Below, piece by piece: positions 1 to 64,000 of a DNA stretch of 64,000 bases. Under the pieces are notes generated by a model, which was not told the origin of the DNA, did not search any database, and was given only the letters and a program-made list of their open reading frames with translations. The position numbers were made by a program, and so were the translations under genes. The DNA is taken from assembly GCA_964016885.1 (NCBI GenBank), contig OZ024743.1:128092001-128156000 (forward strand), read 5' to 3'. Each line of letters opens with the position of its first letter. Position 1 is the first letter of the stretch. Source of the DNA: Eledone cirrhosa (Eukaryota).

Positions 1-765
1 TATGCGTGCGCTTTCGAAATCGTTCTCCAAGAGATTGAATAGTCAATATTATTGTCTTTTAAGTACCAAATTAGATATGAACGTGATGTTGAGAATTTTT
101 TTGTCCGAACTATTAAATGTGTGTTTATGATTATACCAGCGTTCCTTAAATTTTATAGAAGTGGCTCCTATATAGTTAAATAATTTATCTCTAGTTTTTA
201 CTGTGCATTTGTATACTAAGTTTTTATCTAGACAATTATTCTGTAAAGGGCAACTTAATTTGTTTCTACAGTTACATTTTCTAGAGTTGTTGTCTATAGG
301 AACGGTTGGGTTATTATTAGTATTGTTATTAGTAATATTATTATTGCTATTATGGTTTATTTGGGTTGGGATTAATTTTAAGTTTCTATTATTAATTCTA
401 TTAATATTTTGTGCTAATGTTCATAGTATTAGAGTAAGATAGTTTGATAGTATGCCTGTTAAAAATAGAGTGGTATCTATGGGATATAGGAAAACACTTA
501 TCTAATGCTTTGAAACATAGGTTTGCTAAAGGTGTTTTCATTCCTAATGAGATTGGAGGAGAGTACAAAATTATATTTCTAGTTCTAGTTTTTTTGTTTG
601 ATTTATTATTTAGGTTAATTTGCTTATTATTAATATTATAGTAAATTTTAGGATGATTTTGCATGCTATTATTATCTATGTTTCATTTTATTCATCTAAC
701 CAGCTCTATGTAAAGCATCATTGTAATATTCTGCCTTATTATCAAATATATTTTTATTGACATAT
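1..765 (-). mobile_element. Penelope-like element (Hydra-type) fragment: RT thumb end, linker and GIY-YIG endonuclease, disrupted
   Basis: Minus-strand translation gives YYNDALHRAG, RNIILYSPPISL..FKALDKCFP, CNCR..CPLQNNCLDKNLVYKC..YIGATS..FKERWYNHKHTF; homologous to ORF 61858..62661. Confidence 0.85.
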
Positions 766-792
766 ATTATATATATATATATATATTATATA

Positions 793-863
<71 letters not shown>

Positions 864-865
<2 letters not shown>

Positions 866-1049
866 AACAAGTAAGACCCCGACGGCTGAGCTCAAGCCGT
901 TTCGACGGCTAATTCTGGGAATTAGCCGTCGAAACGGCTTGAGCTCAGCCGTCGGGGTCTTACTTGTTCCTATTACCCACTCTACTACCCTAAGTATTGA
1001 GTACTTTGGTGCGTTATGGTCCACCTGGTTCCTTACCACATTTCCTTCG

Positions 1050-1050
<1 letters not shown>
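864..1050 (+). mobile_element. Fold-back PLE 3' end (family A) between (TA)n tracts; contains HHR 3' half
   Basis: Perfect inverted arms 864-915/919-970, then an 80-nt unique tail. GAAA-CGGCTTGAGCTCAGCCG-TC-GGGGTC matches HHR stem III, GUC and stem I 3' strand. Confidence 0.8.
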
Positions 1051-1112
<62 letters not shown>

Positions 1113-1180
1113 CAAGGTTTAGCAAATATAGAAAAAGTTTTAAAATAAATTTTAAAAAGTTTACTGTACTTACTATATTT

Positions 1181-1263
1181 ACCCTTACCGCGCGGTTTCA
1201 AGTCTCAAAATAAATGGATAATCCTGTGGAACTCCATTGAGAAGAAGACTTTCGTCAGAGGGT
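1181..1263 (-). ncRNA. Type I hammerhead ribozyme
   Basis: Reverse complement: ACCCT-CTGACGA-AAGTCT..AGACTT-GAAA-CCGCGCGG-TA-AGGGT; palindromic stem III, GUA site. Related tail at 43960-44061. Confidence 0.85.
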
Positions 1264-1480
1264 TCTTCTCACTCGGAGAATATAAAATTCCCGAGTTCAA
1301 ATCACGAACTGGCGTCATACAGAACTGTTCCCGGATGAGAGTGTATGTTAAGGAAACAATCTTGTCTAGTGCCGTGTGTAAAGATAGAAGGGAAGGGCGG
1401 AAAGGTCAATGTCCTGCCACTAGAAATAGCAGCAGTAAAAACGACCAAAATTTTATCTCGACCTTAGGAGTGATTAATAA

Positions 1481-1668
1481 TAATTGTTTCTACTTTTTGG
1501 CACCAGGCTAGCAATTATCCCAGGTACTGGTACTTTATTTTATCGACCCCATAAGGATGAAAGGCAAAGTTAACCTCGGCGGGATTTGAACTCAGATCGT
1601 AAAGGGAGGTAACTCTATGCTTCGAAGCATGGCGCCCGACCCTCTACCGATACTGCCAATCCACCGCC
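1481..1668 (-). mobile_element. tRNA-derived SINE with Nin/Deu-like core
   Basis: A box TGGCAGTATCGG, B box GAGTTCAAATCC, core GCCTTTCATCCT..GGGGTCGATAAAAT..AGTACC; GATTAATAATAAT on both flanks resembles a TSD; three copies in the window. Confidence 0.85.
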
Positions 1669-1796
1669 CCGGCGAGATTAATAATAATAAAGTATGTTTT
1701 CCTACGTGCAAAAAATGCATATAGGGACACATGTATTATCCAACCGTATGATATATATATATATACATGTGTCCCTATATGCATTTTATATATATA

Positions 1797-1892
1797 TACA
1801 TACATACATACATACATACATACATACATACATACATACATACATACATACATACATACATACATACATACATACATACATACATACATACA
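1797..1892. repeat. (TACA)n microsatellite
   Basis: Direct reading. Confidence 0.95.
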
Positions 1893-1906
1893 TGCACATA
1901 TAAATA

Positions 1907-2100
1907 TACATGGTGTCCAAAAAATGTATACACACTTTGTTTACCTCTACAGGCATTATTTATTAGAATGCTGTTGAAATGTGAAAAGCTTTGTATGGGG
2001 TCAATCCCACTCTCTGAACATCGAACGCATTTGCCCAAAAAGAAGAACTTGTCTACATCGTTGGATGCAAACGATGTCGCAGGTTTTATATCAGAGTGAC
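1907..2100 (+). mobile_element. Possible Tc1/mariner terminal fragment
   Basis: TA-CATGGTGTCCAAAAAATGTATACACACTTT resembles mariner-type TIRs; no second TIR seen. Confidence 0.3.
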
Positions 2101-2844
2101 CTTCTCCCAGAGCGTTGTATTAATGAAGACTAGGAGTCTCTCGCTCCACAATAAAAAAAAAAAAGAATTATTGGATGGCCGTTGACTCTCCCGAGTTCCT
2201 CCGCCCTTTGACGAGTTTTGTTTTTCATCCCGCAGGGTGTCCAAGCAACCTTGGTAAGTTTGCTAGTTTAGTCACCGACGATCCAACCATGCACAGATTG
2301 TAATGGATTACATATTACCAGTAACGCTGAAGAGCGACCTGACATAAATATATATATATAAATTTTTCAATCATATATATTTTTATTTGTTTGACCCGAA
2401 TTACTTGATCGTGTTTTTTTGGCTGTGCGAATGATTGTTTAGGCTTCGTCTCAGTGTGTTGGTATTAAACGTTAGTTATAGCTCTGGTTCATCCGAACCA
2501 TTGAGCACTTTGCCGCACATTTCGAAGATTGTTTTTCGTTATTTCGTGGGCCGAAGTTCCGATTCTCGATAATTTTATTTGTATATATACATATATATAT
2601 AAAAACTATGACCGCCAATTGCTTTAACTTGAACGCAAACAAATCTACACCAAATCAGTATACTATACGTGAAGTCAATCAAACTCAATCTATAAACCTA
2701 CACTAATGCCACTGCCCAGGCACATACCGCACAAAACAAAGTAAAAATCAATCACGTTCTTCAAAACCATATCCTAACCTACAGTAACCTCGCGGTACAC
2801 TCCCTACATATATATATACGTATATATATATATATATATATATA

Positions 2845-3077
2845 GGAACGAGTAGGACCCCGACGGCTGAGCTCAAGCCGTTTCGACGGCTAATTCTGGA
2901 CTCAAATAACTCATTGCTTATACACACACACACACACATGCGTCCAGAATTAGCCGTCAAAACGGCTTGAGCTCAGCCGTCGGGGTCCTACTCGTTCCTA
3001 TTACCCACTCTACTACCCTAAGTATTGAGTACTTTCGTGCGTTATGGTCCACCTGGTTCCTTACCACATTTCCTTCG

Positions 3078-3078
<1 letters not shown>
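2845..3078 (+). mobile_element. Fold-back PLE 3' end (family A), second copy
   Basis: Same sequence and architecture as 864-1050 with a short (CA)-containing spacer; (TA)n on both sides. Confidence 0.8.
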
Positions 3079-3149
<71 letters not shown>

Positions 3150-3298
3150 GTAGAACACTGGAAGGTAATATCCGTAGTGGTAGAGCACTCAGTCCATGGG
3201 ACGAGTTAGGTAGAAGTGGTTACACAATAGTTAGTTCACCATACCGAGAACAATTGTTTCACCTTAGCGGATCCTCAGCTCGTAATGGACATGGTTAG

Positions 3299-3893
<595 letters not shown>

Positions 3894-3899
3894 TATATA

Positions 3900-4079
3900 T
3901 GGCAGTATCGGTAGAGGGTCGGACGTCATGCTTTGACGCATAGAGTTACGGCCCTTTCCATTCTGAGTTCAAATCCCGCAGAGGTCAACTTTGCCTTTCA
4001 TCCTTACGGGGTCGATAAAATAAAGTACCAGTAATGTACTGAGTAATTGCTGGCCTTGTGCCAAAAGTAGAAACAATTA
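3900..4079 (+). mobile_element. tRNA-derived SINE with Nin/Deu-like core
   Basis: Reverse-complement homolog of 1481-1668 with A box, B box and core. Confidence 0.85.
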
Positions 4080-4242
4080 TATATATATACTGTGTGTGTG
4101 TATCATATTATATTATATTATATTCAGTAGTGGGGTGAAAGATTAAAGTGACAGAGTGGCCCCGAAATTACTGAAAGCCTATGTATGGGCCTGCATATGG
4201 GTTAATATGGCCCTGCCAGGTGGAAATGTCTAGGGAAATAAA

Positions 4243-4276
<34 letters not shown>

Positions 4277-5165
4277 CAAGAATATACGGTTGTTGTTGTA
4301 AGAAACTCTAGGGAAAGCTGGACAACAGGTCTTCAGAGAAGAACCCCCCCCCCCATGCAAGTGTTTCGGCCCTCAACTTCTCTCTCTTTAAGGAGACTGT
4401 ACAGCATCTAGGACATGATTCTTTGGTGCCCTTCTGCTGATGTCCTTTAACCTCTTCGATATAGGAGACTTGTTGTGTGTAGTAAAGTAAAAGACGCAGT
4501 AATTTCGTTCCAGCTGATCCACCCAACTCTCATCCCAACCTACTGTAAACACCATGTGTAACACCATCCCTAATCAACCCCGGGACTCCTTGGTAAACAC
4601 TGTGGCTGTCATCTTTATTGATTGGCCCGCGCCCCAAGTGGCAATGTTTCGTGAAAGAAAGAAGACAAACTAGAAACGTATAATGAAGTAAATGAATAAA
4701 CAGTGATTTATGTTTACCAAATGACTCACCACGGAGCCCTGGTAAACACCATGGCTGTCACCCTTCTTGCTCCACCTTGTGTAGTACCCTGAAAAACAGC
4801 ACGTGTAACACTCCCACCTTAATCGACCCCGGTTGAAAACATTTAGGGAAAGAAAGAAGACGATATACAGTTGTAGTAAAGTTTTTTTTTTTTTTTTTTT
4901 TTTTTTAAACATAGATTTGTCCTTACCGCCAAGTTCCGTGATACCCCTCTAATCCACCCCGGGTGGAAGTTTTTAGTGAACCAAAACAAAATAATGTACA
5001 GTTATTGTGGCAAAATAAGAGAAAAAGCAGAGAACTGTCCTTACCAGCTTCCGTGTAGTAGAAATGAATGAAAAAGAAGACAACTGCAGGGAAATGGTAG
5101 TAAAATTCCATATCACAGAAGATTTCAATTCCTCTTGGAGTAATATATATGTATGTATGTATGCG

Positions 5166-5196
<31 letters not shown>

Positions 5197-5658
5197 ATGT
5201 GTGTGTGTACGTATGTACGTACGTATGTATGTATGTAAGTATGTATTATATATGTATGTATGTGTGTGTGTGTGTGTGTGTTATGTATGTGTTATAAATG
5301 TATGTATGTTTTATGTGAGGTATGTATGTCTGTATGTTTGTACGCGTGTATGTGTGTATGTATGTAATATGTGTGTATATATGTATGTTTACATGTATAT
5401 ATGTATGTATGTATGTATATATTTGTTTATATGTATATATGTTTATATGTATATATGTGTATATGTATGTGTGTATATAGTGGCGGCACGGCCTTCCTTT
5501 ACTGATTGTATTTCATCATTTTTATCTTTTTTTATTTATTTATCAATTTTTTTTTTTGTCTTTTCCTTTCCTTGCAACGACAGAAGGAAGACTAATGAAG
5601 AGAAGAAGAGAGAGTGGTTGTGGGTGTGAGATAGAGAGAGGGGCAGGTTGTGCGGAAA

Positions 5659-5699
<41 letters not shown>

Positions 5700-5978
5700 G
5701 TGCGTGTGATATATATATGTATATATATATGTGTGTCTGTGTGTGTGTGTGTGTGTGTGTTACATACATACGTACGTACATACATACATATATGTTGTGG
5801 TGAGGGGAGGGAGATAGAGATAGACTCTATGTATGAGTGAGTGTGAGAGTGTATCAGAGAGTGAGAGAGAAAGAGAGAGAGACAGTATGTTACATACATA
5901 TGTATGCACAAGCATACATATGTACATACGTACATACATACATACATACATACATGCATACATTCATACATACATACA

Positions 5979-6011
<33 letters not shown>

Positions 6012-6072
6012 GCTGTGAGGGGAGAGAGAGAGATAGATAGATAGACTCTATGTATGAGTGTGTGTGAGTGTG

Positions 6073-6145
<73 letters not shown>

Positions 6146-6439
6146 GATTGGTAGAAATATCAAGATATTGTTGTCTTCGACTGAGAAGTTCTTAGAAGAA
6201 GGAAAGAAAGAAAGTAAGTAAGAAATAAAGTAGGAAAAGTTTTTTTCTTAATTTTCTTCTTTTTTTCTTTTCACCCGCTATCCTTTATTTTTGTACTCCG
6301 TCTAATTTCTGTATGTGCATATATATATATGTGCATATACATATATATATATACATATATAAATATATATATATATATATGTGTTGATTTAAAACTTCAC
6401 TATTCACAAGTGTTTTTTAAGCTTCATATCATATATCCC

Positions 6440-6510
6440 TATTTTATCTGATGAGAACGCAGATATCATCTCATGATGATATTTGTTTTGGAAATGTGCA
6501 TAATAAAATA
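6440..6510 (+). ncRNA. Type I hammerhead ribozyme in a (TA)n-flanked PLE 3' end (6380-6635)
   Basis: TATTTTAT-CTGATGA-stem II-GAAA-TGTGCA-TA-ATAAAATA; paralog at 41680-41750. Confidence 0.85.
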
Positions 6511-6631
6511 CTCGGAACTCTTTTAACCATCTTTTGATCTTATATTATTTATACTCCAGTCCTACAAACTGTAGAGTGCTACTTATCCGATATTTGCATT
6601 GCTTTATTGTGCTACAATAAAACTCACCTCC

Positions 6632-6702
<71 letters not shown>

Positions 6703-6728
6703 AGATCACTGATGAAGGACTAACTTTA

Positions 6729-6765
<37 letters not shown>

Positions 6766-7030
6766 CGTTCCTTTGTCAGTGTTGAACAAACGAGCAACGA
6801 TGGTTGCTAGACACTATGGCTTAATACGGTATGTTTGTTTACAAATACACCGAGCATTATAATAAATGTTCGGTGAATCCATACGTACATATATATATGT
6901 GTGCATGTATGTATATATATATACATACTGCTGTACGTCTGTATACATATGTGTATGTACGTATACATACTTATATTTAAGTAACAGCCGTACTAAGAGT
7001 GGGAAATGAAATTTCGTTTCATTTTTTCCG

Positions 7031-7061
<31 letters not shown>

Positions 7062-7140
7062 GCACATATATATATATATGCACATATATATGCACACAGA
7101 AACACACACATATATATATTCATATATATATCACACGCAC

Positions 7141-7207
<67 letters not shown>

Positions 7208-7245
7208 CACAGCCTGCCCCTCTCTCTATCTCACACCCACAACCA

Positions 7246-7294
<49 letters not shown>

Positions 7295-7629
7295 TGTTTG
7301 TGTGAATGCAAATGGTAGTTGAAATGTACCCGTGTGTGGGATGTGTGCGTGCGTATGTATTCCTATAGAAGTGAGCGGTGCGCGTATGTATATATAAATG
7401 TATGTGTGTGTGTCTATGTGAGTGTGTGATTGTGAAAGTGTGCGTGCGTGTGTGTGTTTTGCATGTAAGTGTATGTGTGCACATATGATTGTCTATATGT
7501 ATATATCTGTGTGTGTGTGTGTAGGTAAGTATGTTTTATATTCATACCGTTGTTTTTGTCTTATTGTTTTGTTTTTTAATCTATTGTTGTGTTTGGTGAT
7601 GATGTTGATGGAGTGTTACTACTGTGATG

Positions 7630-7718
<89 letters not shown>

Positions 7719-7846
7719 AGTAGTAGTAAATATTGTTTACAACTTTCCCAAACCGTCACGTGTGAAAACTGAAGAGTGGAAGTTGCAATATTATGTATAA
7801 AATGACGCACGTTACCACCACCACTACTACCACCACCACTACTACT

Positions 7847-7916
<70 letters not shown>

Positions 7917-7917
7917 T

Positions 7918-7962
<45 letters not shown>

Positions 7963-7963
7963 C

Positions 7964-8004
<41 letters not shown>

Positions 8005-8062
8005 CACCACCACTACTACCACCACCACCACTACTACTACTACCACCACCACCACTACTACC

Positions 8063-8124
<62 letters not shown>

Positions 8125-8179
8125 CACCACTACTACTACTACTACTACCACCACCACCACCACCACCACTACTACTACC

Positions 8180-8216
<37 letters not shown>

Positions 8217-8218
8217 TT

Positions 8219-8255
<37 letters not shown>

Positions 8256-8257
8256 TT

Positions 8258-8327
<70 letters not shown>

Positions 8328-8328
8328 T

Positions 8329-8360
<32 letters not shown>

Positions 8361-8470
8361 TTACCACCACCACTACTACTACTACTACTAGTACTACTAC
8401 TACTATTACCACCACTACTACTACTACTACTACTATTACCACCACCACCACTACTACTACTATTACCACC

Positions 8471-8537
<67 letters not shown>

Positions 8538-8542
8538 TTACC

Positions 8543-8576
<34 letters not shown>

Positions 8577-8633
8577 TTACCACCACCACCACTACTACTA
8601 CTACTATTACTACTACTACTACTGTTGCTGCTG

Positions 8634-8672
<39 letters not shown>
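7630..8672. repeat. (AGT)n followed by long compound (ACT/ACC/ATT)n microsatellite
   Basis: (AGT)n 7630-7727 and its complement-type repeat 7813-8672. Confidence 0.95.
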
Positions 8673-8941
8673 TTGAAGCCGTAATACTCAAAAACTAATT
8701 AGGCCCTCCATAGGGAGTAGCGTTCCCAAAAGTGACTAGAGGGCTAGTCAAGTGTTTTTGTTAAGACACCCTACTATAACTTGCACCTTAGGGCTTTTTT
8801 TTTTGTTAAAGGCACTTTGCACTCTACGCCTATCAATACTTGTACATAAATTTATAAGTTTATACATATATAGAGATCGGAGTACTCAAATAGGTAAAAT
8901 AACGATCGCTTTGGCACCCCGGTCGGAATTTTACCTCTCTA

Positions 8942-9595
<654 letters not shown>

Positions 9596-9749
9596 TATAT
9601 ATATATATATAAGCAAAAGTGATGTTTAATTTGTTGGTAATTCAACAAATATAAATGTTTATAACTGATTCGAAGCACTCGACAAGTTTTCTGGAGTATA
9701 ATATTCAATGATATTAAATAAATGGAAACTATATTTATAAAACCATATT

Positions 9750-9810
9750 TATTCTATTATATATATTTCAAGGGTACCAAAACTTTGGTACGCTCTCATC
9801 AGATAAAATA
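9750..9810 (-). ncRNA. Type I hammerhead ribozyme (family E, left arm of palindrome 9612-9952)
   Basis: Reverse complement: TATTTTAT-CTGATGA-GAGCGTACCAAA..TTTGGTACCCTT-GAAA-TATATA-TA-ATAGAATA. Confidence 0.85.
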
Positions 9811-9844
9811 CAAAGTTTGTTTAATAAATATTGACATAACTTTG

Positions 9845-9905
9845 TATTTTATCTGATGAGTGCGTACCAAAATGTTGGTACCTTTGAAATATATATAATA
9901 GAATA
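9845..9905 (+). ncRNA. Type I hammerhead ribozyme (family E, right arm)
   Basis: TATTTTAT-CTGATGA-stem II-GAAA-TATATA-TA-ATAGAATA. Confidence 0.8.
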
Positions 9906-9973
9906 AATATGGTTTTATAAATATAGTTTCTATTTATTTAATATCATTGAATGTCTATATCTATATATATATA

Positions 9974-11470
9974 CTAGCAGCTGAGCCCGGTTGCACCCGG
10001 GGCCACTTTTTATTAAGTTAATAATTTGGAAAAAAAAAAAAATATGCACTTGGGGCTGGACGGCGTACAATGAGAAGTGGAGCGACGTGAAGGTTTGTAT
10101 GATAGTTTACACTTTGATTGCCCTGGTCAGCAAGAGGGGCCTCTATATATTAGACGTTTATTAGAAGAGGGGGAAATAACTAACCCCAGTATTAGAACAG
10201 GGGGTTCGCAATGTAAGGGTTTTATTTCTTTTGTTAGAAAACAGTGACCTTTTTCTGTTTGGCATTTCGTAAAATTCTACCGCAGAATCGATTTCATAAA
10301 ACGGTACTGTATGATCGTTAAATGTAGAAGGATGATAGTTTATTAACAGCGAAATAGCAATGTCGATGATATGCAAGTTTAAAAATATTGTTAGTGGTGG
10401 TTAACATGTATTAGAATTAAAATGAAAATGATATCTGAAAAAACGTATTTGAGAACATGACTCCCTTCTTCTCAATTTAAAGGTTTTATTTTTTTTTTTA
10501 TGGAAAACAGTGACCTTTTGGGGTTTGGAATTTCGTAAAAGGGTACAGCAGAATTGATTTCATAAAACGGTACTGTATGTTAACAGCGAAAGAACGCTGC
10601 GAAAGAACGCAGCGAAAGAAATTGATGAGTTTAAAAATGTGTATGAAATTGTAAATAAGACAATGAATATAGAAAATATTAGAACAGGGGGAAATAACAC
10701 AAGTTAATAATTTGAAAAATATTATTGAAAGTTTATTATAAAGAAGCAGTTTCAGGAAAAAAAATATAAATATGCACTTGGGGCTGGACGGCGTACAATG
10801 AGAAGGTAAGGGTTTTATTTCTTTTGTTAGAAAACTGACCTTTTTCGATTTTGCATTTCGTAAAATTCTACTGCAGAATCGATTTCATAAAACGGTACTG
10901 TATGATCGTTATAGAAGTATTTAAATTTAATATAGAGCCACTGTAATTGAAAAATAAAAATGAAATGTACTGTAGAAGGCAACAGTTTATTAATCTGCAT
11001 TTTCAAACTTGCATATCATCGATATTGCTATTTCGCTGTTAATAAACAACGCTTTTCACGTCGCTCCACTTCTCATTGTACGCCATCCAGCCCCAAGTGC
11101 ATATTTCTATTTTTTTTCCTGAAACTGCTTCTTTATAATAAACTTTCAATAATATTTTTCAAATTATTGGTACTGTATGTTAACAGCGAAAGAACGTTGA
11201 TGAGTTTAAAAATTTGTATGAAATTGTAAATAACTCATCCAAGTATTAGAACAGGGGGAAATAACTCACCGAACGCGATAGTAAATAGACCGTTTGGGGG
11301 CCCTAGGAACCACATTTTTCAAGTTTGAGATTTGAAACCTCGTCTATTTGCTTTCTTGGCACTTTTTACATAGGTGTGTAAATTTTCATGTCCGTCCGAC
11401 CACGTCTACTACCATTTAACCGTGCACATCTGAATTTCAACCACCACCCATTTCACAAATATATATTAGA
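9974..11470 (-). mobile_element. Non-autonomous Helitron with internal direct and inverted duplications
   Basis: Minus-strand 5' TC at 11470; 3' hairpin CCCGGGTGCAACCGGG followed by CTAG|T at 9974. Confidence 0.7.
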
Positions 11471-11479
11471 TATAGAGTA

Positions 11480-12039
11480 ATGTAAATGCTAAAGGGTTAA
11501 TCCCATCAGACCATGTGAGAGAGTTTATAATCACTCACGCACACATACACACTCACGCATGCAAACGCACACAAACTCACACACACGCAATAGTTATTCC
11601 ACTGTCATGTATCTTTGACGCATACAACTCTCAAAAGACGGCGTCTGTCACTCTCTCTCTCTCCCGCTATCCCCCTCTTTTAGTCTGTCTGTTTCTTTCA
11701 CTCTCACTCTTTCTCTCTGTAACTCGTTCACATTTCTCCCCTCTATCGATAAACGCTGTGACGAATGGGGAGAAGGAGGAGGAAGAGTAGAGAGCCACTT
11801 ATTCACTTCGCCTCTCCGTTTCTTTCTCTCCCCTCTCACTCCCTCATTATGTACAGACATTGGCCACTTCACTAATTCGATCCCAAGGTCAAAATAATTT
11901 GAAATTTTTTTTTTGCTCAAAACACTTCCGGGGCCATACGGGTTACATGTGTAAAGTTTGAAAAGAAAACGGTTGGGTACTTCTCGAGTTTTAGGGAAAC
12001 AGACACACAGACAGACATCCTCTGTTTTATATATATAGA
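11480..12039 (-). mobile_element. Helitron 5' portion (non-autonomous)
   Basis: Starts TCTATATATATAAAACAGAGGATGTCTGTC, like the 5' ends at 63688 and about 21760. Confidence 0.55.
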
Positions 12040-13093
12040 TATATATATAGTTTTGATATAGATGAGATTCTACAGGACTAGAACTGTTTCATTCTTGAGA
12101 AATCTTCAGAAATCTGACTGTCCAAATAAATGTGATGGTATTTATATCTTTTCTGGTGGTAGGAGAGGGTGGGGAGTGGGATGGGTAGGGGTCATTGGCT
12201 GAAAGAAAAGGGAATTCATGAAAAGCTAATTCTTTAAAGCTATAATTTATATTTAGAGTGACAAAGGCAGAAAGAATTCTATAAACAAGTTCAAATTGGG
12301 GTGCCACTCCTAATTTTTAAGTTTCTCTTAAGCCAACAATACCTATGTTTCAGGTGTCTATAAGATGGTTGGGGGTCAGTCATGGTTGATGGGTTTAAAG
12401 AAAAGAGAAATTTTTTAAAAGCTATTTCTTTAAAGCTCTACTTTAAGGCAGAGAATTCCATGAACCAGTTCAAATATTGGGTGCCTGTCCTTATTGTCAT
12501 GTTTCTCTTAAGCTATATTTCAGGTGTCTACACACACATTCACACACACATAAATATACACATATACAAACATACACAAACATATACATACACACCCCAA
12601 AAAAATGTTTTTCTCCCACACGCCACCTACACCCACAACACGCTTAAACCCCACACACACGTGCTTTCCACCACATATTTACACCTTCAGCCTCCAGATT
12701 CCTCTCCCCCCACCCCTCTATCCACACACGTACACACACTCCGACCTACACCCCACCCCACACACACCTCTTCCTGAACATGCAACCTCGTTCTTCCCCC
12801 AACCCTTGCTTTCACATACACACACACACACACACACGTACACCTACACACACACACCACCTTCAGCCCTCCCCGCTCGGACACCCCGTCTCCCTCTCCC
12901 CACTCCACCCGCCACCACCCCTACACACCCCACACCCTTCCATCACCTATTTTACCCCATTTTAATTTCATTTTATTTTGATCATGCTTTTATTTTTAAT
13001 TTCATTCGCACCGTTTCCTCCCACCCCCTTTTCGTTATATGTCTCTCCACAACTCCCCTACACACCCTTTGAACTCTCTTCCCACACACTTTT

Positions 13094-13127
13094 CACCTGA
13101 GGAAGGGCTTATGCCCGAAACGTCGTT
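13094..13127 (+). ncRNA. Minimal hammerhead ribozyme at a PLE 3' end (12530-13215)
   Basis: CTGAGGA-AGGGC-TTAT-GCCC-GAAA-CG-TC; classic minimal PLE form, weak stem I. Decayed relative at 26514-26545. Confidence 0.75.
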
Positions 13128-13213
13128 CCCCACCACCACCCCACTCTCCAGAGCGTGAAATTAATAAACATTCGTTGTACTGCCTCTCTGTTTTGTTCCT
13201 GTTCAAATTTTCC

Positions 13214-13261
<48 letters not shown>

Positions 13262-13359
13262 TAAACGGTATATCGCTGTATATATATATGTATATATATA
13301 TATATATATACATATATATATACACCGATTCTTTGCTTAAACTTTAATCTGTTATTTTA

Positions 13360-13428
<69 letters not shown>

Positions 13429-13476
13429 CATATATATAAATATACACACACATATACATACACATATACATATAAA

Positions 13477-13525
<49 letters not shown>

Positions 13526-13556
13526 TATACATACATACACACATATACATATATAT

Positions 13557-13619
<63 letters not shown>

Positions 13620-13832
13620 CATACATATATATATATACATATACATACATATATATATATACATACACATACATATATATATATATACATACACATACAT
13701 ATATATATATACATACACATAAATATACATATATATATACACACATACATACACATATACATATACATACATACACATACACATACACATACATATATAC
13801 ACACACACACATACATACATATATATATACAC

Positions 13833-13883
<51 letters not shown>

Positions 13884-13934
13884 AAAGTGAGTTACAAACG
13901 AAACGAAATTTAATTTCGTTTCGTTATTTGTTTT

Positions 13935-13996
<62 letters not shown>

Positions 13997-13999
<3 letters not shown>

Positions 14000-15160
14000 T
14001 GGCTGCCAACTCGTTTTCGAGTATGGCCACTACTTTATATCCATGTAGGAGAACCGCTACCGATGCGCTGAACGAGTGTGGCTTCTTAGTCCAGCCAGCG
14101 ACTTGAAAACTCTGGTACAAACACTACACTTGTGACAATTATTCACACCTAGTGCTGGGCCCATGGTACCATGTGACCCAAGGTGTCGTGTGAAATCACT
14201 ACTCGACCTGCATACCCTTCCACAAACATCACATGTCGTCGTCTGATGAACACTTATAGCTCCACAGGTCCCTGCTTCCCTGTTCTTGTGCACTCTCAGG
14301 TGACTCTTTAGACCTGCCCATGCTCAGACAAACCTTATTACAGGTCTCACATGTCAGGTCAGGCCCTCTGTCAGTGCCTTCGGGAAGGCCAACATGGATT
14401 CCTTTCCGAACGTCTATTTTTAGTGTCGCGTGCCTTCTTCTTGTTTCCTCAAATAGACTCTTGCCACTGGCCACTGCTTTCCTCCAATGCGATCGGTCGC
14501 TAGCGCATGCTTCCCAGTGCTCACAAGGGATGTTACTCTTCTTGAGCACCCTCTTGACGCAGTCCTTAAAACGCATCTTGGGTTTGATCGCGTTCCTATT
14601 TCCCGTTTGGAGCTCGCCATAAAGCAGCTGCTTCGGCATTCGCTTGTCATTCATCCTTACAAGATGGCCTGTCCAGCGCAGCTGATGTTTCAAAATCAAG
14701 GACTCGACACTATCACAGCCACTTCTGTCCAGAACCTCGACGTCACTGACAAACATTTGCCAAGTTATGCCGAGGATCCGACGTAAGCAGTACTGGTGGA
14801 ACTTCTCAAGTCGCTTCATCTGTCTACGGTGGACCACCCACGTCTCACAAGCGAGCACACACGCATGATACACTTTGAGCTTTGTCTTTACCGAAATTCC
14901 GTACTGAGACCAGAGACGCTTGTTCAGTTTTCCAAAAGCATCACTGGCTTTCTGTATCCTGTTTGATATTTTCCCATCAAGATCGCAGGACATACTCAGA
15001 GTGCTTCCAAGATATACAAAACTGTCAACGACCCTTAGCCGTTCACCATAAACCAAGATGTTGGGCACACAACATGGCTTCCCAGAGGCTGGTTGGTACA
15101 TGGCTACTGTCTTTTTCAGGCTTATGGTAAGTCCCAATGCAGTACACGCATTAGAAAACG
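13997..15160 (-). mobile_element. RTE-clade LINE, 5'-truncated: RT C-terminus plus three C2H2 zinc fingers
   Basis: ORF 14229..15137 (GLTISLKKT, FVYLGSTLS, QLRWTGHLVRMNDKRMPKQLLYGEL); CDVCGR..H..H and CSVCTR..H...H in 14057..14293; 3' hairpin CTCG..CGAG then (TA)n. Confidence 0.9.
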
Positions 15161-15188
15161 GTATATATATATATATATATACATATTA

Positions 15189-15267
<79 letters not shown>

Positions 15268-15293
15268 TATTACATATACAAACACATATACAT

Positions 15294-15344
<51 letters not shown>

Positions 15345-15346
<2 letters not shown>

Positions 15347-16553
15347 ATATTAATTCCAAATATTAACAAAATAGATATTCTTATGATCAATTATATTTTA
15401 TTATACATATTTCAGAGGTACTGAATTAAGTTCAACAGTACGTCCTCATCAGATAAAATAAAATGATACATGACATACCCTGACATGGTAGATGGTTAAG
15501 ATTTAATCAAGGTAGTGATTAACTTATGACAAAACTCAATATTTATACCCTAATATTGAGAACATGAGAAAACGTAATACAATCAATAGAGAGAGTGTGA
15601 GTAATATATTTTAAGAAATACATGGCATCAATATAACAGTTATAGAATTTTTAATATTTAAAAACTACTAGAGAAATAGTAGGGAGGGGAAAGCATAGAG
15701 GAAGAATAGCTTATTTAGTATTTAGCTTGAGAAGACAGATGAAAGATGAATTAAAGAGAGAGAGAGAGACAAAGGGGAGTAATTTATGCTCAAGTTTCTA
15801 CACACACAGAGATTCATATATAGCATAGTTGGCGGTTAATTTTCAAAACATTCAATTTATGTTATTTCAGGGTAAAGAATAAAATTTTAGGTTTTAAAAG
15901 TTATTAGGTATTTGTATTAATATTATAATATAATTGTTAAATTTCTAAAATTCAAATTTTATGAAGACAAATTTAAAGGATTTACGAAACCCACGAAAGA
16001 AAATATACATATAATGTTCGATATGCCCACGAAGGTAAACTTTACCACAATTACTTATAATATTGACAACAGTTTCTATAATATAATTTATAAGAGATTT
16101 ATAGTTATAACTATTAAATAAGTTATTGTTAAATAGTTTGAGTGCCTAAAGTATCAACAGATCTTATAATTAAACTTAAAATATAGCAAGATTATGGTTT
16201 ATTATTTGTTCATATATTGTATTAAGTAAATGATTATATAAGTTCTACCTTCCAGAGAAAACCAAACACTTATAATAATGTCATTTGAGTGTTTAAATTA
16301 TTTATAAATGTAACTACGATTGTTATTACACTAGATAAAGATATTTGTACAAACTATATATAGATATACTAGGTATTAATGAAACGGTATACATTTAATA
16401 AAGGATAATAATTATAATCATTGTTAGTAGTTTTACCTCCAGTTCAGTGGAGAAATAGACCAATATTAGTCAGCTATTATCGTTTGTTAAATACATAAAA
16501 AAACAAAGGTCAAATCCAACTATTTGAGTCCCCAAAAACCATCTCAAAATGAG

Positions 16554-16592
<39 letters not shown>

Positions 16593-17315
16593 GCAAACGC
16601 ATGAATGATCCACAGTTCAAATTATAATCAGTAAATTTACAAGTTAGATATCTAAACTATATATTTAAAACAGAGACAGAAAAATAAAGATCTGAATCAA
16701 AATTTAAAATATCCAAAAAACCAAAAAAATCCATATGGTATGCATATACATCAAGTAAACAAGTTATCAAACAAGTGTCATTCATTCAAACATTAATTCC
16801 ATTATAAATGATTAGAAGATAAAGCATTATTCAAGTTTTATAAACCGTTATGACTTATATGTTCAACAGTTGATGATAGACGTCGAAAATCAGACTTGAT
16901 TGCTTACTGTTTTTTTCCTGACTTTTTGCGAGGCTTGGAATGTAGACAAAGCTTTATGAAGGCAGTTTGAGAATAATTCACTTTTTTTATTAATTAAGTT
17001 TTCATAATTATTAATTATTAATAGGGTCTCCTTTGTACAGAGGCTGCAGTTAATTGATATTGTAGAGTTTATATAAACTCCACTATTACAAAGCTTCGCC
17101 CAAAAGATCGAGTATTTTAAACTTTTGTCCTTTAATGACCATATAAGCTGTGATAAAGAAGTCGAAGACTTCCTATTAGAATTCGAGAATGAGCATGTGA
17201 TTCGCAAATCTTGCTTTAAATGTTGAAGAAGTTGCTCCTATGTAGTTGTATGTGTTGTTATTTGTTTTTACGGTGCATTTATACACCAAATTTCTATCCA
17301 AACAATTGTTTTGGT
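15345..17315 (-). mobile_element. Hydra-type PLE 3' part (family B): GIY-YIG remnant, 1.4-kb AT-rich UTR, HHR and tail
   Basis: CLDRNLVYKCTVK..YIGATSSTFK; STSLSQLIWSLK..CSLCTKETLLII..LINKKSELFSNCLH in ORF 16890..17207. Confidence 0.85.
15394..15460 (-). ncRNA. Type I hammerhead ribozyme (family B)
   Basis: Reverse complement: TATTTTAT-CTGATGA-GGACGTACTG..CAGTACCTCT-GAAA-TATGTA-TA-ATAAAATA. Confidence 0.85.
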
Positions 17316-18006
17316 AATTTAAAACTCTACTTCAGAGATTTGATTCTGACTTAGTTTTTTCTATTTAATTGCTAACCTGTAGATATTGTTCTCCATACAG
17401 TAACGGTTAAACTCACTTGTAATAATTCTTTACACACACCTCACTGTGTAACACACTTCTCTTTGTGTAATATATTTGTATTTGAGCTCAGAAGAAAATT
17501 CTCTATTCTTCTTTGAGCTAATAATATTATTATTACTGTGAACTGCGGAATACTCTTAGTTCCGATCCTCGTATACTTAACGAGCTCCAAATTGTTGAGC
17601 TAATAAGTTCGAATATTTGGGCTGAACTCTCTAGCATTTTCCCCAATCCATGAGAGCCGTTATTTCATGCAAATAACACGTGATTTCGCCCTACTCTGGG
17701 CAGCGTGTATGTTAGCTTTCTCTCTATCCATGAGGTTAGATGTGTCGTGATCAGAATCCACATTTGCTGACTGAGGAACCTGTGGGCTGTTAAACTGCAT
17801 ATTTCTGTGGCGAAACGAACTAGATTCGTATCAGCAAACTTATAGTTATAAGGTTGGTAATTTAAAACTCTACTTCAGAGATTTGATTCTGACATAGTTT
17901 TTTTCTATTTAATTGCTAACCTGTAGATATTGTTCTCCACACAGTAACGGTTAAATTCACTTGTAATAATTTTTACACACATCTCACTGTGTAACACACT
18001 TCTCTT

Positions 18007-18008
<2 letters not shown>
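17312..18008 (+). mobile_element. Non-coding 543-bp unit in partial tandem (about 1.3 copies) with one HHR; retrozyme-like
   Basis: 17312-17466 repeated at 17855-18008; HHR just upstream of the second repeat; ends in (TA)n. Confidence 0.6.
17763..17838 (+). ncRNA. Type I hammerhead ribozyme
   Basis: TTTGCTGA-CTGAGGA-(decayed stem II)-GAAA-CGAACTAGATTCG-TA-TCAGCAAA; 8-bp stem I, 5-bp stem III. Confidence 0.8.
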
Positions 18009-18075
<67 letters not shown>

Positions 18076-18080
<5 letters not shown>

Positions 18081-19062
18081 AGAACTTATGTTTACCGAAT
18101 TCACGGACTAGACCCCTTCTTCCTCCCGTTAGACCTGTGCGAAATTCCTTCCTTGCTCACATTTCAACCAGGTTTGATGGTCTTTATTCTCTCTCGTTCA
18201 CGATTTCACCGAACTTATATTCATGGAAATTTGGGACTTGACTCGTTCTTCCTCACTTTTCGTTGCTTCACCACCTTTGTTTGTTTACACTCTCGCTGTT
18301 CCCTTTATTTACATGTCCCAACGACTTTCTTTAGCCGTTGCTCGCACCAACCGGAGGTATATGGTCTTTAAAGCGAAGAAATACTGATGATGGTTGGAAG
18401 ATCACTGATGAAGGACCACTTTATTCATATGTAACCCATTTGCAACTCCGCAGCACGTTTATTCTCATATTTACACATATTTTTTTCCCCCGCTGTGACC
18501 CGTCTATTTCGTTCTTACTGCTTCCTCTTTCTCTGTATCTTTACCCTCTCTAACAGTCACTCTCGTTCTCTGTTAGCCTCTTCCTCACCCTTCACTCACT
18601 CACTCTCTGTTACTACCTCTCCTCCTCCTCCTTCTTCCCGTTTGACCTGTGCGTAATTCTTTTCTTTCGCACGCTTAGCCAGGCCGGTCGGCATTTTTTC
18701 TCTCTCTCGTCTACGATTTCACAGAACTTATGTTTACCGAATTCACGGACTAGACCTCTTCTTCCTCCCGTTAGACCTGTGCGAAATTCCTTCTTTGCTC
18801 ACATTTCAACCAGGTTTGATGGTCTTTATTCTCTCTCGTTCACGATTTCACCGAACTTATATTCATGGAAATTTGGGACTTGACTCGTTCTTCCTCATTT
18901 TTCGTTGCTTCACCATCTTTGTTTGTTTACACTCTCGCTGTTCCCTTTATTTACATGTCCCAACGACTTTCTTTAGCCGTTGCTCGCACCAACCGGAGGT
19001 ATATGGTCTTTAAAGCGAAGAAATACCGATGATGGTTGGAAGATCACTGAAGGACCACTTTA

Positions 19063-19066
<4 letters not shown>
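18076..19066. repeat. Partial tandem duplication, about 644-bp unit, between (TA)n tracts
   Basis: 18076-18428 repeated at 18719-19066; full unit starts TGTAAC and ends TTCA (LTR-like or pLTR-like); same end at 6699-6733. Confidence 0.7.
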
Positions 19067-19127
<61 letters not shown>

Positions 19128-19326
19128 TATTTTCCGTTGTGTTGTAATATAAATATTACACACAGTAGATTATCAGCTCACGTAGAGTTTGCTCGACGGT
19201 TCCAGTTGTAGTTCCAAAAGTAATCCGGAGAAAAATAGAAAGATTTGAATGGATACAGTTTAGTTGAAAGGAATTTATATATATGTGTGTGTGTATGTGC
19301 GTATGTGTGTATGTATACATATATGT

Positions 19327-19357
<31 letters not shown>

Positions 19358-19464
19358 AGAAAATATATAGCTTTCACCGTATTTTTTACTAAAGGAATTT
19401 TAGCCTGATAATGGGCTTTAGAACCCTCAGATAATGTTTTGAAACAGTGAACAGATTTGAAATT

Positions 19465-19751
19465 AGAAAATATATATATATATGTATGTATGTGTATGTG
19501 TGTATGTGTGTATATGTGTATATGTATGTGTATGTGTATATATATATATATTTATATATATGTATATATGTATATATATATATATATATGTATGTGTATG
19601 TATGTATATATATATGTGTGTGTATATGTATATATATGTGTATATATGTATATGTGTGTGTGTATATATATATATATACATATATATATATGTATAAATA
19701 TGTATATAAATATATATATATGAGTGTGTATGTACGTGTGCATATGTGTAT

Positions 19752-19790
<39 letters not shown>

Positions 19791-19903
19791 TGAAAGGTAT
19801 AGAAAACATTGTAGCAAAAGCCAACAGTATTCCATAATATATATATATATATATATGTGTGTGTATATATGTGTGTATGTGTTTGTATATATGTATGTGT
19901 TTG

Positions 19904-19934
<31 letters not shown>

Positions 19935-20603
19935 TTATATATGTGTGTTTGTGTGTGTACATGTATGTATATGTGTATGTATGTGTACTTTTATGTGTAT
20001 ATATGTATGTGTATATATATATGTGTATATGTATGTATGTGTATGTATATGTATGTATGTGTGTGTATATGTATACGTGTGTATATATATGTGTGTATAT
20101 GTAATAATATATATATATATATATGTGTGTGTGTATGTATATGTATATGTATATATATATATGTATATATATGTTTATATATATATATGTGTGTGTATAT
20201 GTATATGTACGTATATGTGTTTGTATATGTATATATATATGTGTGTGTGTGTGTTAATATGTATATATATATGTGTGTGTATGTGTATATATATGTATGT
20301 ATGTATGTGGGTGTGTATATATATGTATGTATGTGGGTGTGTATATATTATATATATATGTATATTTATGTGTATGTATATATATATATATATATATATA
20401 TGCAGTATATATGTATGTATATGTATATATATATGTATGTATATGTGTATATATATATATGTTTATATATGTATATGTGTGTACATACGTACACACATAT
20501 TTGTATATGTATATGTGTATGTATATGAATGTGTATATGTGTGTCTATTTGTATATATGTTTGTATGTAAATATATATATCTATATATATATATATATAT
20601 ATA
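19465..20603. repeat. Compound (TA)/(TG) low-complexity tract
   Basis: Direct reading. Confidence 0.95.
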
Positions 20604-21010
20604 TTGGTAAACGGAAAAGAAAATGCTGACAAATTGTTCACAGTGAAAAATAGTTTAATTAGGAATAAGTGAAAATTAGTAATAGTATTGGTTAGTATTC
20701 AGTTTTGGTTCTAAGTTTTACCGGCTGCGCATTTCTAATGCTTTTCAAAAATAATTTTGAGATGGAGCGTCCGTGGTGTTTGCTCTAATCTGGTTAGTTT
20801 GGGAAATTCTACCTGTTTTTATGTGAAAAAAGTGGTTCCAGAGGTATTAAAATAAGTTTCGCGCCAATTCGTGTTGCAAAAATTCTTGTGGTCAAAACAA
20901 TTTTGATTGGTCGGTAGAGGTCATGTGAATGTTAAAAATTGATTTTGCGCCAAATGTAGGTTTGTATCGGCTGATTGAGAAGTCACTGAAAAATAAGTCT
21001 TTCAAAACAA

Positions 21011-21044
<34 letters not shown>

Positions 21045-21275
21045 TAGTAGTAAAGAGGTTCGTTGTTGTGATAATGGTCAGCAGGGATGTGTGTGCGAAC
21101 CGCAGCCTGTTGACAGTTCAAATGCCTATTAAGACAAGTGTGTGTGTGTGTGTGTGTAAGTAAGTGACATACTCACTACTTTAAAACTCATAGCAAATGG
21201 TCTTCAAAATGTTTTAAAATAAACATTTAGTATATTATCAAATATACTATCGCTATTTCAGAGCACTGATAGTAA

Positions 21276-21333
<58 letters not shown>

Positions 21334-21622
21334 AACGTATGTCCATAGAATCATTTGATAAGATATATACACCATCTCCTCTCCCAATCAGCATAATCAA
21401 CCACACAAAAAAACAATTAAACCAGGCTATAAGATTAAAAGGCACCTATGAAGAAATAATAGATAAATAAACGGCAGCCATCTATTCGCGATCAACAGCT
21501 ATAGAATATTTACCCAGCACTTCAATAGCACGTGGAAATCGATTAAATATATCGTCAACCATACACAATTAGGTATAAAATTAAAGTTAGAAGAAAAAAT
21601 GTATATAAACATACCAAGATTA

Positions 21623-21702
21623 TGTTTCTACCCCTTGGGGCTTCATTCGCTTTTGGAAATATCTGATCAAGGATAAATTCACGAGCTTCGAAATCATCAG
21701 GA

Positions 21703-21706
<4 letters not shown>
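21623..21706 (-). ncRNA. Type I hammerhead ribozyme, A15.1G variant
   Basis: Reverse complement: TGTTTC-CTGATGA-TTTCG..CGAAT-GAAG-CCCCAAGGGG-TA-GAAACA. Confidence 0.7.
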
Positions 21707-21759
<53 letters not shown>

Positions 21760-21775
<16 letters not shown>

Positions 21776-24700
21776 CTGAGGATGTGTGTGTTAAGGTTTG
21801 TAAGGAATTCACGTCCACAATTTCCACGGATTCTATTCAAAGTCGGGACAATTATTGCTTTTGGTCAGAAAAGGTCATGAAGCAAATAAATTTCAAATCC
21901 ATTAACAATAAGGGCAAAAATCGATCATGATCATTCCCCTCTCTATAATTTAACTTCTTTACTCTCTCTCTGTCGCTCTTCACTCCCTATATGACAACAC
22001 TGCAGAGAGAGAAACAATGTGTATGATCAAATGGAGCGTTCTGTATATTCCCTCTGTCTATAATTTAACTGCTTTACTCTCTCTGTCGCTCTTCACTCCC
22101 TATATGACAACACTGCAGTGGAGAGTTCCGTATTGACATACGGCTTATCTGGGGCATTTTCAATCGGCTTATTGCAAATAACAACCCGCAAAATAACACT
22201 TCATATAACAGATTAATGCTATAGACACATGAATCGGAATGTAACCCGTGAACTTTTTCCTGGGCAAAATTATTCGAACAGACATGACCTCATTGCCAGA
22301 ATGTTCAGACTGAAACTGGCTAAACTCATGGCTTTAATCAAGAAGGGTCAGGTATTTGGGGGTGTAAAATGTGACATATTCACCGTCGAATGGCAAAAAC
22401 GAGGGCTGCCACATGCTCACATTTTGATTTGGTTAGCTGATAAAATCAATTCAAATTCCATAGACAGCTTCATTTCGGCTGAAATTCCTAACCCAGCAAT
22501 TGACCAGGAATTACATGACATCGTCAAAGCTAACATGGTCCGTGTGCGTCGGGTCCTAATGAGCATCACACGTGTATGAAAGGGGGTCGTGCAGTAAGGG
22601 ATACCCAAAAAAATTTGTTGACCAGACTCATACTGGTGGCAACGGGTACAGGCGGAGACGGCCCGAGAACGGTGGCTTCACCACAACAGTAAAGGGAGGT
22701 CAAGTCGACAATATATGGGTGGTCCCTTACTGTCCGCTTCTCTTGAAGATGTTCAACGCCCACATCAACGTTGAGTTTTGGAACTCCATCAAGTCGATAA
22801 AATACATATGCAAATATGTAAATAAGGGCTCTGATGCCGCAATGTTCGAATTTCAAGCTGAAAATAGCAGGGACGAGGTCATAGAATACCTGGCGGGTCG
22901 GTACATCAGTAGAAATGAAGCTTTTTGCGCCTATTTGGTTTACCCCTACACCAACGGCACCCCGCCATCGTACAGCTTGCGGTACATTTGGAAAATGGGC
23001 AAATGGTTTACTTTACGGACCAAACCGCCGCCAAGTTGGCCGCCGATCCGAAAGAGACCACTCTGACGGGTTTCTTCAAACTTTGCCAGTTTGATATATT
23101 TGCGCAAACAATTGTGTACCCCCAGGTTCCATCCTACTTTATATGGTCAAAAAACACTTGGGTGTGAAGAAAGTCAGGTCAGGATGTTGAAAGACATCCT
23201 GGTGTAAAATTTGACAGCTGTCTTGGAAGGGTTTACACTGTGCCCCAAGTCAGCATGAGTGCTTCCATCTCCGCCATCTTCTGCATGAAGTTGTAGGCCC
23301 ACAAAGTTTTCGGGCCCTCAAAACTGTTGATGGAGAAATATGTGATACGTACCGGGAAGCCTGCTTTAATCGTGGTCTTTTGGAAGATGATTCGCAATGG
23401 TATTCCGCTTTAGCAGAGGGTGCTTTGTTGAAATCACCTAAAGGTCTACGGGAACTCTTTGCCATTTAGCTTCAAAAGTGTGAATTGAGTGATCCCAAAT
23501 ATTTATGGGTCAAGTACAGAGACTTCATGTCTGAGGACTTCCTACAGTAGCCTCTAGTGGAAGTTGGTTACAGCGACATTATCTACAACAGGTCACTTAT
23601 TGATATCGAGGACGCCCTCCTCGACATGGGTGGGAGTGAGTTGGCGACGTATGGCTTGCCGTCAACCGTCAGAGAGAAAGGTAACACGTTGGCCCCGGAT
23701 TTGTTGCGGGAAACAGCATATGACATCGAATCTCTTTCCCAATACTTAGAGGAAAATGAGCCCAAACTTCTGTCGGACCAAAGGTTGGCCTATTTAACTA
23801 TCATTGACGCGGTTCAAAATCAAACTGGGGGTATTTAATTTCTCGATGCTCCTGGGGGTACCGGAAAAACTTTTGTAACGAAATTGATTCTCGCTAAGAT
23901 TCGTCAGGAGAAAATTTGCGTTGGCCGTTGCATCGTCCGGGATCGCTGCTACTTTGCTGCCGAGAGGCAGGACAGCACTTTAAACTCCCCTTGGATTTAG
24001 TAAAAACTGAGACACCAACATGCAATATCAGCACGAGTTCACACAAAGCCCTGGTTCTCAAAAAATGTTGCCTTATTGTTTGGGATGAGTGCACAAGGGT
24101 GCTCTTGAGGCATTGGACAGGACCCTGAAAGACATTAGGGATTCTACGGCTCTTATGGGTGGCGTAACCCTTCTGCTATCAAGGGATTTTCGGCAAACGC
24201 TGCCTGTCATCTCCAAAGGGACAAGAGCTGATGAAGTGCGTGCCTGCCTTAAGACGTCCATGTTGTGGCTCCAGGTGAAGAGTTTGTACCTGAGCATAAA
24301 TATGCGTGTTCATTTGCATGGTGACAACATGTCTGCAGCATTTACTCAGAACATTTTAGCACTTGGTGAGGGCAAGGTCCCTGCGGATGACAAGGGCGGC
24401 ATAGCAATCGACTCCCTGTACAACATTGTGAGCAGCCCTTCTGACCTTTGGGAAGCAGTTTTTCCTAATGTCTCATCTAACTTTAAAAACCTCGATTGGC
24501 TCAGCGAAAGAGCCATCCTTGCTCCGAAAAATATAATGGTTAATTGTATTAACGAGCAGCTGATTGAGATTCCCGGTAAAGAGCACATCTTCAAATCTAT
24601 CGACCGGTCGTCAGATCCCGACGATATCGTTAATTATCCGGTTGAGTTATTAAATTCCCTTAAGACCCCAGGGCTCCCACCTCACATTCTTAAGCTTAGG

Positions 24701-25430
24701 GTTAGCTGTCCCATTATGCTAATAAGGAACTTGCGTCCACCAAAGCACTGCAACGGTACTCGCATGGTCGTCAAGTCACTGACGGCTCACTTGATTGAGG
24801 CCACCATTGTAACGGGGTGCGGGAGAAGGGAGAATGTTTTCATTCCAAGGATGAACCTTTTCCCCTCGGCGTCAGATATCCTGTTCGATTTCCGGCGATC
24901 CCAATCCCGGTGAGACCATGTTTTGCCATGTCCATTAACAAGTCACAAGGGCAAACATTGTCGGTGGCGGGCATCCATTTGGGGGAGCCATGCTTCTCCC
25001 ATGGCCAACTTTATGTTGCCTGTTCCCGCGTAGGGAGCAGGAATGGATTTTTGCTTACACTCCTCAAGGGATGACACGCAATATCGTCTACAAAGAGGTG
25101 CTATAGATGTTGGTGCAGGTGTTGGGGGTGTTGGAGCTATGCCGCCTAGAAAACTATTTCCTGTGTAGGGTCACCCATGGCGGACAGATCTAACACCCAG
25201 CGGCATCAGGGCCACCATCTTGCAACTTTGGTCTACTAAATTCGCTATTGGAAGATTATTAACCCATCATTGATTGTCAAAAATGCTAATTGGTTCGTAA
25301 CTTTTAATAACCGGTTCAACTGCTTTATGCACTTAATTGATAAGCTTATTCGCTTTCAAGCCACGTTTACCGGTATGTAACTTTTCATAGCAAATGAACA
25401 AACCCGAGCAACGCCGGGCTAAACTGCTAG
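21760..25430 (+). mobile_element. Helitron, decayed autonomous type
   Basis: 3' hairpin CCCGAGCAACGCCGGG then CTAG|T at 25427-25430; 5' end merges with (TA)n; encodes a Rep/Hel pseudogene. Confidence 0.92.
22229..25106 (+). pseudogene. Helitron Rep (HUH)/Pif1-like helicase, frameshifted, N-terminus missing
   Basis: VEWQKRGLPHAHIL, KYICKYVNKG, LDAPGGTGKTF, IVWDEC, DFRQTLPV, FAMSINKSQGQT, HGQLYVACSRV across several frames. Confidence 0.93.
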
Positions 25431-25545
<115 letters not shown>

Positions 25546-26612
25546 CGAATAGGCTGCATTCTTAGTGTGGTAGTTTTGATGAAAAGAATAATACCATGAT
25601 TGATTTGTTAATAATATTTATTTTATAATAACAATATTCAACTTGAACACTGAGTAATAAAATTTATGACATGAACCGTCGCTACATTAAATTGGTAGCC
25701 CTACGAGCTACGTGAATGCATTTATCAGAGAATACGATATAGTATATAAGTTGTGTTGTGTCTTGCAGATACAATGTTACAGGAAGAATATGATGAGAGT
25801 ATAATATAAACAATATGAACTTACTATGTGTGTGTACCTATTCTTAGTATACGTTATTGTCTTAGTAGTAGTGGTCAATCTGTCAGGCAGGCATGGCTGG
25901 TTGGCTGTCTGGCCGAGAAGGTAAGCCAGCAAGGGCCAGGAGAAAGATAGAGTGAAAGGTCTCGTTGACTGCCGCTTCGTGTCTGACCTTTTGGTTCCTT
26001 TAACTCCCTGTATTTATAATAAGTGCTAAGGTTAGAAGGATGGATATATGAGGTTGATTTATGGTCAGCTCTGTGGTTATCGTCTCCCAAGAGGCTGAGG
26101 TCACAGGTCAAATGGAATGTACATTTATCATCTTTGTCTTGACAGGTCAATGGTGAGAACTTCCAACGATAGATTGTCCCAGAGGCGAGAAAGCTCAGAT
26201 TCGGTGGCGAATCTTCGCCGGTAAAATATAGGAGTATTCCGTTATAGTACCCCCCCCCCCCCCTTCTAGTGGGAAAGCTAAGGATCGAACGATCAAGGTG
26301 TGTGTGAGGCTAAGATAGGTATGTCTTGGTGTGCGGGGTCGCTCTCGATATATAATTCGTATGATACTTTCCCAGTGAGTCGGGAAGTTGTTGGCGAGTC
26401 CGTCTTTTCACCCTCTAAAATAAATGTTTCCTCCCTTTTCTCCCCTCCCCTCTTTAATGTCTTCCCACCACTCCCCCTCACACCCTGGGAACTCTTTTCC
26501 TGTCCACTTTTCTCCAGATGAAGGGCCTATGCCCAAAACGTCCCCCCCCCCCCACTCTCATTTTGTACTGCCTCTTCGCTTCCATGTTGTTGTTTTTTTG
26601 TTTACTGTTTCA

Positions 26613-26651
<39 letters not shown>

Positions 26652-26792
26652 GCTGTTAAACAATATTGGATGATTATATCAAAGAATGAGTTTTACAGTA
26701 GATTGGAAGCACTCAACGGGAAACTAATTTTCAGGAGTTATTAATATTAAAATATAAGTATTAATAAAATAGATGTTCTTTTGATCAATTAC

Positions 26793-26845
26793 ATTTTATT
26801 ATACATATTTCGGATGTACAACAGTACGTCCTCATCAGACAAAAT
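26793..26845 (-). ncRNA. Type I hammerhead ribozyme (family B, left arm)
   Basis: Reverse complement: ATTTTGT-CTGATGA-GGACGTAC-TGTT-GTACATCC-GAAA-TATGTA-TA-ATAAAAT. Confidence 0.85.
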
Positions 26846-29800
26846 ATAATGATACATGACATACCCTGAGATGTTAAATGGTTAAGATTTAATCAAGGTA
26901 GTGATTACCCGATAGAAAATTTTACTAATATAATATCTATGTGAAAGTGCGAAAACGTAATAAAATCATTAGGGAATGTGTGAGTAAGATAAAACTTTGC
27001 ATACTGTAAGTGTTTTAAAATTTTAAAGTGTATGATACTACAATATATCTAGGAAAACGTCTCATGAATCATAACAGCCAGTGATAGCCACTGGAAAAAG
27101 ATTTATAAGGAGGGAAAAATAAAGTGTGGGGGTTTTTTTTTCGAAAGTTAAACGGTTAGATTTGAACATATTTAATTTATAATATTAAGGTGAAGACTCC
27201 AGATTTCAGGATTATTTGCTAGTTATTTATATATTATTTATATAAATTCAATAAGTGTGTTATCATTTCTAAACTTCTGAATTGTGAGAATAACATTTAA
27301 AGGATTTAGCTGGCACATAAAGAATGAAATATTATACTGTTGATTAATTCCCTAAATCTAAACTTTAACAAATATACCAACATATTAGATATGTAAAGCT
27401 TTTGAAGTACTTATTGTTATAAATATTTAAATAACTATTATGTATATAGGTATATATTAATGAGCCAGTATGTTTAAGGTAAATAATACCGACGAAGATA
27501 AAAATGAAATAAAATAATATGTTAAGGATAAATATATACATATGTATAACTGGGTGTAAATGTACTAATTATTCTTCAACCAAGATATCAACATATTAGA
27601 TATAGAGATGTATATATATAGATATATTTTAGGTATTATTAGTGTAGTATACTTTAGGTAAATGATAACAGTTATACTCTTATCAACGTGTTACATTTAA
27701 ATATATATATATATATATACAGATAAGAAAAACAAACAATGAGTGCATGTATAATATAGAGTTCAAAATAATGTCTATAATAATTTTTAGTTTGGATATT
27801 TTCTCTATATTTGAATCATATATATAGAAGTATAGTAGGGTATATTTATAAAATACAATATATAACTACATATATATTATAATACATTATATTATAAATA
27901 AATAAATAAATAAGAGATCGAAAGTACAGCGAAAAATTCACATTTATATATAAGTTTGAATCCGTCTTAAAATTTAGATTTTATAGTGCAGTAAGTATAT
28001 TTAAAAGAAATATGTGCTATATTATACTATAAATAATAGATCAAAAAGTCATTAAAAATTTGGAGTTATAGATAAGTTTCATAAACATTTTTGGATTGGG
28101 TATTAAACTAAAATTTAAAAGAGATCACAAATGCATTAAAAATTCAGTTAAATAAATTCAATAAATATGTAAGGATTAGGTATTGTACTAAATTATAGAT
28201 AAATGATGGTGTTGATCAAAGTTAACAAATAATGTTGTGTATATCAATGTCTAGGCACGCTGATTGAAATATTGTCATTCATTCTAACGTTGTTTTTTCT
28301 ATAGATAGTTATAAAATAAAGCAATATTAAGGGCCATTGATATTTTTTACTGTTGATTATATATTCCTGGTAACCGAGTTGTTATTGGTTCTTTCTTTCT
28401 CGTTTTATGTGAAGCTAAAAAAAATGGACGTAGCTTTATTCTCGAACTCTAAGAAGAAATCATCCACGTCTTTATCACAGCTCATATGGTCTTTAAAAGA
28501 GAAGAATCTAGAATACTCCATTCTTTGGACAAAACTTCGGAACTGTAGAATTTACCGCAACTCTAGTATATCAAATAACTGCCCGCTCTGTACAATGGAG
28601 ACCCTGTTGATTATTAATAATTATGAGACCCTAATTAACAAAAAAAAGTGAATTATTCTCTAATTGCCTCCATAAAGCTACGTCCATTTTTTTAGCCTCA
28701 CATAAAACGAGAAATAAAGAACCAATAACAACTCGGTTACCAGGAATATATAATCAACAGTAAAAAACATCAATGGCCCTTAATATTGCTTTATTTTATA
28801 ACTATCTATAGAAAAAACGTTAGAATGAATGACAATATTTCAATCAGCGTGCCTAGACATTGATATACACAACATTATTTGTTAACTTTGATCAACACCA
28901 TCATTTATCTATAATTTAGTACAATACCTAATCCTTACATATTTATTGAATTTATTTAACTGTGAATTTTTAATGCATTTGTGATCTCTTTTAAATTTTA
29001 GTTTAATACCCAATCCAAAAATGTTTATGAAACTTATCTATAACTCCAAATTTTTAATGACTTTTTGATCTATTATTTATAGTATAATATAGCATATATT
29101 TCTTTTAAATATACTTACTGCACTATAAAATCTAAATTTTAAGACGGATTCAAACTTATATATAAATGTGAATTTTTCGCTGTACTTTCGATCTCTTATT
29201 TATTTATTTATAATATAATGTATTATAATATATATGTAGTTATATATTGTATTTTATAAATATACCCTACTATACTTCTATATATATGTTCAAATATAGA
29301 GAAAATATCCAAACTAAAAATTATTATAGACATTATTTTGAACTCTATATTATACATGCACTCATTGTTTGTTTTTCTTATCTGTATATATATATATATT
29401 TAAATGTAACACGTTGATAAGAGTATAACTGTTATCATTTACCTAAAGTATACTACACTAATAATACCTAATATATATCTATATATATACATCCCTATAT
29501 CTAATAATATGTTGATATCTTGGTTGAAGAATAATTAGTACATTTACACCCAGTTATACATATGTATATATTTATCCTTAACATATTATTTTATTTCATT
29601 TTTATCTTCGTCGGTATTATTTACCTTAAACATACTGGCTCATTAATATATACCTATATACATAATAGTTATTTAAATATTTATAACAATAAGTACTTCA
29701 AAAGCTTTACATATCTAATATGTTGGTATATTTGTTAAAGTTTAGATTTAGGGAATTAATCAACAGTATAATATTTCATTCTTTATGTGCCAGCTAAATC

Positions 29801-30256
29801 CTTTAAATGTTATTCTCACAATTCAGAAGTTTAGAAATGATAACACACTTATTGAATTTATATAAATAATATATAAATAACTAGCAAATAATCCTGAAAT
29901 CTGGAGTCTTCACCTTAATATTATAAATTAAATATGTTCAAATCTAACCGTTTAACTTTCGAAAAAAAAAACCCACACTTTATTTTTCCCTCCTTATAAA
30001 TCTTTTTCCAGTGGCTATCACTGGCTGTTATGATTCATGAGACGTTTTCCTAGATATATTGTAGTATCATACACTTTAAAATTTTAAAACACTTACAGTA
30101 TGCAACGTTTTATCTTACTCACACATTCCCTAATGAATTTATTACGTTTTCGCACTTTCACATAGATATTATATAAGTAAAATTTTCTATCGGGTAATCA
30201 CTACCTTGATTAAATCTTAACCATTTAACATCTCAGGGTATGTCATGTATCATTAT

Positions 30257-30309
30257 ATTTTGTCTGATGAGGACGTACTGTTGTACATCCGAAATATGTA
30301 TAATAAAAT
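30257..30309 (+). ncRNA. Type I hammerhead ribozyme (family B, right arm)
   Basis: Same motif as 26793-26845 on the plus strand. Confidence 0.85.
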
Positions 30310-30364
30310 GTAATTGATCAAAAGAACATCTATTTTATTAATACTTATATTTTAATATATATAT

Positions 30365-31380
30365 AATAGAAAAACTAGGAATTTTCGTTTACATAAAAAA
30401 ATATTTATTGTGTATCGACCTGTTACGCGCGTTTCGCAGAGGATGGGCTCGAGGTTTTATGGACCCGACTCCAGTATCAATCTGCTCCTCAGACTGGTGA
30501 TGCGACAAAAGATATATTTTTATTGTGGTATGTGGACCGAGAAGGTATATATAGGCAATGTCTCTATTTTTGTGTGTGTGGGCATATGTGTATACTTTGG
30601 TGAGGCGGCAATGCTGGTATGTATTCACCGGTATGTATGTGCGTACTTACGTGAGCGCGCGAGCAATTAAAGATTCGTCTGTGTGGGCACGTTTTGGAAT
30701 GTGCATTGCTTGAGAGATCTGAAATTCTAAGTGAAGCACTTTTTACTAAATTGTCAGTAATATTTTGGGGGTGGTTCGAACTAACATCTATGTATCTAAG
30801 GGATTCGTTAGGTTCGTGGTACCAGTATCAGTATCTAAATCTAAAGTGACTGATTCAATGGTTATTCTAAAACCTAGATTACGGAAGAAAGAACATAAGT
30901 TTTTCCGAAACCTATCAGTGGTTCTGGGACTTACCTTGTGCAAAGCAAAAAGGCCATCATCGCGGTATCATCCGCCGGTCAGGCCTGTGAAATGATTCTT
31001 CAGATGGTGTAGGATATAAAGGCACACCAGGTCGTTAAAATATGCCGTGTCACTTGCTCCCATACTGACGTCAAATGGAGTCTCTGACTTCTTATTAATC
31101 CAGTAAGAGCTTTTGTGGTATAAGAAGGTCTTACAGACGTGGACGTCCTGCTCAACATCAGTGATGGTGGTAAAGTTCCTGGCAAAATCAAGTGCATCCT
31201 TCAGTAGAGGCTCTGAGATAGAAGCGCAGTAGTCTTCAATATCCAGTTGCAGAAAGCAGGCATTACATTTATCAGGCAATTCTTGGAACCAAGAGATTAT
31301 CTCAGAGGTTCTGCTCCAGAGTGGGAGAGGTGAGGCTGCACGCAGCGACGGTAGTAATTTATCGAGGAATTCTTTTAATG
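30365..31380 (-). mobile_element. Hydra-type PLE with RT remnant joined to HHR tail (endonuclease absent)
   Basis: ORF 30968..31441 (IISWF, FLQLDIEDYCASISE, FDVSMGASD); YRDDGL at about 30950-30967 in a shifted frame. Confidence 0.85.
30418..30498 (-). ncRNA. Type I hammerhead ribozyme
   Basis: Reverse complement: ACCAGT-CTGAGGA-GCAGA..TCTGC-GAAA-CGCGCG-TA-ACAGGT (one stem I mismatch). Confidence 0.8.
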
Positions 31381-31397
31381 TTTTAATGATATATATA

Positions 31398-33880
31398 TAT
31401 AGTGAACTGGTCATAAAGTTATTTACTCTAGTAGATAACACTGTATGCTAATCACTAATTTAATAATTTAATAAGTGAAGGAACACAAGAATATGTAAGG
31501 AAAGCAGGAAGCAAGATGATGAGATGCAGACAGGAAATAATATATATGATAACAACGATAAGTCTTCTCAACTGTATATGAAGGTAGTTTTTCTTTATTC
31601 GTGTGCTTGTGCGTGTGTGTATTACAATGGTTAAATGACATACCTGTGACTTGCTTTGTTAATCCTTGTAAGAAGGATTGGAATACATCTGAGCTGAGCC
31701 TTATGGTATAGGTCCTCAGCAGATATGTTGCAGGTCGGAAAAGCTCGACCGAAAGAGAAATAAGATGCTAAGAGCTACCTTTGGCGTAGCTGTGCCTGGC
31801 CTACTAGGCAGGCGGCCAAAAGGTGAAAACAGAGAGAGAGGTGTCGGAACGCTCCCTTATATACTGGCCACGGGGTAGTAACTCCAAATAGTTTGGTTCT
31901 CCGGAGAGATGGCGCTAGTCACTACATGGCTCTCCCCCAGACGAAAAGTCGATAATGTAGAAGTTAAATGTAGTGAAAAAGCGTACAGCACAAAACAAGG
32001 AAGGCAAAGGTAAGTATATGGTAAAAGTTTGCAAAAGGGGAAAAGTATAAAATAAGCATGCAAAAATGTAATAGGAACAAATTATTGAAAAAATAATTGT
32101 TTCTACATTTGGCACAAGGCCAGCAATTACACAGTTTATTACTGGTACTTTATTTTATCGACCCCGAAAGGATGAAAGGCAAAGTTAACCTCGGCGGGAT
32201 TTGAACTCAGAATGGCAAGGACCGTAACTCTATGCGTCAAAGCATGGCGCCCGACCCTCTACCGATACTGCCAATCCTCCGCCCGAAAATGTGTTGCCAT
32301 ATTGAAAAAATAATAAAGTTCAAATAGTGTTCACAGGAATGTTGCACAATTGCAGCAGGGAACTGTAGGAAAAGTGTATGTCCAAAGAGAATTTGAGAGC
32401 AAGTTGTTTCTGTACTGTGGGAAAATGTGAGATTCCCGATCTTCGAAGAGAATGGTGGAAATTTTGCACAGGAAGATGACTGCAAGAAGGATTCTCAGTT
32501 CTGTTTGTTGTTCTGCTGGTTCGAAGTTGGTGAGAGAAGAGCAAAGATGAAATTGTCGTTGGTTGTCTCCCATAGTCCTTTTGAAGTTGTTTCAAGGGAA
32601 ACAACTCATTCACACTTAGAAGATCCCAGAAAATGTGTTGCGCAAAGTGTCAGAAATGACAGCCAAAATTGATGGTCAGTGTTGCGGTTGAAGTTGATCT
32701 GTTTAAGTCCAGATAAAGTTGCGGTTGAAGTTACGACCATTGAAACGAGCATGCAGGATAAATGCACAGTAACTAACGCCAATTTACGACATTGTAGTGT
32801 CGCAAATCTTTTTACTGGCAAATATAAAAAATAGCTTTGGCTGATGAAGTCCTTGAAAAGAAATAGCAAAACGTGTGTATCCCTTTAAGTCGAGATTTGT
32901 GCACTACACACGTGCTGGTACAAGGTAAAATTGAAATTGAAAAAATTTCTTTTGCGCGGGAAAATTACGAGAAACACAAGATGGCTGCCGAAAATGAAAG
33001 AAGAAGGCAGCTGTCGGCCATCATAATTCTCACTGTGAATGTGATGAAGAAGAAGGAAAAACTTGGTTGAACGAGTAAGCGACAAAAAGGTGAGACATAT
33101 TTAGGTGATACAACACGTGAGGTGTAGAAAAATGTTATTGCTCGTTGGAGAAACTTTTTTTTTTTTTGTCGGAGAAAATGTGTGTCCTTGAATGCCGGAG
33201 AAATGTTTGTGTCCGAATTCCACGTTAGGTGGAAGAAAGTGTGTCCCAACGAAAAGTTGAACACGTGTTCGGTGTCTGTGTATGTCTGCATGTTCCTTAT
33301 TTTTTGTTCTTTCGGGTTGCAAATTGTTGATGAGTTTGCTGCAACGAAAGAAGAGTTTGTTTGTGTTTTTTCCATGTTGTGTGTTCGCATCACGTCGGGG
33401 TCACTACTTTAGTGAACTGGTCATAAGGTTATTTACTCTAGTAGGTAACACTGTATGCCAATTACTAATTTAATAATTTAATAAGTGAAGGAACACAAGA
33501 ATATGTAAGGAAAGCAGGAAGCAAGATGATGAGATGCAGACAGGAAATAATATATATGATAATAACGATAAGTCTTCTCAACTGTATATGAAGGTAGTTT
33601 TTCTTTATTCGTCTGCTTGTGCGTGTGTGTATTACAATAGTTAAATGACATACCTGTGACTTGCTTTGTTAATCCTTGTAAGAAGGATTGGAATACATCT
33701 GAGCTGAGCCTTATGGTATAGGTCCTCAGCAGATGTGTTGCAGGTCGGAAAAGCTCGACCGAAAGAGAAATAATATGCTAAGAGCTACCTTTGGCGTAGC
33801 CGTGCCTGGTCTACTAGGCAGGCGGCCAAAGGGTGAAAAGAGAGAGAGAGGCGTCAGAACGCTCCCTTATATACTGGCCA
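31398..33880 (-). mobile_element. Non-autonomous LTR retrotransposon (Gypsy-like)
   Basis: LTRs 31398-31926 (TGTAGTGA..TCACTA termini) and 33408-33880 (truncated); PBS matches tRNA-Trp 3' end at 33389-33406; PPT GGGGGAGAG at 31927-31938; no pol. Confidence 0.85.
32095..32284 (-). mobile_element. tRNA-derived SINE with Nin/Deu-like core, nested in the LTR element
   Basis: Homolog of 1481-1668; TATTGAAAAAATAAT on both flanks. Confidence 0.85.
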
Positions 33881-34393
33881 AGCGATCAGCAGCGCGCTCG
33901 AGGCCTTTTCTCAATCAAAAGGCCAGAAGAGAAAGAAAAGAAAAAAGAAGAAGAAAAAGAAGAAGAAAAAAGGGGGAAAGGTAGTGAGGAGAGAGGAAGA
34001 AAGAGAAAAAAACGGGTAAACAGACCAGATAGTGAGGGGACACAAGACAACAGAACATGCAAGTGAGTAACCGAGGAAAATATAGAATAAAATAAGTTAT
34101 AGCGTACCGATTAGACGTAAATCTGGAGGTGCGATAACAGGAGCCCAGTCTTCCTCTCTCCTCACTACCTTTTCCCCTTTTTTTTTCTTCTTTTTTCTTT
34201 TCTTTCCCTCCTGGCCTTTTGATTGAGAAAAGGCCTTGGGCGCGCCGCTGATCGCTTTTAGATGTCCTGCATTAAGCGCCGAAACATCTTGATCTCGGTT
34301 TTACAGTTGATGAAGTATCTCTTTTCTTCTCTTGTTTCGTCCATACTACCATCTTAAAATTTGTTTACAGTAACCACACGGCTCCTTTCGTTT

Positions 34394-34468
<75 letters not shown>

Positions 34469-34575
34469 ATAATAATAAATTTGAAGACTAAAATCCAAAG
34501 AGGGTTCGATAAGGATAAATATATATCAAATATATAAGAACCGTAGAGCAAATATTTATTAAAATAACAGATTAA

Positions 34576-34626
34576 AGTTTAAGCAAAGAATCGCTGCTTT
34601 CACCCTTAACGGGATCTTCTGAAACT
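34576..34626 (-). ncRNA. Hammerhead-like motif with CAGAAGA core (family H)
   Basis: Reverse complement: AGTTT-CAGAAGA-TCCC..GGGT-GAAA-GCA..TGC-TT-AAACT. Confidence 0.65.
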
Positions 34627-36043
34627 AACAAAGTCAATCTGTAAACGCAGAACTGGATATTTCAAGAAACCTTGCAACCGGAGGAAGACAGGAAGACGAT
34701 ACTTTGGTTCGTGGAGACGTTCGCTGGCAAAGAACGGGAAAGAACGAATAATACGTCATTAATAGGAGCGGTGAAAAACAATTACGCGCAAAGACAGAAC
34801 CACGTTTATGGTATAAAAGAGGTCATAGACTAATGTTCTCTTAGGTGGTGCATAGAGACGTTACCCTCTAAGAAGGAATATGACGTCACTTTCAGCTTAT
34901 ATCTGGAGTCTAAAAGACAACCACACCCAATATAAGTTACACTGGGAGATCCTAGCTAGGGCTAGATCGTATAACGGAAATAAAAGACCATGTGACCTCT
35001 GCGCCGCTGAGGCCCTGGAAATACTCTACGCCACAGACCACATCTTAAACAAAAAATCTGAGGCAATTTCGGCTCGTAAACATAAATTGCACAAAACTTT
35101 CCTGTATTACAGCCCCACGTTATACCCTAACGGATAGTACGATCTATACGTGGATATTTTACGTCTTAATGTGGGAGCTAAGTATATGTTTTGTTTATTC
35201 CTTTACTTATTTGCATAGGTAAGTATATATTACCCGTATGTTTTGTGAAGGTCGTATACCTTCTCGTACGTATATTTGATTGTTATGGCGTATAATTTTA
35301 TATATTCTGGTACATATGGTTTGGATATGTGTATACGGGAGTATTGCGTCTGTGTGAGTATGCAGGTTCGTACGTATGGTGGGTGTGTGTATATGCGTAC
35401 TTCATGTTTTAGTTGACTTACGTCTCCGAACATTCGTGTATTTATATGTGGGTATGTGTGTGCGCTTGTTATATACGTATTTATTTATATACGTTTATAT
35501 AATTATTTATTTATCTGTATACACGCATACACACACACACATATTTATATGTGCGCGGTCTTGTATACCTATGGTAAGTTTTCGCGTATGCTTGTGTATG
35601 TACGTATTTGTTTGCGTGTATGTATTTATTTATTTCTATTACTTCTGTATTGTATTTATTTACTTTGTTCTTAACTCTGTAGCGGAGATTCATTTCGTCT
35701 CCTAGTTAGAATTTTAGTCTACGACTTCTGCTATACCATTTACGTGGTTGTGTCTTTGCGTGCTATTGTTCTCCACGCTCCACATATGACGTATTATCTT
35801 CGTTTTTTCGTTCATTGCCAGAGAACGTCTCTATGCACCACCTATGACCTCTTTTATACCATAAACGTGGTTCTGTCTTTGCGCGTAATTGTTTTTCACC
35901 GCTCCTATTAATGACGTATTATTCGTTCTTTCCCGTTCTTTGCCAGCGAACGTTTCCACGAACCAAAGTATCGTCTTCCTGTCTTCCTCCGGTTGCAAGG
36001 TTTTTTGAAATATTCAGTTCTGCGTTTACAGATTGACTTTGTT

Positions 36044-36094
36044 AGTTTCAGAAGATCCCGTTAAGGGTGAAAGCAGCGATTCTTTGCTTAAACT
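36044..36094 (+). ncRNA. Hammerhead-like motif with CAGAAGA core (family H)
   Basis: Same motif as 34576-34626; third copy at 43816-43866. Confidence 0.65.
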
Positions 36095-36103
36095 TTAATG
36101 TTA

Positions 36104-36136
<33 letters not shown>

Positions 36137-36222
36137 TCCTTATCGAGCCCTCTTTGGATTTTAGTCTTCAATTTTATTATTATTACTATATATATATATA
36201 TAAACATATATGTATATATACA

Positions 36223-36284
<62 letters not shown>

Positions 36285-36880
36285 CTCATAGTAAATAATT
36301 TATTAATATATATTCTTTCTTTGAGATGTTTACGTATTAGAGACAGTTAACTTTATAAAGTTATAAATAAATATTTACTGTTCCATCATCGTTGAGATGA
36401 TAACACGGTTTTGGCTGCTATTTTCAGCGTTAATATAACCCCGTCGTATTGTCCTAATACATAAAGTGGGCTATATTCATATAGTAATTCAGCGATGAAA
36501 CACGTTGTTCACCATGCGGTCTACCAACAACATGGTATGTATGATATATATTCAACTTCTCCCCTTATTCCTAAGTAAGAAACCTCCCAATGAACGAACT
36601 CAAATTCTTCTAATATTGGTTATTCCAATGTCTTGGAATGATTGATGTTGCTTCTTGAGTTCCAGAAACCATGGTCGGGGAATTATATAAGTAAAGCCAA
36701 ATTATTTTAACCGATCTAGCTTATATTCCACCCAAATGAGATTTTGGCTTAAGTTTAATATATTTTATTACTTCTCTGAGGAGATAATCTATTAATATAT
36801 CTTATCCTTTCATTGAGATGTTTACATACTAGAGACAGTTAATCTTATAAAGTTATAAATTTACACACACATATATATAC

Positions 36881-36938
<58 letters not shown>

Positions 36939-37165
36939 CATACAACAACCAGATGCTTAAAACAATCAAATGTTTCCTTAATACAAATGTATTAAGCAAA
37001 CATTTGATTGTTTTATATTTTGTATCTCTGCTCTGTAAAACATCTGGTAATTTACATTGAGCTTTTTCTCTTACTGGTAATTGGGTATTGTTTAATGCTA
37101 CCCTTTCATATTTATAATTATATATAACTCATATATAAGTATAAATAATATTATTACCATTATTA

Positions 37166-37205
<40 letters not shown>

Positions 37206-37479
37206 TAAAAAAACGAAAAATCAGTGATGCATCTGGACTTAATTTATTGCGTGTTACAATTATTTCGCCGGCAGGTAGCTCGAGACATGGTCACTGTATG
37301 GATCTGGCTGATTCTACACGCAATAAATTGAGTCCAGATGCATCACTGATTTTTCGTTTTTTTATACTATCCACACTCTACTCTGTTGAATATTGAGTGC
37401 TAATTTTGGCATACTGCCTATGGAAGCACTATAGCTACCATTATACACAAGTATATATATATATATATATATATTCTTT

Positions 37480-37760
37480 TTCGATCACTTATTCCTGGGA
37501 GGGTCGTGGAATAAGGGTCCTCAAACATGCCTTCCAGCAACTCCTGTCAGAAGCAACCGACTCCAATTAATCCAGTTGGATCCCCAAGTAAGACCAACCT
37601 AGCTCATCAATGTTATCCGACTATCTTGCTTGTAGTCTACCTCTCGGTTTCCTACCGGTTGGCTTTACCTGTAGAATATGTCCAGCGATTCTTTCTTGAG
37701 ATATTCTGACCACATATCCGTAAAATCGAAGGTGTAATCTCTCAATTCAAAGAATTAGTG
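37480..37760 (-). mobile_element. RTE-like LINE 3' fragment
   Basis: Homologous to 54950-55220. Confidence 0.65.
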
Positions 37761-37761
37761 G

Positions 37762-37800
<39 letters not shown>

Positions 37801-38092
37801 TGAAAAATTGAAGAATAACATGGTCGACAGTACAAACAAGGAAATTTATTTACAGTCTAACAATTGTTTCTATGATAGAATTGTCTAAAAATTGCTAAAC
37901 ACAGAAGGCAGTGTCACTCAATTTAAAATACATGTTATCTCTATCATTTTGTCAGCGACCAAGAGAAAATAAAAGAAATATGCGTAACGGTAAATTTACA
38001 AATTCAAATTCATTTGAATTGTAAATTTGAATTTCAAATTTGAATTTGAATTTGTAAATTTACCGTTACGCATATTTCTTTTATTTTCTCTT

Positions 38093-38199
38093 GGTCTCTG
38101 ACGAAATGATAGAGATAACATGTATTTTAAATTTAGTGACACTGCCTTCTGTGTTTAGCAATTTTTAGACAACTCTATCATAGAAACAATTGTTAGACT
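38093..38199 (+). ncRNA. Type I hammerhead ribozyme with long stem II insertion
   Basis: GGTCT-CTGACGA-AATGATAGAG..CTCTATCATA-GAAA-CAATTG-TT-AGACT. Confidence 0.75.
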
Positions 38200-40493
38200 G
38201 TAAATAAATTTCCTTGTTTGTACTATCGACCATGTTATTCTTCAATTTTTCAATTTTATTACTCCAAGTTATACTTACACAGGAATACAAGTGAAATCAT
38301 AAACTCGTCATCCACGTAAACCTCTTGTTGAGTCTTACAACGCCGTACGCTTAAACTATTCATGATAAGAAGTTTTCACAACCTCTAATCGGATTACCTT
38401 TAACGATATCTTATTATCCTTCGAAAAGACCATAAAACGAACAGTGACCCTGTCACAGGACCACCAACACGGCCAGTCTGTGGAGCTAACATTGCTAGTA
38501 ACTACAGACTTTCCTACTTCCTCTCCCTGATCATACGCCCCATCATTGAAATGTCCCCAGATATATGTGACAGCACGGAGGACCTCCTCAGCAGAATCAG
38601 CAAAAATAACCGATCTAGGGACCTAACAGACTGTATAATAGGTAGTATGGATGTTGTGTCCCTATATCCATCCATTGACGAGGATTTTGCTGTGGGGAAA
38701 TGCGTAGAAATGATCAGTGAGAGCAATGTTGAATTCCGTGGGATTGATACCAGTGAGCAGTGGGACTCCTACTTAAACTTACCTATAGTAATGATTATCT
38801 AGATACATATGACCTTAGCAACCTGTGCCCTACAAGACCAGCAAGAGGCAGACCACCTACCATTATCTCAATGGCCAAGAAAACCCACACAGAAAGATGG
38901 AACAGGTGGACCAGAGCCATACGGACCCCCGAAAACCACGATGAACTAAAGAAAATGATTGCACATGCGGTGGGGGCCAGTATAAAATTAACCCTTAAGG
39001 AACATATGTTCAAATTTAATGGAAAAACATATACCCAAGAGGAGGGAGCAGCCATTGGTGTTAGCATTGCAGGTGACATAGCTAACCTATTCATGGTATG
39101 GTGGACAATAAACTTAAACTTAAACTTAAAAAACAATTAGAAGACAGCAACCTCTTAACCCTGATAATGTACTCCCGCTACGTTGATGATATAAACATCG
39201 TAGTAAAAACACCTCCACTAGAGAACAGTCAGGAATTAGAGAAAAACACCATGGAAAGCATCCAGAAAATAGCTAACTCCATCCACAAGAGTATTAGAGT
39301 TACTATAGACTACTCAAGCAAACACCCCAAACATCGATTACCTGTACTAGACACAGAGCTCTGGTTAGCTACCATTAATAACAAAAAACAAATCCTCCAT
39401 TCCCATTATGCCAAACCCATGACTTCCAAATATCTGATCCACCGAAACTCAGCTGTTTCGGATCACACCAAAATCAACATACTGATTGCGGATTTGGTAC
39501 GGGTGATGAGAAATGTGTCCGGAATGTGCAACCCCAAATAACTATAGAGTGACACATACAACACTTCATCCACCGTATGCAGTTCTCTGGTTACAATCAG
39601 AGAGATAAAATCAGAGTATATAGAGGAGCCAGAACCAAATGGGAAAAAATGGTAAATAATGATACAAATGGGACCTGCCCCTTGTATAGGAGCAAATTTT
39701 GGAATAGAATAGAAAGAACTAGGAATAAGGTTAATAGAATAGCAATAAATACCAGAGTGTAGTGTTCATCAATACAACTCCTAGAGGTGAATTAGCTTAC
39801 AAATTTAGAAAGGCCCTAGATAAACATAAACTTAATATTAAGATAGTAGAAAGACCAGGTACCTCCATAAAAACACTTATTAGCAATACATACCCTTTTC
39901 AAAGACCTCCCTGTATAGATAAGAAATGCATAATCTGTAAACTAAGCCCCCATATTAACTGTAAAACTAGAAATGTAGTATATAGCATAAGATGTACTGA
40001 AGGACAATGTGAAGATAAGAATATAGTGTACATAGGTGAGACAGCTCGTAGTATAGGGGAACGGCTAAATGAACACTGGCGAGAACTTCAAGATAAAAAA
40101 GAATTATCAATACTACACCAACATGCTAAAATAGAACATAAGGGCAAATTAGAGAACATAGAAATAAAAATAAAATCTACACACAGAAAAGACGCAATGT
40201 TTAGACAAATCACAGAGGCAATAAACATAAATGAACTCCAACCAAAATTAAATAGAAAACATGAATGGAATAGCAACATCACAACTTATAATTAAGGACA
40301 AAATGAAAACACACACACATAGAACAAACAACTAACTAGTAACATGTAAATAAACAAATAAATAAACAAATATAAACACACACAGACACCCAGATGTAAC
40401 ACATGCGCAAACTAAGCACACAACACACACACAAAAACAAGATGGCATAGGACAGAACAAAGGAGAGGCACAAAACAAAGAAAAGAATCCCCA

Positions 40494-40536
40494 GTCACTG
40501 AAGAGGTCACAGAATGTGTGACGAAAGAACTTTGAC
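40494..40536 (+). ncRNA. Minimal hammerhead ribozyme
   Basis: GTCA-CTGAAGA-GGTCAC..GTGAC-GAAA-GAAC-TT-TGAC. Confidence 0.75.
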
Positions 40537-40730
40537 AATATATGAACAACCGTCCGGTTATGGAACCAACCAACCAACCGGAAATTTATAAATTTAATTT
40601 ATAATAAATTGGAGTGAAAGCAACTGGTGCGTGTTTCTTATTGGCAACATGACCCTCCCAAAGTATAACAATATCGGTTTCAACACACGTTTTCAGATAA
40701 AGAATCTTGCTTAACAAATTCAGAAACGAA

Positions 40731-40768
<38 letters not shown>

Positions 40769-40943
40769 CCAAAGATTAATATGGTTTGTTGATTAATCAA
40801 CAAATACAATTTTACAATAGATTAGAAGCACTCGACAGTAGATTTTCCTGGAATATTTAATATTATTCAAAATGTTAATAAATGAAAAATATTCTCATAA
40901 TTTATGATTATGAGAATATTTTTCATTTATTAACATTTTGAAT

Positions 40944-40987
<44 letters not shown>

Positions 40988-41494
40988 ATACTTTGGGAGG
41001 GTCATGTTGGCAACATGACCCTCCCAAAGTATAACAATATCGGTTTCAACACACGATTTCAGATAAAGAATCTTGCTAAACAAATTCAGAAACGAAATAT
41101 ATATATATATATATATATATAATGTAGGTAGTACGATGAAATAATGCGTGTATGGGATCATGTGTCTTGGTGTATGTATGGCTATATACATGTATGTGCC
41201 CGTCTGTACGCCTATGCCTGCCTGTCTATATTGTCGATTGTCTACACCCTGCAATTATTTCTTCCTATCAATATTATCCACAAGCCCCCTTTTTTTTAAT
41301 TCCATGACAAAAACAATGTTGTAATGGATTTTACCTTGTTATGTTCAAAACGAGAGTGTGTTGTTAGTCCTCTAAGGAACTGAAAGCATATGCAGGTTGG
41401 AGCACTCATTTTGGATTTGAGCATATCAATGAATTAACAAGGTAAAATCCATTACAACATTATGTTTTCCTGTTGTTTTCTGTTCAAGTTCTTA

Positions 41495-41553
41495 CTGCCT
41501 GATGAGGTCATAGCTGTTGAATAATGAGTATTACTGAAATATATATATAGCAG
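41495..41553 (+). ncRNA. Type I hammerhead ribozyme
   Basis: CTGC-CTGATGA-GGT..ACT-GAAA-TATATATA-TA-GCAG; relative at 56784-56845 has covarying stem I (CTGT/ACAG). Confidence 0.75.
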
Positions 41554-41602
41554 CGAATATGAATAAAGGAGCCTAATTTTACCTTGTTGAATTACACTTC
41601 TT

Positions 41603-41643
<41 letters not shown>

Positions 41644-41679
41644 ATGTTGATTTAAAACTGCACTATCCACAAGTGTTCC

Positions 41680-41750
41680 TATTTTATCTGATGAAAACAC
41701 AAATATTATTGCATGATGATATTTGTTTTTGAAATGCGCATAATAAAATA
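41680..41750 (+). ncRNA. Type I hammerhead ribozyme
   Basis: TATTTTAT-CTGATGA-AAACACAAATATTAT..ATGATATTTGTTTTT-GAAA-TGCGCA-TA-ATAAAATA. Confidence 0.85.
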
Positions 41751-41873
41751 CATGGAAATCTTTTAACCATCTTTTGTTCTTATATATTATGTATACTCCA
41801 GTCCTACAAACTGTAGAGTGCTTCTTATCCGATATCTGCATTGCTTTATTGTACTACAATAAAACTCACCTCC

Positions 41874-41935
<62 letters not shown>

Positions 41936-42059
41936 TGTTTACATTCGTATGTGTTTCTATTGCGGGGGAAGGAGCCATATATCATACAAAATACATGGTA
42001 TATTGTGCATATATGCCAAATACATATTCTATAGAAGAATGTGTATATATGTGCATATA

Positions 42060-42109
<50 letters not shown>

Positions 42110-42112
<3 letters not shown>

Positions 42113-42412
42113 AGTGTAACGTACAGTTAATGTCCGTTCATCTAGGTGAGCACTCTATGCGTAGATTCACGTCTGTAACAAGGTATAGAACTAAACAGAG
42201 TGTAAATATAATAATAAAAGTACGATTCGTTATGTCTTCATTACGTTTATTGAGTAGTGACGCGCGTTTCGCTATTGATCAGCTCAAAGTTCGATTTGTA
42301 TCGATCTGGCCAGACTCTAGAATCAAAAGCTCGTCGTGAGCTGATCAATAGCGAAACGCGTGTCACTACTCAATAAACGTAATGAAGACATAAATGGTCA
42401 TTTTATTGTTAT
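42110..42412. mobile_element. Fold-back PLE 3' end (family K) with HHR 3' half
   Basis: Inverted arms each with GAAA-CGCG(C/T)G-TC-ACTAC; turn inside stem II; relative at 49180-49490. Confidence 0.75.
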
Positions 42413-42453
<41 letters not shown>

Positions 42454-42468
42454 ATGTATCTGTGTGTA

Positions 42469-42509
<41 letters not shown>

Positions 42510-42534
42510 GCATATATATATATATATATGTATG

Positions 42535-42602
<68 letters not shown>

Positions 42603-43348
42603 TATGTATACGTATATACATATATGTATAGAAACGTACAGTAGTATGTATATATATATACATACATGCACACATATATATATGTACGTATGGATTCACC
42701 GAACATTTATTATAATGCTCGGTGTGTTTGTAAACAAACATCCCGTATTAAGCCGTACTGTCTAGCAACCATCGTTGCTCGTTTGTTCAACACGGACAAA
42801 GGAACGCTGTACTAGTTTCAAGCTTATTAACTATCGTCAGCAACGTATACCTTCCTGCCAGATGATTGAACGCCTGAAAGTATATATTCCTGTTATTGGA
42901 TGTCTTAAAATACGGACGAAACCATGGTAGAGATAATTACGGTATGTACACATTTCTTCTAAGTTTGAATTTACACCTAATTGTGTGTGGTTGACGGTAT
43001 ATTTAGTCGGTTTTTACATGCTGTTGAAATGTTGGATAAATACTCTATCGTGGCCACCGCGAAGAGGCCGCTTTCGGTTATTTGTCGAAAATTTCTTCAT
43101 AGGAGCCTTTATTCTTATAGCTTGGTCTAATTGATTTTTTTATATGGTTAATTATGCTAATTGGGAAAAGAAATGGTATATATTTTATCTAGTGATTCTA
43201 AGGACATGATTTATGATATATTGCTCTGATTATTTAATTTATTAATTCTTCATTGAGCCATAACGTGACCGGTTGCAAAATATATATATCTATGACTTTA
43301 TGTATATGTAAACCTTTATATATGTATATATATATATATATATATATA

Positions 43349-43882
43349 GTAATAATAATAAAATTGAAGACTAAATCCAAAGAGGGCTCGATAAGGAAAA
43401 TATATATCAAATATATAAGAACCGTAGAGCAAATATTTATTAAAATAACAGATTAAAGTTAAAGCAAAGAATCGCTGCGACTTCTGCTATACCATTTACG
43501 TGGTTTTGTCTTTGCGTGCTATTGTTCTCCACGCTCCACATATGACTTATTATCTTCGTTTTTTCGTTCATTGCCAGAGAACGTCTCTATCCACCACCTA
43601 AGAGAACATTAGTCTACGACCTCTTTTATACCATAAACGTGGTTCTATCTTTGCGCGTAATTGTTTTTCACCGCTCCTATTAATGACGTATTATTCGTTT
43701 TTTCCCGTTCTTTGTCAGCGAACGTTTCCACGAACCAAAGTATCGTCCTCCTGTCTTCCTCCGGTTGCAACGTTTTTTGAAATATCCAGTTCTGCGCTTA
43801 CAGATTGACTTTGTTAGTTTCAGAAGATCCCGTTAAGGGTGAAAACAGCGATTCTTTGCTTAAACTTTAATCTGTTATTTTA

Positions 43883-43888
<6 letters not shown>
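43349..43888. mobile_element. Head-to-head family H PLE ends between (TA)n tracts
   Basis: 43349-43477 is the minus-strand tail; 43478-43888 is a plus-strand copy homologous to 35720-36110. Confidence 0.8.
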
Positions 43889-43928
<40 letters not shown>

Positions 43929-44059
43929 ATATATAATGGAAATCCGCTTGGATTTTCCGTTTATTCTGGAGCATGGAACCGCCGTAAAGGCACATATAGT
44001 AAGTACTGCGAATTTTTTAACATTTATTTTAAAACTTTTTCTCTATTTGCTAGACCTTG

Positions 44060-44151
<92 letters not shown>

Positions 44152-44489
44152 GTGTGTGTGTGTGTGTAAACACCTGACCATTTTGCAGACTTCACTAGCC
44201 TTTAACAGACCATGTTAATACAGCCACTTAATGAAAACCCTTTGTTTGCTTAAAACAAATGTAAGAATCTGATAGAAATGTTAGAGATATGTTTGAAATG
44301 AAGAAGAGGAGAGTATTAACCAGTATAAATTTTCGAATTTATGGTACAAAGTATGCCAGTAGATGAATCACTACCTCCTTACGTATAACCTATGCTGTAC
44401 ATCAGGTCCGAAAACATAAGAGTCGAACTCCCATTTTCATCGCCTCCATCTCTCTCAAACTCCCTATCTCTCTCTATTATGAGCAAATG

Positions 44490-45085
44490 GGATTCTACAT
44501 GCTGGCCGCCCCACGGCCACGGTGGACAGAATGAAGAAGGCGTTTCACCGGAGAATGGTAAGGGAGATGCGCTGGAAGAGCCATTCAATCTTTTGAGGCT
44601 TACACCTGGGGCTAGCCAGCTCAGCGCCTATGGTGGTGAGTAGGGAGGTAGCACTAGGGCCAAGGACACCAGAGGTCTCCACTGCAAACCTGTCGGAGAG
44701 CGACCGACACTTGAAGAGTATACCCTCCTCAACCCGAAGAGCATGGATTAGTCACAGACTGCACCAGGATGCCACTCGAGAAAGTGTCTCCCCAGACAAG
44801 GGGTTTACCACCGCGAAACGGGAAAATGATCATGCCGTATGGCCTTTTGTCGTCCCCTCGGTCCATCCCCACCGGTTCGAGCTGGGAGGGAAAGCCTTCA
44901 GCATCCAAGCCATGCTTTATAACCTCGTTGAGAGCAGCATGGTGTAGAAGGCGGCCAGTACTGTAGAGACAGGAAAGCGGGTGGAGGCCGAAAGAGTCCA
45001 CGGTGGATCCGCAGCGATATTTATGTGGCTCGCAGATCCGGAGGCCAAGCCTCAGTGAAATCCTGATACACATTGTCTTCTCTGT
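44490..45085 (-). mobile_element. CRE-like non-LTR retrotransposon 3' fragment (zinc knuckle plus restriction-like endonuclease)
   Basis: RCGSTVDSFGLHPLSC..GR..H..LN..LEPVG.DRGDDKRP..LVW and WLFQRISL; small plus-strand piece at 45915-45985. Confidence 0.8.
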
Positions 45086-45095
45086 TAATTATTTA

Positions 45096-45193
<98 letters not shown>

Positions 45194-45227
45194 AAAGAAT
45201 AGAGGTGTAACACACAAGTTATTATAT

Positions 45228-45603
45228 ATTGGTAAACGGAATAGAAAATGCTGACAAATTGTTCACAGTTGAAAAATGGTTTAATTAGGAATAAAAGAGT
45301 ATTAGTGATTGTATGGGTTAGTATTCAGTTGTGGTTTTAAGTTTTTAAGTTTTTACCGGTTGCGCATTTCTAAATGCTTTTCAAAAATAATTTTGAGATA
45401 GAGTGTCCGTGCTGTTTGCTCTGATCAGAGCAAACAGCACGGACATTTTTTTTGAAAAGCATTTAGAAATGCGCAACCGGTAAAAACTTAAAAACTTAAA
45501 ACCACAACTGAATACTAACCCATACAATCACTAATACTCTTTTATTCCTAATTAAACCATTTTTCAACTGTGAACAATTTGTCAGCATTTTCTATTCCGT
45601 TTA

Positions 45604-45607
<4 letters not shown>
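45228..45607. repeat. Spacer-less palindrome in (TA)n (family G)
   Basis: Centre GCTCTGATCAGAGC near 45424; both arms end TTTACCAA-(TA)n; longer single copy at 20604-20960. Confidence 0.8.
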
Positions 45608-45647
<40 letters not shown>

Positions 45648-46048
45648 TGTATATATATAGTGTATTTTGCAATACACTTTATGCTTAATTAAAAGCATTT
45701 TGAAGACCGTATGCTATTGTTTTAGAGTAGTGACAGACTCACTTACTTTAATTTCAGCAAACAGGGGGAGATAAAGCTGGGGGAGATAAGTCTTTTAATT
45801 AAGCATAAAGTGTATTGCAAAATACACTATATATACATTCATATATATATGGCTATTTCAGAGCACCAATTCTAATATATATATATATATATATATAAAC
45901 TTAAAAACATAAATGTCGCTGCGGATCCACCGTGGATTCTTTCGGCCTCCATCCGCTTTCCTGTTGCTACAATGCTGGCCGCCTTATATATATATTGATG
46001 TACCCAGTTACGGCTACCTTCCGCGTGATAACTCCAATTTTACAAGTA

Positions 46049-46090
<42 letters not shown>

Positions 46091-46425
46091 TACTTGTAAA
46101 ATTGGAGTTATCACGCGGAAGGTAGCCGTAACTGGGTACGATTTGCATAGTAAACATTTTTGTGGTGTGGAGGTTACGATATAACCACAAATCGAACGGA
46201 GAGTGGGAGGGAGACGAAGAAAGAGAGTCAAAGTGTGAGACGAGAAATGAGAGGGTTATAGAGAGAGAAGGGAAGAGGAGGAGAGGAGAAAAATTGCTAT
46301 GAAAACAATGGAGCAGGACTTGTGGAGAAAGACGGAAAGATGGATAGAAAGATCGTCAGCTTCCCACAATACTTTACAATATAATACAGTGTACAATTGG
46401 CTCCTGCGTTTTGTTTGTTCTTTCC

Positions 46426-46460
<35 letters not shown>

Positions 46461-46479
46461 GTAACAAGTTATCTTTATA

Positions 46480-48000
46480 GGTAATCCAGTTAGAGGTTGT
46501 GAGTACTCTGCGTCGTGGATAGTTTTAACGTACGGCTTTGTTTAACTCAACAAGATGTTTCCATAGTTAGGCAGCGAGTTCGCGGTAATTCCTATGTAGG
46601 TTATACTTGGAGTAATAATAGTGAAAGAATGAAGAGTAACATGGTTGGCTGTACAACAAGGGGCTTTATTTCAGGTATTAAAAATTGTTTCATTGATCAG
46701 GTGAGTCTAGAGGCCGCTAATCGCTCGAGGTTGCGTCACTCGATCTCCATTACATTATTTACCTCTGATCAAATCCTCAGAATACAAAAATAATTCATAC
46801 AAGGCAAGATATATATAGAGAAATAGCGTATAATCAAAACAATAACATCAATAATAAAATATATATGGTAAATAGGTAAAGAAGTTACAGATGTAAAAAG
46901 TAAAAGATAAGAAAAAAGATACAGTAAAAAAGTAAGAAAACGGAAAAATAATAGAAATATAAAGAAATAAGGATAAAGTGAGAGCATATAAGTACAGAAT
47001 ATGATAGTGTTGGTGGTGGTGAGTAAGTGTTCGTATAAGGATTCTGTGGTGGGTTTAGTGCTAACATGAAAAGTCATATTCGAAACATTCATAGATACGT
47101 GTAGAGAGTCTGAGGTAGTGACAGATAAAAGAAAAAGCAATAAATTAGAGATTAATTGGGAGATACTTGTATGAGATTCAAGGGCTAAGGGTGGATGGTG
47201 AAGGGAGGTTTGACAAATATGTGTGGTAAATGGTTTGCTGATTGTCTTGTCTTAATGGGGTTGATGTGGTTTCAGGGAGAGAGGGTGAAAGAGATGTTAA
47301 GAGATTTATGATCTAGTGATCAGTTGGCCGTTTCACAGCTAATAGCGGTGTGTGATGTTGTTGCTATTCCACTCATATTTTCTGTTTAATTTTGGTTGGA
47401 GTTAGTTTATGTTTATCACTTCTGTAATTTGTCAGAGCATTGCGTTTTTTCTGTGTGCGGATATAATTTTTATATCCATATATCTACCATAAAAAACTTT
47501 TATATCCATTTTAACATATTGGCGGAGTACTGATGAATTTTTCCCCTCTTGGAATTCTCGCCAGTGTTCACTTATCCTTTCTCTTATGCTACGGGCTGTC
47601 TCACCTATGTAAGTTGTATTCTTATTCCTATACTATCCTCCAGTACATCTTGTGCTATATACTACGTACCTAGTTTTGCAGTTAATTGCTGGGCTTAATT
47701 TACAGACTATGCATTGCCTATCAGCGCAGGGTTTGTTTGTTTTTTTTAACGGATATGTTCTACTAATTAGGGCTTTTATGGGAATACCTGGTCTTTCAAC
47801 TATCTTAGTACATAATTTTTGTTTGTCTAGAGCCCTTCTAAATCTGTAAGCTAGTTCGCCTCTGTAGGTTGCATTGAAGAACATTACACTCTATTATAGT
47901 ATTTATTGCTATCATACCATGAGTTGATTTTATTGGTCTTTTTCTTAATTCTTTCTATCTATATACTGCTAAAATTCTGTGATTGTGTGCTTGTCTGTAA
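46480..48000 (-). mobile_element. PLE 3' part related to 37795-40735 (GIY-YIG, UTR, HHR, tail)
   Basis: ORF 47633..47884 aligns to 39762..40295; tail 46480-46700 homologous to 38180-38400. Confidence 0.85.
46675..46785 (-). ncRNA. Type I hammerhead ribozyme with long stem II insertion
   Basis: Reverse complement: GTATT-CTGAGGA-TTTGATCAG..CTGATCAAT-GAAA-CAATTT-TT-AATAC. Confidence 0.7.
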
Positions 48001-48675
48001 TTTAATACAGCAAAAACGGTGCATGATGGGGAAATACTTTGAAAGGAAGTTGTCCCTGAAATGGGAATACAAATGGAATAAAACAAGTTTCGCATAAATA
48101 AGAGCACGGGTTCCCGAGATACGGGGTTTTTCCGGGTACCTTCATAAATAGAGAGAAAGAGATAGTGGTTGTGAGAGAGTAGAGAGATAGAGAGAGAGAG
48201 AGAGATACGAGGAGACAGAGAAGGGAACTGGAAGAGGGAGAGAGAGAGCTGGTGGTGTTGTCGAATTAAATTATAACGGGTGACTTCATACAATCGAATA
48301 CAGAATTACTGTATCTAGTTCGAATTTGGTGACTGAATATTAAGTCAAATGAATCATATGTCTGTGTATATTTTAATTATTGGAAAATTATTTTAAAGGG
48401 AACATGATTTTTAAAATAATATTTTTAAGTGAACGTGACCAACCGGGTCACGGGTGGTCTAGTTTTATTCTAAAATTTGCTCCTATACATGGGGCAAGTC
48501 CCATTCGCATCATGTTCTACAATCTGTTCCCATTTGATCCTGGTTCATTTATATACCCTGATCTTGTCTCTCTAAAATGAAGAGAACCAAGGTTTTCAAA
48601 TAAAATCCATTTTCAATATCTATGATCGTATCTATACATTACAATCACTCACACACACACACACATATATATATT

Positions 48676-48727
<52 letters not shown>

Positions 48728-48751
48728 GTATATATAGCTATGTATGTGTGT

Positions 48752-48817
<66 letters not shown>

Positions 48818-48818
<1 letters not shown>

Positions 48819-49148
48819 AGAGTCAACGGCCATGCAAAAAGTGTGTAAATATGTATATACACATGTTCCGCGCGGTTAAACCACTGGGAGTGAAGGACCC
48901 CTAGCTTTTGTCAGGACATTCTTCTAGGAGAAGGCAACTCAGGAAACTGGGATAACTCCAATATAAAACCTGTGGCTCAGTAGTTACCGATGATGTTGAT
49001 CTTTTCTTCTTTTCGGGTTATAGCTACTGTCGCTCAGAGAGTGGGATTGGCTCAGTGCACAGGCATTGCACGATAGAATTAATTAATAATTATTAATAAT
49101 GGTATATCGTGCAATGGCCATACTCGATAACGAGGGGGCAGCCATCAT
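48818..49148 (+). mobile_element. Short non-coding element ending in an RTE-type 3' tail
   Basis: 3' end GGCCATACTCGATAACGAGGGGGCAGCCATCA matches the RTE end at 13997-14028; start overlaps the repeat at 2172-2345 (minus). Confidence 0.55.
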
Positions 49149-49513
49149 GTATATATGTATATATATATATATATATCCAGGGAGTGTAACACGGAGTTAC
49201 TGTAGATTCACGTCAGTATCGAGGTGTAGAGCTAAACGGATGTAATATAATAATTGTTTCTACTTTTGGCATAAGCCCAGCAATTACCAGTGTAATATAA
49301 TAATACAAGGACGAATGGTTACTCCTTCATTACGTTTATTGCCATTACTACTACAGAGATCCTACGAGCTTTGATTCCAGAGTCGGGCTAGATCAATACA
49401 GATCGAACCTTGAGCTGATCAGTAGCGAAACGCGCAACACCCACCAATAAACGTAATGAAGGAGTAACCATTCGTTCTTGTATTATTATTATTATATATA
49501 TATATATATATAT

Positions 49514-50382
49514 ATGTCAAGTAAGAAAGAATATTTTCGAAACAGCGAGCGAGTTTGAAATTATAAATGTAAGCTATCGCCGTATTTTGACTAAAGAAAT
49601 TAAAGAAAATTATTTAGCCTGATAGTGGGGTTAAGAACCTTCGGAGAAATGGAAAAAAGATGAGAATTGACGTACATGGGAGTCGAACCCACATCTTTGA
49701 TTATCCAGACCACTGTGCTACCATTACACCAACACATCACCCGTCTTCTTCCATTCAAATTAGAAGCTATAATCTTAGCGACTGTAAATGTCAAGTAAGA
49801 ATACTTTCGAAACAGCGAGCGAGTTTGAAATTATAAATATAAGCTATCGCCGTATTTTGACTAAAGAAATTAAAGAAAATTGTTTAGCCTGATAGTGGGA
49901 GTTAAGAACCCTCGGAGAAATGGAAAATTGATGAGAATTGACGTACATGGGAGTCGAACCCACATCTTTGTTTATCCAGACCACTACTGTGCTACCATTA
50001 CACCAACACATCACCCGTCTTCTTCCATTCAAATTAGAAGCTATAATCTTAGCCACTATCAGGCTAAATAATTTTCTTTAATTTCTTTAGTCAAAATACG
50101 GCGATAGCTTACATTTATAATTTCAAACTCGCTCGCTGTTTCAAAAATATTCTTACTTGACATTTACAGTTGCTAAGATTATAGCTTCTAATTTGAATGG
50201 AAGAAGACGGGTGATGTGTTGGTGTAATGGTAGCACAGTCTGGATAACCAAAGTTGTTGGTTAGACTCCCATGTACGTCAATTCTCATCTTTTTCCATTT
50301 CTCCGAGGGTTCTTAACCCCACTATCAGGCTAAATAATTTTCTTTAATTTCTTTAGTCAAAATACGGTGATAGCTTACATTC

Positions 50383-50389
<7 letters not shown>
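49514..50389. repeat. Head-to-head multimers of an approximately 270-bp unit carrying a tRNA-like cloverleaf
   Basis: Two units on minus (49514-50053) and about 1.25 units on plus (50054-50389); (TA)n on both sides. Confidence 0.85.
49668..49738 (-). tRNA. tRNA-like sequence (apparent anticodon GGA, short variable loop); probably tRNA-derived rather than functional
   Basis: GATGTGT-TG-GTGT-AATGGTA-GCAC-A-GTGGT-CTGGATA-ATCAA-AGAT-GTGGG-TTCGACT-CCCAT-GTACGTC-A, with T6 about 10 nt downstream; copies at 49939-50012 (-) and 50213-50280 (+). Confidence 0.55.
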
Positions 50390-50439
<50 letters not shown>

Positions 50440-50442
<3 letters not shown>

Positions 50443-51808
50443 GATACGGAAACACCTGTAAGAGTGGTGAGGGTGGAAATGAAGGGACAAGTGTTGCAGC
50501 AGGAACGGGAACATGGATGAGAGCCGGGTGGAGTCGTGGGAGAGGACGAGAAGGTACTGCGAAGCAGGAGGTCGCGAAGGTTGCGGGCGCGCTTAAAAGC
50601 AGTAATGGGTGGGTTTGGAAAAAAGCGAGAAGTGACGAGGTCAGAAGAGCGGATGCGAGGGGAACGGAGGATATGTCACCGGAGTTGTAGGATGGTGAGG
50701 TGGTATGTGAGAGGGAAAGGAACGCGGGTGTTGGGAGGGTGGGGCTGAGGTGAGAGGGCTGTGGTGTGATGTGTTTCACGGGTGCGGGTGAGAGCAGCTT
50801 GGATCAAGGTGGGTAGGATATCCACGCTGGATGAAGCAGGATCCATGCGAAGGGAATAGGTTTCGAAATCGTCGTCCTGGTTACAGAGCCGACGAAGACG
50901 AAGGAATTGGGAATAGGGTATGGAGTGTTTGGTGTGGGTTGGATGGGAGGAGGTAAAGTCGAGATAAGATTGGGAGTCTGTTGGTTTAATGTAGATGGAA
51001 GTAGAGAGGGTGTGGTGAGAGTGATTAATAGATAGAGAGATATCTAGAAAAGCGACAGAGGAATCGGAGACAGAGGCAGTGAAATTGAGAGCAGGATGGA
51101 AAGATTGGACAAAAGAAAGAAAACAGTCGAACTGTTCTCGTGATAGAGAGGTGGCGCCGATACAGTCGTCGATATAACGACCGTATAGCTCAGGAGTCGG
51201 TCCAGCGTACTGGGAGAAGATCTGGGCTTCGACGTAGCCAACAAACAAGTTGGCATAGTTTGGACCCATTCTGGTTCCCATCGCTGCCCCAGATACCTCC
51301 CGAAAATTCACCCGAAAAAGAAAAGCCATTGAGGGTGAGAACAAGCTCAGCCAGACGGAGAAGAATGGTAGTGCTGGGGTAAGGGGGTAGGGCGTAAATC
51401 TAAAAAATATTGGAGAGCGCGGAGGCCGTCATCATGAGGAGTGACGGTATAGAGAGAGTTGATGTCCAGGGTAAAGAGAAGGCGGGAGGGACCAGGAAGG
51501 AAGGAGAAGGAGTTGAAGATTCTAAGGGCATGAATTGTATCGTGGATGTGGGAGGGGAGATTGCCGACCACGGGGCGAGGATGGTGTCTTAATATTCAGA
51601 AATTATCTCGGTGGAGCAGTTGCACGCAGAAACGATAGGACGGCCAGGATTATTTTGTTTGTGTATTTTGGGGAGGAAGTAGATGGTGGGTGTGAGGGGG
51701 GTGCGTACAATAAGGTTGGTGGTTGTGGGGGGAGAGTGGGGAGGAGATGAGCTCGTGGATGGTGGAGGACACGAGTTGTTGATAGCCAAGAGTGGGATCG
51801 GAGGATAT
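50440..51808 (-). pseudogene. Neptune-like PLE reverse transcriptase and linker (inverted segment)
   Basis: LPKIHKQNNPGRPIVS, LFTLDINSLYT, GAAMGTRMGPNYANLF, RYIDDC, KPTDSQSYL, SIPYSQFLRLRRLC. Confidence 0.9.
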
Positions 51809-52658
51809 TGCGGGTCTTTATATATCGGACAAACGGGACGCCGTATGGCGGACCGTTTTGCCGAGCATTTGAGTGACATACGACTTGGTTTGGATACTCC
51901 TGTCGCCCATCATTTCTGTTCTCCTGGTCATTCTTCTCTACATGTTTCAGTCCTGGGTGTCCTTTTACATCATTGGATCACAGGCCTCGCGCACCAGGAC
52001 TGAACAAAGACTGATTCACCGCCTTGGGTCCTATTCCCCTCTTGGACTAAACTCACCTCCCCAATTTCTCTAATACGCCGTCCATTATCACACCCCTACA
52101 TTTCTCTTCATCATTAACATCTTCTCCTACAACTAATACAGGCCGAATATACATGATCAATCCACTTTTCCCTTCACTGCTCTGTATACACACATACACA
52201 TCCTTATATTAACATACTTTTGCTCATAGCTTCGTACTTACATACACACACACTCTTTTACTCACATATACAAAACATTTTTTCTTAGCTTCGTACGGAC
52301 TTATAACACACACACACATGCACAAGTATAGCTCTTTTTCCAAAACGGGTTTTTTTCCATTTCAGGTAGAAGCGCTCCATCATCCACTTTTCTAAAAAAT
52401 AAATCAAACACAAAACGCCAGCACCAACAGTTTTCCAAGAGATGTCAACATGAATGGACCTGTTATTTTTATCTAAAGACATTTTTTCCAATTCCAACCC
52501 GCCCGTCTCCTCAATCTATCTTATTTCTCATTCTTTCTTCTGATGAAGGAATAGCGTCCGAAACGTTAAGGGTCTCTTCCTGCTATCTCAAGCGTTAACC
52601 TAATATATTCCTTCCATATACTGTACCAATTGTATTGTTATTTCTGTTTACCTTTTAC

Positions 52659-52660
<2 letters not shown>
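51808..52660 (+). mobile_element. Neptune-like PLE GIY-YIG C-terminal part, 3' UTR, HHR and tail
   Basis: CGSLYIGQTGRRMADRFAEHL..PVAHHF..H and EQRLIHRLGSYSPLGLN. Confidence 0.88.
52536..52571 (+). ncRNA. Minimal hammerhead ribozyme
   Basis: TCTT-CTGATGA-AGGA-ATAGCG-TCC-GAAA-CG-TT-AAGG. Confidence 0.8.
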
Positions 52661-52689
<29 letters not shown>

Positions 52690-52789
52690 CATACATACAA
52701 ACACTTATATATATATATATACGTGTGTGTGTAGCGAAACCGCAATAAGATTGTTCGTATATTCTCAAATAGTCGTGCATAACAACACA

Positions 52790-53640
52790 CATGTCCGAGG
52801 ACGTCTGATGTCTCGAAGGCGACACGTCTGAGGTCTCGAAGGCGACACGTCTGAGGTCTCGAAGGCGACACGTCTGAGGTCTCGAAGGCGACACGTCTGA
52901 GGTCTCGAAGGCGACCGGTGCAAAGAGAACAAGACTCTGTATTTGATTGACTTTCTGCTCTCTGCATTGTAGGCAGCGGTACCGAGGTTTGTAGCTGAGG
53001 CAACTAAGTTGGAAGCGGAGAACGTGTCACAGCATGTCGCTCCCTAGATGAGGGATTTACCTCCTTCGAAATAAAAGAGGATAATTTCTTTGGGGTGATT
53101 GCCGTCTTTACGGTTGAGGCCTGCGGGATCCAGTTTCGACGGGAAGCCGCCTGCGTCAAGGCTCCTTTTCATTATGTCGTTGATTGTTGCATGTTGGGTG
53201 AACCTGTCAGTTTTCTGGCAGCATGAAAGTGGGTGCAGTCCGAACTCGTCGACGACAGCTCCACAACGGCATTTGTGTGGTTCAAGGTACGTTGGATATT
53301 TGTATACTGGGGACGAAGGGGCCTTCGCTGGTCCTGTGGGCCAGAGCCTGTTCCAGTTCGTGTGTCGCATCAGGTTCTGCCGTCTTGCTGAGGACCTCGC
53401 TGATGAGGGTGCGACTGGAGGAGATTAAGGAGGGGTAGGCCGGCAGTGCCAGATCTGATGCGGATCGGAAACCGAGGCCACTGAACCTCACAGAGAGCTT
53501 CTCCGGTTGCCAGTCAGCGCTGTCGAAACTGACATTGCAGATGAGTTCCTCACTGCGTCGGATGGTGACATCGAGTTCATCGAGGTGATCTGCGAGAGGG
53601 TGACAAGGTGCCCCACGAAGAAATGTTCACAACAGTATGA
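52790..53640 (-). mobile_element. CRE-like non-LTR retrotransposon fragment
   Basis: GLGFRSASDLALPAY, CRCGAVVDEFGLHPLSC, LDPAGLNRKDG, VPVAFET. Confidence 0.8.
52801..52915. repeat. 23-bp minisatellite, five copies
   Basis: (ACGTCTGAGGTCTCGAAGGCGAC)x5, amplified from the CRE VAFETSDV codons. Confidence 0.9.
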
Positions 53641-54489
53641 AACGCAAAGCAGTATACCTATGACGTCGTTGCTGGAAATAGCTATGATGAAATCTAGAGG
53701 TATTTGAAGTTCAACTCAACTTAGCTTCGCTCTGTTCCCTTTTCTCTCTGACATTGGACAAGGGACTTTGGCTATTGATGCTTGACGTAGTAGTGGGCGC
53801 TGTTACAGCCAAGTTATAGCACACACGTGTTGCCAAAGCCACATCTCAACTTCCATTACCCTGTAATACAAACACATCACATTTCACAGTTTATTGTCCA
53901 ATTCTCCATATCATAACTTCTTTACACAGATACCACATAGTGTATAAACTTCTTTACACAGATACCATATAGTGTATAAACTTTGCTCGTTATAATTGTA
54001 TTTCTATAACGAAAACAACTTTAAGTTTACTGCATTGCTGATTCTTCTGCTGACAGAAATCATCCGACATTTTTCTCTGTTCACTTCATCAATATCAAAC
54101 TAAGGAGGTATGAACGAGATTTTGCCGAGGACTTATTTTGTGCTTACCAAGTGTTCTTAGGTATAACCCAATTTATCTAAATTAATTTCACTTCATTCAA
54201 ACAATTAAGTCCTCACGGCATACATATATTCAATCTTACATCATACATTTCCTTCTCACATAACCACCTGCTAAAAACTAAACATGTTTTATTTTCAGAT
54301 AATTTTTAATCAGTCCGTAGTAATTTCTTATTTTCACTTAAAACTACTTTTTTAAGAAATTCATTGTCATTTTGAATTTTGTCGAAAATTCTTAACCGTT
54401 CAGTAGAATATTTATTCTAGTTATCAGAAGGCCTTGACTGTGACATCTACCATATTGCCCCACTCATCTGATTACAAATTATTTATTAC

Positions 54490-54800
54490 AGAAAATACTC
54501 GTTCAACTGGTGCAGGAATAACTGAAAGACAAAGGGACATAGACATTAGAATTACCAAAGTCTGAACAAAATGCAGATCTGCCCAGAAAAATCAAAATAT
54601 CATTCTTCAGAACATCTGTTGAGTTGGTGTTGTATGGATCAGATACATTAAACCTGATACGAGAACTTGAAACTACATGGTACATACATTATAGAAATGT
54701 ATAAGGAGGGGGATTTTAATTGTTTTGAAGGTAACTGTGAGATAGATAAACACTTTCCAGGTGGCCGGGGTATCAAACTGGTTACACTGCATTGATTGAA
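54490..54800 (+). mobile_element. Old LINE RT C-terminal remnant
   Basis: LPRKIKISFFRTSVELVLYGSD resembles RTE-group thumb motifs. Confidence 0.5.
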
Positions 54801-54949
54801 TGACAATCGAACAAAGTAACTCCATGACAACAGGATTACTGAATTAGAGGAATATACAGGTAGAGGTACGTATTCAACTATTTTAGAATTAGAAACCTTC
54901 TTCTTCTTCATTTCTCATTCTCCTCCTCCTCCTCCTCTGCCTTGTTCCT

Positions 54950-56190
54950 TTTCTTTGCTCTTATTGCTGATAGGGTTGTGGGGGAAGAGTCCTCAAACAC
55001 TCCTTCCATCGGATCCTGTCAGAAGCAACGGTCTCCAACTGATCCAGCTAGATCCCCAAGCAAGACCAGCCAAGCTCATGGATGTTATCCAACCATCTTG
55101 TTCGGGGTCTACCCCTTGGTCTCCTGTTGGTTGCTTTTGCTCGTAAAATCTGTCCATGGATTCTTTCCTGAAACATTCTAACCATATGTCCATAGTATCG
55201 GAGTTATGATCTCTCAATTCGGAAAAGTGGCAGCTTCCCGAACTATGCAGTCTATCGAGTAAAGTTACTCCATAGACCCTTCGGACGAACCCCATTTCGG
55301 TCGCCTGTATACGAGATCGTATTCTTTCGGTCATTACCCAAAATTCATGACCATGGTTAAGGGTTGGCACGAATACCGAAGTGAAAAGTGTGAATTTGAC
55401 CTTTACATCCACACCCCGTCTTCTGAATGCTAAAGCTGGTGCATTACTGCACCAGCTCCTGCAATTCTTGCACTTAATTCAGTCTCCAGCATTTCATCAC
55501 TTCTGAACACGGCGCCAAGACACTTGGACCCCTCCACTTGCTTCAGTGGAAAACCTGTCACATGTAGAGTGCACTGTGCAGGGTTTCTTGGGAGGATGAG
55601 TGTCTCAGTCGTCGCAGCACTGATTTTCCTTCCTGCCAAGTGCATGTCAGAGGTCACATTCTGACAAGTTAAGTTTTACCACGTCGTCCGCAAAGTTCAG
55701 ACGACTGATCCTACACCTGCCAGTCATGATACCACTTCCAACCCGGCTGTGCATATAAATCCTGTCCATGAAGATTAACATCGGGAGAGGTGACAGTACA
55801 TACCCTTGGCGGAATCACATTGAATGGTTTCGACATAGCACCATTTATCTGAACACAAATACTAGGGCATTCATATAGAGACATCAGTGCAACAAGAAGC
55901 TGTTAATCGATCCCATACTCCTGCAGACCTTCCACAACAAGTCCCGTGGAACGATGTCGTATGCTTTTTCAAGCATTCACCTATTGGCAATACTCCCACG
56001 ATTTCTTGAAGACCTGCCGCAGTGTGAATATTTGGTCAGCCGAGCTACATCCAAGATGAAAACCATACAGTTCATCAGCTAGCTTTGACTGGACAATATC
56101 CCTACATCTCTTTGGTAGACACTTATCATAGACTTTACCGGGGAAGCTTAACAAAGAGATCCCTCAATAATTTAAGCATCTCTCTTGCCC
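54950..56190 (-). mobile_element. RTE-like LINE RT remnant
   Basis: FADDV near 55680-55695; FVPTLNHGHEFWVMTERIRSRIQATEMGFVRR in 54993..55412. Confidence 0.85.
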
Positions 56191-56783
56191 TTCTTTTCAA
56201 TGGATAAAAACAATTTACCATTTTTCTTCATACTTAAAATTTTGTTGCCCAAACTTCTGACTTAGAAGCCCAAAAGCTGCTTGCAATAACAACTTCATCA
56301 CATAATATATAATTACTACATGCTTTCCAATCATTTGGTTGATCTTAACTGCTGACTGCTCAACACTAAGCAAGATATGTCTCCAAGAATATAACCATCC
56401 AAGATCTTCCGCCAGTTCAACGTACTCTTTCCATTGGTCTAGCCATGGGAGATATCTATCATAAAAACCTTTAATTTCACCTTTTCCTTGGTTTCACAAT
56501 TTTTGTCAAGTTTTCTCAGCAAGGCTATCCCACCTTGAGACACAAATTCGTAGTTTTTCATTGTTCTATATTTGTTATCAGATTTTGCAGTTCTAGTCTG
56601 ATATCTGCTGCATTGGATTTGTCCTCTGGGAATAAAATGTGTTAGCTAATCACCGATATTTCAGTATGCAGGGTAGATCACTCGACGAAGTACGCAGTTA
56701 GGACTGTTAACTTTGGAGTATATGAACATATAAACATGAAGTATAAATCAACAGGTTAAAATTAACTTCGTTTATTCATAAAC

Positions 56784-56845
56784 GCTGTTTTATATATTTC
56801 GGTAATACCCGAACATAAGCAACAGTTATGACCTCATCAGACAGC
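56784..56845 (-). ncRNA. Type I hammerhead ribozyme, cleavage triplet mutated
   Basis: Reverse complement: GCTGT-CTGATGA-GGT..ACC-GAAA-TATATA-AA-ACAGC. Confidence 0.7.
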
Positions 56846-56959
56846 TAGAATTTGAACAGAAAAGTCGCAAGTCATTGATACTAATTATCTTTTTGAGAAT
56901 TTTTGACGGGAAGAAATACTCTCGGGTCTCGAATAATCGAATAATCGTAGTACTTTTTG

Positions 56960-57340
56960 GGGTTGAGTGCCTGTTGTTGCACTTCGGGCAAGTATTGTTT
57001 GAACACCAACCTTAGATGCACCCAATCATACAGATATTTGGCGCTGGGAATAGTCTTCCTTATGAAGAAGGATGATATTTGTACGTTTTTCGCTTGAAAT
57101 GGCAGCCATGTTAGTACTAAAAAATGTATTAAAGTGTTGACTCGGTGTGATATATATATATGAAAATACAACAAATAATGTGATTGGTTGACTTGTGTAC
57201 AATGATTGAAAAAGAAAAGTAAAGTGTGATGATATTTGCGCGCTTGTGTATGTGTATATTAAGATTGGTAATAATATGACAGCTAACATGCAGTTGGTCT
57301 CTAAATTATGCACAACTAAATTATGCACAACACACACACT
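56960..57340 (-). mobile_element. Tc1-like transposon 5' fragment
   Basis: MAAISSEKRTNIILLHKEDYSQRQIS..LGASKVGVQTIL..TG from 57109 resembles the Tc1 paired-like HTH. Confidence 0.6.
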
Positions 57341-57364
57341 ATATATATATATATATATATATAT

Positions 57365-57540
57365 AAATGCCTTCTACAAACTAGAACTGTTTCATTCGGT
57401 GGAAATCATCAGGGATTTCCTCCAAATGAAACAGTTCTAGTCTTGTAAAAGCCATTTTATATTAAATCTTTATACTCTGCTATGTATTGAGTACCTTACT
57501 TACTGTGGTTACCCCCGATTGAACACGGGATAAACATAGG
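57365..57540 (+). mobile_element. Fold-back PLE 3' end turning at the HHR core
   Basis: Left arm reverse complement CTGATGA-TTTCCACCGAAT-GAAACAGTTCTAG; right arm restarts inside it; relative at 12066-12112. Confidence 0.65.
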
Positions 57541-58050
57541 TATATATGAATGTATATATAGTGTATTTTGCAATACACTGTATGCTTAATAAAAAGCATT
57601 TTGAAGACCTTGTGCTATTGTTTTAGAGTAGTGACAGACTCACTTACTTTAATTTCAGCAAACAGGGGGAGATAAAGCTGACAAGGCCTTGTTTCTGCAT
57701 TTATTGATGCTTATCAAAGCCAACTACTCCTCCCGTCTGCTAAAATCCTGGATGTTTGGTTCTTATAGAATTCTAGTAAATAATCAGGAACTGATTATAC
57801 AGAGCGGTTGCCAGTCAAGCAGAAATTAAAAATTAGAATTGTTGCATCATTAAATGCAGAAACAAGGCCTTGTCAGCTTTATCTCCCCCTGTTTGCTGAA
57901 ATTAAAGTAAGTGAGTCTGTCACTACTCTAAAACAATAGCATAAGATCTTCAAAATGCTTTTTATTAAGCATACAGTGTATTGCAAAATACACTATATAT
58001 ACATTCATATATATATATAGCTATTTCAGAGCAATTCTAATTTTTTATAG
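57541..58050. mobile_element. Fold-back PLE 3' end (family L)
   Basis: Arms about 57541-57710 and 57844-58015 with GAAA-CAAGGCCTTG-TC-AGCT; relatives at 45645-45875 and 21158-21280. Confidence 0.8.
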
Positions 58051-58088
<38 letters not shown>

Positions 58089-58278
58089 GTAAATGAAAAC
58101 GATAACTTGTATACCTATATATATATATATACAAATAATGAATCAAAACACATCAAATATGTTTAGAATTTTGTCTTTCTTAATAAGCAAGATCAATAGA
58201 CTTTATCTAGAGCCATAATAACCAAATGAAGAGATATATGTATATATAGATAGAGAGAGCCATATATAGTTCTTTCTC

Positions 58279-59013
58279 TCTATATATATATAAAGATGAA
58301 GTTTTCTGTATGTGTGTGTGTGTGTGGACAATTTTTAAGAGGGCTCATACATTCTAAACCATTCATGCGATTTCTTTGAATTTTTTTACAGAGCTTCTCC
58401 TTGCACAAAACCTGTACATAATCTACAAAGGCTTTCAAAAATCGATATTGGGGCCTTTGGAGACATTAAAAAAGTTTCGGTTATTTGTGTCAATTTTCGT
58501 AATTAAGTAAGACAAGAGTTATCTTTAAGTAAGACACGAGTTATCTTTCGTAATTCGGCTCATTCGGATTTTAATTTACTCTTTGTACTTGAAACAAAAG
58601 GTACGCTTCCTTGAGACTAACAATATCATTTCAGAACCAGCAATTTCTAACAGATTACTAAGTTAAGTTATAGATTTGACATTGTATAATTTATCGTTTC
58701 AAGCTTGATGTTCATACATTAAGTGATGTCATAACTTTTACAATATTATGCTTTGTACATAATAGTATCTATTATTCACTTCACTTCTCTATTTCATCAT
58801 GCGCTTTTACTGTTGTCAAAAAAATTTATACCTAGACTGGATTTCTGTTGTTACATGGTATAACGGATGACACCGAGCTCACATATCAATTATTTCACTG
58901 GAATAGTGCCTAAGGTGTTCATGTTTACATAAAGTACGTTTTTCTTCTATGTATTCAAATTTGCTTTGTTTAGTTTAATGAGTTACATCGAAAGCTACGG
59001 GTAGTTTAGCTGG
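58279..59013 (+). mobile_element. Non-autonomous Helitron, degenerate
   Basis: 5' TCTATATATATATAAAG; 3' weak hairpin then CTGG|T. Confidence 0.5.
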
Positions 59014-59018
59014 TATAC

Positions 59019-59125
<107 letters not shown>

Positions 59126-59667
59126 TGTGTGTGTGTGTGATCCATAAATGTATTTATTATGTTTTAATATCTCTATGTGTGCATTGGTTGTGTATACATA
59201 GGGTTATTCTTTTAATAACTCTTGGTGGCCTCATATGATTTCCAGATATAAGGTATGACTCTCTTTATTATTATTATTTTTTATATGAAATACTGATTGA
59301 TCTTCCTTATATCCCATGTCTGATTTAGCCTTAGAGAATAGCTATGTGTGTATATGGCTGATCCATACTTGTATTTATTATGTTTTAATATCTCTATGTG
59401 TGAATTGGTTGTGTATACATATGGTTATTCTTTTAGTATCCAATTGAGTTCTTATACACGTGGTTAATACCTAACAGGTTTAAATGACCAGCGTGTATAT
59501 TGTTTTATTTTAAGATGACCTCCCCTTGCTCTCTTGGGGACAGCGTGTATTTTATCTTTGGGAGGACTGCTGGATTTTCTAATCTACAAGTCTCTTCCTA
59601 GCGCTGAGGGAGACCATCACCAATCTATTAATGTCGATATAATTCTTATATCGATATTATTTGGGCA

Positions 59668-59791
59668 TCCACTGATGAGTTTATAAGAGCCCGCTTGTGT
59701 ATAAAACTATGGATTATATACAAGTTTCTACACAACCTGGAAATTATTTATCCCAAATTGTAGAAATCTTATCACGAAACGGCCGTCTGGA
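59668..59791 (+). ncRNA. Type I hammerhead ribozyme with long stem II
   Basis: TCCA-CTGATGA-GTTTATAAGA..TCTTATCAC-GAAA-CGGCCG-TC-TGGA. Confidence 0.8.
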
Positions 59792-60033
59792 AGGAAAGAG
59801 ATATTTATTTAATAATGTCTCATATAAAATAATACAACCAGCTATTCACGGAATACTGATTAGTTAGCACCCAAACACTAAATTGGGAAAATACTTAGGT
59901 ATATCCTAATGTTTGAGTGAGATTGAGTTGGTGAGAGTATCGCTTAAGGCTTTCTCTGTTTATGTATTGTATATATATATATATATATATCAATGATATT
60001 AATAAATGGAAACTATCTTTATAAAACCATATT

Positions 60034-60094
60034 TATTTTATTATATATATTTCAAGGGTACCAAAATTTTGGTATGCTCTCATCAGATAAAATA
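60034..60094 (-). ncRNA. Type I hammerhead ribozyme (family E, left arm of palindrome 59991-60426)
   Basis: Same motif as 9750-9810. Confidence 0.85.
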
Positions 60095-60235
60095 CAAAAG
60101 TTGTTTTATAAATAGTGACATATCCAAAAAACAAGAATTTATCGTTTTAAGTTCTATTTGAATAGAACTTAACTAGAATTTAAAACGATAAGTTTTTGTT
60201 TTTTGGATATGTCACTATTTATAAAACTACTTTTG

Positions 60236-60296
60236 TATTTTATCTGATGAGCGCATACCAAAATTTTGGTACCCTTGAAATATATATAATAAAATA
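60236..60296 (+). ncRNA. Type I hammerhead ribozyme (family E, right arm)
   Basis: TATTTTAT-CTGATGA-GCGCATACCAAAATTTTGGTACCCTT-GAAA-TATATA-TA-ATAAAATA. Confidence 0.85.
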
Positions 60297-60538
60297 AATA
60301 TGGTTTTATAAAGATAGTTTCCATTTATTAATATCATTGATATTATACTCCAGGAGAAAATTGTAGAGTGCTTCGAATCTGTTATAAATTTGTTGAATAA
60401 CCAACAAATTAAATAATTCTTTGCTTATATATATATATATATATAACGAAGGAAATGTGGTAAGGAACCAGGTGGACCATAACGCACCAAAGTACTCAAA
60501 ATATTAATAAAGGAAGACGTTCACAAAATTAAAATATA

Positions 60539-60603
60539 TGTTTTATTATATATATTTCGGAGGTACTGTGCTGTTTTTCAGTACGTCCTCATCAGATAAA
60601 ACA
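60539..60603 (-). ncRNA. Type I hammerhead ribozyme
   Basis: Reverse complement: TGTTTTAT-CTGATGA-GGACGTACTG..CAGTACCTCC-GAAA-TATATA-TA-ATAAAACA; stem I covaries relative to other family B copies. Confidence 0.88.
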
Positions 60604-61857
60604 CATGAATTGATGTATGACATACCTCAACTGTCTTGATGGTTTAATTCCAGTCTTGGCAGTGATTTATTACAACAAAACTCAATATTTATATACCACA
60701 AGAAAAAATAACATGACAAACTAAATATGAAGAAGAGAGGGATGTGGAGCGAGATAAGAGGGATGTGGAGCGAGATATAAGTATCAAGAGGGGGTGGGTA
60801 TGAGAAAATATAAAAGAAATAATAAACACATAAGTACGTAGATGTTAAAATATTTAAATGCTTAAATATCCATGTTAGAGAAGAAATAGAAGAGAGAGAG
60901 TGCTAAATAGAAGAGAAGAGGGAAAAAAATAAAAAGATGAAGATAAAAAGAAGAAGAGGGAGATAAAAGAGAGGATGGAATAACTGCAACAGGAAAGAAA
61001 GAGGAATGGGACATGATGCGTGACAGTTGTTTTCAAATATTAAGTCAGGTAGAAGCAACCGATTAAATACCGTGAAATTTTTACTATCAATTGTATTTGG
61101 TTATGTTTGAGCAAAATTATACTAATATATTAAATCAAAATTAAACAATATAAAATATTTTCAATGATAATCAGAAGCATAGTTAAATTAATAAATATAT
61201 TCAATATTTTGTTACAAAATTCAAAATCAGAAACATTTTAACCTACCAATGAAGTTTACAAATATAGTAAATATGTATGAGTATATTTATCATAACTTAA
61301 TCGCATATCACCATCTGTATATGCATTTTATATAATGTTTAGAATTATAAACATTACAAACATTACAAACAGTTTAAATCAATAGTTGTCAATTACATAT
61401 AGGATTATTTAATAGTTATATTTACTCTTGAAAGTATTATTTCGAATCAACCAAATCTTACCACATGCAACAGTATAAATTATGTTACATATACATTATT
61501 AATCCATTTAGATAAAACGAAAATTATATACGATAAATGTAAACAGATGAACTCCGTAGAGCATATCTGATCATTTAAATTAGTTAAATGCTTTGAAAGC
61601 CAGGAGGTATTTCAAATCGCAAATTTAGAAAATTCAAGTTATACAAAGACGATTCTAAAATCGAACTAAAGGTATTTAGTCAATCATGCGATTAACTTAC
61701 TATTTAAAAGAACCAATATGCAATTTCATAAGGTAAGGTAAAAAATTATACATAATAACAACAGTAGCATTTCAAGAATTATTAATAAAAGTCAATATTT
61801 TTTTCTTTCACTCATTCATTGTTTTTTAGAAAATTTATATGATGCTTGAAATGTTTT

Positions 61858-62376
61858 TCAAAATTTATGGAAGCAAGTTGCAAATAACACGTTTTTCTTA
61901 TTAATTAAATTACCATAATTATTAATTATTAATAGAGTTTCCAAATTGCAAAGATTGCAGATTGGTGAGATGGAAGCGTTCCGATAGGATTCAGAGTTTT
62001 TAAGTTTAACCCAAGAAATTGAGTATTTTATATTTTTCTCTTTTAAAGACCATATTAATTGTGATAATAAAGTAGAAAGTTTTTTATCTGGATTAGAGAA
62101 AGAATGTTTATGATTGGAAAAGTGAAGTTTAAAGTTCGATGAAGTTGCACCTATGTAGTTATAAGTAATATTATTATTTGTTTTAATGGTACATTTATAT
62201 TCTAAATTTTTATCAAGGCAATTATTTTGTAAAGGGCATTCAGATTTCCTTCTACAGTTACAGTTCAATTCAATGCTATTTCCATAACCTAAACTGTTCG
62301 TATTATCATTGTTGATATTTCTAGGTGTTCTACTATATGTGTTTAAATTATTGTTATTCGCATTACCTACTGTATT

Positions 62377-62409
<33 letters not shown>

Positions 62410-62661
62410 GTTATTATCGCTAATTATATGTTGGTTTGAATTAAGAATTTTGCTATTAATGTTTGCAATATTTTGAGCAATATTCATAGTTGTTGAGTAA
62501 GAAAGTTTATCTGTGTGTCTATTGAAGATAGAGTAACACTTATGTGATCTAGGGAAACATTTATCTAAGGCTTTAAAAAATAAATGTGCTAAAGGTGTTT
62601 TAATAGCTAAAGACGCTGGTGGGGCATACCAAATAATAGATCTAGTTCTAATTTTTTCCAC
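61858..62661 (-). pseudogene. PLE linker plus GIY-YIG endonuclease, open over 267 aa
   Basis: IIWYAPP, CNCRRKSECPLQNNC, YKC..YIGATS, NHKHSF, LSQLIWSLK, CNLCNLE, CFH. Confidence 0.88.
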
Positions 62662-63110
62662 GATTTATTCTCCAAATTGTTATTTTTTATTTATATTTTT
62701 ACAGTCAGTTTTATTTTTATTATTATTATTATTATAAATATTGTGTTTATAATTACTATTATTTTTTTCTACATATTCAATATTATTTTTAGATCCTGCT
62801 TTATGTAACGCTTCATTATAGTATCCAGCTTTACTATTAAATTACGAGGTAATTATATTAGACCCCAACAATCATAATTAAAGCAACATACAGATGTTTA
62901 ATCACACCCTCCCCGATGGATTTTCATGAAGAAGCATGTACTTAAACCTCTATGATGATGATTCTTCTCATAAAATTAATTTGTTGGTAAAAAACATCGG
63001 TAAAAGACACCTCCACTGATTCTAGTGGGAAGTAATTTTTATTTTCGTGTGTTCTTAAAATAAAAAAATATATGATATTTATTCATACATAGTATATATT
63101 ATATTATTTA

Positions 63111-63688
63111 CTAGCAGTGGTACCCGGCGTTGCACGGGATAAGGTATTTTAGAACGCGGACCGCCAACAGACCTAATCGTGGAAAAACTGCATGCCTGGA
63201 AAATATGTAAAGAAAATAAACCGAATACTCTGATGGTTGGATAATCTTTGAGATTTTCCTCGATGAAGCAGAAAAAATGCAGGTTTTCACCTAATGCGGG
63301 CCCTAGGCCATAAAAAAGTTGGATTTTCTTTGCTCACGGTATGAAGAAGAGACTGACTAATACATAGTTACAATTTCAAGGAAATCAGTCTGGCGTAACG
63401 ACTCAAAAAAACCCTAAAAACCTGAAAAAACGCAATTTTTAAACTAAAGTTGAAACACACAGACATCCTCAGGGAAGTGACGTAATGCAGACAGTCAGAC
63501 ATACAGACAGATATTATAAGGGCACGACGTTATATGTATGTATCTATCTAAAAAGAGAAAGACTAAGAATTATAGAGAGATCACTAAATCGCCTAAAGTT
63601 TGAAAACGGTCGGTTGGGTGCTTCTTTAGTTTTAGGGATTCAAACTCACACACACACAGACAGACATCCTCAGTTTCATATATATAGA
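63111..63688 (-). mobile_element. Non-autonomous Helitron
   Basis: 5' TCTATATATATGAAACTGAGGATGTC; 3' hairpin CCCGTGCAACGCCGGG then CTAG|T, nearly the same as the end at 25403-25430. Confidence 0.8.
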
Positions 63689-64000
63689 TTATATACTAGC
63701 GGGTAAACAGATGATAATACAGGTAGAAGAAAAAAAAATGACTGTATTGGATGTTTGTCTGGTTTACAGTATGAGGCGAAACCGTAGTGTATGTGTTACA
63801 AAAAATAAATAAATAAACAGTAAAAAATATTCTAGATACACCAGATTATTCGTTTTACTGGTCGTGCATAGTACATGAAGATTTCTAGGTGTTGCCAGCC
63901 GTGAACAACCTATTACTAGTACATTTTATATCATCATCGAGAAAAATACCCAATTCGAGAACAGGTCATATTCGAGTTATGAAAAATAACGGGGAAGTAG

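Follow-up and report, generated by a model that had tools for sequence, protein, structure and literature searches.

How does a short non-coding repeat with a tRNA-like cloverleaf come to lie in tandem copies on opposite strands between two runs of (TA)n? This question is raised by an element at positions 49514..50389 of the 64-kb stretch of Eledone cirrhosa DNA analyzed here (the window). We consider it likely that this non-coding tandem repeat, which has a cloverleaf related to tRNA-Gln but no ribozyme, is inserted into (TA)n by a Penelope-like element (PLE) that copies it from RNA methylated by the host at A58.

The original prediction had described two minus-strand and about 1.25 plus-strand copies of a unit of ~270 bp, placed head-to-head and flanked by (TA)n, and this arrangement was borne out. 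Between a left (TA)n target run (49493..49515) and a right (TA)25 target run (50390..50440), the element, a member of subfamily gamma, consists of a minus arm (49514..50057) of two tandem gamma units (2.0 as measured) and a plus arm (50053..50389) of 1.26 units; five bases at the inversion junction (50053..50057) are common to both arms. The further claim that the arms start and end in different phases applies to the inner 5' ends, which vary, but not to the outer ends, which fall at two fixed 3' sites. The minus arm ends at the distal site, B (assigned from the ends of gamma copies at +38 to +42 of the anchor), and the plus arm at the proximal site, A, without the ~40-nt tail. Site A is enclosed by a 7-bp stem (49542..49583 on the minus strand, where 49577-49583 pairs with 49542-49548), with further copies at 49812-49853 (minus) and 50098-50139 (plus). 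At two pairs of this stem, both partner bases differ from one subfamily to another; these are few independent events, in a stem that was proposed from the same sequences.

Two of the three predicted cloverleaves exceeded the Rfam tRNA threshold and were called by both ARAGORN and Rfam. Copy 1 (49668..49738, minus strand, 71 nt, 46.4 bits) has a 4-nt variable loop and GGA in the anticodon position, and copy 2 (49939..50012, minus strand, 33.7 bits) carries a 3-nt insertion in the anticodon arm. The third copy (50213..50280, plus strand, 23.6 bits) is decayed, with a 3-nt deletion and an altered T-loop, and is under the Rfam gathering score. A58, which we take to be a base of the B box, is at 49683, 49954 and 50265, respectively. 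A T tract, possibly a Pol III terminator, is found about 10 nt past the cloverleaf. The T6 tract claimed previously is present in copy 1 (49653..49658, minus strand), but copy 2 has T4 (49924-49927) and the plus arm T5 (50290-50294, plus strand). T5 is also the family majority and is kept 10 nt past the cloverleaf in all four subfamilies. Such a tract should halt Pol III well ahead of sites A and B, so that Pol III is unlikely to make the whole unit in a straightforward way; a whole-unit RNA would need read-through or read-in from other promoters.

As had been noted, the element has neither an ORF nor a hammerhead: the only frame of at least 120 aa was derived from (TA)n and overlapped the last 9 bases of the element, and a pattern script detected no CUGANGA core on either strand of the majority units of three subfamilies. 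Relaxed to a core-plus-CGAAA pattern, that script did pick up 9 hammerhead-like cores in other parts of the 64-kb window. Hammerhead-pattern matches at delta copies were located in flanks only, and no Rfam ribozyme family was matched at E≤10. The miRNA matches in the Rfam scan were rejected as inverted-repeat artefacts, far under gathering scores.

The family proved to be dispersed, high-copy and non-autonomous, as predicted. In the 3.0-Gb genome, an 18-base D-arm motif had 1,323 exact matches and a 24-base body motif 3,119, with 0 matches for the reversed-pattern control of each. The unit is thus neither confined to this locus nor part of an ordinary tRNA array. The unit length is 260 bp in subfamily alpha, 290 bp in beta and 269 bp in gamma. 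Copies are up to 97–98% identical to the majority of their own subfamily, suggesting recent spreading, and the medians outside delta are 94–97%. Delta, an older fourth subfamily that surfaced during a search for real tRNA genes, had 68 exact motif matches and a median of 91% to its majority. Alpha was the commonest subfamily in the D-arm sample. Head positions 8–68 are identical across alpha, beta and gamma (61/61, of which 18 were fixed by the search motif), and the remainder of the unit is 87–88% identical. Tandem and opposite-strand joints of the family were also seen in two runs of one sample, which may be the assembly's own. Within the window, a second copy of the family, of subfamily alpha, is a short fold-back in a (TA)n tract (19355..19472) and has no tRNA head. 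A 311-bp tandem repeat was observed beside a gamma copy 30 kb before the window (L006:2165-3139 / L186).

The layout of insertions was analyzed using the first 100 D-arm matches on C1, from which 7 overlapping and 2 duplicated loci and 2 matches from a biased first search were removed, leaving 75 loci with 79 insertions. These comprised 54 head-to-head and 25 single-armed insertions and no tail-to-tail ones. We found that 119 of 133 outer ends were within windows A and B, which make up 16–18% of the unit, although the windows were drawn after the data had been seen and arms of one insertion are non-independent counts. Outer ends on either side of an insertion correspond to 3' termini of the tRNA-sense strand, and 111 of the 133 touched (TA)n, compared with 16% of random window positions. 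Among 42 classifiable pairs, 40 were A+B, 2 were A+A and none was B+B (p 4e-10), and 12 more pairs had one end elsewhere. Similarly, a second, body-anchored sample gave 18 A+B, 1 A+A and 1 B+B, besides 5 pairs in which one end fell outside both sites and 30 cases that were either single or unresolved, so that A+B pairing was observed in 58 of 62 classifiable pairs when both samples were pooled. The spacing between the two sites was ~40 nt in alpha and gamma and ~60 nt in beta.

A Penelope-type insertion had been suggested previously, and the two fixed 3' sites, the inverted 5' arm and the (TA)n targets are all consistent with it. For PLEs, Craig et al. (PMC8557442) describe insertions in which a partial tandem is accompanied by an inverted 5' copy and by a tail of 30–40 bp at one end. 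According to the in vitro work of Frangieh et al. (PMC11167929), the tail corresponds to the distance between two internal reverse transcription start sites, both target strands are cut and extended, and hammerhead cleavage is dispensable. Two start sites that leave such a tail are described in these two reports as unique to PLEs (PMC11167929; PMC8557442). The Eledone family shows partial tandems with an inverted, 5'-truncated copy, a tail at one end and a microsatellite target, and its mobilization by a Penelope-like element is very probable.

No individual PLE partner emerged from the loci searched. A profile of the tail gave a best E value of 1.9 against 506 kb of masked sequence made up of flanks and the window, and of 2 against 50 of the 10,596 GIY-YIG candidates in the genome; every long frame in the 50 loci had a C-terminal endonuclease, and clades with an N-terminal endonuclease were outside this sample. 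A stretch of the plus arm matched part of a 3' UTR in one PLE family at 17 of 18 bases, but we rejected this match, which was AT-rich, weaker against the majority unit and not located at the end of that family. We recognized no PLE chimera at inner junctions. At three loci (L023, L059 and L067), inner ends were fused to pieces of other short repeats, one of them with a different tRNA-like head, as possible template switches or nested insertions. Two PLE families with a C-terminal GIY-YIG domain and long open frames of up to 938 aa were abundant (L221, L222, L226, L228, L229 and L232; L197, L201, L227, L233 and L234). The pattern found no hammerhead core just past their frames, and they may be hammerhead-less partners.

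In the window, a PLE copy (50441-52655), which we take to be Neptune-like from its motifs, adjoins the element across (TA)25. It is itself arranged head-to-head with (TA)n at both ends, and contains a reverse transcriptase fragment (50676-51428, minus strand) and an endonuclease remnant with a hammerhead core at 52540 (plus strand). Short non-coding, retrozyme-like fold-back elements in (TA)n are present at 49178-49494 (minimal hammerhead core at 49415) and 42282-42400 (cores at 42282 and 42341). Further PLE-like fragments are located at 49-420, 30968-31447, 38404-40295 and 61858-62664; Pfam classified only a GIY-YIG domain at 39738-40295 among the PLE fragments of the window. Other hammerhead cores are at 13097, 21663, 26838, 30264 and 40498. 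A decayed Helitron is the probable source of PIF1 helicase fragments (Pfam PF05970, PF21530) at 22217-24913, upstream of which are Rep-like frames. The window also contains five copies of a 23-bp unit (52801-52915) and an 850-bp (ACT)n/(ACC)n tract (7823-8672).

With regard to the origin of the head, comparison of sequences suggests that it is probably derived from tRNA-Gln, since 18 nt of the D-arm in delta match tRNA-Gln genes in the same genome without a difference (these genes were found by that motif) and the delta acceptor stem forms six Watson-Crick pairs and one G-U. The whole head reached only ~42 of 71 in alignment score against tRNA-Gln, with one other isotype compared. The head is unlikely to decode, because GGA is combined with a short variable loop of 4 nt and the anticodon loop is variable: positions 32–33 differ in ~20% of copies, and delta has a different anticodon loop. 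A long variable arm is needed by tRNA-Ser. A G.A combination is also located atop the anticodon stem. Thus, an anticodon matched to the structural type and a conserved anticodon loop, as expected of a functional tRNA gene, are both absent from the head. Clusters of real tRNA-Gln genes were found at C1:168.21-168.28 Mb, C6:47.25-47.30 Mb and C9:34.97 Mb; one cluster has a 277-bp period, and one variant reads as a CTA anticodon.

We then turn to the 5' ends of arms, for which phase is counted from G1 of the cloverleaf, phase 56 being canonical position 58. In a sample of 100 listed body-motif matches, each extended upstream, 41 of 68 arms that reached phase 66 stopped at phases 55–66 (21/36 in alpha and 20/32 in beta), and none of the remaining 27 stopped at phases 33–54. 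In other words, ~60% of arms break off no more than 10 nt to the 3' side of A58, most of them at an adjoining palindromic 4-mer, and only if position 58 is A. There were 26 stops at phases 61–62, where the palindromic 4-mer permits fold-back and a TA-like 5-mer permits annealing to the target. Apparent 5' ends at phase 41 were traced to misaligned fold-backs at 61–62, and other modifications were rejected as the source of stops at phases 27 and 32, which are explained by microhomology in the anticodon stem. Delta provides a natural comparison: it has T58 in 44 of 45 copies with T-stem and palindrome unchanged, and only 3 of 52 arms stopped there (all 68 matches examined; Fisher p 2e-10), although delta is older (91% vs 94–97%), has a further difference at position 59 and may have relied on a different enzyme. 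In addition, at the upstream second T-arm of A58 subfamilies reached by arms that had already read through one cloverleaf, only 2 of 20 arms stopped (p 7e-5; 95 of 100 matches retained, one array and two duplicate loci having been dropped). These two results indicate that sequence and fold alone do not explain the stop. It has been reported that m1A stalls reverse transcriptases and that the GUUCRA T-loop-like motifs methylated by TRMT6/61A include some in RNAs other than tRNA (PMC6076376), and we consider it likely that m1A58 is the cause of the stop. The T-arm data are most simply read as reflecting two pools of template, one short and bearing m1A58, the other long and unmodified.

Another concentration of 5' ends was observed near tRNA +1, from about -5 to +9 (20/100; rate ratio 3.2, p 6e-5). 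With arms stopping at A58 and at +1, the RNA of the element appears to be handled like a tRNA. In the D-arm sample, 57 of 121 arms exceed one unit, and 75 of 121 run more than 15 nt beyond +1 into the preceding unit, in line with the earlier remark that sequence upstream of the tRNA is retained. We infer that this "leader" is more aptly regarded as the 3' end of the unit before it. Because copying would start inside the RNA, as the data of PMC11167929 suggest, the last unit would lack any sequence past site B, which would persist only where units are in tandem; this may account for both the absence of the leader from the last unit and its retention elsewhere.

How the multimers arise is the point at which alternatives have to be weighed first, since a circle, read-through or later unequal crossover may each produce them. 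If RNase P released monomers that were then circularized by ligation and reverse-transcribed in a rolling-circle mode, unit junctions should be precise, and they are, with no extra indels at +1; also, units within one insertion share non-majority variants 3–5 times more often than units of different insertions. The +1 cluster, moreover, persists in delta (12/36) despite the altered B box of this subfamily. However, a circle would give no +1 cluster at all, a methylated circle would block each turn whereas upstream T-arms do not, and several 5' ends are located 3–5 nt upstream of +1, beyond an RNase P cut. Long arrays also hold structured, non-identical units. For example, units are 3% apart in an array of ~10 gamma units at C4:61.010-61.012 Mb (L115/L188) and 15% apart in one of ~26 alpha units at C1:131.459-131.466 Mb (L083/L187/L190), of which the latter retains an inverted 5' arm and a site-B end (L083). 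On this balance, we regard rolling-circle copying as unlikely.

Another possibility is that the element is a PLE passenger truncated not by a methyl block but because the RNA is physically cleaved within the T-loop or next to it, as in tRF-3-like fragments, or by some other B-box-dependent property of RNA made by Pol III. It draws on observations that also weigh against m1A58: most stops are at phases 61–62, not 57, which is 4–5 nt short of the predicted block (4/41 are at 55–58), so that trimming must be assumed under m1A58; and the stops depend on A58 but without a misincorporation signature, read-through copies having no excess change at this base (261/272 A). On the other hand, stops thin out to phases 55–58 and then vanish (4 in 118 arm-bases at 55–58 vs 0 in 594 at 33–54), which is the edge expected of an A58 block, and both arms of one insertion (L145) extend to phase 56–57. 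An RNA cut therefore seems to us quite improbable as the origin of the truncation, and methylation of A58 is retained as the preferred explanation.

The tRNA head with its A and B boxes, the frequent 5' truncation and the (TA)n flanks would also suit an ordinary tRNA SINE mobilized by a LINE, with arrays and inversions formed later by recombination in (TA)n. Strict end pairing and read-through across unit boundaries are, however, not features of SINEs, and here the multi-unit arms are permuted, run across unit boundaries and show neither a single 3' end nor an A tail. This reading, largely refuted by the end pairing, is very improbable.

Finally, matches to the beta unit junction were strand-skewed (76 vs 796), and this was traced to C28:19440624-19716546, a ~276-kb single-strand satellite of ~950 beta-like units (estimated by length; the array was read in slices). 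A58 was kept in 109 of 109 sampled units, and three changes absent from the dispersed beta majority were near-fixed (108, 106 and 107 of 109 units). The array begins at tRNA +5 beside (TA)n, as an insertion would, and its other end is cut at phase 81. The insertion-like start and the private changes identify it as a descendant and rule it out as the source of dispersed copies. Although such an array exists, the view that the family is a satellite or tRNA gene array with occasional retroposition, its dispersed copies being by-products of C28, has hardly any probability given these diagnostic bases and this start, the lack of strand excess in alpha (123 vs 120) and the fact that real tRNA-Gln genes have no flank in common with the unit.

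Taken as a PLE passenger truncated at m1A58, the element could spread as follows. A PLE reverse transcriptase with a GIY-YIG endonuclease would copy it into (TA)n; a dimer of the enzyme would nick both target strands, and two cDNAs would begin at the internal sites A and B near the conserved stem. Joining of the cDNA 3' ends by microhomology would give head-to-head arms. A short, tRNA-like processed RNA with m1A58 would block the enzyme and yield promoter-less, dead copies, whereas a second RNA pool, longer than one unit and unmodified, would give tandem copies that restore the sequence past site B and seed new rounds. The +1 cluster of 5' ends may represent either the Pol III start or an RNase P cut. 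A broader scheme is possible but speculative: in a class of Penelope parasites, a tRNA mimic may replace the hammerhead, with RNase P at +1 and TRMT6/61A at A58 defining the mobile RNA. In such a scheme, m1A58 would be a host brake that leaves most new copies as promoter-less stubs, the genome would hold a fossil record of this RNA modification at base resolution, and the T58 subfamily would escape the brake.

If correct, the preferred reading adds tRNA-headed elements to hammerhead retrozymes as parasites of PLEs, and gives PLEs a counterpart of SINEs and of Helenus. The strict A+B pairing supports, from insertions made in vivo, the view that two cDNAs are primed on opposite strands, which is a step of the PLE mechanism still under discussion. 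A truncation that depends on A58, and for which T58 serves as a natural control, would amount to a DNA record of RNA modification on the template of a retroelement; it points to tRNA methylation as something that may restrain retrotransposition. A template of 260 nt is well suited to the in vitro assay published for PLEs. Copies of the family also raise tRNA gene counts falsely, and one insertion grew into the 276-kb satellite.

Among known systems, tRNA-derived SINEs combine a tRNA head with an unrelated body and have 5' ends at +1, whereas the Eledone element is distinguished by two internal 3' sites, head-to-head arms, permuted multi-unit copies and no LINE-type tail. Our literature search returned no description of a hammerhead-less, tRNA-headed PLE passenger; Repbase, Dfam, subscription journals and supplements were outside this search, and a repeat library may thus hold the family. 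Nor did it return any description of A58-linked genomic truncation, subscription journals and supplements again being outside its range. Helenus and TRIMp3, as described in PMC10886601, are likewise non-autonomous and have a tRNA-like Pol III promoter inside the repeat unit (predicted in the Eledone element), but they are LTR-type elements with a PBS, a PPT and a 4–5-bp TSD and follow another mobilization route. Closer similarity was observed to non-autonomous Chlamys elements such as MRC1 and to Naiad insertions (PMC8557442), which also have no canonical hammerhead and form head-to-tail multimers with an inverted 5' copy, a 30–40-bp tail at one end and microsatellite targets, (TA)n in the case of Naiads. 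Such elements generally share their 3' end with an autonomous family, which was not found for the Eledone element in the loci searched, and the descriptions in PMC8557442 report no tRNA module.

Animal non-LTR retrozymes, proposed to be non-autonomous PLE derivatives, resemble the Eledone element in their ~300-bp, AT-rich, non-coding tandem units, which range from monomers to arrays of hundreds (PMC7229834; bioRxiv 10.64898/2026.07.22.740005). They carry a type I hammerhead in each unit and have circular RNA, whereas the Eledone element has a cloverleaf and no hammerhead; a term search of the preprint (bioRxiv 10.64898/2026.07.22.740005) gave no mention of tRNA. The nearest precedent is Sm-alpha of Schistosoma, together with Sj-alpha (PMC2770079, PMC6765202), which has a tRNA-Gln-derived module, as the Eledone element probably does, and like it forms tandem copies; the counterpart of its Pol III promoter is here a pair of predicted A and B boxes. 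The descriptions of Sm-alpha in these reports include Pol III transcription, a hammerhead that frees monomers, and proposed multimeric transcripts, with single copies losing the ability to spread. In contrast, the Eledone element has no hammerhead, and its PLE-type two-site ends and A58 truncation do not appear in those descriptions and set it apart from Sm-alpha.
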